Source of the DNA: an uncultured Acidobacteriota bacterium
Lineage (GTDB): Bacteria; Acidobacteriota; UBA6911
Length of the DNA: 64,000 bases
Assembly (NCBI GenBank): GCA_963809485.1
Contig: CAWEJX010000007.1
Location: forward strand, 576,001-640,000
Reading direction: 5' to 3'
In this document: positions 1 to 64,000 of the stretch, piece after piece
Layout of the letters: every line of letters begins with the position of its first letter
How positions within the stretch are numbered: the first letter of the stretch is position 1
Notes under the pieces: generated by a model
Told to the model about the DNA's origin: nothing
Database searches by the model: none
The model's input: only the letters and a program-made list of their open reading frames with translations
Made by a program: the position numbers and the translations under genes

Positions 1-94
1 GTTCTGACCGCAATGCGCTTGCTTTAGTCCACTTCCGCCAGGAACCATCGGGATTCTGAATTGATGCGACTGCAAATTGCGCTGCCCGACAAAG

Positions 95-804
95 TTACAG
101 CGACACCGACAGGAGCTTTTGCAGTTTCGCCTGATGGCCGATATCTGGCTTTTCAGGAGTAGGTTCCGATGGCGCCACACGTTTGTGGCTGCGTGCCATG
201 AGCGCTCTCGAAGCCAAGCCTTTGCCAGGCACAGAGCATAGCATTCTCGCTTCAATCTTCTGGTCTCCCGACAGCCGTTTCATAGCGTTTGATGCAGGAG
301 GAAAGCTGAAGAAAGTCAACATTTCCGGCGAGCCTCCGGAAATAATATGTGATCTTTCGCGGCCAGCGCTCGGCGGGTCATGGAATCGCGATGGCGTGAT
401 TATTTTCGGCGCATCATTTGAACCTCTGATGAGCGTATCCGACAAAGGGGGAAAGGCATCGCCGCTGACGAAGATCGATCGGGCGCTTGGTGAATCGCAG
501 CACGCAAGCCGAGGTTTCTGCCGGGGGCGGCATTTCCGTACCACCGCGGTGGAGAAGCGACGGCAAGGAACTTTATTATCGCCTCTGGATGGAAAAATGA
601 TGGCCGTGGAAATGGGGAAGCGGCAAAAATCGAGCCGGGCATTCCGCGTGTCCTGTTCGATACCGGACTCGAATGTCGATCCCTTCAACGACCAGTATGA
701 CGTGACTTCTGACGGCAGGCGTTTTCCTCTGTTTGCCCCGTGGAGGAGCGTCGCCAACGCCGATAACGGTCGTTACCAACTGGCCTTCTCTATTGAAGCA
801 ATGA
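95..804 (+). pseudogene. Degraded C-terminal part of a Ser/Thr kinase-TolB/PD40 beta-propeller gene
   Basis: Segments WSPDSRFIAF, GGSWNRDGVIIF, YDVTSDGRRF and terminal TNWPSLLKQ* parallel the intact 47386-49968 protein, but with deletions and frameshifts. Confidence 0.8.
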
Positions 805-940
805 CCCTCGCACCCGGCACAAAACTCGGCCCATATGAAATCCTCTCACCGATCGGCGCGGGAGGGCGAGGTATGGAAGGCGCTGGACACGCGCCTGGGC
901 CGCGTCGTGGCGATCAAAAAAGTCAGCGAGCAGCGCCATC
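801..940 (+). pseudogene. Frameshifted 5' fragment of a Ser/Thr kinase
   Basis: [22 protein letters not shown] then, after a frameshift, EVWKALDTRLGRVVAIKKV; nearly the same as the start of 46532-47389. Confidence 0.85.
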
Positions 941-1299
941 TGTGTATTGCTTCGGTCCAGTCCTCGAGTGCCCGCGCTTGCCAGGCTGATGAACCTCCCC
1001 GAGGGGATTCAACAAAAACTTATAGGAACGGCTTTTCAACTCCATGAAACCGCCCTATGAAGATTCTCCCTCCCACAACGCCTGAAGAAAGCGCCTATAC
1101 GGCAGAATTTTGACGCGAGCGCGTTTAAATCCAAATGTCTTTTCAGGGTTGAATAATGGTGACAATTGTTGCTTGTAGGGCTGATTCTCATGATAAATAG
1201 CGGAATATCTGTCAAGTATTTTCACCGCGCGAAGCGCGATTTCAATCCGATTGTTGAAGACGGCGACGCGCGGTGAAGCTCCCGGGGACGTAAGCGGCA

Positions 1300-1783
1300 T
1301 GGGCCACCGATATGCCTTTATACGACAGTACGATCGAGCCATCGAGCAGTTCCGCAGCACTCTTGAGCTGAACCCGCAATATCACTGGGCATATCTGATG
1401 CTTGGCTGGAGCCACATCTAGGCACGAAGGCTCGATGAAGCGATTAGGGCATGCGAAACCACGATGCAAATTCCGGGGCTCGGCTCAATGAGCACCGGAA
1501 TTCTTGGCGCCGTATACGCGCTGGCGGGCCGGATCGGGGAAGCCCGGAAGCTATTGGATGAACTGAGGAATCTATCCCTCCAAATATACGTGCCGCCCAT
1601 GGCATTTGCCTGGATCTGTGGAGCTCTTGGGGAAACGGACAGTGTTCTGGACTGTCTGGAGTAGGCGTTCGATGAACATGACGGCCTGATTGTGCTTTTG
1701 CCGATCCACCCCATTTTTTATTTTCTCCGCTCCCATCCCAGCTACAATGTCCTGCTGCGCAACCGGTTGGAGCCTGCCCATAA
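1300..1783 (+). pseudogene. TPR-repeat C-terminal remnant of a kinase-TPR protein
   Basis: RQYDRAIEQFRSTLELNPQYHWAYLMLG* and LGAVYALAGRIGEARKLLDEL...CLE* with internal stops; boundaries approximate. Confidence 0.65.
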
Positions 1784-2938
1784 TCAGTCGAATCGGGGGG
1801 TGCCGAAGAGTTTGAAGCAAAGAGCGTCCAATGAGCCGAGCCAGCTGGCCAAAGGCAAAATCTCAACATTGCCGCGCTGCAGCGGGCGGTCCATTTCCTT
1901 TACGAGCTGAAAGGCACGGGCGTTGCCGAGCTTGTGCGCAAGAAAGGCGAGCGGCTGATGCAGCGTGTCTCCGGATTGCTTCACCTCGACAATGGCATGA
2001 ACCCGGATCCCTTCCGCAAGTAGAAAATCCACTTCGTGGCCGTCGCGGTCGCGGAAATAGCAGAGTCGGATCTTCCGCCCGGTAGTGTCCTCTGTCCAGT
2101 CGCAGAATTTCTGGAGGGCGCAGGCGACCAGGTTTTCAAGCGCCGCCCCGGCGTTTTGCGCAGCCGACCAATCGAAGAAATACAGCTTGGGCTGCTTGCG
2201 CAAGCTTCTTGCAAGCCCCCGCGAGTGAGGATAGATGCGAAATACCAGATACAACTGCTCCAACAGATCGATCCAGGTTTTCACTGTCGGAGCAGACACT
2301 CCGACATCTGCAGCCAGATGCTGGTAGTTCAAGCCGCTGCCGACACGGTCTCGCAAAAGCTCGATCAGCAATTCCAAAGCGCGTATTTCGCAAATTCTGG
2401 TCAGGTCACGAACATCCCCCCGTACGACAGTATCGAGCCGATCATTAAGGAGGCGGGCGGCATTCTTGGGCTTGAGAAAGGACTCGGGAAAACCTCCGGC
2501 TGTCAGCAGCCGTTCCAGACGTTTGTCCTCCGTCATGTTGGGGAGAAACGTCCGGGTCTCGATGAGATCGAGAGGGTGAAGGTGATAATGAAAGGTCCGG
2601 CCGGTAAGAGCCTCGCCGCCTTTGCGGAATGTTGCCAGCCGCGCGCTGCCGGTGACGAGGATCGGCGGCTTGTTTTGCTGATCGTCGATAATACCCTTGA
2701 GAAAACTCTTCCAGCGTGCACGCTTATGCAGTTCGTCGAGCACGACAATCGGTGCTGAGCGGGGCCACGCGATGCTGTTTATGATCTTGGCATCCGACCG
2801 GACATCGCTGTTGAGATAAACGCCGTCCGCGCCGGCTAATTCTTTTGCCAGGTAAGTTTTGCCGACCTGACGCGGTCCGCTGAGAAGCACCGCTTTTTCA
2901 CGAAGGTCGACCCGCAGCCTTTTTCCGAGATACCGCAT
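1784..2938 (-). CDS. AAA_14 ATPase with DUF4143 C-terminal domain
   Basis: Walker A GPRQVGKT, Walker B VVLDE, TGS motif, KLYFFD and C-terminal EVDF...VEVK (PD-(D/E)xK-like); 384 aa. Confidence 0.9.
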   Translation of the reverse strand: MRYLGKRLRVDLREKAVLLSGPRQVGKTYLAKELAGADGVYLNSDVRSDAKIINSIAWPRSAPIVVLDELHKRARWKSFLKGIIDDQQNKPPILVTGSARLATFRKGGEALTGRTFHYHLHPLDLIETRTFLPNMTEDKRLERLLTAGGFPESFLKPKNAARLLNDRLDTVVRGDVRDLTRICEIRALELLIELLRDRVGSGLNYQHLAADVGVSAPTVKTWIDLLEQLYLVFRIYPHSRGLARSLRKQPKLYFFDWSAAQNAGAALENLVACALQKFCDWTEDTTGRKIRLCYFRDRDGHEVDFLLAEGIRVHAIVEVKQSGDTLHQPLAFLAHKLGNARAFQLVKEMDRPLQRGNVEILPLASWLGSLDALCFKLFGTPRFD

Positions 2939-2958
2939 ACGGCAGCAATATATATCAC

Positions 2959-3003
2959 TTTATTCCTGCCGCGGCAAGAATAAACAATCCTTTATTCCTG
3001 CCG
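2959..3003. promoter_or_regulatory. Palindromic operator-like site plus an extra half-site upstream of the ATPase
   Basis: TTTATTCCTGCCGCGGCAAGAATAAA (2959-2984) is an inverted repeat with one mispair; TTTATTCCTGCCG recurs at 2991-3003. Confidence 0.6.
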
Positions 3004-3117
3004 TAGCTCAAGGTCCGTCGTCCGGAAACAATCGTCCGCCGTTATTATGGAGCCGATATCGGCGAATGACTGCATTATAATGATCGCGCAGGTGGGTATC
3101 CCGCGTTGGAGAGTCCC

Positions 3118-3512
3118 ATGTCCGAAATCGGCCAAACCGTATCGCACTACAGGATCGTCGAGAAAATCGGCGGCGGGGGGATGGGTGTCGTCTACAGGGC
3201 CGAGGACACGACACTGGGCCGCAATGTCGCTCTGAAATTCCTTTCCGCCGAGGCACTCGACAATCCTTCCGCCAGGGAGCGCTTCCTGCGCGAGGCGCGG
3301 ACGGCTGCCGCATTGAACCATCCGAACATATGCGTCGTGCACGAGATCGGCATGCACGAAGGGCGGCACTTCATCACCATGGAACTGCTCGAAGGCGAGA
3401 CTCTCAGGCAGCGCATCGCGCGGGGCATGCTCAAGACGGAAGAACTGCTCGACCTGGCGATTCAGATCGCCGGCGCTTTAAATGCCGCGCATGCGAAAGG
3501 CATCATCCATGT
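3118..3512 (+). pseudogene. Ser/Thr kinase N-terminal fragment truncated at the catalytic loop
   Basis: [38 protein letters not shown]; similarity stops just before RDLK, next to the 3522 repeat element. Confidence 0.9.
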
Positions 3513-3521
3513 TGGGGCTAA

Positions 3522-3764
3522 TGGGGTCGGACCACGTTAAATCATTCATAATAAAGTGGAAACCTGCAGTTTTGCAGGCTCAAATGGGCGCCCAAACAGA
3601 ATTTCGAGGGTATTTTGGGCAGATAGAAATCAGGGGGTTCTCCAATCAAAATGAAATCCATAAACGCAAGAAATGCCACCCCCAATTGCAGCCAAGCCCT
3701 TTTATAGGCCCTGAAAACTGTGTTAAAAATAATCCTGCGAAGGTTTTATCGTGGTGCGACCCCA
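3522..3764. mobile_element. MITE-like ~243-bp element, copy 1
   Basis: Ends TGGGGTCGGACCACGTTAAA and TTTATCGTGGTGCGACCCCA form a terminal inverted repeat; AT-rich non-coding interior colinear with 5041-5286. Confidence 0.75.
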
Positions 3765-3853
3765 CCTCCCATATGGCGGATTTCGATTGGCTTGGATTGA
3801 TTAGAAAACAGGAGCCTCCGCCGGTATTGGGGACAGCATAACCAGGTACGGGT

Positions 3854-4264
3854 TCATCGCTTGATGGCGGCTGTAACGGCTTCCACAACGCGGCGAGAAC
3901 CCGCGCGCGCTGTCTCGGCATCCGGTTTCTGATAAAAGTCGGATGGCGTCAAGTCTTCGCTCCCATAGAACGCCAGCTCCCGATCGCGCCGGAGAGACCG
4001 CGAAATTGCCACGAGTTCCTCAATCTGAGGGCGAATCATTTCGGGTAGCCTTTCGATCTCGGAGCGCAAAATCTCACTGACATCGTGAATGCGCGGGACC
4101 TCGATAGAGGAATGGCGCAATAGAGACTTCAGCGCCAGTTCCACCACTTCCTGTGACTCCCGTACGACATCAGCCCAGCTCTCCCGGTCGAACAGCACGT
4201 CCAGCGCGGCAAGCCTGTGGGTTGCGCGCTTGAGGTAATCATCCGCCAATGTCCTATTATGCAT
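3854..4264 (-). CDS. HEPN domain protein (putative toxin)
   Basis: MHNRTLADDYLKRA...SQEVVELALKSLL...PRIHDV...RELAFYG; directly downstream of a nucleotidyltransferase gene. Confidence 0.85.
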   Translation of the reverse strand: MHNRTLADDYLKRATHRLAALDVLFDRESWADVVRESQEVVELALKSLLRHSSIEVPRIHDVSEILRSEIERLPEMIRPQIEELVAISRSLRRDRELAFYGSEDLTPSDFYQKPDAETARAGSRRVVEAVTAAIKR

Positions 4265-4272
4265 CGCGTTCC

Positions 4273-4866
4273 TCAGAATTCCTTGATCCAGTAAGGACTT
4301 CCATGCGCCATCCGGCGTATGATCTTGCCATGACCCATGGCCGCGCGCACGGATGCCAGAAATCGGGATACCCGGCGGTCGCTCTCCCATAAAACAATTC
4401 CTTCAATCGCCGTTTCATACCAAAGACCCCCGGCCTTCTGGACGCTTCCCGGCAGACTGACGAAATGAGGCGAGATCCTGACAGATTCCTGGGCGTCGCT
4501 GTGCTTTCCGCAAAAATCTTCCCACTGCCGGTAGAGGCAGCGGGAGATTTTCACTTCCGGCCGCATAACCAGCAGCAGGTCGACATCGGAATCTTCGGTG
4601 GCATCCCCACGTGCTGCCGATCCAAATAGAATTACGCCAATAAGCTCTTCTGCCCACCGGTGGATGACTGCGTCCAGAAAATCCGGAGCCGCTGGATATG
4701 CTGTCGCGCTTTTTGTGCTGAAGCCGGCAAGAGGAGGTTCGTTTCCCTGCAACCTCGCGATACACACCTGGTTCAAGGATTGCCCCGCGCTCATCGCCTC
4801 ACGCTTCAACCGGGCATGCAGAGTCCCGGGAATTCGAATGACAAATTTTCCAGAAAGCTTTTTCAC
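4273..4866 (-). CDS. HicB-like RHH domain fused to a minimal nucleotidyltransferase (MNT antitoxin)
   Basis: N-terminal SGKFVIRIPGTLHARLKREA...SLNQ; C-terminal LFGSAARGDATEDSDVDLL (GS-DxD motif). Confidence 0.85.
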   Translation of the reverse strand: MKKLSGKFVIRIPGTLHARLKREAMSAGQSLNQVCIARLQGNEPPLAGFSTKSATAYPAAPDFLDAVIHRWAEELIGVILFGSAARGDATEDSDVDLLLVMRPEVKISRCLYRQWEDFCGKHSDAQESVRISPHFVSLPGSVQKAGGLWYETAIEGIVLWESDRRVSRFLASVRAAMGHGKIIRRMAHGSPYWIKEF

Positions 4867-5040
4867 TTCATTATAGTATTATAGTACTATATCAAAATGC
4901 AACTACTTCATGCATGTCTCGTCCGCCGGACATAACCAGCTGTCCTTGACGAAAACATCGAAAACATGTCGAAAACATGGACACCCACTTTATGCACCCA
5001 CTTTATGCAACAACTGGCCGAATGGGGTCTCTAAGCCTAA

Positions 5041-5286
5041 TGGGGTCGGACCACGTTAAATCACGCATATTAAAGTGGAAAGGTGCAATTTTGCAGGCTC
5101 AAATGGGCCCCAAAACAGAATTTCTGGGGGAGGATTTGGGACTGCTAGAAATCAGGGATTTCTCCAAATAAAATAAAAATCTATAAACGCAAAAAATGCC
5201 TCCCCAACTTGCAGCTAAGCCTTGTTATAGGTGCTGAAAATTGTGTTATCAATAATCCTGCGAAGGTTTTATCGTGGTCCGACCCC
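5041..5286. mobile_element. MITE-like ~246-bp element, copy 2
   Basis: GGGGTCGGACCACG ... CGTGGTCCGACCCC is a perfect 14-bp terminal inverted repeat; same orientation as, and diverged from, 3522-3764. Confidence 0.75.
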
Positions 5287-5363
5287 GACTTTCCCCGACT
5301 TTGACCCCGACTTTAAAATATTTTCGCTCAAAACACCATGCCTTCATCTATAGTTTCTGAGCG

Positions 5364-7172
5364 ATGGCGGAAAATATCGAAGCGGTTTTGCATAAATACT
5401 GGGGATTCGACAGGTTCCTTCCTCTGCAGAGGGAGGCCATGGAATGTGTCTGCGGGGGGCGCGACTCCATCGTTGTCCTGCCCACCGGTGGAGGGAAATC
5501 CTTGTGCTTTCAGGCACCCGCCCTGCTCCTGCCGCACCTGACGCTTGTCGTTTCGCCGCTGATTTCGCTGATGAAGGACCAGATCGACTCCCTGCTGGAG
5601 TGCGGCGTTTCCGCCGGCCGGCTGGACAGCACGATGTCCAATCCGGAAAGGAATGAGGTCTTCGAAAGACTGCGCGCGCGCAGGCTGAAACTTCTCTACG
5701 TGTCGCCGGAACGGCTCCTGATGCCGGGATTCCTGGATTTCCTGAAGGGCCATGGGATCTCTTCCGTGGCCATCGACGAAGCCCATTGCGTCAGCATGTG
5801 GGGGCACGATTTCCGTCCGGAATACCGCCAGCTCAGCATTTTGCGCGAGGCGCTGCCCGGGATCCCGATCGGCGCCTATACGGCCACGGCGACCGAGCAG
5901 GTCCGGCGCGATATCGCCGGGCAACTGCGGCTGGATCATCCGGAAATCCTGGTCGGCGGGTTCGACCGCCCGAATCTGATATACAGAGTGCGACGCCGCA
6001 CGAATGCCCTGAAGCAGATACGCGATGTGCTGGATCGTCACCGGGGAGAATCGGGGATCATTTACTGCATCCGGCGGGCGGATGTCGATGAAATGACCCA
6101 GGCGCTGTCGAGTCACGGCTACCGCGTCGCCCCGTATCACGCCGGCATGACGGACGACGACAGGAAAAAAAGCCAGGACGCTTTCATCGACGAAGAAGTG
6201 GATATCATCGCTGCGACGGTGGCTTTCGGCATGGGCATCGACAAATCCAATGTCCGGTACGTGGTCCACGCGGCGATGCCGAAATCGCTCGAGCACTATC
6301 AGCAGGAAAGCGGACGCGCGGGACGCGACAGCCTGGAAGCCGAATGCCATCTTTTCTATTCCGGGGCCGACTACCTGATCTGGAAACGCATCCTCGAAGA
6401 ATCCGAAGAGCAGGGCGCCGAAATAGGCGTTGCCAAGCTGGGGCAGATGTACCGCTATTGCAGCGGCGTCACCTGCCGGCACAAGGCGATCCTCGGCTAC
6501 TTTGGCCAGCAGCCGGCCAGCGAAAACTGCCGGGCATGCGATATCTGCCTCGGCGAAGTGGAAGGCGTGGCGGATGCTCTGACAGTGGCGCAAAAAATAC
6601 TCTCCAGCGTGATACGCCAGGGCGAACGCTTCGGCGCGGACTATACGGCCGGCGTGCTGATCGGCTCGCGCGAAGACCGCATCCTGGCCAACCATCACGA
6701 TCAGCTGAGCACCTACGGCCTGCTGAAAGATTCGTCGCGCTCCACCGTGCGGGACTGGATCGAGCAGCTTACGGAGCAGGAGTGCGTGGAGAGAGTCGGC
6801 GAATACGGAGTGCTGAGGGTCACCGACAAAGGCCGCCGCATGCTGAAAGGCCGGGAGCAGCCGCTGCTGCTGGAAGCGGCAAAGAAGAAGCCGCCGAAAC
6901 CCGTGATCGAGAAAGAATCGTGGGAAGGCGTCGACCGGGCGCTTTTCGAGCAACTGCGCCGCCTGCGCCGCAAGCTTGCGCAGCAGCACTCCGTGCCTGC
7001 CTATATCGTGTTCAGCGATGCCACGCTGCGCGACCTGGCGAGGAAACGCCCCTTGACTCCGGCCGCCTTATTGGGAGTTTCCGGCATCGGCATGAAAAAA
7101 CTGGAACAGTACGGGGAAGAGGTGTTATCAGAAATAAGGCGGTATTGCGGCGCAAAAGCGGATGAAATTTGA
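5364..7172 (+). CDS. recQ: ATP-dependent DNA helicase RecQ
   Basis: LPTGGGKSLCFQ, DEAHCVSMWGHDFRPEY, QESGRAGRD, Zn-binding cysteines, RQC and HRDC domains. Confidence 0.97.
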   Translation: MAENIEAVLHKYWGFDRFLPLQREAMECVCGGRDSIVVLPTGGGKSLCFQAPALLLPHLTLVVSPLISLMKDQIDSLLECGVSAGRLDSTMSNPERNEVFERLRARRLKLLYVSPERLLMPGFLDFLKGHGISSVAIDEAHCVSMWGHDFRPEYRQLSILREALPGIPIGAYTATATEQVRRDIAGQLRLDHPEILVGGFDRPNLIYRVRRRTNALKQIRDVLDRHRGESGIIYCIRRADVDEMTQALSSHGYRVAPYHAGMTDDDRKKSQDAFIDEEVDIIAATVAFGMGIDKSNVRYVVHAAMPKSLEHYQQESGRAGRDSLEAECHLFYSGADYLIWKRILEESEEQGAEIGVAKLGQMYRYCSGVTCRHKAILGYFGQQPASENCRACDICLGEVEGVADALTVAQKILSSVIRQGERFGADYTAGVLIGSREDRILANHHDQLSTYGLLKDSSRSTVRDWIEQLTEQECVERVGEYGVLRVTDKGRRMLKGREQPLLLEAAKKKPPKPVIEKESWEGVDRALFEQLRRLRRKLAQQHSVPAYIVFSDATLRDLARKRPLTPAALLGVSGIGMKKLEQYGEEVLSEIRRYCGAKADEI

Positions 7173-7226
7173 AAGCGTGCCGCCTCTCGCCGCAATGACG
7201 CCGCCGGTTTGCCGGGGGAGGTCAGC

Positions 7227-7532
7227 ATGAACGTAATCGCGGATCTTTGCGTGGTGCCGATCGGGGTGGGTGTGAGCCTGGGATCCTACATCGCTGAATG
7301 CGAGAAAGTCCTGCTCAAGGCCGGATTGAAGATCCGGCTGCATGGCTACGGCACCAACATCGAGGGAGAATGGGACCAGGTGATGCAGGCAATCAGGGAA
7401 TGCCACGAGACGCTCCATCGCATGGGGGCTCCGCGGATCAGCAGCACGGTCCGGCTGGGCACGAGGATCGACCGGGACCAGACGATAGAGGACAAAATCC
7501 GCAGCGTGGAAGAAAAGCTCCAGCCGAATTAG
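7227..7532 (+). CDS. MTH1187/YkoF-family thiamine-binding protein
   Basis: IADLCVVPIGVGVS...HGYGTNIEGEWD...GTRIDRDQTIEDKIRSV; GGAGG RBS. Confidence 0.9.
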   Translation: MNVIADLCVVPIGVGVSLGSYIAECEKVLLKAGLKIRLHGYGTNIEGEWDQVMQAIRECHETLHRMGAPRISSTVRLGTRIDRDQTIEDKIRSVEEKLQPN

Positions 7533-7847
7533 CCGCCACGCGCAAAGACGGTGGCATGAGGAAGCCCCCAAATGGGGGCAGCGCCCCGTTTTTCGTAAAG
7601 GCGAAAGTGTATTCCGTTGTTGAAGAGGAACAGATCATACCCGGTACTCAGGCTGACGCCGGAATGCACTATGACGATGGATTTGTCCGTGGCACTCCAT
7701 TAAAAATTGACGATGGACGATTGAAAATTTGGGCTATGTCGGTATTTCGAATCTTCCATTTTCATTTTTTATTTTTTGAATCCATTGCACTTTGTTTTGA
7801 TATGTAAATTGGAAAATAGTCTGTCATGATGGAGGATGGAGGTGCCT

Positions 7848-9263
7848 ATGAAGGACAACAAGGACCTCAGTGTGTTCTTTCAGCCGAAAAGCGTGGCCAT
7901 CGTCGGAGCGTCCTCCGATCCGAAGAAACCCGGGAATACTGCACTTAAGAATCTCGTCTCTATGGGCTATCAGGGCAAAGTATTTCCGGTCAATCCCCGT
8001 GAGGATTCCATCCTGGGCTTCCGCTGCTACAGGAACATGCTGGAAATTCCTGAGCCCGTCGATATTTGCGTTCTTCTGGTCTCTGCAGACTTTACTATGC
8101 AGGTTTCCAAGGAACTGGTGCAGAGGAAGAGCCGGTATCACGATGTAGCCGGGGCCGTCTGCATGTCGGCCGGATTTAGAGAACTGAATACCAGCGAAGC
8201 CACGCAGCGCGAGCAGGAGCTGGTTGAGACCTTGAGATCGGCTTCAATCCGGCTGGTCGGCCCGAACTGCCTGGGGATCATCGATGCCTACAGCGGATTC
8301 AATACCAACTTCGATATCCCAAGCTATCCGAAGGGCGGGGTGAGCATTCTGACGCAAAGCGGCGCATTCGCGAATTCGTTTCTCTTCTGGGCGGAGGGCC
8401 TGCGTTTGACCGGCCTGAGCAAATTTGCCTCCATCGGCAACATGGCGGATGTGAACATGGGTGAACTGCTCACGCTACTAAAGGATGACGAGTCCACACG
8501 AGTCATCGGCATCTACCTGGAGGGCCTGACGAATCCCGGGGAGTTTTTCAAAATTGCCGGTGAGGTCAGCGCCGTAAAGCCTATCGTGGTCATGAAGACC
8601 GGGAAGAGCGATGTCGGTTCCACCGCCGCGCTGTCGCATACGGGTTCCGTTGCAGGCGACGATGCGGTCTATGACGCCGCTTTCAAACAGTCCGGCATGA
8701 TACGCGCTGAGACCGTCCTGGAATTCTTTGACACACTGAGAGCCTTTGAGCGGCAGCCGATTCCGGAAGGGAACCGGGTCTGCGTGCTCACGCATATGGG
8801 AGGGCCGGGGACAATCTGCATCGACGAGATCGCGGCAGGCGCGAATTTGCAGCTGGCCAAATTTTCGGCCGAAACCCGAGACGCTCTCAGGAAAATATGC
8901 GCCCCAATGGCCAATATCGGCCATCCCGACGGATATATTGATTTGACGGCGGCTCATCATGAGAAACTTCACAACCAGGTGTTGCAGATTCTTTTCGCGG
9001 AGCCGAATGTGGATCTGGTCCTGCAGATATTGGCTCCGAGCGCATTCATCGATCAAAGGCTGATTGTTGAAGAGATTGCCAAAGCGTACCAAGCGCAGCA
9101 GGGCAGGAAAAAGCCATTTTTGAATGCAGTGACCTTTGGGCGTTTCGCGCTGGAAGTCAGGCAGGGCCTGGAGGGTGCCGGCCTGCCCACGTTTGAATAT
9201 CCCGATATGCTTGCCCGGGTCGCAGGGAATATGGGAGCTTACGCGGCATTCCGCAAAAAATAG
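7848..9263 (+). CDS. CoA-binding protein, acyl-CoA synthetase (NDP-forming) alpha subunit family
   Basis: PKSVAIVGAS, GPNCLG, TQSGA, SIGNMADV and phospho-His motif SHTGS; no ATP-grasp domain. Confidence 0.88.
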   Translation: MKDNKDLSVFFQPKSVAIVGASSDPKKPGNTALKNLVSMGYQGKVFPVNPREDSILGFRCYRNMLEIPEPVDICVLLVSADFTMQVSKELVQRKSRYHDVAGAVCMSAGFRELNTSEATQREQELVETLRSASIRLVGPNCLGIIDAYSGFNTNFDIPSYPKGGVSILTQSGAFANSFLFWAEGLRLTGLSKFASIGNMADVNMGELLTLLKDDESTRVIGIYLEGLTNPGEFFKIAGEVSAVKPIVVMKTGKSDVGSTAALSHTGSVAGDDAVYDAAFKQSGMIRAETVLEFFDTLRAFERQPIPEGNRVCVLTHMGGPGTICIDEIAAGANLQLAKFSAETRDALRKICAPMANIGHPDGYIDLTAAHHEKLHNQVLQILFAEPNVDLVLQILAPSAFIDQRLIVEEIAKAYQAQQGRKKPFLNAVTFGRFALEVRQGLEGAGLPTFEYPDMLARVAGNMGAYAAFRKK

Positions 9264-9472
9264 CCGGAAAAGACCCGAGGAATAATTTCTGCGACCCCAA
9301 ACTGCGGAAGTCTGGCTAAGCCGCAGGACCAGGCGTCCCAAAAGATGTAAACCAAGGCTCCATAATTCCAATAACTGTTTCGCGCCGGGGCTTCGCTTCA
9401 TTCCATTATGTCTGAAAACGAAAGGGAGCGGGGCCGCACAGACAAAGGAGCCGCGCGGCTCCGCCCGTTGAG

Positions 9473-9590
9473 TCACGCGAGCAATTTGGCAGCCTCCTCA
9501 TCATCCACTGCGGGGTAGATCTCTATGGACAGGAGATCGGTCCATCGATGGGCCCATTTCGCCAATGCCATGGGATCATCGCGTCCTTCG
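9473..9590 (-). pseudogene. C-terminal fragment of a DUF3303-like protein
   Basis: DDPMALAKWAHRWTDLLSIEIYPAVDDEEAAKLLA; N-terminus missing. Confidence 0.55.
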
Positions 9591-9690
9591 CTATGCCCCT
9601 GATTTGAGCATCCAGCCGGCCGAGCCAAAGCCGGCAAAATAGGGGCAGCGAAACAGGGGGATAGGTGCTGCAGCCACGCAGGCACTCGGA

Positions 9691-10923
9691 TCAGCGACGC
9701 CGAAGGGCCGGCATCCTCTCATCGCCGGGGTCGATTTGGACGCCGATGGCGTTGAGCGCCATCGCGTTAGCCCGATAGTTGGCAGCGCTGGTTGTGGCGT
9801 CGATCAACAGGGTCGTGCCGAAGCGCTCGGCCATCGAATTCCAGGTGCGATCAGAGATCATGGAGTCCCGATACAGTTCATCGGCGGCATTCAATAACAC
9901 GACCTCGAAGGGATCCCAACCGGGTGCGGCCGGCCCGGCGGCAATTTTCAGCGGGTCCAGGCCCATCTCGCGCGCGCGTCCGATCTTCCCCACGTGCTGC
10001 ACCCACTCGTACTCCGATTGGCAGTTCCATCCGGTGCGGAGGATGAGCAATTCCCGATGCCGCGGGTCGAGCTTCGATTGCTGTTTGGAGTGGTAGAAGT
10101 CCTTGCCGCCCAGCAGCTCGGTGCGTTTCTGCCCGAACGTGCGGCCGAATGCTATGCCCGGTCCCTCGAGAGGCAGGATACGTGCGACCGTGAGCGGCGG
10201 CTCACGCTCAGGAACCACCATGAGATAGGGAATCTCCGTAGGCATATGCTCCGTCAGAGCCGCGTCGGGCTGAATACCTAGGGTGTTCAATAAGAGCGAC
10301 ACCGTCGTGAAGTGAGCTACGGTCAGGACGGCGTCCATCAGGTGGTCGATGTCATAATTCGCAGCCAGCGCCTTCCACGTTTCGTCGGTCACGGATGAAT
10401 TCCGAAACAGCTGGTCTGCGAGGCGAAGTAGTGTAGCCTCGAAGGGATCCCAGCCGCGCCGGTCCGGTCCCTGCGCAATCCGTTGAAGTTCGCCCGATGT
10501 CATACCCAGTGTCCGGGCAATGGGCGCATGCTCGCTCCACACGCAGTCGTTGTTGAGGAGCCAGGCCGTGCGCAGTATTAAAATTTCGCGATGACGCGGG
10601 GAAAGGCTTGAGTCGCGCGCGATGTAATTCTGCATCGGCATCATGCCGTCCACTAACTCCGGGACGTTGAGGAGCGTCTTGATGGCGTTACCCGCGCGCC
10701 CATCGGCCAGATGCTTCGCGACCAGCTTCCGGTGCACGTCCGTCCATTGCGACTCCGGCAGCGGGAGTATCCGGGGCTTCAGTAAGCGGACAGGCCGCAC
10801 ATGACCCGGGCGGTCCGGAACGGCCAGGCCGCCGTCCCGGGTCTGGAGCGCCATGCGGATGGGCGCCATGACCGGGAGAGCTATGCCCAAGAATAGCAAC
10901 AGCGGCTGCCTTATCAGACGCAT
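9691..10923 (-). CDS. Two-domain carboxymuconolactone decarboxylase/AhpD-like protein with putative signal peptide
   Basis: Internal repeat L(S/D)PRHRE(I/L)LILRT(A/G)W...GWDPFE...AD(Q/E)L occurs twice; hydrophobic N-terminus. Confidence 0.8.
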   Translation of the reverse strand: MRLIRQPLLLFLGIALPVMAPIRMALQTRDGGLAVPDRPGHVRPVRLLKPRILPLPESQWTDVHRKLVAKHLADGRAGNAIKTLLNVPELVDGMMPMQNYIARDSSLSPRHREILILRTAWLLNNDCVWSEHAPIARTLGMTSGELQRIAQGPDRRGWDPFEATLLRLADQLFRNSSVTDETWKALAANYDIDHLMDAVLTVAHFTTVSLLLNTLGIQPDAALTEHMPTEIPYLMVVPEREPPLTVARILPLEGPGIAFGRTFGQKRTELLGGKDFYHSKQQSKLDPRHRELLILRTGWNCQSEYEWVQHVGKIGRAREMGLDPLKIAAGPAAPGWDPFEVVLLNAADELYRDSMISDRTWNSMAERFGTTLLIDATTSAANYRANAMALNAIGVQIDPGDERMPALRRR

Positions 10924-11528
10924 CTCAGCCCTCCATCGGTTCACAGCTTGAGGCCACTCGGAGTGAGTCCCGTCGGTCCGGTGGACGCACTGCAAACAGC
11001 CCCACAGGCTCCGGCCAAAAATGTTACCTGATGCCCGCGTTCAGCCCGGGCGTTGCAGTCATGGTAGTGACGGTGTCCACCACCGATTTTGGAATCATCC
11101 TGCGCCAGCCCAAATGGCGTCACAATCAAGCCGACGCTGCTGATCCGGTTTCACTCTGCCTGGCCAGGGCGATGCGTGCGCCTCATAAGCAACCATAGTC
11201 CCGCCACCAGGAGACGAAAGCAGGAGCATATGGCGAATTGGCCGCGATTATATATCTTGTGCCCCGATACTTCCCAACGATTTGTTCCGCTGCTTGTTAT
11301 TGGGAAGCACCCTGCAGTGTGCAACCTGCACGGCACTCGAACCATGAACAGATCGATTCATAGACAGCATTGGAGTAATTTCCCCGGCCGGCGGCGAAAT
11401 GAAATGCGCTGCCTGAGCGCGCAAACCGTAGCCGTTTGAGAGGCCGAAGAAATGGCACAGGTGCAAGTCAGTTTCCGCCGTAACGGTGCATTTGATGCTG
11501 AAATTTGGCTTCAGGTGGCCCGGAAAAC

Positions 11529-11560
11529 AAAAAGGCTGCCCCAAAAGGGCAGCCCCTTTC
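11529..11560 (-). terminator. Intrinsic terminator, possibly bidirectional
   Basis: GGCTGCCC-CAAAA-GGGCAGCC stem flanked by A and T tracts. Confidence 0.7.
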
Positions 11561-11601
11561 AACTATGCGAGAAGGCTGAAAAGGCTATTTCCTTCTATGC
11601 C

Positions 11602-11708
11602 ATGCCGCCAAGCCTCCGGAACGCCTGCCCCACGAGGCAGGCAAAAACCCTGGAACCGGACGTTGATTTTCTCGCCCGGGAGGCTGCCTCGCGGCTATTT
11701 GACGGCAT
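11602..11708 (-). ncRNA. Candidate multi-stem structured RNA of unknown family
   Basis: Five nested helices can be drawn; G-U pairs and a GNRA loop appear on the minus strand; a terminator follows. Confidence 0.5.
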
Positions 11709-11795
11709 CGACCGACCCCACAAATTCCGCTCCAACGGCTGCGGTTGTTGAAGGATCCAAACGTTTGTATATTTGAGCAAGATCTCGGAGGAGCG

Positions 11796-11999
11796 ATGAA
11801 GCTTCAAGTCGTCATTCATGAGGCGGAAGAAGGCGGATATTGGGCAGAGGTTCCGGCGATCCCGGGTTGCGCGACACAGGGTGAGACGATCGAGGAATTG
11901 CTGCAGAATATCTATGAAGCAGTTGAGGGCTGCCTGGCGGTTCCGCTGAAAAAAATCAAGATGGCAAAGAAAGGTAGGATTCTGGAGATTGCGGTATGA
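11796..11999 (+). CDS. HicB-family antitoxin
   Basis: [39 protein letters not shown]; GGAGG RBS. Confidence 0.9.
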
Positions 12000-12118
12000 A
12001 GTCCGTGTCGGGCACGGATTGCATGAAGAAATTCATTCTGCGGCAATCCGTGCCAATTCGCGGCCTGCTTTTTGTTGCCGGAACTATCGGATAAACCCAG
12101 GCTATGGTCAAACACAAG

Positions 12119-12535
12119 TCAAGGGGTCGGGGGCAGGAAACCCAGTTGCCGCATCACAACCGCAGAATCGGAATAGGAAGCGACGTGGCTGATTTTGTCC
12201 CCGCTCAGCGTTTTCACAGCCGCATACCGGCATGAAAACCTCTTGCCGGTTGCCGGCATACCCATGAAGTCCCCTGTGTGCTTGCCGCTTAGGATATATT
12301 CTTCGCACTCGTGATTGCCGGAGCAGAAAAACGCGGTCCGTTCCGCTTTCATGTCGGAAATTGCCGAGAAGGAATTTTTGAAATAGTTGCGAACCTCTTC
12401 CTTGCCGCGAAGGACGGTTCCGTCTGACATAGTCACCACTACATCGTCCGTATGGAAGGAAAGAAATCCTTCCAGGTCGTGTGCATTGAGCACCGCAAAA
12501 AGGTTTTGGGACTGCTTATCAAGATCTGTCGCCAT
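12119..12535 (-). CDS. SnoaL-like ester cyclase family protein
   Basis: GKHTGDFMGMPATGK motif; 138 aa. Confidence 0.85.
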   Translation of the reverse strand: MATDLDKQSQNLFAVLNAHDLEGFLSFHTDDVVVTMSDGTVLRGKEEVRNYFKNSFSAISDMKAERTAFFCSGNHECEEYILSGKHTGDFMGMPATGKRFSCRYAAVKTLSGDKISHVASYSDSAVVMRQLGFLPPTP

Positions 12536-12662
12536 TTCAGTGTGTCTCCTTTCAAAGTTTATCGTTGGATTTTCTGCATCAAAAATAATGATTCCCTGCG
12601 CCGGAGCTCATAGGGTCTGGCGATCAAATCGGAATGCCCGATTTAAGCAGCCGTGCCGGAAG

Positions 12663-13121
12663 CTATTGCTTGTCCCAGATTTCCACAAAATCAACAGATT
12701 GGCCCTTATCCCCGATGTATTGGATCCTCTGGGTCATTGTTTTTCCGTCTCTGCTTACGGTGTTATGGTGCATTTGGGCCTGCTTGCCATTCTGAATGAA
12801 CGTGGTAAGGGTTTCGCCTGAAGCAAGCACCGTAAGGATGGCCGTAAGGTTTTCAGGCAAACCGCTGACAATGCCTCCCTGCCGGGGGTGTGTCATTTTC
12901 ATTGAAAGGGGAGAGCCATCCGCGTTCACGCCCGTGATGGCCAGCTCCATCTGGTCCGTGCCCAGTTCGCGTTTCACCAGCGTCTGCTCCCGCGGGGCTT
13001 GCTCGGTCGGCGGGAATTTGGATTTCGCAATATTGAGCTTCCAGGTTCCTACGCTCGGGTCGGCCGACCACAACGCGCCTGCCAATCCAAAAACAGCCAT
13101 CAAAAGCATTGCCTTACGCAT
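12663..13121 (-). CDS. Hypothetical secreted beta-barrel protein
   Basis: Signal peptide, ADPSVGTWKLNIAKSKF, VSRDGKTMT; GGAGG RBS. Confidence 0.75.
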   Translation of the reverse strand: MRKAMLLMAVFGLAGALWSADPSVGTWKLNIAKSKFPPTEQAPREQTLVKRELGTDQMELAITGVNADGSPLSMKMTHPRQGGIVSGLPENLTAILTVLASGETLTTFIQNGKQAQMHHNTVSRDGKTMTQRIQYIGDKGQSVDFVEIWDKQ

Positions 13122-13436
13122 GGAATTTTTCCTCCGTTTTGCATTTTTAATGTTGCGCGGATCCGGCAGAACCGCAGCAAAGAGTGTCCCTATTGTTTTT
13201 TTGAGTCTGTTGTCGTGATGCAATATACGTATACCCATCCACGGCCAGAGTCAACGGCTCTCATCGGGAAGATCGCGCAAAAAGCAATGGCGGGATTGAA
13301 ATAGGCTTCGGAAGATAGCAGGGAGGATCGATGCCAAGGCACTGCATGCGTTGATCGAACTGGAAGATGGGTCGCACATGGGTGTCAACGTTCAGTGGGA
13401 GCCGATCAGGCGGAAATGACACCGGTTTCTTTTTCT

Positions 13437-13480
13437 ATCTGGCTCTTCGAAGGCCGCCCCGAGAGGCGGCCTTCTTCAGC
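13437..13480 (+). ncRNA. Hairpin resembling the Acido-Lenti-1 RNA motif (or a terminator)
   Basis: TCTGG...GAAGGCCGCC-CCGAGA-GGCGGCCTTC-TTCAG; family match is from memory, not from a search. Confidence 0.45.
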
Positions 13481-13749
13481 ATCAACCATGGGATATTTCT
13501 TTCGCGGTTATTCCGGATCAGGCAAACCTGCTTTTGCGAAAGTAGTTCTCCTGTTGGCTCCCCGGAGATATCTGCTGATCACCATTGATCCGATGTTTTC
13601 ATAGAAGGATTTTATGCGCCCGGCTGTTTCGATAAATTGTGGGGTGACATTGTTTTTCTGCCTTCGGCCTGTCCTGATATCGTTCAGTGCTTCGCCCTTC
13701 TGGAGACTCCATGGGCTCCAGACAGCGGCGGCATGCTTTTGGTCCCGCC

Positions 13750-15225
<1,476 letters not shown>

Positions 15226-15546
15226 CGTCAGCTCCCTTTGATTGAGGTTAAAAAGGCAATCGGAGGATGAGCCATTCCTCTTTCATTTGGAGGCGGGCAA
15301 ACATTCCGTCCGCGAGCAGGCAATTCGCAGGGGAATTACGGATCCATGAATATCCAATCTCTGCGCATCCGGTCGTTTGCGCTCCATTCTCCATAATGCA
15401 TCACAAATTCAGCCAGATATCGATATGGCATGCGATTCTATCCCTCCCGATACGCAGCATCAACATCATTGTCTTTAAAAAAAGACAATGGTCTGCTGTA
15501 AATCTGCGGACAGCAAACCATTCACGGTCGCTTGAGGAATTGCTGT

Positions 15547-17190
15547 TCAAGGAATCTTTTCAGAGCTGCAGACGAAATTGGCGGCATCGTCGGTGCTTCC
15601 CGTACCCTTGTATTTTGCAGCTTGAGGATAGGGGCACAATGGTCGCGAACGATCCACTTTCCCATTGGTCGAGTGCGTTGCGACAATCCGGTCGGGCGCG
15701 TTCCCCTTTTCCACCCACTGCTCCAATGATGTGAGCGCATCGAACGTATTCGGGCCCGGCCCGCCGCTGCAGTGCGCCATTCCCGGCGCCATAAAGAGCC
15801 GAATGAAGTCCTCAGTTTTTCCGGCTCCTCCCATTTTTTTCTGAACGTTTTCAAAATAACGGACTGTATTTCTCGGCGAGATATTCTGATCCAGCCAACC
15901 GTGATACAGGATCAGTTTGCCCCCGCGCTTTTTAAAGGGTGCAAGATCCGGATTGGTGGAATCGAGAACCGGCCCGAGTCTTTTGGAGGCATTTTCCATA
16001 AGAACGAAACTCTTCGGATCGGAGAATGAAAGGCTCTTCCAGTCCCAATTGGGGTTTTTCAGCACCATATACTTGAAATAAGAAATTGGCGTGTTAAAGG
16101 GATCGTTGATGTGGCCCGGCCAGAAGGTTTCGCTGCTTTTTTCGTAGCCGTACCAGAAGCGTTTTCCGGTTGAAGGGTCCTTCAATCCTTCGTAAATCTT
16201 TCGAACCGAATCCGCCTGTGACGCAGTGAGGCAATTCGGGCCATCGGGTCCGGAACACTGGATTTTTGCCGGATCAAATCCGCATCGCTGAGGATCCCCG
16301 ATGACATCGTCCTTAACTCCATCCATCGCGTCGCAGGCTGCCAAGGCAGCGTTGGCGATCAACGGCAGCTTTTCATTCGGGATTCTGCTTGCCTCGTCCC
16401 TGTGCGTTACCCAGGCTGCATACAGTTCTCCCGGCCAGAGGTGTGTGGGGAAATTCGCCGGAGCCCCGGCGACGATGCCGTTGTAGTCCGCAGGATAGCG
16501 TTGAGCCTCCGACAACGCCTGGCCGCCTCCTCCCGAACAGCCGGTAAAATAGGAATACTGTGGATCCTGATTGTAATACGCCCGGATGATGGCTTTTGCG
16601 GCAACAGCCGTCATGTGGATGGAGCGCGATGCAAAGTCAACGAGCAGTTTTTCATCCAGCGCCCAGGAATCATCGTTAAATTTGTCAACGTGCCCTGTAT
16701 CCGTGCTGGCAGTAGCGTAGCCTCGCACGAGCGATTGCATCATGGCATCATAGGCGATGAACCCTGCCAGCCCTCCGTTACCGACGCCATTGAATTTCCC
16801 GTTCCAGCGTTTATCTCCGGAAGCCGGCGGCAACCAGACCTCAAAGTTGATTGACGGCTGCACCACTCCAACCACACGGCAGAAGGCGGGCAGATCCTTT
16901 GTCGTTTCCATCGGGCCCCGGCCCATCTCAGGCTTCAGGCCCCGTCCTGCATCCTGCGGTCCTCCGAAGGGAGGCTGCCCGCCCCCCATCGCCATACCTC
17001 GGCCCGGGGGAGTGAATTCGCCTGCCGCCATCCATTGGGCGGAAGAGATGGTCGTCTCCGGAATTGGGAGGCTTTTCAAATTTTCACAGGATCCCCCGGC
17101 AGAAGACTGAGCGAACGCGGTGGCTCCCGATGAAACCAACGCGAGGCTCAAGCCTGCAAGCGCGTAAAACAAAATGCGAGCCTTCATCAT
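15547..17190 (-). CDS. Tannase/feruloyl esterase family hydrolase, secreted
   Basis: GNGG, STDTGH, GCSGGG nucleophile, HGWLD, PGMAHC, RPLCPYP; signal peptide. Confidence 0.93.
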   Translation of the reverse strand: MMKARILFYALAGLSLALVSSGATAFAQSSAGGSCENLKSLPIPETTISSAQWMAAGEFTPPGRGMAMGGGQPPFGGPQDAGRGLKPEMGRGPMETTKDLPAFCRVVGVVQPSINFEVWLPPASGDKRWNGKFNGVGNGGLAGFIAYDAMMQSLVRGYATASTDTGHVDKFNDDSWALDEKLLVDFASRSIHMTAVAAKAIIRAYYNQDPQYSYFTGCSGGGGQALSEAQRYPADYNGIVAGAPANFPTHLWPGELYAAWVTHRDEASRIPNEKLPLIANAALAACDAMDGVKDDVIGDPQRCGFDPAKIQCSGPDGPNCLTASQADSVRKIYEGLKDPSTGKRFWYGYEKSSETFWPGHINDPFNTPISYFKYMVLKNPNWDWKSLSFSDPKSFVLMENASKRLGPVLDSTNPDLAPFKKRGGKLILYHGWLDQNISPRNTVRYFENVQKKMGGAGKTEDFIRLFMAPGMAHCSGGPGPNTFDALTSLEQWVEKGNAPDRIVATHSTNGKVDRSRPLCPYPQAAKYKGTGSTDDAANFVCSSEKIP

Positions 17191-17248
17191 AATTCCTTTC
17201 ATAAAAATGCGTCGGCCCAGCCGGCGCATTTTGCTCTTCAGACCTAAG

Positions 17249-20200
17249 CTAGTAATGCAGCCGCAATGCGAACTGAAGAATTCGCGGCCGGTTGGCCTGG
17301 CTCGTGACAATTCCAAAGGTTGTCCCATTTATATCAGTTGAAGGAGCCGCAAACTGAACCCGGTTGAACAGGTTGAAAGCTTCCATGCGGAATTCCACGT
17401 TGACGTCTTCTTTAATTTGCGTCTTCTTGAAGATCGCCAGGTCCCAGTTGTTAATTCCCGCTGCCCGCAGCTTCGGATCAACGCGGGCTTCGTTGCCGAA
17501 TTCCCATTCGCCTGACTTTGCGAAGCATTTCGTGTCAAACCAGCCGTTCAGTCTCGATTGAGCTGACCCGGAAGCTTCCGCGTTGCAACCGGCAACGACG
17601 TTGGGACGCTTGGGGCCTCCGCCAAAGTAGAAGGCATAGGCACCGTCTGCTACAGAGTTAACGGATTGGCCGAATTTCAATGGGAACCCGGATTGGAAAG
17701 TGGTTTGACCGTTGAGGCCCCACCCCGAAACCAGCTTGTTCACCACGCCGGTAGTTTGTGCCAGGAATTTCTGGCCGTGGCCGAACGGCAGGTCATAGGT
17801 ATAACTCACTTGAAAACGGTGCGTAACGTCAAAGCTCGCGAGCGAACGATCGGCCCTGCGGTCATAGGCATTCTGGCCGCTGCTGCCAACGCCGCCGTTG
17901 TCTTCCAGGAAACCATTCAGGGTGTCGGTATCGGAAACCAGCTTGGCCCAGGTGTAAGAGCCCATGATCATCCCGCCGGACTTGAACCGTTTTTCCAGCT
18001 TGATCTGCAGGGAATTGTAGCTGGAACTGCCCATGTAAGGAGCGTTTATGGAAACGCCTGTGTTCCCCTGAAGGAAATTTCCGAATGGATCCGAGCCCCC
18101 GAAGCCCCATTGCGGATAGGGCCGCTGCAACTGGCCGATCATGATGGTTGGCGAGAAGCCGAGGACGCCGGTGTTCGCTTGCCCGAAGAATGGATTTGGC
18201 ACCAGGTGCAGCGGACCTTCGCCTGGGTACGCCACAAAATCAGCTTTGACAATCTCGGGGGAGAGTTGGTTGAGGGTCACGCCTTCCGAGGGAGACAGCT
18301 GGCTGATGCTCCCGCTCTGCACGGGAAGATGAGTCCCCTTCGATCCGGCATAGCTCGCTTCCAGCATCAGGCCGTTCCCGAATTCATGCCCGATCGTTAA
18401 ATTCCACTGCTGAGCAACCGGATATTTCTGGTCAGGCAAAACCCCATTGATGCTTGTTCCTGCCAATCCAGCCATGAAATTGGGGTCATGACCTGCCGGT
18501 TGGAGGATGCCATTCGGCCAGGGATTGGTCACATCTCCCGACCATTGGTTCGTGGTGGCTGACATAACCGGCGAGTTGATCCCTTGCAGATCGCTGGGCA
18601 GATAGGACAGGCCCGCACCCATCCGGATGACGGTCTTCTCGGTCAGGCGGTATGCCAAACCAATCCGTGGAGAAAACAGCGCCCAGCGCAGCTTGTTCTG
18701 CTGGCGGTCCGGATACGCGGCCGAGTTTGTTAACAGAAGCTGCCCCTTCAAAGAGGAGAAATAGGCGTTGGGCGCAAATTGGGTGAGATTGTCTGCCGCA
18801 TAGGGATCCAGGATGGTATTCCGATCATACATTTCCGTGTAGGATCCCGGCTGTTCCCAACGCAAGCCCATATTCAACGTCAGTTTTCTGCTGACCTGCC
18901 AGGTGTCTGCTGCATACATCGCGTAATACCAGGACCTGGCGCCGGTGGTCAGCGCGGTTTGAATCGCGCCGGCAATCGGTTGGCCAAAAATGATGTTGGT
19001 GTAGGGATCGAACGTCGGCGGGTTTGGAACATAGGTGAACTGCCCCGAGGCGTTGTTGTTGGCGAAGCTGCGTCTATAGGCTTGGCGAAGCTCCCCGCCA
19101 AATTTCAGCGTATGTGTATTTTTGGTTTTCGTGACGCTGCCGGAAGCGCCGATATGATCTTCCCAGGTTGTGCTGGATACATTCTGGAACAGGAAGAAGA
19201 CCGGTCCTCCAAATGGAGGAGGAACGATGGGTGTCGGGTTATAAACCACTGACATCTGAGGCGCAAGGTCTTCCCATGCAGGACCATATTTCGACAGATC
19301 CTCCTTGTTCGTTCGGGGGGACATGGAATCAAACCGGAAATAGGTGAAGTATACCCGCCCATCCAGGATGGTGGTTGGACTCAATGTATAGGTATCGTTG
19401 ATCACAACCTGCTGGGTGGTGTGGTCTTCACCCGGTTTGCCATAGCCGTTTTGGAAATAATCCGTGGCCATGGTATCGCCGCCCCACCAGGTATAGCGTA
19501 CAAAGAGCCGTTGTTTGTCGCTGATACTATGATCCACACGCCCCGTCGCCTGATTGCCGTTAGATCCGGAGGGGCCGTTGGCGGAAAAGTTAAATCCGGT
19601 CACCGGGTCTGCAGGAACATTGGGCAGGGCATACATATTGTAGAACGCTTTTGCGGTCTGGCTGCAATTTGCGTCGCATTGAGCGCGCATTTCCAATGTA
19701 GGCACCCGCGCATAAATGGGGTCGCCCAGGCGGAGATTCCAGCCTTCCCAACTGCCATAGAAAAATGTCTTGTCTTTACGGATTGGCCCGCCTAAAGCCG
19801 CGCCATACTGGTTTTGATTCCACTGGGGACGCGGTGTTCCGTTTTTGTTGTCGAAGAAGTTGTTGGCGTTGAAAACCTTGTTGCGCAGGAATTCGTACGC
19901 GGTCCCGTGGAACCTGTTTTCCCCTGATTTGGTAGCCATGTTCACAACGCCGCCGGCAAAACGTCCAAACTCCGGACTGACGTTGCTCGTGGAAACGCGG
20001 AACTCTTGAACAGCATCCTGGGTCGGCACCAGCACGATCCCGTTGTTCAAACTGGCATTCATCGGCACACCATCGAGGAACTGAGCGCTTTGGCCAGCGG
20101 CTCCACCGCCGATCTGGTAGTTGCCCCAACCGGCCGGATTGCTGTAGGTGGCCCCGTGCTGGTTGCCGAGTGCGCTGCCGCTCGAGGAACCCTGTGGAAT

Positions 20201-20719
20201 CACCCCGGGAGTCAGCGCGATCAGGTTCATCACATTGCGGCCGTTCAAAGGCATCTCGGTGACGGTACGCGATTCCACAACCTGGCTGAGCGTGCCGCTT
20301 TCGGTTTGAAGCAGCGGAGAAGCGGAAGAGACTTCAACTAATTCGCTGATCTGGCCGATTTGCATGGGAACATCAATCCGGACTATAGATCCCACCTCCA
20401 CCAGGATGTTGTCGCGGGTGAAGTGCTTGAAACCCGTCTTCTCCACATCAACCCGATAGCGCCCGGGCGCCAAATCAACGAAACGATAGCTGCCGACGGC
20501 CTCCGTTTTGGCGTTCCTCTTCTCTCCCGTCCCGATATTCGTAATTGTGACGGAGGCATCGGGAATTATTCCTCCGGACGAATCGTTGATGGTTCCGACC
20601 AGCGAGCCATTGGCCGTCTGTGCGTGCAGAAAAATACCTGGCAAAGTCATCATGCACGCAAGGCATAGCGCAAAAAAACACGCAAATCTGGAATTGCTTA
20701 TTTTTGGACTGATATCCAT
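17249..20719 (-). CDS. TonB-dependent receptor, Oar-like, with carboxypeptidase-regulatory-like N-domain
   Basis: MPLNGRN, DAVQEFRV, TKSGENRFHG, LTLNMGLRWE, FSPRIGLAY, C-terminal PRILQFALRLHY; 1156 aa. Confidence 0.93.
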   Translation of the reverse strand: MDISPKISNSRFACFFALCLACMMTLPGIFLHAQTANGSLVGTINDSSGGIIPDASVTITNIGTGEKRNAKTEAVGSYRFVDLAPGRYRVDVEKTGFKHFTRDNILVEVGSIVRIDVPMQIGQISELVEVSSASPLLQTESGTLSQVVESRTVTEMPLNGRNVMNLIALTPGVIPQGSSSGSALGNQHGATYSNPAGWGNYQIGGGAAGQSAQFLDGVPMNASLNNGIVLVPTQDAVQEFRVSTSNVSPEFGRFAGGVVNMATKSGENRFHGTAYEFLRNKVFNANNFFDNKNGTPRPQWNQNQYGAALGGPIRKDKTFFYGSWEGWNLRLGDPIYARVPTLEMRAQCDANCSQTAKAFYNMYALPNVPADPVTGFNFSANGPSGSNGNQATGRVDHSISDKQRLFVRYTWWGGDTMATDYFQNGYGKPGEDHTTQQVVINDTYTLSPTTILDGRVYFTYFRFDSMSPRTNKEDLSKYGPAWEDLAPQMSVVYNPTPIVPPPFGGPVFFLFQNVSSTTWEDHIGASGSVTKTKNTHTLKFGGELRQAYRRSFANNNASGQFTYVPNPPTFDPYTNIIFGQPIAGAIQTALTTGARSWYYAMYAADTWQVSRKLTLNMGLRWEQPGSYTEMYDRNTILDPYAADNLTQFAPNAYFSSLKGQLLLTNSAAYPDRQQNKLRWALFSPRIGLAYRLTEKTVIRMGAGLSYLPSDLQGINSPVMSATTNQWSGDVTNPWPNGILQPAGHDPNFMAGLAGTSINGVLPDQKYPVAQQWNLTIGHEFGNGLMLEASYAGSKGTHLPVQSGSISQLSPSEGVTLNQLSPEIVKADFVAYPGEGPLHLVPNPFFGQANTGVLGFSPTIMIGQLQRPYPQWGFGGSDPFGNFLQGNTGVSINAPYMGSSSYNSLQIKLEKRFKSGGMIMGSYTWAKLVSDTDTLNGFLEDNGGVGSSGQNAYDRRADRSLASFDVTHRFQVSYTYDLPFGHGQKFLAQTTGVVNKLVSGWGLNGQTTFQSGFPLKFGQSVNSVADGAYAFYFGGGPKRPNVVAGCNAEASGSAQSRLNGWFDTKCFAKSGEWEFGNEARVDPKLRAAGINNWDLAIFKKTQIKEDVNVEFRMEAFNLFNRVQFAAPSTDINGTTFGIVTSQANRPRILQFALRLHY

Positions 20720-20894
20720 GTGTGTATCTCCCCACAGAAGAAATTCCCGGCGACGGTGTCGCCGGTTCCCGCACCCCGATTCTCCTTTGTATCTGTCAAG
20801 AAATTGTCAAGATTTTCTGGAAATTTTCTGAAGTTTTTATGCGAACATTGAGAATCCTGAAAGCCGGCCGTAGGATGCTAAGCGGAGGTTGACC

Positions 20895-21602
20895 ATGGCC
20901 CAAAGGATTCTGGTGGTCGATGATGACAAATCCATTGTTAAGGTGCTGGCGGGATATCTGGAGCAAGCGGGATTTGCTATCCTTGTGGCCTACGACGGGG
21001 AAACCGCGCTGCACATGCTGCGCCGGGAACGCCCCGATCTGGTTATCCTTGATTTAATGATGCCCAAACGCGACGGATGGGAAGTTACGCGGATCGTAAG
21101 AACCGACAAGGATCTGGCGTCTACACCGATTATCATGCTCACCGCCCGATTCGAAGACACGGATAAAATCGCGGGCCTGGAACTCGGTGCCGACGATTAC
21201 GTAACAAAGCCGTTCAATGCGCGCGAAGTTGTCACACGCGTGAAAGCACTGCTGCGCCGGCAGAAACTGGACCAGATGCCGACCGCCGGCCCCAGGATCC
21301 TTGTCAGCGGCGGACTCCGTTTAGATGTTGATCATCACACGCTCACAGTCAATGCACAGAGAGTCGAACTCACTCGCACGGAGTTCAATCTGCTGGAGAT
21401 ACTGCTCGCAAATCCGGGTTACACCATCACACGGGATGAATTGCTGGAGAAGGCGCTCGGGTATGCATATGAAGGGCTGGGACGCGCCCTGGATACCCAT
21501 ATCAGGAATCTGCGCCGCAAAATCGAGCCGGATCCGGACAACCCCCGGTATATCCAAACCATCCATGGGGTGGGATATCGCCTGGCAGGAGACCGCATAT
21601 GA
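20895..21602 (+). CDS. OmpR-family response regulator
   Basis: ILVVDDD, LDLMMP, GADDYVTKPF, winged helix DTHIRNLRRKIE...GVGY. Confidence 0.95.
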   Translation: MAQRILVVDDDKSIVKVLAGYLEQAGFAILVAYDGETALHMLRRERPDLVILDLMMPKRDGWEVTRIVRTDKDLASTPIIMLTARFEDTDKIAGLELGADDYVTKPFNAREVVTRVKALLRRQKLDQMPTAGPRILVSGGLRLDVDHHTLTVNAQRVELTRTEFNLLEILLANPGYTITRDELLEKALGYAYEGLGRALDTHIRNLRRKIEPDPDNPRYIQTIHGVGYRLAGDRI

Positions 21603-22627
21603 AACGTCTATGGGTGCGCCTGTTTCTGATGATCAGCGGCGTGCTGTTTTTGGTCTTTTTTCTGCAGTTTCTCGAGATCAAAATTAGCGGCCCTTCAGAA
21701 GGTACATTTCAAAGACCATCCAATACCGAGATTGCGCATCGGCTCTATCGATTCATGGGATTTTCATTATTGGTTGGGCTCGCAGGCGGTTTCGCTATCG
21801 GACACGTTGTGAGCGCACCCATTACAGCTCTCGCGAGCGCCGCGCATCAGCTGGAAAGCGGGAAATTGCATGTACGCGTACCGGTGCACGGCAGCCTGGA
21901 ATTCCACAAACTGGCGGCCGCCTTCAACAAAATGGCTGCCGCTCTGCAGCAAGCGGAAACGGCACGCAATAATCTCATGGCCGATGTTTCCCATGAATTG
22001 CGGACACCGCTCACCGTGCTGGAAGGCAATCTGCGGGCCGCATTGGACCGTGTACAGACACTCGACGAAGCCGGCATCGCCAACCTGTATGCTCAAACGC
22101 GCCACCTGATTCGGCTGGTCAACGACCTTCGGGAAATCGCGCTGGCAGAAACGGGACAGCTGATCCTGGAAAGAACACCTACGGATATACGAACGGTGGC
22201 AAATGAAACCTTGCAGGCACTGGAACCGCTTGCCAACGAAAAAAAAGTGCAAATGAAGGTAGACATTCAGGGCTTGCCGCCGGCAAATGTCGATCCTGTG
22301 CGTATACGGCAAGTGCTTTTTAACTTGCTGTCGAATGCTTTACAACACACGCCTGGAGGCGGCGTAATTCGCATATCCGGCGAACACAGGCAGTCGAGCC
22401 TTATGCTTGCTGTCGAGGACTCGGGTGAAGGGTTGGAGCCCGACGACCTGGCTTCCATTTTCAATCGCTTCTATCGTGTCGATAAATCGCGCAGTCGCGA
22501 AACAGGCGGCACTGGGCTGGGGTTATCGATTACCAAAGCAATCATTGAGGCGCATGGGGGCTCCATTACGGCCTGCAGCGGGGGGAAGAACCAGGGAACC
22601 CGCTTTACAATAGCGCTGCCGCAATAG
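21599..22627 (+). CDS. HAMP-domain sensor histidine kinase (BaeS-like)
   Basis: Two TM segments, HAMP, SHELRTPL, NLLSNA, GTGLGL; ATGA overlap with the regulator. Confidence 0.95.
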   Translation: MKRLWVRLFLMISGVLFLVFFLQFLEIKISGPSEGTFQRPSNTEIAHRLYRFMGFSLLVGLAGGFAIGHVVSAPITALASAAHQLESGKLHVRVPVHGSLEFHKLAAAFNKMAAALQQAETARNNLMADVSHELRTPLTVLEGNLRAALDRVQTLDEAGIANLYAQTRHLIRLVNDLREIALAETGQLILERTPTDIRTVANETLQALEPLANEKKVQMKVDIQGLPPANVDPVRIRQVLFNLLSNALQHTPGGGVIRISGEHRQSSLMLAVEDSGEGLEPDDLASIFNRFYRVDKSRSRETGGTGLGLSITKAIIEAHGGSITACSGGKNQGTRFTIALPQ

Positions 22628-22740
22628 GTGTATTGTCCAACATACATTCCCCTGCGTGGATTCGGCATGTTTGGGCAGCTCTGGGACTCCATCCCTGTAT
22701 CGGGCCAGGGGTGAAAGAGCTCATTTTCGGGTTCCGGCGG

Positions 22741-23325
22741 TCATTCCGGAGGGCGGGAGGGGCGGCGCTGGAGGTCTATTTCCTTTAATTTCTGCAATTC
22801 ATCACTGAGCCTTTTTATCTTTTCATCACGATCTTTGATGTCGGATCGGAGTTTTTCGATCTGAGTGCCAAGTCCGAGAATAAATTCGGCTGGGTCCCGG
22901 TACTGGCTGTTGGGGTGTTCGGACAGCAGCCGTTTCAGTGCGGCTTCAGCCTGGCGCGGATCCCGATCCGGGCCGTCGGCCAGGAAGCGGGAAAAGCCGA
23001 GGTAATACAATGCTCTGTCTCGGCTTCCCGACTTGGGATTTTCCTGGAGAAATGTCTCGAGCAAACGGATTGCCTGTGAATAATTGCCCACCTGAAAGTT
23101 CATCTCTCCCAGGTCCAGGTTGGTGGGAGCGGTGACGGTTTTTGCCAGCGGAGCCGGTTCGAGCGGAGCCGGTTTGGGCGGGATTGTCGCGGGCCGAGTC
23201 ACCGCCGGCGGCGGCGCGCTGCGTGTCGGAACAGGCACCGGAGCGGACGGCTTCTTGTGGCAGCCCCACGGAAGAAGCAGTAACAGGATGACGAATAACG
23301 AAGGACGAAGGACGAATTTAAGCAT
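22741..23325 (-). CDS. TPR/coiled-coil lipoprotein (QseG/YfhG-like position)
   Basis: Lipobox-like LLPWGC, Pro-rich linker, TPR helices, C-terminal LQKLKEID coiled coil. Confidence 0.7.
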   Translation of the reverse strand: MLKFVLRPSLFVILLLLLPWGCHKKPSAPVPVPTRSAPPPAVTRPATIPPKPAPLEPAPLAKTVTAPTNLDLGEMNFQVGNYSQAIRLLETFLQENPKSGSRDRALYYLGFSRFLADGPDRDPRQAEAALKRLLSEHPNSQYRDPAEFILGLGTQIEKLRSDIKDRDEKIKRLSDELQKLKEIDLQRRPSRPPE

Positions 23326-23436
23326 ACTCACCAATTTCCAGCACAATTTTCTGCTTCCTGCGCAAAAAAAACCAGCTAAACATTCAGCCGTATGCTGTTT
23401 TTAATTCGTCATTCGTAATTCGTATTTCGTAATTTG

Positions 23437-24960
23437 TTATATGGGTGTGGATGCGCCCATAACCGCTTTCTCTCCGGGCGTTCCGGGACGCAGCAGAAGG
23501 AAAAAGCGGCTCCCTCCGCCGGGATTGTCGTCCGCCCAGATTGCGCCCCGGTGCGCCTGAACGATAGTGCGGGAAATAGCCAGGCCCAGCCCGGCTCCTT
23601 GTCCCGGCAGCTTGCTTCCCTGTTTGACCTGGTGAAACTTTTCAAAGATCCTTTCCTTATCCGAATCCGGGATTCCCGGCCCTGAGTCCGAAATTGTCAC
23701 CAGCCCGAAATATCCGTCCTTCCCGGCGTCGCCGATCAGGCGCCGCCATAGTTCGGGCATTTTCTCCGGATAGTTTTGCACCGCCTCCACTTGAACGCGG
23801 ACAATCCCCGCCTTCGGGGTGAACTTGATCGCATTGCCGATGAGGTTCACGAGCACCTGGACGATCCGGTCGCCGTCGCAAATCACCGGCAGGGGCTCTT
23901 CCGTTAACGCGGATTCGATCTGAACCTGTTTTTCATGAGCCTGGACTTCGAGTTCATCGATGGCGGTGCGCACCAGCGGAGCCAGGTCCAGGCTTTTCAG
24001 CTCGTATTCCATGACCCCGGCTTCAGTTCTGGCCAGATCCAGGAGATTGCCGATCATCGAGGTGAGGCGCCGGCCGCTTTGACGGTTCAGCTCGAGCAGC
24101 CGCCTCTGTTTCTCGTTCAGGGGGCCGGGGATCTGGTCGAGCATGAGCTGGAGGGTCTCCTGCATGGAAGCGAGCGGGGATTTCAGCTCGTGCGACACGT
24201 GGGAGACAAAATCTTTTTTCAGCTTGTCCAGCTCATTCAACCGGAGAGTCATGGTGTTGAAATCCCGGGCAAGCTCCGAAAATTCGTCGTTGCGCGACGT
24301 GTCGAGCCGGTAGAAGAACTTGCCCTCGGCTATGGCCCGGGTTCCTTCCGTAAGATGCCCCAGCGGTTTGGAGATGGACCGGACAATGAGAAAGGAAACC
24401 AGGATGCTGATCGCCAATGCGAGAAGGGTGGCGCTCATCAGCACCAATTCCGCGGTTTTGAGGGTTTGGGTGGATTTATCCAATTTCCTCTGCATCGAAC
24501 TCACGCTCTTGTCAAAAATGGAGATGGTGCAGGTTCGCATCTGATCCAGCTCTTCCTGAAGTTTTTGCAGCAGGCCGGCATCGCGCTGGTACAGCTGACC
24601 CATATCGGCGACATAGGAATTCCAGAGCTCGGAGAGCTGCCGAATGTCTTCAAGATCTTCTCCCAGGTTGGCGGTGTGTTTGAGCTTCATCAGGCTTTCT
24701 TCAAAATCCTTCTGAACCTCTTTGAGCTGTTTCCTATAGCCTGTGTCGTCTGACACAAAAACCTTCCGGGTATAAAACTCAACCTCGTACAGGTTATTCC
24801 TCGCGTCCAGGCTATTGCGCGCATATTGGAAATTGACCTCCGCCAGGGTTTTGTTGATACGCTGCAGGTGTCCGACCGTGACGGACTGGTATATTGCCAG
24901 TGCCGCCAGGATGAAGATTAAGAGGCCGTAACCGGAAACAATGCGTGTGGTTATTTTCAT
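23437..24960 (-). CDS. HAMP sensor histidine kinase (GlrK/QseE-like)
   Basis: Two TM segments, SHELKSPL, NLIGNAIKF, GAGLGLAIS. Confidence 0.93.
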   Translation of the reverse strand: MKITTRIVSGYGLLIFILAALAIYQSVTVGHLQRINKTLAEVNFQYARNSLDARNNLYEVEFYTRKVFVSDDTGYRKQLKEVQKDFEESLMKLKHTANLGEDLEDIRQLSELWNSYVADMGQLYQRDAGLLQKLQEELDQMRTCTISIFDKSVSSMQRKLDKSTQTLKTAELVLMSATLLALAISILVSFLIVRSISKPLGHLTEGTRAIAEGKFFYRLDTSRNDEFSELARDFNTMTLRLNELDKLKKDFVSHVSHELKSPLASMQETLQLMLDQIPGPLNEKQRRLLELNRQSGRRLTSMIGNLLDLARTEAGVMEYELKSLDLAPLVRTAIDELEVQAHEKQVQIESALTEEPLPVICDGDRIVQVLVNLIGNAIKFTPKAGIVRVQVEAVQNYPEKMPELWRRLIGDAGKDGYFGLVTISDSGPGIPDSDKERIFEKFHQVKQGSKLPGQGAGLGLAISRTIVQAHRGAIWADDNPGGGSRFFLLLRPGTPGEKAVMGASTPI

Positions 24961-25051
24961 GAAATTATTTTGCCTGCTATCAGGCGCCGAAAGCTTCGGA
25001 GAACAGTCCGCCTGATATCCTCCCAAACAATTTGCCGGGCGAACAACCGGG

Positions 25052-26401
25052 TCAACCTATGCCATAGGTTTTCAGTTTGTTCCGGATCGTTTTCACGTCC
25101 AGTCCCAGCTGGCGCGCAGCCTCGGCTTTATTGTTCCCCGTCTGCCGCAGGGTCCGCAGGATGAGTTCCCTTTCGGCTTCGGCGGCGGTCGCCCCCGCGG
25201 GCAGCACGATCTTCACGGGCGAGCTCTGCACATAGGCGGGCAGGTGGGAAGGCTCTATCCACGATCCCTTCGCCAGGATGACGGCTCTTTCCATGATGTT
25301 TCTCAGCTCGCGGATGTTGCCCGGCCACGAATATGCTTTCAGCAGTTCCAGCGTTTCGCTCTTGCAGGATTCGACCTGCAGTTTGTGCTTGGCGTTGAAC
25401 TCGCTGATGAAAGCCTGCACCAGGAGGGGGATATCCGTTTTGTGTTCCCGAAGCGGCGGAAGAGCAACCGTGAACACATTCAACCGGTAGAAAAGATCCT
25501 CGCGCAGTCTTCCGACTTCGACAGCGGCCCTCGGGTCCCGGTTGGTTGCGGCAAGGACGCGGACGTCCACGAGAAATTCCTGGCTGCCTCCCACCCGCCG
25601 GACGCGCTGGTCTTCCACGACACGCAACAGCTTGGGCTGCAGCGCCAGCGGCATTTCCGCGATTTCATCGAGGAAAAGGGTGCCGCGGTTCGCGAGTTCG
25701 AAGCAGCCGGTCCGCACTCCGGTGGCGCCGGTGAAAGATCCTCGCTCGTGGCCGAATATCTCGCTTTCCATGAGGTTTTCGGGGATAGCGGCGGCGTTGA
25801 TGGCGATAAAGGGCCCTTTGGAGCGCTGGCTCAGATCGTGAATCGTGCGCGCGGCCAGTTCCTTCCCGGTCCCGCTTTCTCCGGTAATGATGGCGAAAGC
25901 GTCGCTGTGGCTGATGCTCGCGATCAGCTCGTAAACTTCGCGCATCAATTTGCTGGTTCCGATGAAATCGCCGAAGCCAGCGCCGTGTTCGAGCTGAGAG
26001 ACCAGCCGGCGCGATTCCCTGCGCAGATCGACCTCCTTCTCCGCCTGGTCGAGGATCATTTTCAACTTGCCGTAATCGATAGGCTTGGTGACAAAGTCCT
26101 GAGCGCCCTGTTTCATCGCGTCCACCGCCAGGTCGATGCTGGCCTGGGCCGTCACAAGGATGATCGGACGATGAGGACCACCGGCTTTGAGCAGACGCAG
26201 CAGTTCCATGCCTGAGACCTGAGGCATGACGACGTCGGATATGACGATGTCCGGGTCAAAGGATTCCGCCAACTGCTCTCCTTCCCGCCCATCCGTAGCC
26301 AGGCAGACCTCGAATCCCCACTCCTGCAGCCGCATCTCGAGGACTTCCCTCATGGCTGCCTCGTCATCGACCACCAATATTTTCGTGCTGCGGTTTTTCA
26401 C
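25052..26401 (-). CDS. Sigma54-dependent NtrC-family response regulator
   Basis: Receiver domain, GESGTGKE, GSFTGA, WPGNIREL, Fis-type HTH. Confidence 0.95.
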   Translation of the reverse strand: MKNRSTKILVVDDEAAMREVLEMRLQEWGFEVCLATDGREGEQLAESFDPDIVISDVVMPQVSGMELLRLLKAGGPHRPIILVTAQASIDLAVDAMKQGAQDFVTKPIDYGKLKMILDQAEKEVDLRRESRRLVSQLEHGAGFGDFIGTSKLMREVYELIASISHSDAFAIITGESGTGKELAARTIHDLSQRSKGPFIAINAAAIPENLMESEIFGHERGSFTGATGVRTGCFELANRGTLFLDEIAEMPLALQPKLLRVVEDQRVRRVGGSQEFLVDVRVLAATNRDPRAAVEVGRLREDLFYRLNVFTVALPPLREHKTDIPLLVQAFISEFNAKHKLQVESCKSETLELLKAYSWPGNIRELRNIMERAVILAKGSWIEPSHLPAYVQSSPVKIVLPAGATAAEAERELILRTLRQTGNNKAEAARQLGLDVKTIRNKLKTYGIG

Positions 26402-26582
26402 GTTTTTTCGCCCTCCGCTTCATCGAAGGCCGTTTCCCAACAGGGAGGCAGGTGATTCGAAAACATCTGCCTACTAAGTATAGCGGGAACAGAGCGCGGT
26501 GGGGAAATTTTCCCTGCTGTTTTTGGCCATAAACGCATGCCATGCTTTTTTTATTTTCGAAGCAGTTTATAATAGGCGGGCA

Positions 26583-27341
26583 ATGAAGATGATGGCGCTG
26601 ACCGAGCAGGCAATCAGTCTTATCCGTAAATCGGGCAACATTGTGGCGCTTTCCGGCGCCGGCATCAGCACCGAGGCGGGGATCCCGGACTTTCGCGGAC
26701 CCGGCGGCATGTGGGAAGAACCCGGCCTCATGGATCAGCTTTCGGTCAGCGGGTTCCGCAACAGTCCGGAAACTTTCTACCGGACCAGCGTGAGGCTCTT
26801 CTCAACCATCGCGCGCGCCGAACCGACATCGGCGCACCGGCTGCTGGTGCGGCTGGAGCAGTTGAACAAGCTCAAAGCCGTCATCACGCAGAACATCGAC
26901 GGCCTGCACACAGCCGCCGGCTCCACCAACGTCTTTGAGCTCCACGGAACCTATCGCACAGGCCACTGCCCGCAATGCGGCGCTGAATTCGAGATGGCGG
27001 AGTTTTATGCGGAGATCGAGCGCGGGAATTTGCGCGTGCCGCTTTGTTCCGCATGTGCGGTTCCCATCAAGCCGGATATCGTGCTCTTTGAGGATCTGCT
27101 CCCCGTGAATGCGTGGGATGGTGCGGTGCAGGCGGCCACCACATGCGATCTCATGCTGATTTTCGGATCGTCGCTCATGGTGTATCCGGCGGCCGAACTG
27201 CCCATGATCGCTTATGAGCATGGTGCCCGGCTGGTCATCGTCAACCTGGGCGAAACCAGCTACGACAATATGGCTGCAGTTACCATCAAGAGCAGGATCG
27301 GCGATTTCGCGAAAACCGCCCTCGCCACCTTCATGGAGTAG
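26583..27341 (+). CDS. cobB: Sir2-family NAD-dependent protein deacylase
   Basis: GAGISTEAGIPDFRG, TQNIDGLH, ELHG, two CxxC pairs, GSSLMVYPAA. Confidence 0.9.
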   Translation: MKMMALTEQAISLIRKSGNIVALSGAGISTEAGIPDFRGPGGMWEEPGLMDQLSVSGFRNSPETFYRTSVRLFSTIARAEPTSAHRLLVRLEQLNKLKAVITQNIDGLHTAAGSTNVFELHGTYRTGHCPQCGAEFEMAEFYAEIERGNLRVPLCSACAVPIKPDIVLFEDLLPVNAWDGAVQAATTCDLMLIFGSSLMVYPAAELPMIAYEHGARLVIVNLGETSYDNMAAVTIKSRIGDFAKTALATFME

Positions 27342-27423
27342 CCCCGGGACCAGCAAAAGTATCAGCTACCCCATAATCCCCAGCCGTCCATGTTACACGG
27401 TGAACGTGTGAACGTTCTAACGT

Positions 27424-28674
27424 TCAACGATCCGATGCTTTCCCTTCAATTTTCTTCATTGCCTTCATATAGAGCAGCACGGTCCCGACGCCTGCGACCA
27501 GCATCGTGATGCACGTCCAGGCCATGGATAGTGGAGTTCCCCAGATCAGCGGAACGAGAGCCGAGACGACCGAGTTGGCAGCAAGGCCAATAAATCCCTG
27601 GCAGGATGCGGCCAAACCTTTCTGTTGGGGAAACAGGTCGAGCGTCAGCAGGGTGAGGCTGGGCATGGCGATGGACATCCCGGCCACGTATACGAACAGA
27701 GGAACGATGCTCCAGGGAAGCATGGGAGGAAATATCAGGCTGTACAGAAGATTGCCGATGGACGCGATCGTCATGACGATGTATCCGGTAAAAATAGTCC
27801 GGTTGCCGGATATTTTTCCGGCGCAGTAGCCCGATATCCAGGCGCCGATCACCATCGCGGCGGACATGGGTCCGAACAGCCATAGAAATTGGGTCTCCCG
27901 GAGATGCAGGTGTTTCATCAGGAACGTAGGAGCTCCCAGTATATAAATGAAGAATCCCGCGTTGGTGAACGCCATCGAGCCGCACGCCATCAGGAATGCC
28001 GGCTCCGTCATCACTTTCCAATAGGAACGCGCGAGGTATCTGGTTTCCAGACGCTGCCGCTGCTCGCGCGGCAGCGTTTCGGGCAGGAAGCGCCAGGCGC
28101 TGAACAAAATGAACGCCGAGAGGAATACCAGGAAGTAGAAAATCGATCTCCAGCCGAACCAGATCTGCAGCCAGCCGCCGATCACGGGCGCCAGAATCGG
28201 CGCAATGGTGAATATGGTCGACACATGAGCCATCAGCCGCTGGGCGTCCGGCCCTTCGAAAAGGTCGCGCACGACCGCCCGGCCCACAATCATGCCGGCG
28301 CCTGCCGTCGCTCCCTGCAGGGCGCGGAAGAACAAAAGCATATGAATATTGACGGCAAAAGCGCAGCCGGCGGAAGCGGCCAGGAAAACACCCAGTGCGA
28401 TGAGCGTCAGCCGCCGCCGTCCGTAGGCATCCGAAATGGCGCCGTGCCATAGGGACATGACGGCGAAGGAGAGAAGGAAGGCCGTCATGGTCTGCTGGAC
28501 CTCGGCGGCCGAGGCGTGGAGGCCCATCCCGATGGACGGAAGCGAAGGCAGATAGGTGTCGATCGAAAACGGCCCGATCCAGGAAAGCGCCGCGAGCACA
28601 AACGTCACGCCGCCGATCGTGAACCCTGCGGGCAGGTGCCGTTCTTTGATTTCAGGTAAAGCTACAGTAGCCAT
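27424..28674 (-). CDS. Bcr/CflA-family MFS efflux transporter
   Basis: SIDTYLPSLP, GAISDAYGRR, LPETL; about 12 TM segments. Confidence 0.93.
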   Translation of the reverse strand: MATVALPEIKERHLPAGFTIGGVTFVLAALSWIGPFSIDTYLPSLPSIGMGLHASAAEVQQTMTAFLLSFAVMSLWHGAISDAYGRRRLTLIALGVFLAASAGCAFAVNIHMLLFFRALQGATAGAGMIVGRAVVRDLFEGPDAQRLMAHVSTIFTIAPILAPVIGGWLQIWFGWRSIFYFLVFLSAFILFSAWRFLPETLPREQRQRLETRYLARSYWKVMTEPAFLMACGSMAFTNAGFFIYILGAPTFLMKHLHLRETQFLWLFGPMSAAMVIGAWISGYCAGKISGNRTIFTGYIVMTIASIGNLLYSLIFPPMLPWSIVPLFVYVAGMSIAMPSLTLLTLDLFPQQKGLAASCQGFIGLAANSVVSALVPLIWGTPLSMAWTCITMLVAGVGTVLLYMKAMKKIEGKASDR

Positions 28675-28810
28675 AAATATACTTTATGATCCCATATTGA
28701 AGCGCTGTTGTTTCGTACGCAGGGAAGCACGCGGCTGGCGGAAGCGCCACGCGGCTCAGCCAAGCGAGGAGGGATTTAGCGCCGAAGCCGGCGTTACATG
28801 CCGGGAATTG

Positions 28811-30145
28811 TTATGTGTACCTGCCGTACTCCTTTGCAGCTTCCATCATTGCGCGCAGGTTGTCGGGATTCCCCTGATCAACGTGGGCGCCGCCGGTCAG
28901 GATAAATCCGCCGCCCGGAGCGCAGACTTCGATGAGTTTCCGGCAATATTCCTTAACTTCCTTGGAGGTGCCCGTGACCATCAGAGAGGACGGCACGTTG
29001 CCCGAGATGCAGCAATTGCTGCCGAGTATTTTCTTGGCCGCGGCCATGTCCGTCCGGTCGAAAAGCCAGGAAACCTCGCCCTTGGGAAATTCGTTGACCG
29101 TCTCGAGCCGCGAGGTGTAGGTTCCCTCCGCGAAAAGCTCGGGGCGGATCCCCTCTTTGATCAGGGCCTCGCAGACCTTCTTGAGCGACGGCCAGTAGAA
29201 TTTCTCGAACTGTTTCGGAGACATGAATCCGTCGGCTCCCTTGTGCAGGGGGAACATAGCCATATAGGCTTTGGAGGCGTTTGCAGAGGCGATGGTTTGG
29301 CGGATTGTGAAATCGGTCACCGCGTCGATGGCTTCCAGGAGAACCTCGGGGCGCCGGTACATGTCCTTGACGATGCCCTTGGTGCCTCTCAAGGTGTCGC
29401 CGATGGTGTCGAACGGGGCTTTGGCAAAAGCCATGCGCGTGGCCGGGTAGCCCGATTGCTGGGCCCACTGCCCGAATTCGGCGATGACTTTCGACCATAC
29501 GGCAAGCTCGTTGCCGACATCGATCAGCGTCTGAGCTGCCTTCTGCATTTTAGGATTCATGTAGGGCATGAACCAGGAGGCTGGCGCTTCGATGATGCTG
29601 GTAAAGGGCGACAGTGTTTTCCACGGTTCGAAGGCGCCGAAAACACGGGGGATGTAGGTCCGCATCCAGAAATCCGAGGGATCCTTGATGAGGAGGTCGT
29701 ACTCGTCCTCGTGCATGTATTCGCCTTCGACGAACTGGATCCCCGTGGCGTTCATGGGAAGGCCGTGTCCCGGCCAGGAGTAGAGTTTGTAATCCAGGAG
29801 TTCGTAAACTCTGCCGGGAAGCACCATCCCGGGGCTGACGGCGAGGTCGGTCTCAAAATGGTCGTAAAATTGTTTCCAGGCCGAGCGGAGCTTGTCGTAG
29901 TCGTAAATGACGGTGTGCAGGTCGGTGCCGGCTATGTAAGCAGGCCAGTTGCCCACGGGAAGGGTAAAGGGCACTCTGTCCGGCTTTTCGACCTTGTAGG
30001 CGCGGATGAACCTTTGCGCCCTTTCGCGGTATTTTTCTCTGGCTTCGGGGCTCGAAAATTTGATGTCGGCATTCAGCCACCCATCGTATCTCTGTGCCTG
30101 TTTTTCGGCCGGCGACAGTTCCGCCCATTTCTTTTCCGCATCCAT
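28811..30145 (-). CDS. Uroporphyrinogen decarboxylase/methyltransferase superfamily protein (not canonical HemE)
   Basis: KPDRVP, WPGHG, APFDTIGDTLRG, FMSPKQFEKFYWP, ISGNVP, GGGFIL. Confidence 0.85.
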   Translation of the reverse strand: MDAEKKWAELSPAEKQAQRYDGWLNADIKFSSPEAREKYRERAQRFIRAYKVEKPDRVPFTLPVGNWPAYIAGTDLHTVIYDYDKLRSAWKQFYDHFETDLAVSPGMVLPGRVYELLDYKLYSWPGHGLPMNATGIQFVEGEYMHEDEYDLLIKDPSDFWMRTYIPRVFGAFEPWKTLSPFTSIIEAPASWFMPYMNPKMQKAAQTLIDVGNELAVWSKVIAEFGQWAQQSGYPATRMAFAKAPFDTIGDTLRGTKGIVKDMYRRPEVLLEAIDAVTDFTIRQTIASANASKAYMAMFPLHKGADGFMSPKQFEKFYWPSLKKVCEALIKEGIRPELFAEGTYTSRLETVNEFPKGEVSWLFDRTDMAAAKKILGSNCCISGNVPSSLMVTGTSKEVKEYCRKLIEVCAPGGGFILTGGAHVDQGNPDNLRAMMEAAKEYGRYT

Positions 30146-30268
30146 ATCAGCTCCTGGTTAGCAAATTGCAGCCAAATATAATAGCACAATATTCGCGGCT
30201 TGGAGGCTTTGTGTCTTTGAGTTTTGCAGGCTGTGTTAGAATCGGGCGTAAACGGAGGGATCCTAGCC

Positions 30269-31861
30269 ATGCAACCCGAATCCAGACGGACTTTTCTGAA
30301 ACAAGCGTCCATAGCCGGAGCCGCCTTCGCCGCCGGCCGCCGGCTGAACGGACTCGCAGCGGAATCTTCCCCGGCGCGCGTCTATGTCGATCCCGCGCAG
30401 AAGATCGCGCCCCTGGACCGCAAAGTTTTCGGCTCATTCATCGAACATCTGGGACGTTCGGTCTACGGGGGCATCTACGAACCCGGCTCGAAGCTTGCCG
30501 ATGCGAACGGATTTCGAAAAGACGTACTGGATGAAATCAAAGCGATGGGCGTTCCCATCATCCGGTATCCGGGAGGAAACTTCGTATCCGGCTACAACTG
30601 GCTCGACGGGGTGGGCCCGAAGGACAAACGGCCGGTCGTGCTGGACAAAGCCTGGAACACGCTCGAGCCCAACCAGTTCGGCACCAACGAATTCATGGCC
30701 TGGTGCAAGGCTGTGGGCACGGAACCGCTGATGGGCCTGAACCTGGGGACCGGCACCGCGGAAATGGCGGCGGCGCTGGTGGAATACTGCAATCTGGAAA
30801 AGGGCACGAAATGGAGCGATCTGCGGCGCCAGCACGGAATCGAGCAGCCTCACAATGTGAAATACTGGTGTCTGGGGAACGAAATGGACGGACCCTGGCA
30901 GATCGGCCACATGCCTGCGCGCGAATATGGTCTGAAGGCGCGGGACAGCGCGAACCAGATGCGCATGGTGGATCCGTCGCTTCAGCTGATCGCGTGCGGA
31001 TCCAGCGGCCCGGGCATGGCCACTTATCTCGAATGGGACCGGCAGGTGCTCGAGGAGTGCTATGACATGGTCGACGGCATTTCGTTGCACTGCTACTACC
31101 GGAACGATGCGATGGAGACGGGCGCCGCGGGCGACACTTCGAAATTCCTGTCCTTCAATCTCCAGATGGAAGAGCAGATCGATGAAATCATCGGCGTCTG
31201 CGATTACGTCCGCCGCCGCAAGCGTTCCCGCAAGCAGCTCTGGCTGTCGTTCGACGAGTGGAACGTCTGGTATCGCGCGCGGGGCGGAGACGGAGGCGGC
31301 CAACTGGCGCCGCACCTGCTGGAGGAAGTCTACAACCTCGAAGACGCGCTGCTGGTGGGCGGCTTCCTCAATTCGCTGATGCGCCATGCCGGCCGCGTAC
31401 GCGTGGCTTGCCTCGCCCAGCTGGTAAACGTCATTGCGCCGATCACGACCAATCCCGACGGCTTCTTCCGTCACACGATCTACTATCCGTATCTATGGGC
31501 GCTCCGGTGTGCGCGCGGCGAGGTGCTCGACCTGGCGGTGGAGTCCGCGGCATACGAGGTGCAGGGTGCCGGTCAGGTGCCCTATATAGATGTGGCGGGC
31601 ACCCGGGAAAAGGACACGGTGAGCCTTTTCATAATGAACCGGGATCTGGAGAAGGCGCGGGATGTGGAAGTGGTCTGGCGCGAAGCGCCGCCGCAGCGCG
31701 TGCTCTTCTCGCAGGTGCTGACCGGATCCGACCTTAAGGCCTTCAACAGCTTTGAAAACCCGAACCGGGTAGCGCCTCAGCCCTTCGATGCGCCGAAGTC
31801 GGCTTCGCGCATGGCATTACAGGTCCCCGCCCGCTCCTACACCGTCATCCAGTGGGGATAA
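30269..31861 (+). CDS. Alpha-L-arabinofuranosidase (GH51) with Tat signal
   Basis: SRRTFLK, FIEHLGR, RYPGGNF, LGNEMDGPWQ, SFDEWNVW, AQLVNVIAPI. Confidence 0.95.
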   Translation: MQPESRRTFLKQASIAGAAFAAGRRLNGLAAESSPARVYVDPAQKIAPLDRKVFGSFIEHLGRSVYGGIYEPGSKLADANGFRKDVLDEIKAMGVPIIRYPGGNFVSGYNWLDGVGPKDKRPVVLDKAWNTLEPNQFGTNEFMAWCKAVGTEPLMGLNLGTGTAEMAAALVEYCNLEKGTKWSDLRRQHGIEQPHNVKYWCLGNEMDGPWQIGHMPAREYGLKARDSANQMRMVDPSLQLIACGSSGPGMATYLEWDRQVLEECYDMVDGISLHCYYRNDAMETGAAGDTSKFLSFNLQMEEQIDEIIGVCDYVRRRKRSRKQLWLSFDEWNVWYRARGGDGGGQLAPHLLEEVYNLEDALLVGGFLNSLMRHAGRVRVACLAQLVNVIAPITTNPDGFFRHTIYYPYLWALRCARGEVLDLAVESAAYEVQGAGQVPYIDVAGTREKDTVSLFIMNRDLEKARDVEVVWREAPPQRVLFSQVLTGSDLKAFNSFENPNRVAPQPFDAPKSASRMALQVPARSYTVIQWG

Positions 31862-32040
31862 TCAACATCAAATGCTGAAAAAATAGTATTTATTGTTTTT
31901 CAGCGTATGTCAGCGTTTATCGGCGTTCGTCGGCGTCAAAATTTGGGGACAAGCCCCCAGAGTCGGTCTCAAAACGACTGTCCCGAGATCCTCGCCGGCA
32001 GTTTTGCGACAGTCCCTCCAGATCCGTTCGGCGGGTCTTC

Positions 32041-33276
32041 TTACCTGTATTTGCCGTATTCCTTGGTGAAATCAATCATTGTCTTCAGGTTCTCGGGCTT
32101 GACTTCGTCGAGCGCCGAGGCGGGCGCCATGATGTAGCCCCCGTCCTTGCCCGCGACGTCGATAAGCCGCTTGCAGATATTTTTCACGTCGTCGATGGTG
32201 CCCACCTGAAGCACCGAAACCGGCATATTGCCCGCGATACACACCTTGCCGCCCAGGATCTGCTTTGCCCGCACCATGTCGATCTGATCGAAGCGCGCTA
32301 TGACTTTGCCTTTCGGCATCTCCGCAAGGTGTTCCAGCCGCGAATTGTAGTCGCCTTCGAAGAAGATATCCGGTGTGTATCCTGCATCCACGAGGGCCTG
32401 GATGACTTTTTTCAGGTAAGGCCAGTAGAAAATCTCGAACTGTTTCAGCGACATGAACCCATGCGCTCCGCGGTGCAGAGCCATGAAAGCGGGGGTGAAT
32501 TGAGTTGCTTTGGGCAGCTGTGCGATCCGCTCGAGCTGAATGCGATTTATCATTTCGATAGCCTGCAGAAGCTTTTCGGGGCGGCGGTACATATCCAGCA
32601 TTGTGCCGCGCATGCCGCGCAGGAAATCGGAGATGCTGTCGAACGGCGCTCCTGCCATGGCGGGCGCAGCCCGGCAGAACAAACCATGTTCCGTCAGATC
32701 GCGCATGAGGGAAGCGGTTTCGGTCTGCCACTCGACCGCCTCGCGCGATATCTGGATCAGCTTTTCCAGCATGCCGGAAAACTCGGGAGTGGCGATTGCG
32801 TTGAAGGGGAGGCCCGTCATAAGAGCGTTCAAGGGAGGAAGCTTGCCGGCCGGCGCCAGGATGCCGTAAACGCGGGGGAGGTAGCGGCGGACCAGGAAGT
32901 CGGAGGTGTCGTTGAGAAGGAGGTCGTACTCGTCCTCGAGCATGTACTCGCCTTCGACGAACTGGTGCGTGTGGTAGCGGGAGACTCCGTGGCCGGGCCA
33001 GCGCAGCTGTTTGGAATCCAGGGCTTCCAGGACGTTGCCCGACTGGTTCAGGACGACGAGGAGCCTGTCGGGCCCGTAGTAGCGGGCGGCTTTGATGTAA
33101 GCCTCCTTCCAGGCCGGCCAGTCGTAGTAAGCGGCCCAGGTGGTTGTGCCGGTGAATTTGGCCGGGAAGTAATTCAGCCCGATCGAAATCGGCACGCGGT
33201 CCGGCGTTTTGAGCTGCACCGCGTCCATGAGCCTTTGTTCTCTCTCTCTGAATGCCTTTTCCGCTGCTTGATCCAT
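32041..33276 (-). CDS. Uroporphyrinogen decarboxylase/methyltransferase superfamily protein, paralog of 28811-30145
   Basis: TPDRVP, WPGHG, QFVEGEYM, APFD..SDFLRG, FMSLKQFEIFYWP. Confidence 0.85.
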   Translation of the reverse strand: MDQAAEKAFREREQRLMDAVQLKTPDRVPISIGLNYFPAKFTGTTTWAAYYDWPAWKEAYIKAARYYGPDRLLVVLNQSGNVLEALDSKQLRWPGHGVSRYHTHQFVEGEYMLEDEYDLLLNDTSDFLVRRYLPRVYGILAPAGKLPPLNALMTGLPFNAIATPEFSGMLEKLIQISREAVEWQTETASLMRDLTEHGLFCRAAPAMAGAPFDSISDFLRGMRGTMLDMYRRPEKLLQAIEMINRIQLERIAQLPKATQFTPAFMALHRGAHGFMSLKQFEIFYWPYLKKVIQALVDAGYTPDIFFEGDYNSRLEHLAEMPKGKVIARFDQIDMVRAKQILGGKVCIAGNMPVSVLQVGTIDDVKNICKRLIDVAGKDGGYIMAPASALDEVKPENLKTMIDFTKEYGKYR

Positions 33277-33568
33277 GGTTTTCTCCTTTTGAGTCTTCAA
33301 GTCCTGGAGTTTTCGAGTATAGCAAAAATCCGGCAAACCGTGCCTGACGCTCATTGTTGCCGCGCTTTGCCCTTTTGAGTCAGTCGTCAAACCGGGAGTC
33401 GTCCGATTATACACGGCGCGACATGCCTGCGCCCAAGCCAAAAGAGCGCTATCAAGCTATCATTTTTGTGACAACGGCTTACCAGAGGCTGTCCGATTCA
33501 CACAAAAAAGCTATGAAACGGCGGGTGACATTCTGGGGGAGACCGGATAAACTGCAGACAGATTTTGT

Positions 33569-33654
33569 GCCGGGGTGGCGGAACTGGCAGACGCACAGGA
33601 CTTAAAATCCTGGGCCTGGCAACGGGCGTGCGGGTTCGATTCCCGCCCTCGGCA
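33569..33654 (+). tRNA. tRNA-Leu (anticodon TAA), CCA not encoded
   Basis: Acceptor GCCGGGG/CCTCGGC-A, anticodon arm CAGGA-CTTAAAA-TCCTG, long variable arm, T arm GCGGG-TTCGATT-CCCGC. Confidence 0.95.
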
Positions 33655-33849
33655 CTCAAAACAAAGCACTTGCGCCATTTCAAAAACCTCCGCAAAACCC
33701 GAAAAAGGGCCCTGTTGTACTTGAATTGTACTTATTGCACTAAAAAACGCCTATAGGAAATTAGATAAGCAGCTTATCAAGGGATGAACTGCTTATCTTG
33801 CACCGAGATACGGGCGCTGCTGCATAACTAAAGGGAGGCGATTGGCAAA

Positions 33850-35205
33850 ATGCCTGGCGACATATCTTTCGAAAAAAACCTGCCCCAGAGCGTCGATTCG
33901 GAAAAGGCTGTGCTTGGGGCGATCCTCCTGCATGAGAAGGCGATCTTCGCCGCGTCCGAAGTCTTGGTCGCCGACGATTTCTATCTCGAAGCCCACCGCG
34001 AGATATTCAAGGCGATGCGCTCCCTGGTCGAGGAGGAGGCCTCGATAGATCTCTTCACGCTCAGGGAGGAACTGCGCCGCCGGAACAAGGAGGAGGCCGC
34101 GGGAGGACCCGCCTACCTGGCGGCGCTGACCGACGGACTGCCTCGAGCACTCAACATCGGTCACTACGCCAGGACCGTCCGGGAAAAGGCGGCTTCCCGG
34201 CAGCTGATCGGCTTGGCCAACGAAATGACCGCCCGCTGCTACCGTGGAGAGGAACGCCCCGCCGAAATCCTCGAGCGGGTGGAATCGCAGATCTTCAGCA
34301 TAGCCGCGCGAGATGTCAGGGGAGGATTCCAGCCGGCGCTGGAACTCGCCGGGGCCGCCTATAGGGAAATCGAGGAGTCTTCGAGAAACAAGGGGATCGT
34401 GCAGGGGCTGGACACGGGCTTCGCAGACCTCAATAGGATGACGGGAGGGCTGCACGGGCAGAACCTGGTGGTGGTCGCGGCAAGACCCGGGCTCGGCAAG
34501 ACCTCCTTCTGCCTCAACATCGCCTGTCACTCGGCGCTCGCCCACGGGAAACGTGTCGGCATCCTCAGCCTCGAAATGTCCAAGTCGGAGATCATGAAGC
34601 GCATGATCTCCTCGGTTGCCGGGGTCGACGCCAACCGCATCCAGTCGGGATACCTCGCGAGGGACGACTGGGACAGGATCAACCGGGCCACCGACGACCT
34701 TTCCGCCGCTCCCATCTATATAGATGATACGGCAAACCTGACCTTACTCCAGGTGAGGGCGAAAGCTCAGCGCCTCGCCCTGGAGCACGGAGTCGATCTC
34801 TTGATCGTCGACTACCTGCAATTGGTATCGGGGTCCGGTCGCAGGTACGAGAACCGAACCCAGGAAGTGACCGAGATCAGCCGCGGTCTGAAGCATCTCG
34901 CGAAGGAACTGAACGTGCCCGTCATCGCCGTTTCCCAGCTGAACAGGGAGGTGGAGAAAAGGGCCGGAAGCAGGAAGCCGCAGCTCAGCGACCTGAGGGA
35001 AAGCGGCGCCATCGAGGCGGACGCGGATCTCGTGCTTTTCATCTCAAGGGAAGAGGACGCCAGCCCGGACGGCGACGACACGGCGGAAATCCTGATCGGA
35101 AAGCAGAGGAACGGAAGCACGGGAAGCTTCAGGCTGACGTTCCAGAAACGGATTACGAGGTTTTTTGACCTTTGCGAAAGAGATGTGCAAGTTGGCAACA
35201 AGTAG
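33850..35205 (+). CDS. dnaB: Replicative DNA helicase DnaB (island-borne)
   Basis: LPQSVDSEKAVLGAIL, AARPGLGKT, SLEM, VDYLQL, SQLNR, DLRESGAIEADAD, KQRNG. Confidence 0.93.
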   Translation: MPGDISFEKNLPQSVDSEKAVLGAILLHEKAIFAASEVLVADDFYLEAHREIFKAMRSLVEEEASIDLFTLREELRRRNKEEAAGGPAYLAALTDGLPRALNIGHYARTVREKAASRQLIGLANEMTARCYRGEERPAEILERVESQIFSIAARDVRGGFQPALELAGAAYREIEESSRNKGIVQGLDTGFADLNRMTGGLHGQNLVVVAARPGLGKTSFCLNIACHSALAHGKRVGILSLEMSKSEIMKRMISSVAGVDANRIQSGYLARDDWDRINRATDDLSAAPIYIDDTANLTLLQVRAKAQRLALEHGVDLLIVDYLQLVSGSGRRYENRTQEVTEISRGLKHLAKELNVPVIAVSQLNREVEKRAGSRKPQLSDLRESGAIEADADLVLFISREEDASPDGDDTAEILIGKQRNGSTGSFRLTFQKRITRFFDLCERDVQVGNK

Positions 35206-35968
35206 AAAAGATATTTCCAGAATGACGCGCTTCGAGGTATTCAAGCGTGACAACTTCAAGTGCCAGTACTGCGGTCGCCCGTCTCCCGAGGCGATCCTCC
35301 ATGTCGACCACATCAAGCCGATTGCCGCCAATGGAGACAATGCTATCTCCAACCTGATCACTTCCTGCAAGGAGTGCAACCTCGGCAAGGGACCGCGCGA
35401 GTTGTCAGACCGCTCCACAGTTGAAAAACAGCGGATGCAACTCGAAGAGCTGAATGAAAGGCGGTTGCAGCTGGAGATGATGATCGAATGGAGAGAGGGG
35501 CTGAGCCGGCTTGAGGATCAGAAAATCGACGCGCTCACAAAAGTGATCCAACAGACTGCCAAATGCGAAGTGACAGGGACCGGGAAGCAGAGCATCCAAA
35601 AGTGGCTCAAGCGTTTCACCCTGGAAGATCTGCTCCTCGCGGCCGAGGAAGCGAGATTTTATCTCGATTATGAAGAAGATTCGATCACTGAAGATTCCAG
35701 GTGCAAATACTTTGAGTTCATCCCGAGGATAGCTGCCGTGAAAAAACGGGAGCGGGATAAGCCGTACCTAAAGGATATCTATTATATCCGGGGAATCCTG
35801 CGCAAGAGGCTCAGCTATGTGGACGACTTTCTATCCATCAGGCTCATGGAAGCGGCCGTGGAAGCGGGGGTTGATATCGAGTTGATCAAAGAAATTGCCC
35901 TTACGGCTCGCAGCTGGAACAAGTTTCAGTATGAAGTCGAGAGGTTGATCGACCAGGAGGAGGAGTAA
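35192..35968 (+). CDS. HNH endonuclease domain protein (phage-type)
   Basis: RFEVFKRDNFKCQYCG...HVDHI...NLITSCKECNLGK; probable TTG start overlapping dnaB. Confidence 0.88.
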   Translation: MATSRKDISRMTRFEVFKRDNFKCQYCGRPSPEAILHVDHIKPIAANGDNAISNLITSCKECNLGKGPRELSDRSTVEKQRMQLEELNERRLQLEMMIEWREGLSRLEDQKIDALTKVIQQTAKCEVTGTGKQSIQKWLKRFTLEDLLLAAEEARFYLDYEEDSITEDSRCKYFEFIPRIAAVKKRERDKPYLKDIYYIRGILRKRLSYVDDFLSIRLMEAAVEAGVDIELIKEIALTARSWNKFQYEVERLIDQEEE

Positions 35969-36865
35969 ATGGCGAGGATCAGGCAGATCAAACCGGAGTT
36001 TTACCTGGATGACGAGCTTGCCCAATGCAGCATGGAGGCCAGGCTTCTCTTCCCCGGTCTATGGATGCTGGCCGATCGTGCCGGCAGACTGGAAAACAGG
36101 CCTGCGAAGATCAAGGCTCAGATCTTTCCATATGACAGCGACATCGACGCTACGAAAACAGCCGAACTGCTGGCGCAGCTGGATGCTCACCGGTTCATTC
36201 TGATCTATGAGGTCAACGGCAAGTCGTACATCCAGATTCGGACGTTTGAAAAGCACCAGCACTGCCACCGGAACGAGCAGCCGTCGCAGATTCCCGCTCC
36301 GAATCAAGATAGGCACAACGAGAAATGTGCCGAAGCGGCGCCGGCATCGGAGCGGAACGATTCGGATCCGCAGGAACTCGGGGCAGATTCCGAGCGCTCG
36401 GGAAAAATCCCGAGCACTCGGGATACTTATACATATACTTCTACTAATACTTCTACAGACACTTCTACTTCCGCGGCTGACGCCGCCGTGTCGAAGAATC
36501 CGGAGGTCCTGGTAGAAATCTATAAATCGGAAAACAAAGTCCTGCCCCAGGTGATGGAGTTCACCCAGGAGCGCAGAAAGCAGTGCCGGACCAGGCTGGC
36601 GAGGGAGCCGGCGAAATTCATAGACCGCTTCACGAGGGCGGTGATCAAGGCGCAGGAGACTCCTTTCCTCCGGGGGGAGGGGCCGACAGGCTGGAAGGCC
36701 GATTTCGACTGGTTTATCGCAAACGACCGCAACGTCGTAAAAGTGCTCGAGGGCAAATACGACACTCATTCCCGGGCGGGTCCGGGCCCGGATCGCGGAA
36801 ACGTGTTCCAGAAACTGAGGCAAAACGAGAAAGGAGGCAATCATGGATCTGATCGCGTGGCTTGA
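35969..36865 (+). CDS. Phage-type replication initiation protein
   Basis: MARIRQIKPEF...LADRAGR...FEKHQ N-terminus; C-terminal GWKADFDW...KVLEGKYD; central low-complexity linker. Confidence 0.8.
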   Translation: MARIRQIKPEFYLDDELAQCSMEARLLFPGLWMLADRAGRLENRPAKIKAQIFPYDSDIDATKTAELLAQLDAHRFILIYEVNGKSYIQIRTFEKHQHCHRNEQPSQIPAPNQDRHNEKCAEAAPASERNDSDPQELGADSERSGKIPSTRDTYTYTSTNTSTDTSTSAADAAVSKNPEVLVEIYKSENKVLPQVMEFTQERRKQCRTRLAREPAKFIDRFTRAVIKAQETPFLRGEGPTGWKADFDWFIANDRNVVKVLEGKYDTHSRAGPGPDRGNVFQKLRQNEKGGNHGSDRVA

Positions 36866-37169
36866 AGACCTGGCATCGGCCTACAGGATCGAGCCCTCGG
36901 AGCAGACCGCCAGGCGATACCTGCGGTCGCTGAGGCAATGGCGCCTGGAGCGTGCGCAGTGGGAGCAACTGTCGGACCGCGCGGTGCTGCGGTACTCCAG
37001 GTTCCCGAGCATCTCGGAGCTCTTTGAAATAGCTGGCGAACTCAGGCGCGAGGCCGAGCTCCGCAGGAACACGGAAAGGATGGATAGCATGCGGCAGGAC
37101 TGGGAGCGGAAGGCGGGCGGAGCGGAGGGAAAGGTCAGCGAATTCAGGTCACGCACAAAACTTTCATGA
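36843..37169 (+). CDS. Hypothetical protein (helicase-loader-inhibitor-like position)
   Basis: AGGAGG RBS, overlaps the rep gene, contains SRFPSISEL; function inferred from position only. Confidence 0.6.
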   Translation: MDLIAWLEDLASAYRIEPSEQTARRYLRSLRQWRLERAQWEQLSDRAVLRYSRFPSISELFEIAGELRREAELRRNTERMDSMRQDWERKAGGAEGKVSEFRSRTKLS

Positions 37170-37220
37170 TGATCAATGAACACCGGGGGATACGGCTCAA
37201 AGACGTTAATAATCCCTTCT

Positions 37221-37276
37221 CTTTCGGGGGGTGAACGGAACGGAAAACGGAAAGCCAAAAAAGTCTACGGCCGATG
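37221..37276. repeat. Direct repeat copy 1 (GGGGGTGAACGGAACGGAAAACGGAAA)
   Basis: Matches 38194-38250. Confidence 0.8.
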
Positions 37277-37467
37277 ACTGCCACCAGGACATGATCCGGG
37301 GCTGCGTGGGAGGAAATCAGAGCATGAAAGAATTCAGCTGAATCTTCGTTCGATTTCGGAAAACGTGGTTTTCACTGCCAGGCAAATGGCCGAGTTTTTG
37401 GACATATATTTTTCCTGCGGAGATTGTTACTCTTTGTCCGGCAGGCTAACTCATCGGAGGTGTTCCC

Positions 37468-38049
37468 ATGAAGATTGGAATTGTTTGGCTATCGATATTG
37501 TTGCTCATTGGTACCATCGTCCTTGCCCAGAACGCTATGCCGCCTCGGGGCAAGACAACCATCGACAAACTGGCCTCCATCGACTACGGGCGTCCTTCAC
37601 TGAAGGGCCGAAGCATCGATGACATGTTCCAAAAGCTGCCGGCCGATCGCGTCTGGCGCGCCGGCCAGAACCAGGTCACAATTCTCACGGCAGACCAGGA
37701 TCTTCTGGTTGGAAAAACAAAGATCCCAGCGGGCAAATACAGCGTTTATGTACACATAGGCGAAAGCGGCGAATGGTCACTCATCCTCAGTAGAGATCTG
37801 GGGAATGATCTCGTCAACATTTTCCCCAAGGCTCCGCCGCAAATGGCTCACGAAAAATGGCCCTATTACACCAACTACACCGAGAAAATCGCAGGCCAAG
37901 AAGTGGCTAGGGTCCCGATGCGGTCCGAAAAGCTTTCTGTCCCGGTGGACATGTTCACCATTGAGCTGATTCCGGATAAAAACGGCGGTATCCTCAAAAT
38001 GTCGTGGGGAGATCGCGCAGCATCAATCGCCATCACGCCGGCAAAATAG
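37468..38049 (+). CDS. DUF2911-family secreted protein
   Basis: Signal peptide, IDYGRPSLKGR, VWRAGQN, IPAGKYS. Confidence 0.85.
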   Translation: MKIGIVWLSILLLIGTIVLAQNAMPPRGKTTIDKLASIDYGRPSLKGRSIDDMFQKLPADRVWRAGQNQVTILTADQDLLVGKTKIPAGKYSVYVHIGESGEWSLILSRDLGNDLVNIFPKAPPQMAHEKWPYYTNYTEKIAGQEVARVPMRSEKLSVPVDMFTIELIPDKNGGILKMSWGDRAASIAITPAK

Positions 38050-38178
38050 CGGCCGGCGGAGATCCTCACATGGGGCGTTTATCATGCACCACTGTCTAGC
38101 CACAAGGAGCGAGCGCATGAAACTACCGCTTATTATGAAGAGGGATACCGCCGGAAAACTTTCCGCGGAATATTCCAT

Positions 38179-38250
38179 CCGCTTCACCCCCCCCTTTAGG
38201 GGGTGAACGGAACGGAAAACGGAAAACCAAAAACTGTCTGTGGGCCGATG
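38179..38250. repeat. Direct repeat copy 2 with hairpin
   Basis: TTCACCCCC...TTTA-GGGGGTGAA inverted repeat followed by three ACGGAA units. Confidence 0.8.
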
Positions 38251-38344
38251 CAAAATTCTGGCGAGGTGGATCAGTGAGCCATGGTGATTAGAAGCCGGCA
38301 GCTTTCAATTGTGTTCGATATCGAGTCCGTGAGTTGAAGAACTC

Positions 38345-38824
38345 CTACGTCAGTTCCACGAGCAACTCATGAATCTCTATGATACGACCTTGGCGAACCT
38401 TGAAGAACGCAGCAACTTCGAGGCGTATGAGGCCGCCCTTTGGATAACCTGCTATGTCCTGGCTTGTGATAGCTGACCACGTATAGTGCATGGCGCCCGC
38501 GGAACCATTTGCAACGACTTGCTGAAGAACCACGCGCCGATTTAAAAGGACCGATTGGCCAGCGGCAAGCGCTGGTCTTATTTGCGCCAGCGAACCCTTT
38601 CTTCCTTGCGGGTACATTTTCGTAGGCGACTCAGTCCAGACACAGTCTTCATCATAAAGCTGGAGGAACCGATCCGAGCCGTAGAAAGTTGGTGTTCCGT
38701 CGTTGTAGAGTTCGACCCACCGTCGCGCAACGGCCGCAGCATCCTCGTTTTCCGCTGCATGGCGGCAACTGACCGAAAGCAGTGATGCGCTCATCCAGAG
38801 CAACGCTATAAATCTCGACTTCAT
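38345..38824 (-). CDS. SnoaL/NTF2-like family protein, possible lipoprotein
   Basis: Signal ending SVSC, VARRWVELYN, FKVRQGRIIEIHE. Confidence 0.75.
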   Translation of the reverse strand: MKSRFIALLWMSASLLSVSCRHAAENEDAAAVARRWVELYNDGTPTFYGSDRFLQLYDEDCVWTESPTKMYPQGRKGSLAQIRPALAAGQSVLLNRRVVLQQVVANGSAGAMHYTWSAITSQDIAGYPKGGLIRLEVAAFFKVRQGRIIEIHELLVELT

Positions 38825-38958
38825 GGCAAACCTCCGCATAGGGCTTTGCTGATTGACGAAAGATCAAGCCTCCAGGTTCATTTTGCGCAGCAGGGCGTGG
38901 CGGCGCGCATGGTCAGCAAGTGCCATGATTTTATTCAGACCATCCTGTTAGGAGCATT

Positions 38959-39210
38959 TTACTGAATTCGGTAAACCACGTTAGCCTTGTCACCGCCGAC
39001 ATAGATCGCGCCGGACGGGCCGACAGCCACGCCGTCAAATGTTCCAAATGGAATACCCATCAGCTGCGGAGAGCCGAGTTCAAGATTCTCCGCCACCGAA
39101 CTTACAGCTCCGCTCTGTGGATCAATCCGCGAAAGCCTGCCTGCCGAGCTTTCAACAACCAGCAAGTTGCCGTCTGCCTCAATAGCAATCCCCTCCGGCC
39201 CCTTCAGGTT
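38959..39210 (-). pseudogene. C-terminal fragment of an NHL/SMP-30-like beta-propeller protein
   Basis: GPEGIAIEADGNLLVVE...FDGVAVGPSGAIYV; no start. Confidence 0.65.
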
Positions 39211-39575
39211 GCTAATTGCGGGAGAGGCTTTTGAGCCAATGATTCATCAGCCGCCTCCTTCTTTCGATCACGCTGAAGGTTTTCTGATCACGGCAGGATC
39301 GCAGCAGGCAACGCCCGCTTTCCCAATAATATGGGCCTGAATTTGGCTTATCCGGTGTCGCCCAGAATCCGTCTGAGGCTGAAGCAGGCACGATATCCCC
39401 AGGCTCCAATCCTGCCCGCGCCGCCGCTGAACCGGGCTGCACGGTCTTGATCAACACTCCAACGGGCAATCCTTTTTTGTCTGTAATAGCTTGCCAGCTC
39501 ATACCATGAGATCAGTTCATGGGCGATGCCGCAGAGAGTGTCCGATGATGGTTTCAGCGCCATCCGCGTTTCATA

Positions 39576-39785
39576 ATGCATTTTATGCGTGCCTTGAGTT
39601 CATGGTTCAATATGGCGGAGCGCTGGTTTGGCGATATCAGCGGCAAGTGTTTACGGTGCGGAAGCTTCTCCAATGCTCTATCTTTTATCAACGCAATCAA
39701 TGATTATTTTGGCAACCGCAACCATAGCCCCCGAGCGTTCGTTCGGACTGCAAATCCGGCAACGATTCTGGAGAAGATCGCATAA
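39576..39785 (+). mobile_element. IS630-family transposase C-terminal remnant
   Basis: SSWFNMAERWF...LRCGSF...NHSPRAFVRTA...ILEKI matches the IS630 SWLN.VE.WF pattern. Confidence 0.75.
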
Positions 39786-39805
39786 GCAAGGAAGCTCTTG
39801 TTACG

Positions 39806-40159
39806 TTACGCCGGCACTGAAATTTCCACAAAGCTGCCGCCCCCGGGAACTGTGGGCAGTCCCCTGGGCTTGGCAACTCCGAGCAGGTATTCGTCCCGAT
39901 ACAGGATTGCAAAGCACCGGGGAACATCAGGCTCGACCCAGGGCGGACGAACCCAACGCAGATCGCTGCCCGGCCGCAGAATTGTGTCTGGATTTACCGG
40001 GGTTCCATCCAGGAGGACACGGCCGGATTCAATCCGAGCCAGCCACTCTTGCCGTGTGAATCCCGAATAGTGCACGGACAGGTACTCAATCGCCGTGATG
40101 CCGGCGACATCCGCCCCGAGATGCTTTCTGTATTCGAAACCATGGTTCCATAGAGCCAT
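39806..40159 (-). pseudogene. Truncated RluA-family pseudouridine synthase
   Basis: S4-like region, RPPWVEP, ILYRDEYLLGVAKPRGLPTVPGG; ends before the catalytic HRLD motif. Confidence 0.8.
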
Positions 40160-40522
40160 TTGCCGGTGTCCTTGAAGCAGAAGTCTGATATTTCCGGGAG
40201 CGTTATTCACGCCTTTTTATGCGCGATCCGGCGTCATCCGCTTTCCTGTGCCGCCGGGTTATCAGACCCGATGGGATAGTTTGGATTAAGCCACGTGATA
40301 ACAACTGCGGGCGGGGGCGCAAACCCAGGCCGCAATCGTTTTATCGCGGTATGTGAACATTTGGCGGTACGGCTCTGGAGAGCCTGCGCCACATGTGAGT
40401 TCGGAAAAGGAGGAAAAACCGGAGGAGCTGTTGTTGAAATCCGGAGGAATCAAGTATGATTGCACGACTCAAAGCAACCAGATCTCCGGGCTGACCCGGA
40501 GCGATTCGGAGGAGAGGTGCTC

Positions 40523-42310
40523 ATGAATATTCCTATGCATCGATTCAAGTATTCGAAGCTGACACCACAGCAGATTGGGGAAAAACTCAAGGCTACCGAC
40601 GCCGGACCGAAATCCGTGTCGGCATTATCGGATGTCCTTGCCGGCAAGTCCTACAAAATCGTGACGGATAGTGGACCGGTTTTAAACTATGAGTTCACCG
40701 GCAGGAATCAGTTGACGCTGTCTGAAAACAACGGCGCCAAAGTCAAGGCTGCCTATGGCGCCCTGACATTGAAGCAAATTGTCTTTTTCTCCCACATGAT
40801 CCCCGGAACTTTCAGGGGCTTCAACGTATTCGTGGATCTCCAGACAAATCTTGCCACAGTGTTTGAAATTTGGCTCTGCAGTGACAAGAAGCAAATTACT
40901 ATGTCAAAAAAGGAAATCGTCCTGGATCCTCGAGAAGTACAGCGCCAGATCTATTTCGGTTACGTTGAAATCTCCGGGAAAGAGCCTCCCGAAACACGCC
41001 ACAACCTTACCAACAGGATTGAAGGGAAGGGAATACATTGGACGCAGGACAACGGCGTCGAAACCCTGGAACTGTACACCTCGGTTGTTTCCTCAAATTT
41101 CGTAGAACTGACGCGGCACGTGGATGATCTCGGCTATTGCGCACCGTCGGATTATGTCCTGATCAACGACACCATGTTCATCTATTCCCGGACTGAATGC
41201 GAATTTTCCGGAATCTTCACGCTCTTTGTCGCAGACCTTTTCTCTGAGACCCAGGCAGGTGTACGCCTCGGCTTCAATGAAAAGGATGAACTGGAATACT
41301 ACATGTTCCGCGGAACCGGCAAAATCGTGGGCCAGATTGCCTACCTGGAACCGTTCGATGAGCATGGCAAAAAGGGCATGGTGGCTCAGGCAAAAACCGA
41401 TTCGAAAACTCCGGAGAAGGGGCAGCGAATGGTTTACCGTCCTGTGAGAGACTTCCCGTATATGACCGATGAAGAAATGCACCAGGCAGCGATGAATAGC
41501 ACCAAAGCCTTTGCCGGCGGAGCTGTGGCGGCGGCTCAGGCGAATGTCACCAGGAATAATATGGCCTTTACCGATATGCTGGTCGGCAAAGAATTCACGC
41601 TCCGGTATGATAACGGCGGACCTTGTTGGCAATACAAGTTCACAGAAAAATTCAAGCTCCAATATAAGGAAGAAAAGGAAACTCGGTGGCATGAAGTTGA
41701 ATATCGAGCCTATGAAGGAGATGAAAAACTGGCGTTTTTTGCGCATATTCTCGAGGACAGCAAGCCGCGTTCGAGCGTGAAAATCGCCGTCGATTTTTTA
41801 AACGGGTTGACCACCTGCATCTACTCCCATATGGGAACCAAGTATTATGGAAATGAAACGACCTATCGCCCACTTTTCGGAGTGGCGGAAGGAAAAGGAT
41901 TCGAAGCGCCGCAACATATGCGCCACGAATGTACCGATGAGCTGGTAGGTCATGCCTTCTCATGGTCGTATAGTGACAAGATGACCTCGCTGCACGTGTA
42001 TACCTCCCCTCACTCCATGACCTGGACCATTTTCACCGACAACCAGACCATGGGCGCGCAGTGGGCGTCACCCTGCATCTTTGTCAAACTCCGGGATGGA
42101 GTTTATATCTTTACTCAGAATGAAGAGGCCTGCAACGGCAACGAGATGATCGAGTTGATCAATACGAAGATATCGCATGACTGCGGCTTCAATTATTCGG
42201 GTAGCGCAAAGGGTGTGAATCTCGGCGTGACGGGCGCTATCGGGCGTCACATCGGATATTTCGACATCAAGAAATTCTACGGCCCCAAAGTTCACGGGAA
42301 AGGAGCCTAG
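40523..42310 (+). CDS. MoaF-like domain protein with two repeated modules
   Basis: Two related beta-rich halves (LAGKSYKIVTD / LVGKEFTLRYD; RHNLTNRIEG / RHECTDELVG); family recognised from memory. Confidence 0.6.
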   Translation: MNIPMHRFKYSKLTPQQIGEKLKATDAGPKSVSALSDVLAGKSYKIVTDSGPVLNYEFTGRNQLTLSENNGAKVKAAYGALTLKQIVFFSHMIPGTFRGFNVFVDLQTNLATVFEIWLCSDKKQITMSKKEIVLDPREVQRQIYFGYVEISGKEPPETRHNLTNRIEGKGIHWTQDNGVETLELYTSVVSSNFVELTRHVDDLGYCAPSDYVLINDTMFIYSRTECEFSGIFTLFVADLFSETQAGVRLGFNEKDELEYYMFRGTGKIVGQIAYLEPFDEHGKKGMVAQAKTDSKTPEKGQRMVYRPVRDFPYMTDEEMHQAAMNSTKAFAGGAVAAAQANVTRNNMAFTDMLVGKEFTLRYDNGGPCWQYKFTEKFKLQYKEEKETRWHEVEYRAYEGDEKLAFFAHILEDSKPRSSVKIAVDFLNGLTTCIYSHMGTKYYGNETTYRPLFGVAEGKGFEAPQHMRHECTDELVGHAFSWSYSDKMTSLHVYTSPHSMTWTIFTDNQTMGAQWASPCIFVKLRDGVYIFTQNEEACNGNEMIELINTKISHDCGFNYSGSAKGVNLGVTGAIGRHIGYFDIKKFYGPKVHGKGA

Positions 42311-42311
42311 G

Positions 42312-43043
42312 ATGGAAAAATCTTTATCCAAACCGAATACCGGACGGCGCTCCTTTCTGTGGAAAGCGGGCGCAGCGATGACGGCGGCAGCCGCGGCCGT
42401 GGTTCCCGGCGTGGCAAAAAGCAGTGCCGGCAACGACACTGAGGCGGAGGCGCTGGCTCGCAAGTTGGGAATGCTTGAAGACGAAAAGGTCATCCGGGCA
42501 CTGCATCAGACGTATGAAGCACTTCTCGACAGCGGCAACTATGAACGGGTAGCCGGTCTGTTCAGTGAGGATGCTGCCGTTGTATTCAACGGCGGAGTCT
42601 TCAAAGGCGTGAACAGCGTTGCCCGGCTGTATCGGGACCACTTCGGCGCGGGTATGAGCGGAAAAAAGCTCGGTCCGGTGCCGGGCGTCGAAGCTGCGTC
42701 GGAGACCGTTACCGTGGCTGAAAATCGCCAGTTCGCCAAAGCCCGGTTCCCCTATTCCATCCAGGTTGGCGCTCCCATACAGTCCGATTCATCACTGGTG
42801 CAAATGGCGCGCCTGCAGGGCGAAGGAATCATGAAATGGTGCGAATGCGGAACCTATGAAATATCCTATGCCAGGTGCGGGAAGGAGGGAAACTGGAAGA
42901 TAACAAAGCTCGAGTATCGGGTTTCGTCGAAGACCGACTACAGGCCCGGCAGAGCTTATGCCGACCCGATTACCGTTCCTCAATTCGAAAAAACCTATCC
43001 TGCAGAGGCCACGGGTCCGGACAGCCTGATTTCTCAGGGTTGA
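42312..43043 (+). CDS. SnoaL/NTF2-like protein with Tat signal
   Basis: GRRSFLWK, LEDEKVIRAL...Y...LFSEDA, WKITKLEY. Confidence 0.8.
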   Translation: MEKSLSKPNTGRRSFLWKAGAAMTAAAAAVVPGVAKSSAGNDTEAEALARKLGMLEDEKVIRALHQTYEALLDSGNYERVAGLFSEDAAVVFNGGVFKGVNSVARLYRDHFGAGMSGKKLGPVPGVEAASETVTVAENRQFAKARFPYSIQVGAPIQSDSSLVQMARLQGEGIMKWCECGTYEISYARCGKEGNWKITKLEYRVSSKTDYRPGRAYADPITVPQFEKTYPAEATGPDSLISQG

Positions 43044-43057
43044 ACTCATTCCCATTC

Positions 43058-43109
43058 CTCCCCCGGATCACCAAGTTCCCGTATTCCGGGAGTTGGTGAT
43101 CCGGGGGAG
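43058..43109. terminator. Long GC-rich hairpin after the Tat-NTF2 gene
   Basis: CTCCCCCGGATCACCAA / TTGGTGATCCGGGGGAG is a perfect 17-bp stem; no U tract. Confidence 0.55.
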
Positions 43110-43261
43110 ATATTCGAGATTGCGCAGGTTAAAGCATCGGCGGATATGCTGGCTAGTAAGCCGCCGATCGGCGTCTCTACGGATGCGAGTTCGACGCCTC
43201 GCAAACAAAAAGAGAATGCAATGTTGTGCTATGATGGGCCAAATTTCCTTGAGGTGACCAG

Positions 43262-44662
43262 ATGGCGGCACAGACGGCAGGCAAATCGATTTATGAGCCG
43301 GGACGTGAGATAAAGGTTTTGAAAGAGGCCGATGTAGTCGTGGTGGGCGGCGGACCGGGCGGGTTCGCTTCCGCGATATCCGCGGCCAGATCCGGCGCCA
43401 AAACGGTCCTGCTCGAGAGATATGGTCATCTCGGTGGAATGGCCAGCGGAGGGCTGGTCAACATCTTTCCGAATCTCAGCGACATCAGCGGGAAGCAACG
43501 CATCTTCGGGCTCAACCAGGAAATCATCGAACGGATGAAGGCCAGGAATGCCGCTTTCAGCCCAAACAGCGAAGACTGGGGAACCACTGACAGCAAGGTG
43601 ATCGAGTATTATCTGAACGCTAATATGGGATGGTTCTATGTGCGCAAGGATCCCAACATCGGAGGACGGGAGAGGCTGCTCTATAGCGCTGTCCTGGATC
43701 CTGAGGTGCTCAAAGCCGAGCTCAACGAGATGATGGCGGAAGCGGGGGTCCACCTGCTGCTCCATTCCTGGGGAACGCGCCCGATAATGGAGGGGAACAC
43801 GGTCAAAGGAGTTTTCTTCGAAAGCAAGTCGGGCCGGCAGGCGATACTCGCAAAAGTCGTCATCGATTCCACTGGGGACGGGGACATGTTTGTCGCGGCG
43901 GGGGCGGAGTTTGACGACGAACTCCCGAGCACCATCCGGACTGCTCTTGCTTTCCCGTTCTGGATCGCCAATGTCGATGCAAACAGGCTGCAGGATTTCC
44001 GTAAAACGCATCCGTCGAAATACGCCCAACTGATGCAGGATCTCAAGGAGAAGGGTGGCCATTCCTTCTTTTTCCATGGGCTTCTGAAGAACCAGGAGGG
44101 AGTGCTCTGGTTCCACCCGATGTTTGTTCAGGAGACGGCTTCGGATGCCATGGATGTCGAGGAACTTACGCGCATCGACAGGATCGGCCGCAAAAAAGCG
44201 CTGATTACCTATGAGTTCCTGCGAAAAAGCGTTCCCGGCTGTGAGAAGTGTTTCATCATGCAGGCGGCGCCTCAACTGGGAACCCAGGGCGGCCGGCGCG
44301 TTATCGGAGAGTATATTCTCAGCCCCAGGGACATGGAATCGGACGAAATATTCGAAGATACGATCGTGGTTTTGGCCAATAACGACAACGGTGAGATATC
44401 CGCAAAACATCCTTCCATCTGCATTCCATACCGATGCCTGGTGCCGGTCAAGGTTGACGGGCTTCTGGTTGCATGCCGTGCATTCTCGTCGAAAGCCAGC
44501 GTCAACCAGTGGTTCAATATCATCCCGCCCTGCATTTGCTATGGACAGGCCGCCGGAACGGCTGCGGCGCTCGCGGTTCAGGCGGGGATTCAGCCGCGCA
44601 GGGTCGATTACAAAGAGCTGCAGGCAAACCTGAGGAAGCAGGGGGTCCATCTGCCGAACTGA
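43262..44662 (+). CDS. FAD-dependent oxidoreductase (FAD_oxidored family)
   Basis: DVVVVGGGPGG, ERYGHLGG, IDSTGDGD, IPYRCLVP, GQAAGTAAA. Confidence 0.92.
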   Translation: MAAQTAGKSIYEPGREIKVLKEADVVVVGGGPGGFASAISAARSGAKTVLLERYGHLGGMASGGLVNIFPNLSDISGKQRIFGLNQEIIERMKARNAAFSPNSEDWGTTDSKVIEYYLNANMGWFYVRKDPNIGGRERLLYSAVLDPEVLKAELNEMMAEAGVHLLLHSWGTRPIMEGNTVKGVFFESKSGRQAILAKVVIDSTGDGDMFVAAGAEFDDELPSTIRTALAFPFWIANVDANRLQDFRKTHPSKYAQLMQDLKEKGGHSFFFHGLLKNQEGVLWFHPMFVQETASDAMDVEELTRIDRIGRKKALITYEFLRKSVPGCEKCFIMQAAPQLGTQGGRRVIGEYILSPRDMESDEIFEDTIVVLANNDNGEISAKHPSICIPYRCLVPVKVDGLLVACRAFSSKASVNQWFNIIPPCICYGQAAGTAAALAVQAGIQPRRVDYKELQANLRKQGVHLPN

Positions 44663-44721
44663 AAAAAAGCCGACCACGTCTACGTCAACGAAAAACCGTG
44701 GATCAAGCTGGTCTCTGGGTG

Positions 44722-44975
44722 CTATGGGAGAGATCTCAGGATTCCCGTAACCGCCGAAATCGGTACATCTGTTTCCTGTCCCCATTGAGTTGCCGTGAAG
44801 GTTCCGGGCGAATTACTCGGCAAGATGTACCAGACTCCGGTGCCCGGTCTCCAAACAGCGATATCCAGCTTCCCATCACCATCGAAATCACCTGGAGTAG
44901 GGATATCCCCCGAGTTCCCCCAATAGGCGCCCTGATACGTTCCCGGGGCGCTCGTCGGCAGGATGTACCACATCC
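44722..44975 (-). pseudogene. FG-GAP/VCBS repeat C-terminal fragment
   Basis: DIPTPGDFDGDGKLDIAVWRPGTGVWYI. Confidence 0.75.
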
Positions 44976-45210
44976 CGGTCGACGGGCACAGGGATGTCGG
45001 AAGGCAGACCCCTAATCTGCAGGGAGATCCCCCGGGTGCTTCCGTCGTTGAGTGTTGTTGGGATTAACCTAAAGCTTTTTAGCACAGAATATTATAGCCG
45101 GTTTTGAGCCCACCGATTCTGACCTCGCGTTAAAACGAACATAAGTGCTTTGCTCAGAATTGGATAAAGACAAACCGCCAACAGCAGATTGCGGAAGCAC
45201 CCCTATATCG

Positions 45211-47389
45211 CTATCGATCCTCCTCCGGCAGATTCATCAGCTTAGCCAACTCTGACCATCGATGGCTGGACCGAAGGGACATTAACGCCATCTGACCGGC
45301 GCTTGGATGGCGTCGCTCAATTAGTGTCTCAAAGCAATCCGCGACTTTGTCAATTTCTCCGCAAAGGTAGTAATAGCCGGCCAGTCCATTGGGAGAGTCA
45401 TATCCAGCGCCAGGCATGAGTTCATGAATCAGAGCTTCAGCCCTAGCTGTTTCTCCCATACATTTGAGAATGCCTGCCTTCCATCCAATTATCCAAGGGA
45501 AAACAGGTGATGCTTTTTCGACAACAGAGTATGCCTCCTTCCACCTCTTTTGGCGTGCATATGACCCAGCCAGAAGCCAGGACGCCCATGGATGACCTTC
45601 CTGTAATTCCAAAATCTTCTCCGCTTCCAGCTGTGTATCCTCTACCCTCCCAGAGCAATAAAGAGACATGGCTAGTGTTACGCGGGTCAAAACATTCAAC
45701 GGATCTTCTTTGAGTCCCATCTTTTGTTGTTCAATTGCCTCCTCTATCCGGCCTGTAAGCAACAAATAAAAGAAGCCATACCAGGCGCGCACTCGAGGTG
45801 GCACAGGATCCTGAGCCATTGCCAGACGAAATCGCCGGCCCGCCTCTTTCCAGTCGTAGTCATAGGCAGCAGCAACAATGCCCAATATGGCCTGCGCCTC
45901 AGATAACGAGGGATCCGTTTCCAGGGCTTTCCGGGCTTCTTCGCGCACGATTGGCATTGCCTCACGCGCCGGAACGTACTGCGCTTCTATTATTTCCAAA
46001 AAGTGATCCGCGAGTCCGCAATGTGCCAGTGCATAGTTCGGATCCAGTGAAATCGCCTGCTCCAGATATTTTTTTGCTTGCGCCACAGCCTCCGGGTTGA
46101 GGTTCCCCCAGAGATATCGAGCCTTAAGGTAGGCTTCGTGAGCTGCAGCATTAGGTTTATAGTGCCGTCTCATCAAGGTCGCTGAGAGCTTTACTTCAAG
46201 AGCGCCCGCAATTGCTGCTGCAATTTCATCCTGAATCGCAAATACGTCTGTCAAGTCGCGGTCATAGCGCTCCGACCATAGATGGCTTCCATCGGCGGCG
46301 GTGATCAATTGTGCTGTGACGCGGATCCGATTCCCGGCTTTTCGCACGCTCCCTTCGAGGATGTTGCGTCACGCTGAGCGCCTCGGCGATCTTGCGGATG
46401 TCTTGCTCTTTGCCGCGAAAGGCAAACGCCGAGGTCCGCGCGATCACCTTCAGAGCCGGGAATCTGCGCCAGAGCATTGATGATCTCTTCCGCCAGCCCA
46501 TCGCTGAAGTATTCCTGCTCCTTGTCGCCGCTCATGTTGACGAACGGAAGCACGGCAATCGAGGGCTGCGGTTCGGCGGCGCTGACGTGTCGCCTTCTCC
46601 GCCGAAGACCTGTTCCAATGCCGTCTTGACCTCCGACATCGTCTGATAGCGCCCCGAGGGCTGCTTCGCCAGGCACCGCCGCACGATCTTTTCCAGCGAG
46701 GGAGATGCCTGCAGTGGAGGAGGCTCATCCTTCAACAATGCCGCCATGATTGCAGGAGTGCTGTCGCCGGAGAACGCTCTCCTCCCGCTCAGCATTTCGT
46801 ACAGCACCAGCCCGAAAGAGAAGATGTCCGAGCGCGCATCCGCCGGCTGGCCTTGCGCCTGCTCGGGCGACATGTAGGCGACGGTTCCGAGAACAGCTCC
46901 CGCCTGCGTTGCCGGGAAATCCGCCGTCGGCGATGTGGAACTTGATGCATCCTGCTCGTAGAGCTTCGCCAGGCCGAAGTCGAGCAGCTTCACCGAACCC
47001 TCGTCGGTGACCATGATGTTTGCCGGCTTCAGATCGCGGTGGATGATGCCTTTCTTGTGCGCCGCTTCGAGCGCGGTGGCGATTTGAATTGCCAGGCGCA
47101 CGGCTTCCTTTTCAGGCAGAGGGCTTGAGAGAGGTTTGCCCTCGACATATTCCAGGACGAGGTAATCCGGACCTATGTCGTACAGCTGGCAAATATACGG
47201 ATGGTTCAGCGCCGCAATGGATCTCGCTTCCTGCTTGAATCTCTCGCTGTGCTGCTCCTTGACCTTCTTGATCGCCACGATGCGGCCCAGGCGCGTGTCC
47301 CGCGCCTTCCACACTTCTCCCATCCCTCCCGCGCCGATGGGCGCGAGGATTTCGTAAGGGCCGAGTTTGGTGCCGGGTGCGAGTGTCAT
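45211..47389 (-). CDS. Ser/Thr kinase with TolB_N-like and TPR domains, broken by clustered frameshifts (pseudogene or sequencing errors)
   Basis: Kinase [11 protein letters not shown] in 46532-47389; SIAVLPF...YFSDGLAEE in a second frame; VIARTSAF in a third segment; [13 protein letters not shown] plus TPRs in 45211-46347. Confidence 0.85.
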
Positions 47390-49968
47390 TTCTTCAGCAG
47401 GGAGGTCCAGTTAGAGATGACGTTGAGTTGAGAAGGGGAATCATAGAACTGCTGCAGCACAAAACGCTGACCGTCGGCGCTCACATCGTAGAGCGTACAT
47501 TCTCGAACGGAATTGAAGATCTTCGCATCGAACAAGGCAACGGGAGTCCCGAACGAGCACTCTTCCCCCAGTTTGGAAGGAACTGCCATCATTTTTCCGT
47601 CGGCCCCAACATAGAACAACTCTTGTCCGTTGCGCCGCCACCTGGGATCCGAGCCTCCGCTCATGCTGACTTTCCGCCGCCCGCTGCGAGAAGGAAATGC
47701 CTGTACGTAGATCTCCGGCTGCCCGGATTCGTCCGAGCTATAGGCAATCCAACGCCCATCGGGCGAAACCTTCCCCTGTGCCTCGCTGAACTCCGAGTCG
47801 GCGACCGGAAACGGCTTGCGGTCTCCAAAAAGGGGCAGCGCCCAGAGGTCCATGTTCGTACGCGAATCATCGTGCCTGTATATAATGAAGCGGCCGTCCG
47901 CTGACCAGTCCGTGGGCCTGGCTTGCATATCAAGCAACTTCTCCTCGCGTCTGCCGTCCATGGAAATCTGAAACAGCCCCGAACGTGAGAACGCGATTCG
48001 CTTGCCGTCCGGTGACCAGACTGGATGTTGATCCCATTCGGGATGGCGCGTCAGCGGTTCGTCAATTCCCCGGGATGTATCAATCAACCAGATATCTGTG
48101 CTGGCAAATTCCTCTTGATAGTATGTAGCTGCAATCAGGCTGCCATCCGGCGAAACCGCTGGCTGACTAGATGCGGCATACGCAGCGCTGATCTGCCTTC
48201 CATCGCGACCCACCCAGATCAGGGGGGTACTAGAAAATCCGATGCCGCTGCGATACACGAGAAGATTCGTTCTCGAAACTGCGAAAGCAGCAATTCCTGA
48301 GCGAATACTATAAACCCCTTGGCGTACGATGGTAACCGGATCGCCTTCGGCCTTCAACCGGTCCGGATTGAAGTGCTGGACGAGCAGGTCTCCAGCGCGT
48401 GAAAACACCAACCATCCAGGGTCTGCGAATACTGCGTTCAGGAGCCCTCCGACCACCCGAATCCGTACGTCCGAATCAAGCGCCCCAATGTAGACACCGG
48501 TATTTTCGGGACGCGTGCTGTTGGTGGTAAACAGAAAATGTTTTCCGTCGGGCAGGAAAGAGGGGAGTACATGAGATGTTTCCTGTCTATTTTTGTCGAT
48601 CGCAGTGACGGCAACGGGTCTCCCGCCGGAGGCTGGGATTCGATGCAACGGGCCGCTAGCGTATGCAAAAAGAAGAACGTCGTCTGAATTCCAGGTGCCA
48701 CCCCGGAAGAGCAGAGTGCCCGGAAGATCACACAAGGTTTCGGGATATCCTCCGGAAACGCTTACCTTCTTTACTTTGCCTCCCGCGCCAAATCCGATGA
48801 ATTGGCTGTCGGGCGACCAGAATGGATATAAAGCGTCCTCCGTGCCCTGAAGCGGACGGCTCTCCAAACCATCGAGCGGTCTCACAAATAGGAGGTACTT
48901 CCCTTCGCTTTTGCCAACAAACGCTATATAGCGCCCATCGGGTGAGACACAGGGCAAGGCTTGGGGCGTCATCTCCGGAGTATCCACCCGGAACCACATT
49001 CTCCGGTCATCCTCGGCGGCGGGGCGGCTGCGAACAAGCAGAGTTACCGCTGTGGCCAATGCGATAACCAGCAGCGCGGCAATCGCGGCCCAAGTTCGAA
49101 GGAATCGTGGCTTCCGCGCGGGCACAGATTCCGGCGGGCTCTCGACCCAAACCATCGCTTCCCCTATGTCCCTTAGCCGCTTCTTTGGATCTTTCTCCAG
49201 GCAACGGTGAAGCAGGGGACGCACTTTCGCCGGAACCGTAGCCAATTCCAGCTCTTTTGTCAGCACCGCCGCCAGCGTTTCCGTGACCGTCTCGCCCTCA
49301 AAGGCTCTCTTTCCGGTCAGGCATTCGTAAAGGATGCAACCGAACGCCCAGATGTCGGCGCGCTTGTCGACGGTTTTGCCTTTAGCTTGCTCCGGGCTCA
49401 TGTAAGCGGCGGTGCCGAGGATGACGCCCGGACGCGTCATTGCCTCGGTGAGCGTTGGCGATTGCGAGGAATCGATGCTCTGCCTTTCGTCCGAGAGCGC
49501 TTTCGCCAGGCCGAAGTCCAGGATCTTGACCTTGTCTCCTTCGGAGATCATCGCATTGGCGGGCTTCAGGTCCCGATGGATTACGCCCTTTTCATGCGCG
49601 GCTTCCAGCCCTTCAGCTATCTGGCGGCATATTCCCAGCGCATCTTCAACGGGCAATGGTCCTTTGCTCAGCGTCTGCGCCAGCGTTTCGCCTTCGACAA
49701 GCTCCATCACGATGAAGCGTTTTCCTTCTGCCTGTTCGAGCCCGTAGATCGCAGCGATGTTGGGGTGATTGAGCGACGCCAGGAGCTTGGCCTCGCGCTC
49801 GAAGCGGGCCATTCGCTCGGGATCATCGGCGAACGCATCGGGCAGGAACTTCAGCGCGACCTTGCGGTCAAGAGACAAATCATCGGCCACGTAGACCTCC
49901 CCCATACCGCCCTTGCCGAGCTGGCTGGTAATCTCATAATGTGCGAGTGTTTTCCCGATCATGGACAT
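47386..49968 (-). CDS. Ser/Thr protein kinase with TM segment and TolB/PD40 beta-propeller
   Basis: [26 protein letters not shown], one TM helix, repeated (W/V)SPDG motifs; 860 aa. Confidence 0.95.
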   Translation of the reverse strand: MSMIGKTLAHYEITSQLGKGGMGEVYVADDLSLDRKVALKFLPDAFADDPERMARFEREAKLLASLNHPNIAAIYGLEQAEGKRFIVMELVEGETLAQTLSKGPLPVEDALGICRQIAEGLEAAHEKGVIHRDLKPANAMISEGDKVKILDFGLAKALSDERQSIDSSQSPTLTEAMTRPGVILGTAAYMSPEQAKGKTVDKRADIWAFGCILYECLTGKRAFEGETVTETLAAVLTKELELATVPAKVRPLLHRCLEKDPKKRLRDIGEAMVWVESPPESVPARKPRFLRTWAAIAALLVIALATAVTLLVRSRPAAEDDRRMWFRVDTPEMTPQALPCVSPDGRYIAFVGKSEGKYLLFVRPLDGLESRPLQGTEDALYPFWSPDSQFIGFGAGGKVKKVSVSGGYPETLCDLPGTLLFRGGTWNSDDVLLFAYASGPLHRIPASGGRPVAVTAIDKNRQETSHVLPSFLPDGKHFLFTTNSTRPENTGVYIGALDSDVRIRVVGGLLNAVFADPGWLVFSRAGDLLVQHFNPDRLKAEGDPVTIVRQGVYSIRSGIAAFAVSRTNLLVYRSGIGFSSTPLIWVGRDGRQISAAYAASSQPAVSPDGSLIAATYYQEEFASTDIWLIDTSRGIDEPLTRHPEWDQHPVWSPDGKRIAFSRSGLFQISMDGRREEKLLDMQARPTDWSADGRFIIYRHDDSRTNMDLWALPLFGDRKPFPVADSEFSEAQGKVSPDGRWIAYSSDESGQPEIYVQAFPSRSGRRKVSMSGGSDPRWRRNGQELFYVGADGKMMAVPSKLGEECSFGTPVALFDAKIFNSVRECTLYDVSADGQRFVLQQFYDSPSQLNVISNWTSLLKK

Positions 49969-50059
49969 GAAGTCCCTCCGGGCAAAGATTGACCTGATAT
50001 GCTGACTGGTGATTCGTTGGGCTGATTATAAGCTGCTAATGCGGATGTCGATAGGGAAA

Positions 50060-50105
50060 TCCTAGACAACAAAAAGGCCGCCCCGGAGAGCGGCCCTTTC
50101 CTGAT
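50060..50105 (+). ncRNA. Second Acido-Lenti-1-like hairpin (or terminator of the 50154-50450 gene)
   Basis: CTAGACAACAAAAAGGCCGC-CCCGGAGA-GCGGCC-CTTTC; similar core to 13437-13480. Confidence 0.4.
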
Positions 50106-50153
50106 CGAGCCTGCAACTTTGTCGGGGGTTCTGACTCTCAAGTCTGTTGTTGA

Positions 50154-50450
50154 TTATTCCGGCAGGGCCTTAGTGGCCTTGTTGACCTCATCAATCGTCA
50201 TTATCTCTTTGGTTGTGAATTTGACAAAAGGAACCCATCCTGCGGTAATGGCGTGGAGACCCACGGCCTTTCCTTCAGTAATTATATATCCGGTCATCTC
50301 CCCGGCGAATGCGCCCCATTCCTTGACGATGCCCTCCTTGAGCTGTTTCTTGACCAATTCCTGAAAGCCCAAGAGTAGGGCTTTCTTCGTCTTGGGATCC
50401 TCCGGGATTCTGCTTGCATCAACTTCCCAAAGCACCATATATCTGGCCAT
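50154..50450 (-). CDS. Hypothetical protein (DUF3303-like small alpha/beta)
   Basis: AAGGAG RBS; MARYMVLWE...KEWGAFAGEMTGY. Confidence 0.7.
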   Translation of the reverse strand: MARYMVLWEVDASRIPEDPKTKKALLLGFQELVKKQLKEGIVKEWGAFAGEMTGYIITEGKAVGLHAITAGWVPFVKFTTKEIMTIDEVNKATKALPE

Positions 50451-50499
50451 TGTCTTACTCTCCTTCACTGCAAATGATTGGTTTGTTTTTACAGCCAAC

Positions 50500-50892
50500 T
50501 CATGCTTCCTGTTTAGGCCACTTCCATGCGTACCAGACGATCAGGAGGATCACAACAAATGCGAACACGATGTCGATCAGACGGATTGTTGGTAGTCCTG
50601 CAGCGGCATATCCGATAAATTGGACGATAAAATAAACGGCAAAGAGTATGCCCAAGACCAGATTTGTCCAGCGATTTGCCGGATCCTTCAGGGTCAGGGA
50701 CAACCAAGCCATGATGAAGGGAATGAAGAAGAGGACTGCGATAATCGGCCTCGTTCCCGTATCGGCCTGTGTTTCCAATAGTTCCTTAATTGTTCCCGGG
50801 CTAAGTAGGCCTAAGAAAATATAGGCCGAAAAATTCACTGTCAAAATCAACCACAACACCGCAATTCTTGTCTTCCATCTCAGTAATTCCAT
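50500..50892 (-). CDS. Four-TM membrane protein
   Basis: AGGAGG RBS; four hydrophobic segments, ANRWTNL, IVWYAWKWP. Confidence 0.75.
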   Translation of the reverse strand: MELLRWKTRIAVLWLILTVNFSAYIFLGLLSPGTIKELLETQADTGTRPIIAVLFFIPFIMAWLSLTLKDPANRWTNLVLGILFAVYFIVQFIGYAAAGLPTIRLIDIVFAFVVILLIVWYAWKWPKQEA

Positions 50893-51318
50893 AATCAGCC
50901 TCCTTGTTATGGCTATTGTTCCCGGTTCGTTGCTTTCGTGAATTTTGCATTCGCACACTACCACTCGACCACAGAGATGCCTCCAGACGCTTTTGAGGAG
51001 CTGCTGCCTGTTATAGTGATTGTGTATTTGTTGCAATATTCCTATACCCATCTGCAGCCATAGTCAACAAAACTCTCCCAACCTATAGCCTCGCGGAAAG
51101 GCTAGCCAAATATTTGCACTGCATTTATAGGGAGATGTCTGCCACAGAGAGATGGGAGGGGAAGGATGGGACTATTGTGGAAGGGTAATCCTGTTATAAC
51201 AAAATTGCGCTGACAGCCTTTTTTGTCGCACTCTCGCTGAAAATGTACAGCCAATGCAGGTGATAATTGAGAAGATGGAGGCTCCGTCTAATCGGAGCCT
51301 CCCTGGATCCCTTGTCGC

Positions 51319-51522
51319 CTAAAGCTTTTTTACATTCTGAGCCTGCAACCCTTTTTCGCCTTTGGTCACATCAAATTCAACGCTATCGCCCTCATTGAGT
51401 GATTTGAAGCCCTCCCCCTGAATGGCGCTGTGATGGACAAAAACGTCATCCCCAGAATTGCGACTGATGAAACCATAGCCTTTATCGTTATTAAACCACT
51501 TCACTGTTCCTTGTTCTCTCAT
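51319..51522 (-). CDS. Cold-shock protein (CspA family)
   Basis: [24 protein letters not shown]; 67 aa; hairpin GGAGGCTCCG/CGGAGCCTCC just downstream. Confidence 0.97.
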
Positions 51523-52159
51523 TTGTTTTCCTAAAGTAATTCCTCCCTGCGGAGAAGGAAGGATGTGTTGGGTGTGCCTCTCCTAATTTCAGTAGCCGCA
51601 GGCTTTGGGGGGCAAGAATAAAGCTGCATTCCCGTTCAGAAATTTGCAGCTTATTTAAACAACAAAACTCTCACAAAACCTGAAGAGCTAATATTATAAA
51701 CCGCCTTGGATTATTTAGTCACTTCGGTGGATAGGTTTGATCCCCTTGGTTTGTTTCTTGGATTGGGGCCGATTGGTACTTGGTGTGATTTTGGTACCTT
51801 CGCCTGCCCGGGAAATGAACAAACTCAGCCCTGTCCCATTGGAAGCCGGACAAGAATTCGTGGTATCGGATTTCATTGGCAACCCAATGCCAATAATTTG
51901 AGAATCCCGCATACCGCCAGTTGCCGCACGCGGAATACGGGCTAAAAAAATTGTGATTGTGCATATGTTGATTGGGACCCTGGAATCAGGCCCTACCCTG
52001 GCAAGAGCTCGGACCTCCGGGGGGGGTATTGACCGTGCCCGTGACTTTGCCTATGGCGGTCAAAAAATACCCTATTTCACCCCGCTCCACCCAACTTTGT
52101 GTATCGGGAATCTATTTGATAAATCAAGCATTTACAGCAACTTGGGGTAGTGCCGGATC

Positions 52160-52219
52160 GGACTTAAAATCCTGGGCCTGGCAGCGGGCGTGGGGGTTCG
52201 ATTCCCCCCCTCGGCACCA
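52160..52219 (+). repeat. attR-like 3' fragment of tRNA-Leu ending in CCA
   Basis: Anticodon arm through acceptor stem present; 5' half absent. Confidence 0.9.
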
Positions 52220-52747
52220 ACGAAACCCGCGTTGGACAAGCGTTTGCAGGCACTCGACCTCTTCTGCCATATCCTAGAAATACCCTCAAAATGCCCTAGT
52301 TGTGTCCGAAGCTGTGCCCGCGAGAATCTCGGCGTAACCAACTGCAACCAACTGAAGCCAAAATAGAGATAGATTTCATGTAACATATCATCACCGGCAT
52401 CCGTCGTTAAGCTCTTCAAACCAGTTCAAGACGATGTTGAATTTCCGTAATTGCAGATCTTGGCAGGTGCGGATAGTTGACATATCATTCCCTATTAGAA
52501 GCAGGAGAAGGAATCGTATCGGAGAACTAGTCGAAGCTGCGGCTTATACTTCTATGCACTGTACGCGGGCGCAAACGTGGGAACTAATCGATTGTTCGGC
52601 CGCGACCCATTTGCCCGCTCGATGCCCCGCCAGGCCGTGTCTGTCGCTGCACGGGGAATGCGGAAGAACCGATTTGAGTCCAACAAACTCGACGCAGTCT
52701 GCGATCTAAGTGCTGGAAACGGGCTCCGAACGTCGCAGGACGTAACC

Positions 52748-53887
52748 ATGGCAGGAGGTGCCGTCACGGAATCCTCTCGGGATGGTGGTGAGTTGCCGCT
52801 GATCCGCACTCTGACGCGAGACACGCGCTGGATCTTCGGCGAGGCTCGGCGGGGAGCCTTGCGCCGCGCAGTCGCGCGGACGTTCGAGGATCTGAAAGGC
52901 TTCTATCTCTCCGAGGAAAGGCAGCATCGGCTCGCCGGCATGGGCCGGGTCCGGCGCTGGCTGTACCTCGGCGCCTGGCTGCTCAAGAGCCTTTTTATGA
53001 ACCTCACCCCCGGGCGGCGGGTGCTGCTAGCGCTAGTGGTGCTCCTGCTCTTTGTCCGCGCACGGTGGGGCGGCCGCGGGCTCTCGCTGCAGATTGACTT
53101 CGGCGGCCTCGCGGTCGGCTTGCTGCTATTGCTGCTCATGCTCGAGCTGAAGGACAAGTTGGTGGCCAGGAGCGAGCTGCAGGCGGGCCGTATCATGCAA
53201 CAGGCGCTGCTGCCCAAGGAGGCACCGCGGGTCGCGGGCTGGGACGTTTGGATCTCGACCCAACCCGCGAATGAGGTGGGCGGCGACCTGATCGACTTCG
53301 TAACCCACGAGGACGGCCGCGTAGGGCTCGTGTTGGCTGACGTGTGCGGCAAGGGACTGCCGGCGGCCCTGCTGATGGCTCGGCTCCAGGCGACACTTCT
53401 GGCCTTCGTCCCGGAACTGCCCTCCCTCTCGGAGCTCGCCTCCAAGCTGCACAAGGTGTTCCCCAAGCTGGGCCTGGAGAACCGCTTTGCGACCCTCGTT
53501 TACCTGGTAATCGAGCCGGGATCGTCGCGGATCCGTTTAGTGAACGCTGGGCACATGCCTCCGCTGGTCGTCGGACCGGGTCAGGTCCAGCCGCTCCCTG
53601 CAGGCGGCCCTGCGCTCGGAATCCCTACGGCGGCGATGTACGAGGAGCAATCGGTCGATCTGGGTGCGGACCAGACCATGGTGGTGTACTCGGACGGCGT
53701 GACCGAGGCTCTGAACGAGGGCGACGCGTTCTTCGGCGACGAGCGGCTGCTGGCCAGCCTCTGCAAGACTGCCGGGCGCCCCGCCGCGGAGGTTGCGCAC
53801 CAGCTCCTCGGGGCGGTCGAGGACTTCGTCGGCGAGGCACGCCGGCACGACGATGTCTCGCTCGTGGTCGTGAGACGCGCGGGCTGA
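52748..53887 (+). CDS. SpoIIE/RsbU-type PP2C phosphatase with N-terminal TM segments
   Basis: VGGDLID, LADVCGKG, NAGH, YSDGVTE, DDVSL. Confidence 0.92.
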   Translation: MAGGAVTESSRDGGELPLIRTLTRDTRWIFGEARRGALRRAVARTFEDLKGFYLSEERQHRLAGMGRVRRWLYLGAWLLKSLFMNLTPGRRVLLALVVLLLFVRARWGGRGLSLQIDFGGLAVGLLLLLLMLELKDKLVARSELQAGRIMQQALLPKEAPRVAGWDVWISTQPANEVGGDLIDFVTHEDGRVGLVLADVCGKGLPAALLMARLQATLLAFVPELPSLSELASKLHKVFPKLGLENRFATLVYLVIEPGSSRIRLVNAGHMPPLVVGPGQVQPLPAGGPALGIPTAAMYEEQSVDLGADQTMVVYSDGVTEALNEGDAFFGDERLLASLCKTAGRPAAEVAHQLLGAVEDFVGEARRHDDVSLVVVRRAG

Positions 53888-54884
53888 AAATCTCTATCTC
53901 CGAAGACAGCTTGCCCTCTTTGCGGAACGGGAGGTAAAGGCGCGACGTGCCGATGACGGTACTCGTCTCACCTTGGTGCTCCTTTCCCGGTTTTTTGCCT
54001 GGAAGGATGCTTTGGTCATTGTAAATCCGGAAACCCTGATTAGCTGGCATCGGAAAGGATTCCGTCTCTTTTGGCGTTGGAAGAGCAAAAGACGAGGCCG
54101 GCCACGGCTACCGATTGAACTTCAGCAGCTTATCTCTCAAATGGCTGAACACAATGCAACGTGGGGTGAAGAGCGCATCGCCGATGAGCTTCTATTGAAA
54201 CTTGGAATCCATGTGTCACCGCGTACGGTAAGGCGATATATGCCTAATGGCACAGGGCCTGGAAATCGGCTTTCCTCTCAACGGTGGACAACCTTTGTCC
54301 ATAACTATGCAAAATCTATTCTGGCTTCCGAATTTTTATTAACAGTAACGGCAAGCTTCCGAATCCTATATGTCTTTGTGATTATGGAAATAGCGACACG
54401 GAAGATTGTGCATTTCAATGTTACAGATCATCCCACTGCGGAATGGATGCTGCAGCAGTTCCGCGAGGTTATCCAAGAGAAGGAAGTGCCACGCTTTTTG
54501 ATCCATGACCGGGATAGCATTTATTCTACGGAACTGGATCTAGCCATCCAATCGATGGGCTTCAAGATTCTGAAAACGCCCGTGCGGTCACCAACAGCGA
54601 ACGCTTATTGTGAAAGATTAATCGGCACTATCCGGAGGGAATGCTTGGATTTCATGATTCCGCTGAATGAAAGGCATTTACGACGGCTTCTTTCAGAATG
54701 GGTGGTTCACTACAACCAGGGCCGCCCACACTCGAGTCTAGGCCCAGGGATTCCCGATGCTTCCGATGTCTTGCCGGTTGAAGAGCCTTCCAGACATGAG
54801 ATTTCGTATGATCATCGAGTGATTGCCAAATCTGTCTTGGGCGGGCTGTATCATGAATATCGACTTGAAAAGCTTGCAGCTTGA
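53883..54884 (+). mobile_element. 5'-truncated rve integrase-core (DDE) transposase
   Basis: AENLYLRRQL...GRP...WG..RI...LIHDRD...SPTANAYCERLIGTIRRECLD...GGLYHEY; the frame is closed upstream by TGA at 53871. Confidence 0.88.
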
Positions 54885-55113
54885 GAATTGGGCAGTATGA
54901 GATCTATATCATTCGCTATTTTTTACGGATGACACCTACCAGGAGCAGTCCGGTAGCTGAAATGCTGCATCAGGTTGCCCTTCCTTACATGAGCGGATAC
55001 CCTACGGGCACAATGGCGCATGATCTCATTGTCGACAAACGGGCTTTTTGCTAAGTTTAGTGCAGGTTCTTTGATCCCAAGATAGCGTTGGTATTTCGCT
55101 TGGAGAGATATTG

Positions 55114-56259
55114 ATGGAAGGCAAGCTCGTCCTGGAACGCCGCGATCTCGACAGTGTATTCCTGTCTTTGCATTCGAACGGATATGCAGTCATCGGTCCA
55201 AGTATTGTCGACGATGCGGTCGTATACACGAGCTTGAATTCTCCAAACGAGCTGCCCGCGGGCTGGACCGATGAGCAGAACGGCGGAACATATCGGCTAA
55301 AGCGAAGAGATGACGAAGCGCTATTCGGTTATTCGGCCGCGCCTCAATCATGGAAGAAATTTCTCTTTCCTCCAACCCTCTGTCTCTGGAAATCATGTCA
55401 AACCGAGGAGAGCTTGCAGTTTTCAGCTCCGCAAGAGCCTCGGCAAAAAATGGCCTTTTTCGGTATACGAGCCTGCGAACTCAAAGCCATTGCCATACAG
55501 GATGGAATTTTCCTTCATGGGCCGTATGCCGACCCTTCCTACTCCCTGCTTCGAGGCAATACTCTGATCATTGCAGTCCAATGTTGCACGGCAGGCGGCA
55601 CCTGCTTCTGTGCCTCGATGGGGGCCGGACCCAGAGTGACCCACGGATTTGATTTGTCGCTCACGGAAATCATCGAACCCGGCCGACACTATTTTCTTAT
55701 TGAAGCAGGAAGCGAGAGCGGCGCGCGGATACTCGAGCCGATTCCCTGTCAGCCTGCGCGCGCTGATGAGATCGAAAAGTCAGAGCGCCTCCTGGCCGGA
55801 ACCGAGTCAAGAATGGGCCGCGTTCTGGACACATCGGATATCCAAGGACTGTTGTATCGCAATTACGAACACCCGCGCTGGATGGAAGTTTCGCGGCGCT
55901 GTCTCACCTGCACAAACTGTACGATTGTTTGCCCCACTTGCTTTTGCGCCGGCGTGGAGGATAGGACCGATTTAACGGGCCATAACGCCGAGCGTTGGAG
56001 AAGGTGGGATTCCTGCTTTACTATGGACCATTCCTACATCCATGGCGGAAGCGTTCGTTCCTCCGGGACCTCGCGCTACCGCCAATGGATGACACATAAG
56101 CTTGCGACATGGATTGACCAGTTTGGCGGCTCCGGTTGCGTCGGTTGTGGACGTTGCATCACTTGGTGCCCCGTCGGAATTGACATTACCGAGGAAGCAG
56201 CTGCAATCCGCTTGAGTGGTAATTTCGGCAGATCACTTTTTGGCAAAAGAGGAGAATAG
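55114..56259 (+). CDS. Group 3b hydrogenase (sulfhydrogenase) beta subunit, 4Fe-4S
   Basis: [34 protein letters not shown]. Confidence 0.92.
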
Positions 56260-56261
56260 CC

Positions 56262-56717
56262 ATGCAAACTCTTGAGCCTATTTTGGCACAACAGCCGTTT
56301 TTGCAGAACCTCGACTCGGAGCACTTGCAGCTCCTGGTCGGATGCGCTTCCAACGTTCGCTATGAAGCCGGGCAATTTCTGCTCCGCGAGGGGGAGGAGG
56401 CCAATGAGTTTTTCATCATCCGGAGCGGCAAAGTCGCTATTGAGATTTACTCTCCGGAACGCGGCCCGATCAACATCGAGACCCTTGGAGAGGGCGATGT
56501 GCTCGGCTGGTCCTGGCTGGTGTCTCCTTACCTGTGGCGTTTTGATGCGCGGGCGATAGAGCTGACCCGTGCCCTGGTTTTAGATGGCAAATGCTTGCGC
56601 GGTAAATGTGAAAGCGACCACCATCTGGGATACGCACTGCTGAACCGATTCGCGCATATTATCGATCGCAGGTTGCAGGCAACCCGAATCCAACTACTCG
56701 ATATCTACCGTGCATGA
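56262..56717 (+). CDS. Stand-alone cyclic-nucleotide-binding domain protein
   Basis: [28 protein letters not shown]; no HTH. Confidence 0.9.
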
Positions 56718-57570
56718 GGAAAAGCTTAGGATGAAAGACCGGGCGCCGGAGCCGATGCTACCCGAACCTTTTCGCATCGAGCGAATACTGAAAGAAACCG
56801 GAGACACTTTTACCTTTGAACTGGAACCCGCAAACGGTGCCGCGGGCGCTGCTTTTTCCGCCGGGCAATTCAATATGCTCTATATATTCGGGATTGGGGA
56901 GGTCCCTATCTCGATAAGCGGGGATCCGGGCAAATCCGGCCGTATGGTTCACACCATAAGAGCCGTCGGCGCCGTAACCAAAGTAATGCGGGCATTGAAA
57001 CGCGGCAGCGTGATTGGCCTGCGCGGGCCTTACGGTAAAGGATGGCCAATTGAAGAGTCACGCGGCAACGACATCATAATCATTGGAGGCGGCATTGGGC
57101 TTGCCCCGCTGAGGCCGGCTTTGTACCGACTGATTTCCGAAAGGGAAAAGTACGGCCGCGTCATCCTGCTTTATGGCACGCGCACGCCCGCGGACATACT
57201 TTTTCACAACGAGTTGGAGCGCTGGCGCGGGCGTCTCGATCTTGATGTTGAGGTAACCGTTGACCGGGCAAACATATCCTGGCGCGGACACGTGGGAGTC
57301 GTCACGACTCTTATTCCCAAAGCTTCCTTTGATCCTCTGCAAACGACCGCTTTTATCTGCGGCCCCGAGATAATGATGCGCTTTACCGTGTTGGAACTCG
57401 AAAGGAGAGGAATCCCTTCGGAGAATATCTATTTATCGCTGGAGCGCAGTATGAAGTGCGGCATTGGACTCTGCGGGCACTGCCAGTTGGGACCCTACTT
57501 CATCTGCAAGGATGGCCCGGTGTTCTGTTATAACAAGGTCAAGAGCTTAATCGCATTGCGGGAAATCTAG
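56710..57570 (+). CDS. Group 3b hydrogenase gamma subunit (FAD/NAD-binding, 2Fe-2S)
   Basis: [37 protein letters not shown]. Confidence 0.92.
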
Positions 57571-57571
57571 C

Positions 57572-58351
57572 ATGCCTCGAGCAAAAAAACCCAAGCTGGC
57601 CTTCTGGAAATTTGCATCCTGTGACGGCTGCCAGATGACGCTTCTCGATTGTGAAGACGAGTTGCTTGCTGTTGCGAGTGAAATTGAAATCGCTAATTTT
57701 GCCGAAGCCACGAGCACCTTTATAAAGGGGCCCTACGACATTTCAATTGTCGAGGGATCCATTACCACACCCCAAGAGGAGGAGCGTATACACCGCATTC
57801 GCCGCTCATCCAAGTTCCTGGTGACCATTGGGGCATGCGCCTCCAGCGGAGGGATACAGTCTCTGCGCAATTTTAAAAACGTCCAGGAGTTTGTTTCTAT
57901 AGTCTATGCGACCCCGGCATACATTGAGACGCTCAACAAATCCACGCCGATGAAAGATCATATTCCTGTGGATTTCGAGCTACAGGGGTGTCCTCCGAAC
58001 AAATATCAGCTTCTGGAAGTGCTATCGGCATACCTGCATGGGCGGAAGCCGATCACTCCTCCCTATAGCCTGTGTCTCGATTGCAAGAGCCAAGGTATTG
58101 TCTGCGTCATGGTTGCCAACGGTATTCCTTGTATGGGCCCGGTAACCCATGCGGGCTGCGGCGCCCTATGCCCCTCGTATCGCCGCGGATGCTATAGTTG
58201 TTTCGGACCTAAGGAAACACCCAACACGGGCTCGCTGAGCGCATGGTTCAGCTCGCTGGGAAGGTCGAACCAGGATATTATCCGGTCTTTCCGCAGCTAC
58301 TATGGGTGGACTGAACCTTTTAGAAAAGAGAGTGAAGCGCTTGAGAAATAG
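57572..58351 (+). CDS. Group 3b hydrogenase small (delta) subunit
   Basis: SCDGCQ, VEGS, GACA, GCPP, C-terminal Cys cluster. Confidence 0.92.
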
Positions 58352-58465
58352 GCAGACGGGCGTGAATATGAGGCGCGCGACAAAGTGCAACACTGCACGG
58401 GCGACCGGCCGCTCGCCCGTCGCAGTAGAAGGCTTGTGAGCAGTGCGCTTTTAAAGGCAAATTGC

Positions 58466-59752
58466 ATGAAAACCGTTAGCATCAAGATAGATTACCTTAC
58501 GCGGGTGGAAGGTGAAGGCGCACTGCGCGTCAAGATAAAGGAAGGCGCAGTGGAGGATGTGCAGTTACGGATCTTCGAGCCGCCGCGCATGTTCGAAGCA
58601 TTTATGCGCGGCCGCCACGCCTTTGAAGCTCCCGACCTTGCAGCGCGGATCTGCGGCATCTGCCCGATCGCCTATCAAATGAGCGCAGTCCATGCCGTGG
58701 AAGACGCTTTTGGACTGAAGATCGACGGCCCAATCCGCAATTTGCGCCGGCTGATTTACTGCGGGGAGTGGATTGAAAGCCATGCGCTGAGTATTTATAT
58801 GCTACACGCGCCCGACTTTCTGGGTTATCCCGGCGCTTTGGAAATGGCTGGGAAATATCCCGAGGCTCTGAATCGCGGCTTGCAGCTGAAAAAAACAGGA
58901 AACGAAATCGTCGCGCTCCTGGGCGGACGCGAAATCCACCCCATTAATGTCCGCGTTGGAGGTTTTTATCGGTCACCGGCCAAGCGCGATCTAGCAAAGC
59001 TCGCCGAACGCCTTAAATGGGCTCGAGAAGCAGCGCTTGAAACCAGCCGCTGGGTTTCAGCCTTTGAGTTTCCGGATTGCGAGCGAGATTACGAGTTCGT
59101 TGCGCTCTCACATCCGAGCGAATACCCGCTGAATGAGGGGCGCATGGTCTCTAATAAAGGTCTGGATATTGAGGCGTCCCGATTCGACGACTACTTTGCA
59201 GAGGAGCACGTAAAACACTCTACGGCACTTCACTCGGCGATTATCCAGCGAGGGTCCTATTTCGTAGGTCCGCTGGCCCGTTTCAATCTCAATTTTGACA
59301 AGCTGTCCCCTCTTGCGCGCGAGGCCGCCGAGGCTGCCGGAATGAAGCCTCCCTGCCACAATCCTTTCCGCAGCATTATCGCGCGCGCTGTTGAAATTCT
59401 ACACAGCTGCGATGAAGCGCTGCGCTTGATCGAAAACTTTGAAATGCCGGAAAAGCCCGCGGCGGAAGTTCAGATTCGAGAAGGCATAGGATACGCCTGC
59501 ACCGAAGCCCCCCGCGGCGTTTTGTATCACCGCTACCGCATCGACAACGAGGGCAACCTTCTCGACGCCAGGATAGTGCCGCCAACCTCGCAAAATCAGA
59601 AGTCCATCGAAGAAGATCTGCGGCAGTTCATCCCCAGGTATTCGAATCTGCCAAAAGAGAAGATCACGGCATTTTGCGAGCATGCAATACGTAACTATGA
59701 TCCGTGCATCTCCTGCTCCACGCACGTGATCAAAATCTGGAATTCCATATGA
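58466..59752 (+). CDS. Group 3b NiFe hydrogenase large (alpha) subunit
   Basis: TRVEG, L1 RICGIC, EAPRG, L2 DPCISCSTH. Confidence 0.95.
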
Positions 59753-60044
59753 TTCGAGATCGAGAATTTTCAGCTTGAGCCGCAGAAACTATCTGCTTTC
59801 AGCAGAAGTGTGGGGAAATTCCCGTATGGTGAATATTCTTCGCCGTGGATCAAATGCGCTATTTCCGCAGGTTGTCATCAGAATGGCGGGACCTGTTCGG
59901 CCGATCTCAATAGACTGACGGACGAATTCTGGATACTGGGGAGGAAAAGGACCGGATTAACCATTTGGTTCCTCGGCCATGCATGGACGGCTGTGCACAC
60001 GATCAGGCTGCTCCCGAACGGCTTCCGTGATGAATCGACCGAGG

Positions 60045-60296
60045 TCATGCAGCTTCGCGGAAATAGTAACGCTGCAGTCCACCGAGCCGTTGCCGGCACA
60101 CGACCTCACCGGCCCTCTCGCCGACTTCCCTCCCAGGAATCAGCAGCCGGTTGCCCACCCCCTGATGGTTGCGCTCCGTAAGAAAATGATCCACATAGCT
60201 TACTGTGGCGGCATGGAGCGATTTCTCTCCGAAGAAGATCATGCGCTCCAGGCACTCCTCCTTCAGGCTTCGCATGAACCGCTCAATGTGCGCACT
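60045..60296 (-). pseudogene. rve/DDE transposase, 3' part (interrupted)
   Basis: AHIERFMRSLKEECL...ERNHQG...RLGGLQRYY. Confidence 0.88.
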
Positions 60297-60646
60297 GGAA
60301 AAAGCCATCAACTGCGAAGTATTCGACAGAACCGCAACGATTTTTCACAGTAACGCATCCCTTCCATCCTCTTCATAACCGCCGGTTCGAGCTGGTTGCT
60401 TGTAGGCCAGCCTGGGGTGAGTCCAGAGTGTACTTCTACAACGAAGAGAATTGCCTTATAGCGATACCAACTGCATGGACCGATGCGGCAGCGCCGGATC
60501 CGTTCGTAGCCATTGCAGCGGGCAGGGCCTGCTTCCGCACGGAAGATCTCATTCAGCTCGCAGAGCTGGTGACGTTCTGTAAAAGCAAAATGCCCAAGAA
60601 AAGAGTCCGCGCAACATCTGTAAAGGAAAAGACGCCGCATGTGTAA
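60293..60646 (+). CDS. DUF5372/Y4bD-like protein, lacking its start in the integrated state
   Basis: Frame open from the junction: HWKKPST...VTHPFHPL...WGESRVYF...IPTAWTD...DPFV..AAGRACFR..DL. Confidence 0.75.
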   Translation, partial: HWKKPSTAKYSTEPQRFFTVTHPFHPLHNRRFELVACRPAWGESRVYFYNEENCLIAIPTAWTDAAAPDPFVAIAAGRACFRTEDLIQLAELVTFCKSKMPKKRVRATSVKEKTPHV

Positions 60647-60794
60647 GAGTAATATCGCCGCATATCCGTTGTGCGCATCTGCAAACATTATTGATGGTAT
60701 GCGCATGATATGCTTGATAACGGCTAGCGTACGGTTGATGTCAACACGATTATCCTTGACATGCGGAGAGGAATAAGGCGTATATATTATTACA

Positions 60795-61265
60795 ATGAAA
60801 AAACAATTGCGCACAGCCGACCCAAAGATAAAAGCACTGAAACAGCAAGGAACCCTGAATCCTCATCCCGAACGGGTAACCGATTCACTCTTCCTCGAAA
60901 GCGAATTCTTCAATGCACGTGACGTAGTTCAGGTCAAGTACGAGATGCTGCGGCGGGTCGAAGCCGAGGGGAAGTCGGTGACTGCCGCTGCTGCCGCCTT
61001 CGGCCTCTCACGGCCAGCATTTTACCAAGCTCAGTCAATCCTGCGGCAAGATGGCCTTCCCGGGCTCATCCCCAAAAAACGGGGTCCCCGAAGTGGTCAT
61101 AAGCTTAGCGAAGAAGTCGTCGATTACATTGAGGCGGCCCGGGCTGCAAGCCAATCACCAACTGTTTCGGAGTTGATTTCCCTGGTCACCGAGCGCTTTG
61201 GCATTAAAGTTCACCGTCGCACCGTTGAGCGCGCCCTGCGCCGGCGGGAAAAAAAACAGCTATGA
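60795..61265 (+). CDS. Helix-turn-helix domain protein
   Basis: GTLNPHPERV...QVKYEMLR...FGLSRPAFYQ...GLPGLIPKKRGP...HRRTVERAL. Confidence 0.85.
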   Translation: MKKQLRTADPKIKALKQQGTLNPHPERVTDSLFLESEFFNARDVVQVKYEMLRRVEAEGKSVTAAAAAFGLSRPAFYQAQSILRQDGLPGLIPKKRGPRSGHKLSEEVVDYIEAARAASQSPTVSELISLVTERFGIKVHRRTVERALRRREKKQL

Positions 61266-61579
61266 AAGCCAGAAGGCAAGTTGATCAGGGACCTGATGCA
61301 CTGATGCGGATCAAAACGGCATACGAAAAACTGCGCAAACAGGCAATCGATCAAAGTTGTTGCACTCAAGGAGAACTTGGACTTGCCGTCTTGAAGTATC
61401 AAGGATTGGCGGCATGGATCGATGCGTGGTGGACCTATGCGAGCCCGGTTGTCCCTGAAGGCGCCGACAGCAAAATGGCTGACGACTTCCTTCCTGCGGG
61501 ATTACAGGGCGACATCGTAATGGTACTGTCGAGTATGGTTTTCCATGCGGCATCCACAGAGGTGAGCTATGGCGAGTGA
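61262..61579 (+). CDS. Hypothetical protein of the recombinase element
   Basis: Overlaps both neighbouring genes; YEKLR...GLAAW. Confidence 0.7.
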   Translation: MKARRQVDQGPDALMRIKTAYEKLRKQAIDQSCCTQGELGLAVLKYQGLAAWIDAWWTYASPVVPEGADSKMADDFLPAGLQGDIVMVLSSMVFHAASTEVSYGE

Positions 61580-63650
61580 GGGGAATCAGAAGATCCGGCC
61601 GATCCACGTTCAACGGAATGCCTATTTGTACATACGGCAATCGACGCTCCGACAGGTTTTGGAAAATACTGAAAGTACAAAACGCCAGTATGCCTTGAAG
61701 CAGCGCGCAGTTGCGTTGGGATGGCCCCAGGAGCGTATCATTGTGCTGGATACGGATCTGGGCCAATCAGGCGCAGCCGCTGCAGACCGCGAGGGTTTCC
61801 AAAAATTGGTGACCGAAGTTGGGTTAGGGCATGCAGGCTTGGTGATGGGTTTAGAGGTTTCTCGCCTTGCACGAAATTCGGCCGACTGGCATCGGCTGCT
61901 CGAAATGTGTGCACTGAGCGATACACTCATACTGGACGAGGATGGTATTTACGATCCGGCGCACTTTAATGACCGCCTGCTGCTCGGTCTCAAAGGTACG
62001 ATGAGTGAAGCCGAACTGCACATGCTTCGGGCTCGGCTTTTGGGCGGTATCGTGAATAAGGCACGGCGAGGTGAACTAGAGTGCCCACTTCCCATTGGTT
62101 TCATCTACGATGCAACAGGCAAAGTCGTGATTGATCCCGACCGGCAGGTTCAGGAGAGCATCCGCATGTTCTTCCGGACTTTTCGTCGTACGGGGTCTGC
62201 AACAGCAACAGTGAAAGCGTTTCGAAACAAGGGCCTGCTCTTTCCACGACGAGCCGATAATCATCAGAAGGGAGACTTGGCGTGGGGCCCCCTTTTACTC
62301 CATCGCGCCTTATGGCTGCTGCACAATCCACGCTTTGCGGGAGCATTTTTCTTTGGGCGTACTCGACAGCGCAAGTATGGCTCTAATGTTAGCAGTAGGA
62401 AATTACCGCGGGAGGAATGGATTGCGTTTATTCCCAATGCGCATCCGGGCTACATTTCTTGGGACGAATTCGAACAGAACCAGAAATGCCTGACCGAAAA
62501 CTCGGCGGCCCACGGCACCGACCGCCGCAAGAGCCCGCCAAGAGAAGGTCCTGCTTTGTTACAGGGGTTGGTGATCTGTGGAGTATGCGGCCGGCGTATG
62601 ACGGTTCGTTATCATGGTAGGAGACAAGGACTTCAGCCTGACTATGTGTGCCAGCGCGAAGGGATAGAACGCGGAGAGAGGATTTGCCAGCATATCCCGG
62701 GAGCGAATATCGACGAGGCTGTAGGAGCTCTTCTGGTTGAGGCTGTGAGTCCCATGGCTCTAGAAGTGACGCTGGCAGTGCAGCAGGAATTGCAGACACG
62801 TCTGAGTGAAGCAGACGCACTGCGAAAAAAACACGTCGAGCGAGCTCAGTATGAGGCGGATCTTGCCCGGCGGCGTTTTCTCCGTGTAGATCCAGAGAAC
62901 CGGCTTGTAGCTGCCTCACTTGAGGCTGAGTGGAACGAGAAACTCCGAGTGCTCGATGAGCGACAGCAAGAGTATCAGCGGGAATGCGAAAGGGATCGGA
63001 AGCTCCTTGATGAAAAGACAAGCACGCAGGTTCTTACTCTTGCAAGTGATTTTCCCAAACTCTGGCAAGATCAGCGGACAGAGGACCGCGATCGAAAGCG
63101 AATGTTGCGGCTCTTGATCGAAGATGTGACTCTTATTAGGAACAAAGAAATCAGCGCCAGTGTCCGCTTCCGAGGGGGAGCCACCAGGATACTGACACTG
63201 CCTCTTCCGCCTCCGGCATGGAAGATCCGGCAGACCAGTCCTGAAGTGCTCGCCGAGATCGACCGGCTGCTCGACAACCATACGGACTCGGAGATTTCCG
63301 TGATTCTCACCGAACGCGGATATCGCTCAGGCGAGGGAAAGTCCATTAATCACGCAATGGTCTACCGTCTTTGCCGCGAGTATGCAATGAAAACACGATA
63401 TCAACGACTCCGCGATCTTGGGATGATGACAGTTAATGAGACAGCAGCCAGACTCGATATCAATCCCGGAACGGTCAAGAAGTGGAAACGTGGAGGTTAT
63501 CTACACGCCCACTGGTACAATGACCATTCTTATCTCATCGAACGTCCTGGAAACAATAGGCCGCTTAAGCACAAGAGAAAACCGGGATGCTATCGATCAA
63601 AGGCAGAAAGAGCGACCCAAATTACGCATGAGGTGCAGTATGAAGCATAA
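61569..63650 (+). CDS. Large serine recombinase (resolvase, recombinase, Zn-ribbon, C-terminal HTH)
   Basis: YIRQST catalytic Ser, D.G.SG, EVSRLARN, CGVCG, DPENRLVA..LE..WN, C-terminal EVQYEA; 693 aa. Confidence 0.95.
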   Translation: MASEGNQKIRPIHVQRNAYLYIRQSTLRQVLENTESTKRQYALKQRAVALGWPQERIIVLDTDLGQSGAAAADREGFQKLVTEVGLGHAGLVMGLEVSRLARNSADWHRLLEMCALSDTLILDEDGIYDPAHFNDRLLLGLKGTMSEAELHMLRARLLGGIVNKARRGELECPLPIGFIYDATGKVVIDPDRQVQESIRMFFRTFRRTGSATATVKAFRNKGLLFPRRADNHQKGDLAWGPLLLHRALWLLHNPRFAGAFFFGRTRQRKYGSNVSSRKLPREEWIAFIPNAHPGYISWDEFEQNQKCLTENSAAHGTDRRKSPPREGPALLQGLVICGVCGRRMTVRYHGRRQGLQPDYVCQREGIERGERICQHIPGANIDEAVGALLVEAVSPMALEVTLAVQQELQTRLSEADALRKKHVERAQYEADLARRRFLRVDPENRLVAASLEAEWNEKLRVLDERQQEYQRECERDRKLLDEKTSTQVLTLASDFPKLWQDQRTEDRDRKRMLRLLIEDVTLIRNKEISASVRFRGGATRILTLPLPPPAWKIRQTSPEVLAEIDRLLDNHTDSEISVILTERGYRSGEGKSINHAMVYRLCREYAMKTRYQRLRDLGMMTVNETAARLDINPGTVKKWKRGGYLHAHWYNDHSYLIERPGNNRPLKHKRKPGCYRSKAERATQITHEVQYEA

Positions 63651-64000
63651 GCACTCAAATTCGGGGATCGTGCCGGCAGGCGGAGCGGCTTCACTCCGAC
63701 ATCCTCAAACGTGCCCCGGAACGCTTCCGAGAATTTCGTGTCTCGGTCCATCAGCAAGTATCGATTGCCACGAAGGAATCCGTCATCGGCGTCAGTCACA
63801 TTCCTGGCAACCTGAAGCAGCCAGGCTTCATCTGGATTGGTGGTGAGACCAGCAAAATGAATCCGTCGGGTTGCAATCTCCATGAAGAACAGCAGATAGT
63901 ATGTAACCAATCCCTTCTTCGTCCAAATCCCGATCGCTGTGAAATCAACCGAGGCAAGCATATCCCAGTGTGTGTTGAGGAATTCCTTCCAGCTGCCCTG
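63651..64000 (-). pseudogene. rve/DDE transposase, upstream part (runs off the window)
   Basis: LASVDFTAI...YYLLFFMEIATRRI...YLLMDRDTKF...LPARSPNLSA. Confidence 0.9.

Follow-up and report, generated by a model that had tools for sequence, protein, structure and literature searches.

A compact large serine recombinase element whose attachment site overlaps the start of a DUF5372 gene: a translation start that may be available only when the element ends are joined

The window analysed here, a 64,000-nt stretch of DNA from an uncultured Acidobacteriota bacterium, contains a mobile element whose exact size is 3,359 bp and which carries genes for a DUF5372 protein, a helix-turn-helix (HTH) protein, a 105-aa protein and a large serine recombinase (LSR). 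The element interrupts an rve transposase gene, whose two halves constitute its flanks and are read from the minus strand: a C-terminal fragment (rve_3, E 7.8e-07) in the left part of the host insertion sequence (59884..60291) and an N-terminal/middle fragment (rve, E 9.1e-05) in its right part (63656..64000), this arm running, from the extent of the repeat, past the window to about 64632. The repeat unit common to the second genomic copy begins at about 59884, and the ORF 60045-60311, which corresponds to the left transposase fragment, extends a few codons into the element. The boundaries, originally proposed from the letters alone, are real: when the occupied site is compared with the empty site, present in contigs of two public runs (1,127 nt in run X1 and 297 nt in run X3), position 60291 is joined to 63651 and exactly 3,359 nt are skipped, the joint having five ambiguous letters that are shared by the two ends.

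These letters are GCACT, found at 60292..60296 on the left and at 63651..63655 on the right; alignment with the relatives places the crossover dinucleotide CT at 60295-60296 and 63654-63655, respectively, this core reading CT in the window element and TT in all 36 others among the 37 distinct relatives. The short shared core, and an attP in which two imperfect inverted half-sites flank a central dinucleotide, satisfy what was required for recognizing an insertion of this type. The element is best explained as a compact LSR-driven mobile element that was inserted, by exchange at a 2-bp core, into the part of an rve-type transposase gene coding for the conserved end of the catalytic core. The genome contains two copies of the element that differ at only 2 of 3,359 nt, as against 32 differences in 1,390 nt of the insertion-sequence arms; since the element copies are near-identical while the arms have diverged, this points to independent recent insertions. 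That the element is capable of excision and integration is inferred from indirect evidence only, namely the occupied and empty sites, the two near-identical copies and the joined ends found in relatives (see below).

The LSR (61569..63650, plus strand, 693 aa) fulfils the domain requirement for an LSR element, having an N-terminal resolvase catalytic domain (Resolvase, PF00239, E 2.1e-18), a Recombinase domain (PF07508, 1.5e-12) and a zinc ribbon (Zn_ribbon_recom, PF13408, 2.7e-09); its identity to 21 relatives is 51-63% and the catalytic region is invariant across the 22 aligned relatives. The 156-aa HTH protein (60795..61265, plus strand; HTH_28, E 1.1e-11, plus HTH_23 and HTH_32), whose gene keeps its position in the relatives, resembles the N-terminal DNA-binding part of IS481/IS630-type transposases, the NCBIfam matches being partial and below cut-off. 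The 105-aa protein (61262..61579, plus strand) has no family match and its gene overlaps both neighbouring genes; an ORF of 86-111 aa occupies the same place in many relatives. The sole sizeable non-coding DNA of the element is the 148-nt stretch upstream of the HTH gene (60647..60794), in which TTGACA and TATATA are separated by 19 nt on the plus strand; the presence of a promoter here is an inference only, and a strict promoter scan of the linear region 59800-64000 returned no sites.

The DUF5372 gene body (60296..60646, plus strand) consists of a Trp codon at the core, a 19-codon leader without start codon, the motif THPFHP, the domain and a stop codon at 60644-60646. Residues 20-93 of its 117 residues match positions 1-74 of the 78 of the Pfam model DUF5372 (PF17342) with E 5.4e-26 and 90.9 bits vs a cut-off of 25. 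The suspicion that no start precedes THPFHP turned out to be correct: in the frame 60293-60646 (HWKKPST...THPFHP...) the first ATG, GTG or TTG is the GTG at 60428, 25 codons past the motif, and the Val codon preceding the motif is GTA. Likewise, the frame is open through the left junction, the first upstream in-frame stop being the TGA at 60275.

According to the sequence-only reading, a start for this gene lies at the opposite end of the element, concealed in the last codons of the LSR. These codons (GAG GTG CAG TAT GAA GCA TAA) do contain, at 63630..63642 of the plus strand, a GAGGTG Shine-Dalgarno box (63630-63635) followed by an ATG (63640-63642), and the joining of the two ends via GCACT (60292-60296 / 63651-63655), reproduced by script, puts this ATG in frame with the gene body to yield a protein of 4 + 117 = 121 aa. 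With the element integrated, the frame opened by this ATG continues, as predicted, into transposase sequence in antisense (MKHKHSNSG..., within ORF 63436-63846). The crossover falls inside an ORF of the element, whose product differs according to whether the ends are joined or integrated, as is demanded of a split gene. The attP overlies three signals: its right half-site comprises the closing codons of the LSR gene as well as the Shine-Dalgarno box and the DUF5372 start codon, and its left half-site codons 6 onward of the DUF5372 gene. Integration therefore cuts the gene between codon 5 and codon 6, and the integrated copy retains the body without its start.

The generality of this architecture emerges from the relatives, which, judging by record titles, belong to several phyla, among them Acidobacteriota, Actinomycetota, Chloroflexota, Planctomycetota and Pseudomonadota. 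Out of 81 sources examined, 4 lacked the motif, 2 the left arm and 17 a right end within the contig; 48 of the 58 having both ends passed the filters and yielded 37 distinct arm sequences. Random frame continuity had been set beforehand as an outcome that would refute the split gene, and the joined ORF was found to be in frame and without stop in 37/37, with the core between codon 5 and codon 6 and a GAGG or GGAG box in every case, which exceeds what coincidence would give; the start across the 2-bp core is ATG in 23 and GTG in 14, and the leader is of 19 codons in 36 and of 18 in one. As to an independent start, the DUF5372 genes of this clade usually have none, 22 of the 37 leaders being devoid of ATG, GTG and TTG. 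The remaining 15, which include the 10 with GTG as the Val codon just before the motif, together with 13 of 90 database proteins called in this region, imply that some lineages could start DUF5372 internally, and a sister clade, judging from a conserved 29-residue Met-started N-terminus in seven proteins (protein-level evidence only), may carry a DUF5372 start of its own. The openness of the leader alone is weak evidence, since its +1 frame is also stop-free in 30/37 and codons 9-14 display flat codon-position patterns, the middle of the leader being saturated with changes.

The two arms of attP are recombinase half-sites and must be considered as such. The left or P' arm (60297..60330) lies within the leader codons and its ACTGC mirrors the GCAGT of the right or P arm (63620..63653), within which the final LSR codons, the Shine-Dalgarno box and the start codon are also found; in the arm profiles of the 37 relatives the distance of GCAGT and ACTGC from the midpoint of the TT/CT core is 15.5-19.5 nt. 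Because the arms are mirror half-sites bound by the recombinase, part of the conservation of GGTGCAGT and its fixed 14-nt spacing from the core follow from this fact and, the half-site geometry being set by recombinase binding, the in-frame status is largely inherited and does not represent 37 independent events. It is conceivable, if unlikely, that the right-end motif is nothing more than a half-site plus the codons of the LSR tail, that the frame match is a by-product of attP geometry and that DUF5372 is translated when integrated from an internal or non-canonical start such as the Val codon before THPFHP. The occurrence of A..GG.GCAGT in both arms at the same distance from the core speaks for this explanation, which can draw also on the GTG at the Val position in 10/37 relatives, on the start codons in 15/37 leaders and on the 8 of 90 database proteins called at or near this Val. 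Yet the Val codon is a non-start (GTA, GTC, ATC, ATA or ATT) in 27/37, being GTA in the window, and conservation of the letters G, A and T by which the half-site becomes GAGGTG, like that of the A/G-T-G at the start position, is confined to the right arm; furthermore, neither the length nor the openness of the 19-codon leader has been lost despite its change-saturated middle, and 57/90 gene calls had to resort to a start located past the most conserved motif, which they thereby omit and which is predicted to form part of the interface with the LSR. The premise that the EVQYE tail of the recombinase is kept for a DNA-level reason withstood comparison, the DNA motif persisting while the LSR stop shifts among eleven offsets from the start codon (+8, +1, -4, -11 and -19 to -54) that cover all three phases; the interpretation of the conserved EVQYEA tail as the shadow of DNA signals is thereby supported, at the level of sequence comparison.

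The gene calls of the 90 database homologues tell a similar tale: in 57 the start is placed beyond the motif and in 13 within the leader or at Val -1, 19 extend into the flank, and the remaining one, namely the query itself, is the joined form. The 57 calls are truncated, and the split would explain why gene callers mis-annotate this family. The 19 proteins extending into the flank, as well as the existence of broken copies (L024, a shortened element in which a stop stands at the Trp codon, and L090/L091, truncated after THP), could be taken to mean that integrated DUF5372 frames are decaying remnants, or fusions starting in the flanking target, and that the split has no regulatory meaning. 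This is very improbable: in the first 20 codons of the domain the differences at codon positions 1/2/3 amount to 0.30/0.30/0.57 among relatives, a pattern from which protein-level constraint on the domain is clear, whereas the flank-derived N-termini are unrelated to each other and in the window the flank of the element provides the frame with a stop and no start.

Joined ends, whose existence had been postulated, do occur, not for the window's own element but in relatives, in two metagenome contigs from public assemblies (L092 and L093). In both, the 3' end of the LSR is followed by an ATG and a complete DUF5372 gene of 102/103 aa, L093 reaching the start of the HTH gene. A search for the joined-end pattern in 101 other loci gave no match, and the two contigs may represent tandem copies rather than circles. 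The original proposition that the gene is expressed only from the circle must accordingly be reworded as only from joined ends, i.e., circle or tandem copy, with the proviso that translation is inferred without RNA or protein evidence. With this amendment the earlier reading of an att-split gene is supported, none of the outcomes that would have refuted it (random frame continuity, a regular internal start, no detectable junction) having materialized.

As to what the protein might do, a model of the complex, in which binding is predicted only, positions DUF5372 at the zinc-ribbon/coiled-coil junction of the LSR with a score of 0.72, compared with 0.01 for the best of three controls. A mark of 0.72 is reached by 58/80 solved complexes and by 2/110 mismatched pairs, and the runs agree in at least 70% of the contacts, the pLDDT of the partner being 69. 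The predicted interface involves LSR residues 336-341, 392-412 and 478-539 and DUF5372 residues 22-27, 58 and 69-101, with the THPFHP motif inside it. Verified directionality factors are reported in PMC12286644 to be predicted at the DBD2/coiled-coil junction, and DUF5372 is predicted, from modelling, to bind the LSR where directionality factors bind. A PDB fold comparison did not reveal sequence or strong fold likeness of DUF5372 to a known directionality factor, the best matches being SH3-like barrels with E above 0.01. The coincidence of predicted binding sites is compatible with DUF5372 being a classical excision-promoting directionality factor that, once made from a first circle or tandem, acts in trans to provoke a burst of excision, for which the multi-copy state of many genomes (e.g., 7 loci in record OY969810; 4 loci are found in one Acidobacteriota contig) would offer targets. 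This alternative, too, is unlikely, and slightly less credible than translation from the integrated copy, since a factor blocking attP x attB before the circle has replicated would tend to bring about loss of the element, and the first excision is left unexplained.

The explanation that we prefer, to which we assign a probability of roughly 0.6, is that DUF5372 is split by attP and that its product is an LSR cofactor made only from joined ends, which biases the recombinase toward integration and is turned off by integration. Only joined ends, be they those of an excised circle or of a head-to-tail tandem, would place DUF5372 behind the LSR on one message and in translational coupling with it, so that the cofactor would report the state of the element, being made only when attP exists. 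It would most likely push the LSR to integrate the circle or else keep it from re-excising the element at once, and the integration event itself would switch it off. The boundaries, the split architecture with its conservation and the joined forms of relatives are observed, binding to the LSR and translation limited to joined ends are inferences, and the direction of the effect is a guess, prompted by the consideration that little would be gained from a classical excision-promoting factor that is produced only once excision has occurred; if anything, the circle-only layout favours a bias opposite to that of a classical directionality factor.

Individual aspects of this scheme have precedents. 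In Tn4451/Tn4453, mobilized by the large resolvase TnpX, the circular intermediate forms a promoter for tnpX; these are likewise LSR-driven, transposon-like elements in which end joining creates a circle-only expression signal, but there the recombinase promoter is assembled, whereas here a ribosome-binding site, a start codon and five codons are joined to a separate accessory gene. The circles of IS911, IS30 and IS21 have junction promoters assembled from the two ends, hence a similar circle-specific signal; however, these elements rely on DDE transposases and their signal acts at the level of transcription, whereas the window element is LSR-based and it is a translation start that is assembled. 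In mycobacteriophage BPs, attP lies within the repressor gene and the tyrosine integrase changes the 3' end of the repressor. Here, too, attP lies within a putative regulatory gene and integrated and free genomes would make different products, but it is the 5' end and the start of a small LSR-associated gene that are removed, and the element is of insertion-sequence size. Integration-dependent immunity in BPs and its relatives is the subject of PMC4557955. The "suicidal" integrases of SSV-type archaeal viruses have attP inside int, so that the gene is divided upon integration and made whole again by excision (PMC8371274). The attachment site is within the element's own gene in both systems; unlike the SSV-type tyrosine recombinases, which have their own gene split, the recombinase described here remains whole and it is its predicted partner that loses only the translation start. 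Finally, DUF5372 resembles the serine-integrase directionality factors phiC31 gp3 and SPbeta SprB in being a small element-encoded protein predicted at the zinc-ribbon (DBD2)/coiled-coil junction, and differs from them in that its supply is inferred to be tied to attP instead of to a lytic programme.

Large serine recombinases are major genome-engineering tools and the control of their direction is a central question. To our knowledge, the directionality factors described so far come from phages and are controlled at the level of transcription; in the present case it is apparently the recombination state itself that determines, in a hard-wired manner, whether a predicted LSR partner is supplied, because integration removes the ribosome-binding site and the start codon of its gene. 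No published description of the split-DUF5372 layout and no paper on DUF5372 were found in the literature searched. That these elements constitute a widespread, undescribed, insertion-sequence-sized LSR family which parasitises transposons by homing to DDE/rve core DNA, and which is endowed with a directionality switch based on a partner translated only as a circle and turned off by integration, is a tentative view to which we give somewhat less than even odds. If confirmed, the arrangement would represent a minimal, self-resetting directionality circuit, would provide a function for DUF5372 and would make available new LSR/cofactor/att-site triplets from several phyla. Furthermore, in view of their preference for the sequence coding for the catalytic core of rve transposases, these elements would be inactivators of insertion sequences, an activity that bears on transposon ecology.

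The 3,359-bp insertion at 60292-63655 interrupts a minus-strand rve-type transposase gene, both halves of which are recovered on translating the flanks (minus-strand ORFs 60045-60311 and 63590-64000, with rve_3 and rve matches), and GCACT is present at both junctions. The genes of the element lie on the plus strand and comprise a DUF5372 frame (60293-60646; PF17342, E 5.4e-26), a helix-turn-helix (HTH) protein of 156 aa (60795-61265), a 105-aa protein of no family (61262-61579) and a large serine recombinase (LSR) of 693 aa (61569-63650; Resolvase, Recombinase and Zn_ribbon_recom domains). NCBIfam has no match for DUF5372, a family that is presumably linked to y4bD of plasmid pNGR234a, nor for the 105-aa protein; the HTH protein is matched in part by two transposase models, below cut-off (E 3.7e-12 and 2.2e-11), which liken it to the DNA-binding N-terminal part of transposases of the IS481/IS630/IS3 type, the same kinds of elements as those invaded.

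The unoccupied transposase gene can be found in public metagenome data: in contigs of runs X1 (1,127 nt) and X3 (297 nt), position 60291 is joined straight to 63651, with omission of 3,359 nt and five ambiguous letters. Since X3 also contains pieces of the element at 99-100% identity, occupied and empty sites are both represented in public data. Within the window's genome the insertion sequence (IS) and the element form a 4,749-bp repeat present in two copies (contigs C7 and C20), which have 2 differences within the element (3,359 nt) versus 32 within the IS arms (1,390 nt), a distribution that fits two separate recent insertions into diverged, presumably older copies of the same target IS; neither an empty copy of the host IS nor a third copy of the element was found in the assembly. 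An open frame of 155 aa on another contig contains a weak third DUF5372-like match (C8:595978-596127; 23.7 bits versus a cut-off of 25, which it does not reach). Directly upstream of the invaded IS (56710-59752) are three plus-strand ORFs of 286, 259 and 455 aa that look by eye, with no family search behind the assignment, like an oxidoreductase subunit and a NiFe-type hydrogenase (small and large subunit).

According to the sequence-only reading, the DUF5372 gene is split by integration and assembled only on excision, and the sequence features on which this proposal was founded are all borne out. After an in-frame TGA at 60275, within the flank, the DUF5372 frame runs open across the junction, and it contains no start codon before its THPFHP motif: the codon preceding the motif is GTA (Val), not a start, and the first ATG, GTG or TTG is the GTG at 60428, 25 codons past it. 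The match to the Pfam model PF17342 begins at residue 20 of the 117 encoded within the element. The LSR gene, in turn, ends with GAG GTG CAG TAT GAA GCA TAA, in which a Shine-Dalgarno box, GAGGTG (63630-63635), and an ATG (63640) are found in another frame. When the two ends are joined by script through their shared core, this ATG is in frame and a protein of 4 + 117 = 121 residues results. As to the joined ends of the window element itself, no back-joint was seen over 60100-63850 in the Logan contigs of runs X1, X2, X3 and X5 (each with at most 0.21 of the sampled words), a result that is uninformative either way because contigs drop rare forms.

When a single genome of each species was scanned with a pattern, 80 loci encoding a DUF5372 relative were identified, in organisms recorded as Acidobacteriota, Actinomycetota (including several Streptomyces), Chloroflexota, Gemmatimonadota, Planctomycetota, Verrucomicrobiota, Myxococcota and Pseudomonadota, several of whose genomes have multiple copies; the order and sizes of the four genes are conserved. 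Together with the window these make 81 sources, of which 4 lack a THPFHP-like motif, 2 a left arm and 17 a right end within the contig, leaving 58 with candidates for both ends. Filters for element length (3,200-3,600 nt) and for an identical dinucleotide at both predicted cores were passed by 48 of these; 11 have arms exactly identical to those of another copy, and their removal leaves 37 distinct end sequences. The 10 loci that failed are mostly false motif matches in truncated or degenerate copies; one of them (L037) has a right end with three mismatches that is likewise in frame, and in another (L024) the element is shortened and the Trp codon has given way to a stop. The position of the core is fixed, independently of the motif, by the seven loci of OY969810, in which the identity between copies begins and ends exactly at TT on each side. 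One of these loci, L085, combines the left flank of L082 with the right one of L079, and no transposase frame reappears when its empty site is rebuilt, suggesting an inversion or exchange between two element copies or an assembly chimera.

In silico joining of the ends, the test called for by the sequence-only reading, places the right-end start in frame with THPFHP across the core, without a stop, in 37/37 distinct relatives. The start codon (ATG in 23, GTG in 14) is invariably located 14 nt before the right-end core and is invariably preceded by GAGG or GGAG. The leader from core to THPFHP has 19 codons in 36 relatives and 18 in the remaining one, and in 22 it is devoid of any ATG, GTG or TTG; the Val codon just before the motif, used as a start by many gene callers, is GTG in only 10.

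Joined forms were sought in metagenome contigs by scanning for the consensus of the right end with that of the left arm behind it at the distance predicted, and four contigs were obtained (L090, L091, L092 and L093). The first two have the same junction, after which DUF5372 ends abruptly past THP and is followed by host-like genes, and this stretch has the look of a fossilized form, joined or tandem; L090:1301-1345 and L091:437-481 are identical (LSR 3' end, junction and ~75 nt of left end), and by eye the downstream frames are STAS-like and response-regulator-like. L092 (1,068 nt) consists of an LSR 3' end, the ATG and an unbroken DUF5372 gene of 102 aa, while L093 (2,689 nt) contains a complete LSR gene of 701 aa, the ATG, a DUF5372 gene of 103 aa, a spacer and the apparent start of an HTH gene (MKQAKAK...), the cyclic order in which the genes of a circle or tandem copy should follow one another. 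The core shared by the two ends is just 2-5 nt, from which it can be inferred that k-mer overlap in the assembler cannot have made the joins. The predicted junction exists in relatives of the element, namely in L092 and L093, none of these contigs deriving from the window element itself; the pattern was found in none of 101 other loci, all of them integrated forms or unrelated, and a scan of viral_contigs gave no matches.

The annotation of DUF5372 proteins is in line with a missing start. Sorting by script the start positions of 90 database homologues of the L093 protein assigned 57 to a start after THPFHP (inspection by eye shows three of them to be misfiled, P0065 starting inside the leader and P0129 and P0131 having unrelated N-termini), 19 to frames running into flank sequences that are mutually unrelated, 8 to a start at or near Val and 5 to a start inside the leader; the joined N-terminus occurs once, in the query itself. 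An earlier search with the window's DUF5372 protein gave the same picture on a smaller scale, and a protein atlas yielded matches only to DUF5372 clusters. A sister clade (P0009, P0014, P0015, P0017, P0018, P0022, P0024, P0034 and P0041) has a different leader, ..APFV.QLPQKVRI, often with a semi-conserved, Met-started N-terminus of ~29 residues. A search of 401 genomes of the phylum for this clade returned a single relative, L094, from the same genus as the window, which has an in-frame stop in its leader, 18 codons ahead of the motif, and only 80 nt of contig on the upstream side of that motif.

Conservation of the right end could reflect a translation signal or merely a recombinase half-site. 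Across the 37 relatives the DNA motif GAGGTGCAGT(A/G)TG is kept despite a shifting position of the LSR stop, whose offset from the start codon is +8 (17 relatives), +1 (8), -4 (1), -11 (5) or -19 to -54 (6), so that all three phases are represented. The tail EVQ[YC]EA and its variants characterize the +8 class, and the EVQYEA tail is thus a by-product of conservation at the DNA level, as had been surmised for the EVQYE tail of the window's LSR. Mirror half-sites around a core are the expected form of an LSR attP, and the two ends of the element have this form, both containing A..GG.GCAGT with GCAGT 15.5-19.5 nt from the core centre (on the half-site expectation see also PMC12286644). Recombinase binding consequently explains part of the conservation and the fixed spacing, and the 37 in-frame cases cannot be counted as independent events. 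Two features are nevertheless confined to the right arm. GG.G is there completed to GAGGTG by a G and an A at -24/-23 and a T at -20, the information scores at these three positions being 9, 7 and 9 versus 2, 2 and 1 in the left arm, and an additional A/G gives A/G-T-G in place of the left arm's T-T-G-A. The 3' end of 16S rRNA is complementary to GGAGGTG, and we read the right arm as a half-site on which a putative Shine-Dalgarno box and start codon are superimposed.

Codons 15-19 of the leader display, together with the domain, a coding signature, codons 17 and 19, for instance, being invariant at position 2 and free at position 3. Conservation is also seen in codons 5-8 (S-T/N-A/T-P), but these coincide with the half-site, and codons 9-14 are saturated, their differences being flat over the codon positions (0.51/0.50/0.56), which neither supports nor excludes coding. 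The length of the leader is kept and no stop occurs in 37/37, but the +1 frame is also open in 30/37, so that an open leader would in itself lend only modest support to coding.

In many loci the empty sites rebuilt by script restore a minus-strand frame ...P..P..(N/K)|G..E(R/S)... carrying IS3-, IS21- and IS481-like motifs, the TT core being the antisense of AA in the Asn/Lys codon of the target. Among 20 right-flank frames scanned for domains, 11 match rve at E <=0.001 (7 of them above the Pfam cut-off), and in 9 of the 11 the match ends at the junction, at model position 100-102 of 102; the others have transposase-type HTH domains only (4), no match (4) or citrate synthase (1, L040). As the left-flank profile furthermore conserves GCGTTC, the antisense of Glu-Arg codons, the family homes into DNA encoding the end of the DDE catalytic core. 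On the evidence of these frames, the elements mostly insert at one spot of rve/DDE transposase genes of several IS families, the conserved ...P..P..(N/K)G..ER stretch, and thereby inactivate the insertion sequences they enter. The window element has CT as its central dinucleotide (60295-60296 and 63654-63655) versus TT in the other 36 of the 37 distinct relatives, and its target has Ser (AGT) where the usual ones have Asn or Lys (AAY/AAR), so that the change of core tracks a variant target.

An AlphaFold model of DUF5372 (pLDDT 77.5) shows, besides a small beta barrel and a pair of helices, a leader that is disordered, with residues 1-12 below 50; a PDB fold search with it returned only weak SH3-like/KOW matches (NdhS, ribosomal eS4), all with E > 0.01, and no functional lead. 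Its complex with the LSR, predicted from alignments of 43 and 22 rows, respectively, scored 0.72 compared with 0.01 for the best of three controls, on a scale whose mark is reached by 58/80 solved complexes and 2/110 mismatched pairs; three runs share >=70% of contacts, with a partner pLDDT of 69. The predicted interface involves residues 22-27 (the HPFHPL motif), 58 and 69-101 of DUF5372 and, on the LSR, 336-341, inside the zinc ribbon (Pfam 330-386), 392-412 and 478-539, the last two of which we assign, on the model of other LSRs, to the coiled coil (its base and both legs). Binding of DUF5372 at the zinc ribbon/coiled-coil junction is thus supported by modelling, not shown. According to PMC12286644, all verified directionality factors are predicted to bind the DBD2/coiled-coil junction.

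Circle-specific expression signals are known, as in the junction promoters of insertion sequences, and Tn4451 reportedly has a circle-specific promoter for TnpX, which the proposed circle-only supply of DUF5372 would parallel. Genes of an element split at its own attP are described, in the accessible parts of the sources, for SSV-type integrases (PMC8371274) and the BPs repressor (PMC4557955). New is that a single stretch of 30 nt combines the LSR stop, an attP half-site, a Shine-Dalgarno box and the start codon for a partner that resembles directionality factors; the element family and the target it uses are new as well. Neither DUF5372 nor y4bD was named in any paper found, supplementary tables (e.g., the predicted factors of PMC12286644) being outside reach; searches on y4bA/y4pH/y4pK/y4bB gave unrelated matches only, and those on serine recombinases, junctions and transposase targets gave nothing on a DUF5372/LSR element family.

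In the joined state, the genes for the HTH protein, the 105-aa protein and the LSR would be driven by an inferred promoter in 60647-60794, the one non-coding stretch of any size, and the message would presumably continue across attP into DUF5372. A scan around the element found no promoter-like sites, and neither promoters nor terminators exceeding shuffles; the TTGACA-19-TATATA stretch of this 148-nt spacer was noted by eye only. Because the start of DUF5372 overlaps or abuts the LSR stop, the partner would be made together with the enzyme. Integration would sever the gene after codon 5, leaving the DUF5372 body promoterless at the left end and facing in from the antisense strand of the target. 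DUF5372 could still be an excision factor of the classical kind whose action is in trans, on sibling copies. Most plausibly, however, the split gene would supply a factor made only while attP exists, which would help the circle to integrate or restrain its re-excision and would be shut off by the very event it promotes.

Follow-up and report, generated by a model that had tools for sequence, protein, structure and literature searches.

A four-gene serine-recombinase element in the catalytic motif of a DD35E transposase gene, probably one of a transposase-targeting family

The 64,000-nucleotide stretch of Acidobacteriota DNA analysed here (the window) carries near its right end a serine-recombinase element of 3359 bp (60297-63655, plus strand, right-hand CT counted in), which is flanked by two copies of GCACT and lies within an antisense DD35E (rve) transposase gene. 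The left GCACT occupies 60292-60296 and the right one 63651-63655; their last two bases, CT at 60295-60296 and at 63654-63655, are the probable crossover dinucleotides of attL and attR, respectively, and natural empty sites hold a single GCACT. The ends, which would be the two arms of attP, were placed at 60297-60330, with an nhmmer left-end profile and consensus and dyad analysis, and at 63628-63653. The left end contains ACTGC (60311-60315, plus strand), a remnant of the family motif GTCRACTGCACC. The right end, conserved as GAGGTGCAGTRTGAAGCRTAR in relatives, holds on the plus strand a Shine-Dalgarno-like GAGG (63630-63633), GCAGT (63635-63639), an ATG (63640-63642) and the stop codon of the recombinase (63648-63650).

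The genes of the element all lie on the plus strand. The body of a DUF5372 gene (60299-60646) is followed by a gene for a 156-aa HTH protein (60795-61265; HTH_28, HTH_23 and HTH_32), a 105-aa open reading frame that has no Pfam match and overlaps both neighbours (61262-61579), and the gene for a large serine recombinase of 693 aa with Resolvase, Recombinase and Zn_ribbon_recom domains (61569-63650). The resolvase catalytic domain of the recombinase is N-terminal (PF00239, residues 18-169, 67 bits), and PF07508 (DBD1, residues 194-311) and PF13408 (the DBD2 zinc ribbon, residues 330-386) both score above cut-off. R23-Q24-S25, which includes the nucleophilic Ser, is invariant in 23 aligned family members. 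Among 80 relative loci, which are the best 80 of at least 547 matches in genome contigs and not a random sample, the recombinase is present in all 80, the HTH protein in 79, DUF5372 in 74 and the small open reading frame in 37 (E<=1e-5).

The host, or outer, insertion sequence is read on the minus strand. Its 3' part (59884-60296), counted from where identity with a second genomic copy begins (near 59884), includes a C-terminal transposase fragment (coding 60045-60296) that starts SAHIERFMRSLKEE with the catalytic Glu and matches rve_3 (29.2 bits against a cut-off of 26.5). The 5' part of the transposase gene (63656-64000) ends ...LPARSPNL at the junction; its rve match, at 22.7 bits under the 32.6 cut-off, covers profile positions 8-102 of 102 and stops 2 aa short of the junction. 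Judged from its alignment with the second copy, the outer insertion sequence extends past the window to about 64632, and local alignment of its presumed ends gave no convincing terminal inverted repeats. The D-35-E spacing and an intact 325-aa homologue in a related genome (L088) identify the host gene as a DD35E (rve) transposase. The sequence-only reading had placed the element in the catalytic-glutamate motif of another transposase and had rebuilt the empty site as R-S-P-N-L-S-A-H-I-E-R. Both claims are borne out: the Glu of HIER lies 35 residues past the second Asp (LLMD), and this string, which the minus strand reads after removal of 60297-63655, occurs naturally in L088 as uninterrupted DNA with a single GCACT inside the 325-aa open transposase frame. 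Contigs from two metagenome runs (two studies) likewise join 60291 to 63651 with a single GCACT, a precise skip of 3359 bases with 5 letters ambiguous. A comparison of the element with assembled metagenome (Logan) contigs yielded no circle (go-back) joint.

Taken by itself, this element leaves every dinucleotide of GCACT as a candidate crossover, and CT is singled out only when relatives are compared. In 64 of the 64 relatives with both ends placed (L077, whose left end was misplaced, was set aside from the count), TT is the only sequence duplicated at the two junctions, and alignment of the ends sets the CT found here at the position of that TT. The pattern of TT/TT in the relatives and CT/CT here is the comparative signature of a 2-bp staggered exchange and supports the serine-recombinase crossover at CT that had been proposed from the sequence. 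Strand exchange at GC, CA or AC, for which one could cite the five bases common to attL and attR and the five ambiguous letters of the contig joint, is quite improbable given that CT aligns with the sole duplicated sequence of the relatives and that the dyad axis falls on it. The same five bases might be taken for a target-site duplication left by cut-and-paste or copy-paste transposition of the DDE type, as a 5-bp direct repeat does border the element. This is extremely improbable: a Pfam domain search found no DDE transposase encoded by the element, the relatives duplicate 2 nt only, the closest relative found (83% DNA identity, right end) has TCC-TT at the same place, and an otherwise unrelated family member also ends GCA-CT beside a different flank, so GCA belongs to the element end. 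As for the dyad, GCAGT and ACTGC each lie 14 nt from CT and are symmetric about it in the virtual circle junction, as the sequence-only reading had claimed; this stands in its coordinates and in the family, whereas in this element alone the 5-bp inverted repeat is only modestly unlikely by chance. Its own arms are complementary at 9 of 22 positions about CT (3-7 at centres moved by 1-5 nt), and shuffled arms gave a symmetric run of at least 5 in 125 of 20000 cases and at least 9 matches in 537 of 20000. Centred likewise on the duplicated dinucleotide, the ends of 41 non-redundant relatives have a mean of 11.3 complementary positions out of 22 (2.4-7.9 at shifted centres), and the repeat coincides with the best-conserved dyad positions, 15-19. 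The same complementarity analysis detected no dyad in attB. End conservation is in part that of coding sequence, namely the recombinase C-terminus and the Shine-Dalgarno sequence, ATG and N-terminus of DUF5372, and since the end motifs encode these signals their conservation is no proof of protein binding sites. That they are coding and translation signals and nothing else, as the GAGG, ATG and recombinase stop in the right-end motif and the DUF5372 codons in the left-end motif would allow, is nevertheless unlikely. Coding constraint does not predict reverse-complement symmetry about the crossover, yet at positions 15, 17 and 19 complementarity is found in 95-100% of the 41 relatives and the symmetry collapses at a 1-nt shift; moreover, the peptide over the left-end motif varies while the nucleotides persist.

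The nesting of the element in a transposase gene could also be a historical accident, in which one old insertion was copied along with its insertion sequence and there was no target preference. The own genome holds two copies of the element, differing at 2 of 3359 bases, in the same host insertion sequence and at the same site, and blastn found no empty host copy there. The flanks of the two copies are identical over 223 + 376 bp while the remainder of the host insertion sequence differs at about 33 positions, so the copies are probably not independent insertions, and gene conversion or homologous exchange accounts for the second one more readily than another integration event would. Apart from the two copies, the genome has only a distant recombinase on C8 (41% identical over 302 aa). 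An accident is nevertheless very improbable in view of the relatives. The sequence-only reading had suggested mapping the insertions of close homologues against the SP..NA..ER codons of rve transposases, and a clear pattern emerges: in 46 of 47 rebuilt non-redundant target sites (less than 90% mutual identity over 62 nt) the dinucleotide occupies the first two positions of an Asn, Lys or Ser codon, and Glu lies four residues past that codon. Asn or Lys stands at the target in the relatives and Ser (AGT) here. Insertion is always antisense to the transposase, the hosts are IS3-, IS481-, IS21-like and others, and at least 47 different attB sequences have no more than about 7 conserved bases in common. 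The relatives' host transposases share only 25-58% identity with the present one but are interrupted at the same residue (tblastn); in Paraburkholderia, independent annotation shows a split IS21 istA. With a threshold of E<=1e-3, 33 of 59 flanking N-terminal fragments match Pfam rve, 17 of them scoring above the curated cut-off, and most of these matches end 2 residues short of the junction. Flanking reading frames are mostly still open over 200-320 codons, which argues for recent and separate insertions, and empty sites do occur in nature (L088 and the metagenome contigs). The suggestion that the element parasitizes a conserved mobile gene is thus supported by its relatives in diverse transposases. 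Among the papers listed by our literature search we found no mention of targeting of, or integration into, transposase genes, nor did we find the codon-level target rule in print; the term 'rve' is absent from the main text of Durrant et al. (PMC10083194), the supplements of which may list target families. The element is very probably an intact member of a widespread insertion-sequence-like four-gene family of 3.3-3.4 kb that moves as a circle and targets DD35E transposases.

The DUF5372 gene appears to be divided by integration. In the inserted element its frame has no ATG, GTG or TTG ahead of GTG 60428 and is open back to the left end, and the ATG at 63640-63642 is the start of a junction-spanning frame. 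The latter matches the DUF5372 Pfam profile over positions 1-74 of 78 (E=5e-26), and the ORF starting at GTG covers only 28-74. In all of the 65 elements considered, the frame runs through the virtual junction for 70 codons or more before any stop, and 62 of the 65 have a Shine-Dalgarno-like motif. With the Shine-Dalgarno sequence and ATG at the opposite element end after insertion, the full DUF5372 protein would be made only from the circle. Our literature search returned nothing on DUF5372. An AlphaFold model of the protein (pLDDT 82) had no Foldseek match in the PDB at E<=0.001; the best matches (E 9e-3 to 0.1) were small SH3-like barrels such as NdhS, PsaE and eS4, which are uninformative for function. 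The DUF5372-recombinase complex was predicted with a score of 0.71 (best control 0.00), a mark that 58 of 80 solved complexes attained, as did 2 of 110 mismatched pairs; because the model was built with our own alignments, these counts apply only approximately. At least 85% of contacts recur between model runs, and partner pLDDT is at least 67. In this model the DUF5372 product is predicted to bind the recombinase where its zinc ribbon meets the presumed coiled coil (residues 336-341, 392-412 and 479-539), and RDFs have been reported to bind the DBD2-coiled-coil junction (PMC12286644). The model and the junction-spanning frame suggest that DUF5372 may govern direction or target capture, and only in the circle. 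By analogy with phages, however, integration would be hindered by an RDF-like protein whose sole source is the circle, which counts against such a role.

From the boundaries, the natural empty site, the family 2-bp duplication, the end dyad and the target rule, all read in the sequences themselves, we infer a course of excision, circle formation and recombination for which the evidence is wholly comparative. The recombinase would excise the element as a circle, and the joined ends would constitute attP, with arms forming an imperfect inverted repeat centred on the 2-bp crossover (mostly TT, CT here). The recombinase would then join attP with a site inside a DD35E transposase gene, duplicating the dinucleotide alone. 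The target dinucleotide would correspond, in reverse complement, to positions 1-2 of the codon that precedes the catalytic Glu by four residues, within DNA otherwise degenerate and probably conserved mainly via a P-x-x-[N/K]-[G/A]-x-x-E motif in the protein. Insertion would cut the DUF5372 gene off from its start signals, the Shine-Dalgarno sequence and ATG, the circle would restore the full frame, and the DUF5372 protein may bind the recombinase on the surface used by RDFs, thereby steering direction or target capture.

Unoccupied copies of this host family in related genomes have AGT (4), AAT (6), TCC (1) or ACG (1) at the target codon. The CT core fits the AGT (Ser) codon native to the host lineage, with both AAT and AGT among its relatives. 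Element ends with a dinucleotide other than TT also number more than 120 in metagenome contigs. No rule of attP-attB covariation beside the core, at positions -3 to -1, was apparent by eye. One joint reading, which we offer tentatively and consider doubtful as a whole, combines an arms race between insertion sequences and their parasite over the crossover dinucleotide, a family-wide re-tuning of the core, and DUF5372 as a new partner of large serine recombinases. A single AAT-to-AGT (Asn-to-Ser) change would hide an insertion-sequence copy from TT-core elements, and the CT core would be the counter-move to the AGT codon. Sub-lineages would have re-tuned the dinucleotide and arms to conserved coding motifs of different mobile-element genes, with TT serving for DD35E transposases and AT both for an IS110-like N-terminus and for DUF3489, and the circle-only DUF5372 would represent a novel type of partner, acting in directionality or target capture. 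Given the CT/AGT match, escape and pursuit by single-base changes seem testable.

Large serine recombinases are valued because two short DNA sites suffice for their action, and the usual view is that they recognize a single specific attB. A natural family with at least 47 attB sequences, sharing little beyond a protein-motif constraint, offers a system for asking how these enzymes are re-aimed. The sequence-only reading had announced a ready att pair, and the DNA does provide it: the presumed attP arms can be read at both ends of the element, attL and attR stand in the window and a natural attB exists at L088. The family also illustrates clearly how one mobile element can live on others: the host transposase is disabled at its catalytic motif and a safe, multicopy and horizontally travelling landing site is gained. 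The element may even be carried along when the host insertion sequence is moved in trans.

Several known systems share parts of this arrangement. The IS607 family is likewise of insertion-sequence size, uses a serine recombinase and lacks terminal inverted repeats of the DDE type, but its small serine transposases differ from the recombinase here, in which a C-terminal Recombinase domain and zinc ribbon follow the catalytic domain; the 693-aa length and N-terminal catalytic domain rule out membership. Phage large serine integrases (Bxb1, phiC31, LI and SPbeta) have the same domain set, a 2-bp crossover and dyad attP arms, and the small partner is predicted here at the DBD2-coiled-coil junction used by their RDFs. 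In contrast, they use one specific attB of about 40-50 bp, where this family has at least 47 with about 7 conserved bases, and the partner gene here is split by integration. The clostridial transposons Tn4451/Tn4453 (TnpX) and Tn5397 (TndX) are circle-borne, duplicate 2 bp and have many targets, and in Tn4451 an expression signal depends on the circle junction. Together with the multi-targeting clade of large serine recombinases, they resemble the present element in the circle, the large serine recombinase, the 2-bp duplication and the many targets. Multi-targeting enzymes with a TT core have been described (Durrant et al., 2022; PMC10083194), and DUF4368 was reported in 63% of that clade (PMC10083194). 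The recombinase here, however, has no DUF4368 match at E<=0.01, the accessory genes differ, and the aim at a protein-coding transposase motif is not reported for the Tn4451/Tn5397-like elements and the multi-targeting clade in the published text consulted.

The nearest parallel is an element at 33.9-37.3 kb on pNGR234a of Sinorhizobium fredii NGR234, which has the same gene order of DUF5372, HTH protein, small open reading frame and a recombinase of about 694 aa that is 53% identical to the one here over 668 aa. We take this element to be NGRIS-4, all copies of which reportedly lie in other insertion sequences. Our literature search found nothing under NGRIS-4, nor on an NGR234 insertion sequence with a serine recombinase. 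The pNGR234a element is related to the present one at its right end, has TT at each junction and lies antisense in a transposase at PQA^KGRVER; the element here differs in having GCA-CT in place of TCC-TT as its core and a Ser (AGT) codon as its target, and its DNA is far diverged. The four-gene order within about 3.3 kb, the end motifs and the insertion into other insertion sequences are all found here, which places the element in the four-gene family of pNGR234a.

The 3359-bp element (60297-63655) lies between GCACT at 60292-60296 and GCACT at 63651-63655 and carries four plus-strand genes, namely a DUF5372 gene (60299-60646, Pfam profile match), a helix-turn-helix protein of 156 aa (60795-61265, ORF and Pfam search), a 105-aa ORF without Pfam match (61262-61579) and a large serine recombinase of 693 aa (61569-63650; Resolvase, Recombinase and Zn_ribbon_recom domains). 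An alignment of 23 family members shows no variation at R23-Q24-S25 of this enzyme, and the only other paralogue in this genome is a distant large serine recombinase (C8:594815-595705, 41% identity over 302 aa). On the minus strand, the element is flanked by two transposase halves matching rve and rve_3 (Pfam); the right-junction half terminates in ...LPARSPNL and the left-junction half starts SAHIERFMRSLKEE. The Glu of HIER sits 35 residues past the Asp of LLMD (DD35E spacing), and the break therefore falls 4 residues ahead of the catalytic Glu. Upstream of the host IS, window positions 56710-59752 hold three plus-strand ORFs, the translations of which resemble the FAD/NAD subunit of an oxidoreductase, a small Fe-S subunit and the large subunit of a NiFe-hydrogenase, the last with a terminal DPCISCSTH motif.

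The empty site predicted by the sequence-only reading exists as natural DNA. At locus L088, in a genome from another genus within the window organism's taxonomic family, the host IS is uninterrupted (93% identity), contains GCACT only once and keeps a 325-aa frame open through SPNLSAHIER. Two metagenome runs, each from its own study, likewise contain contigs in which 60291 is joined directly to 63651; exactly 3359 bases are skipped, and 5 letters at the joint are ambiguous. The first contig comes from wetland (1127 nt) and the second from freshwater sediment (297 nt, 0-2 differing letters), and the latter run also contains pieces of the element. The coordinates of that reading were all correct, GCAGT (63635-63639) and ACTGC (60311-60315) each lying 14 nt off CT.

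A protein-guided scan, with each species represented by one genome, gave at least 547 relatives, of which the best 80 were kept. These 80 share 58-70% identity, come from many phyla, are often multicopy within a genome and include many 3.3-3.6 kb contigs that are the element by itself. Their right ends have a common GAGGTGCAGTRTGAAGCRTAR, followed by NCC and TT, and their left ends start with GG, with GTCRACTGCACC about 11-22 nt inward. TT is the sole sequence common to both junctions in 64/64 relatives with both ends placed (L077, with a misplaced left end, was left out), and its counterpart in the window element is CT. The inverted repeat of the window element taken by itself is only modestly unlikely by chance, as a symmetric run of at least 5 arose in 125/20000 arm shuffles and at least 9/22 complementary matches in 537/20000. 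Across 41 non-redundant virtual attP sites (joined ends of the circle), arm complementarity about the dinucleotide averages 11.3/22 and falls to 2.4-7.9 when the centres are displaced by 1-5 nt. Dyad positions 15, 17 and 19 are paired in 95-100% of these sites, and GCAGT/ACTGC are positions 15-19 of this family dyad. An end dyad with a 2-bp duplication is the pattern that a 2-bp crossover by a serine recombinase would be expected to leave, and both the TT duplication and the dyad centre bear out the proposed symmetry about CT. By end homology, CT is the probable crossover dinucleotide of the window element, and the remaining shared bases, GCA, form part of its end. The closest relative among those found (83% DNA identity) has TCC-TT at the core, and a GCA-CT end with a different flank occurs in one otherwise unrelated metagenome copy.

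Empty target sites were rebuilt by script and read opposite the recombinase strand, the dinucleotide being taken as the first two bases of a codon; this gave a non-redundant set of 47 sites (<90% identical over 62 nt). The junction codon specifies Asn in 17 sites, Lys in 29 and Ser in 1 (the window element), each with Glu four residues on, which makes 46 of the 47, and L072 is the sole exception. Relative to the transposase, the element lies antisense in every case. The proposal that the element parasitises a conserved, multicopy mobile gene is supported and extends to the family as a whole. As DNA, what the 47 sites have in common is limited to TC (Glu codon), C at -2, TT and GG (Pro codon), and no dyad was found in them. 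Junction motifs include GNPWD^NAACESFMKTLK, SPQA^KGRVERGF and RGNE^KGRVERxIRY, which we take to be IS3-like, IS481-like and IS21-like, respectively, as well as KPRD^KAKVEV, SPWQ^NGVAERW, HPQQ^NGRHERMH and SPNL^NAxxERF; these are motifs of several transposase groups. Among 59 N-terminal flank fragments, 33 matched rve (Pfam, E<=1e-3; 17 above the curated cut-off), 14 had transposase-type HTH domains only and 12, mostly short, had no match. The profile in most rve matches reaches 102/102 and ends two residues short of the junction, and the same residue is broken in transposases just 25-58% identical to the window host transposase. On a Paraburkholderia plasmid, an element copy is flanked by a split IS21 istA (RefSeq annotation).

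In related genomes, the junction codon of unoccupied host IS copies is AAT (6), AGT (4), TCC (1) or ACG (1); the nearest copy (L088) has AGT and an 84% identical host IS (L089) has AAT. Because unoccupied relatives carry AGT, CT is native to the host IS target, and the CT core of the element matches this codon while its nearest relative retains TT. As a hypothesis only, an Asn-to-Ser change would shield the IS from TT-core elements, and the window element would have followed with CT.

Contig C20 carries a second copy of the element, again inside this host IS, with 2 differences in 3359 positions. The flanks of the two copies are identical for 223 bp on the left and 376 bp on the right, and beyond these stretches about 33 differences separate the two host ISs, some of them indels that put the transposase out of frame. 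This pattern is better explained by gene conversion or homologous exchange between the ISs than by two separate integration events, and the window's own genome therefore gives no independent evidence of targeting. In the N-terminal part of the transposase gene, at 64030-64250 (beyond the window end; about 5230-5450 of locus L001), indels and clustered substitutions distinguish the two host ISs, and the C7 copy is frameshifted there; its transposase is therefore inactive independently of the insertion. Chimeric flanks occur elsewhere in the family: L018 and L019 have a common right flank (SPQA) and different left flanks (KGRVERGF vs NATCESFMK), and L040 has a SPWQ N-fragment fused to an IS21-like KGKVERQIQY C-fragment. 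Recombination between element copies in different ISs, with genome rearrangement, would explain these flanks, and misassembly is a possible alternative source.

A scan of metagenome contigs for right ends of the family that have a core other than TT gave at least 120 matching stretches, and the 80 loci fetched have AT (73), CT (6) or GT (1). AT-core copies adjoin ...GATLAEI^, with weak DUF3489 matches all stopping at profile position 27 of 68, or ...WL..GVxxVA^, with sub-threshold matches to the DEDD_Tnp_IS110 N-terminus (E 0.003-0.009), which suggests sub-lineages aimed at other mobile-element genes. The host IS that is empty at SPNL^SA in genome G017 (L088:2560-2760) bears an AT-core relative farther upstream, in sense orientation at DV^IEYLL, with right end ...GCATAATCC-AT. 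The same genome has a fragment of a closer relative (L084:1500-1800; last 264 nt only, 83% identical) ending ...CATAATCC-TT, with an IS21-like flank RAGNQ^ on the opposite strand.

The frame from 60299 matches DUF5372 profile positions 1-74 of 78 (E=5e-26) and the GTG-start ORF only 28-74, and there is no ATG, GTG or TTG between the left end and GTG 60428. Read across the circle junction, the frame is in phase with an ATG at 63640, which has GAGG ahead of it. In all 65 elements with both ends, the window element included, an ATG (45) or GTG (20) 14 nt ahead of the dinucleotide starts a reading frame that runs through the virtual junction for at least 70 codons, with an SD-like motif upstream in 62/65. 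The core CC-TT-GG codes Pro-Trp (CAC TGG, His-Trp, here), and end conservation is therefore partly coding sequence. The split may not silence DUF5372 in every relative, as the annotated gene of the pNGR234a element starts at an internal GTG. In the AlphaFold model of DUF5372 (pLDDT 82), five strands form a barrel and a helix comes after it; the fold has no significant match in the PDB. The DUF5372-recombinase complex model scored 0.71 vs 0.00 for the best control, runs agreed in at least 85% of contacts and partner pLDDT was at least 67; 58/80 solved complexes and 2/110 mismatched pairs reached that mark, counts that apply only approximately to a run with our own alignments. Such a model is support for, not proof of, binding to the recombinase. 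The modelled interface comprises the zinc-ribbon CxxC region (336-341) and, at 392-412 and 479-539, the two feet of the presumed coiled coil, and binding of recombination directionality factors is reported for this DBD2-coiled-coil junction (PMC12286644). DUF5372 may serve directionality or target capture, specifically in the circle.

A total of 533 plasmid records, most of them from rhizobia, contain homologues, whose sole annotation is 'recombinase family protein'. A literature search, covering main-text passages of Durrant et al. (2022), found no family description or target rule. Relative to the literature found, the 2-bp geometry, the codon-level target rule, the CT/AGT codon match and a DUF5372 gene complete only in the circle, together with the binding site predicted for its product, appear to be new. 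The pNGR234a element has the same four genes, a recombinase 53% identical to that of the window element and a position inside a transposase at PQA^KGRVER with TT junctions. This is presumably NGRIS-4, all copies of which Perret et al. in 1997 reportedly located in other ISs. The window element is a new member of this known but barely described kind, with CT as its core variant.
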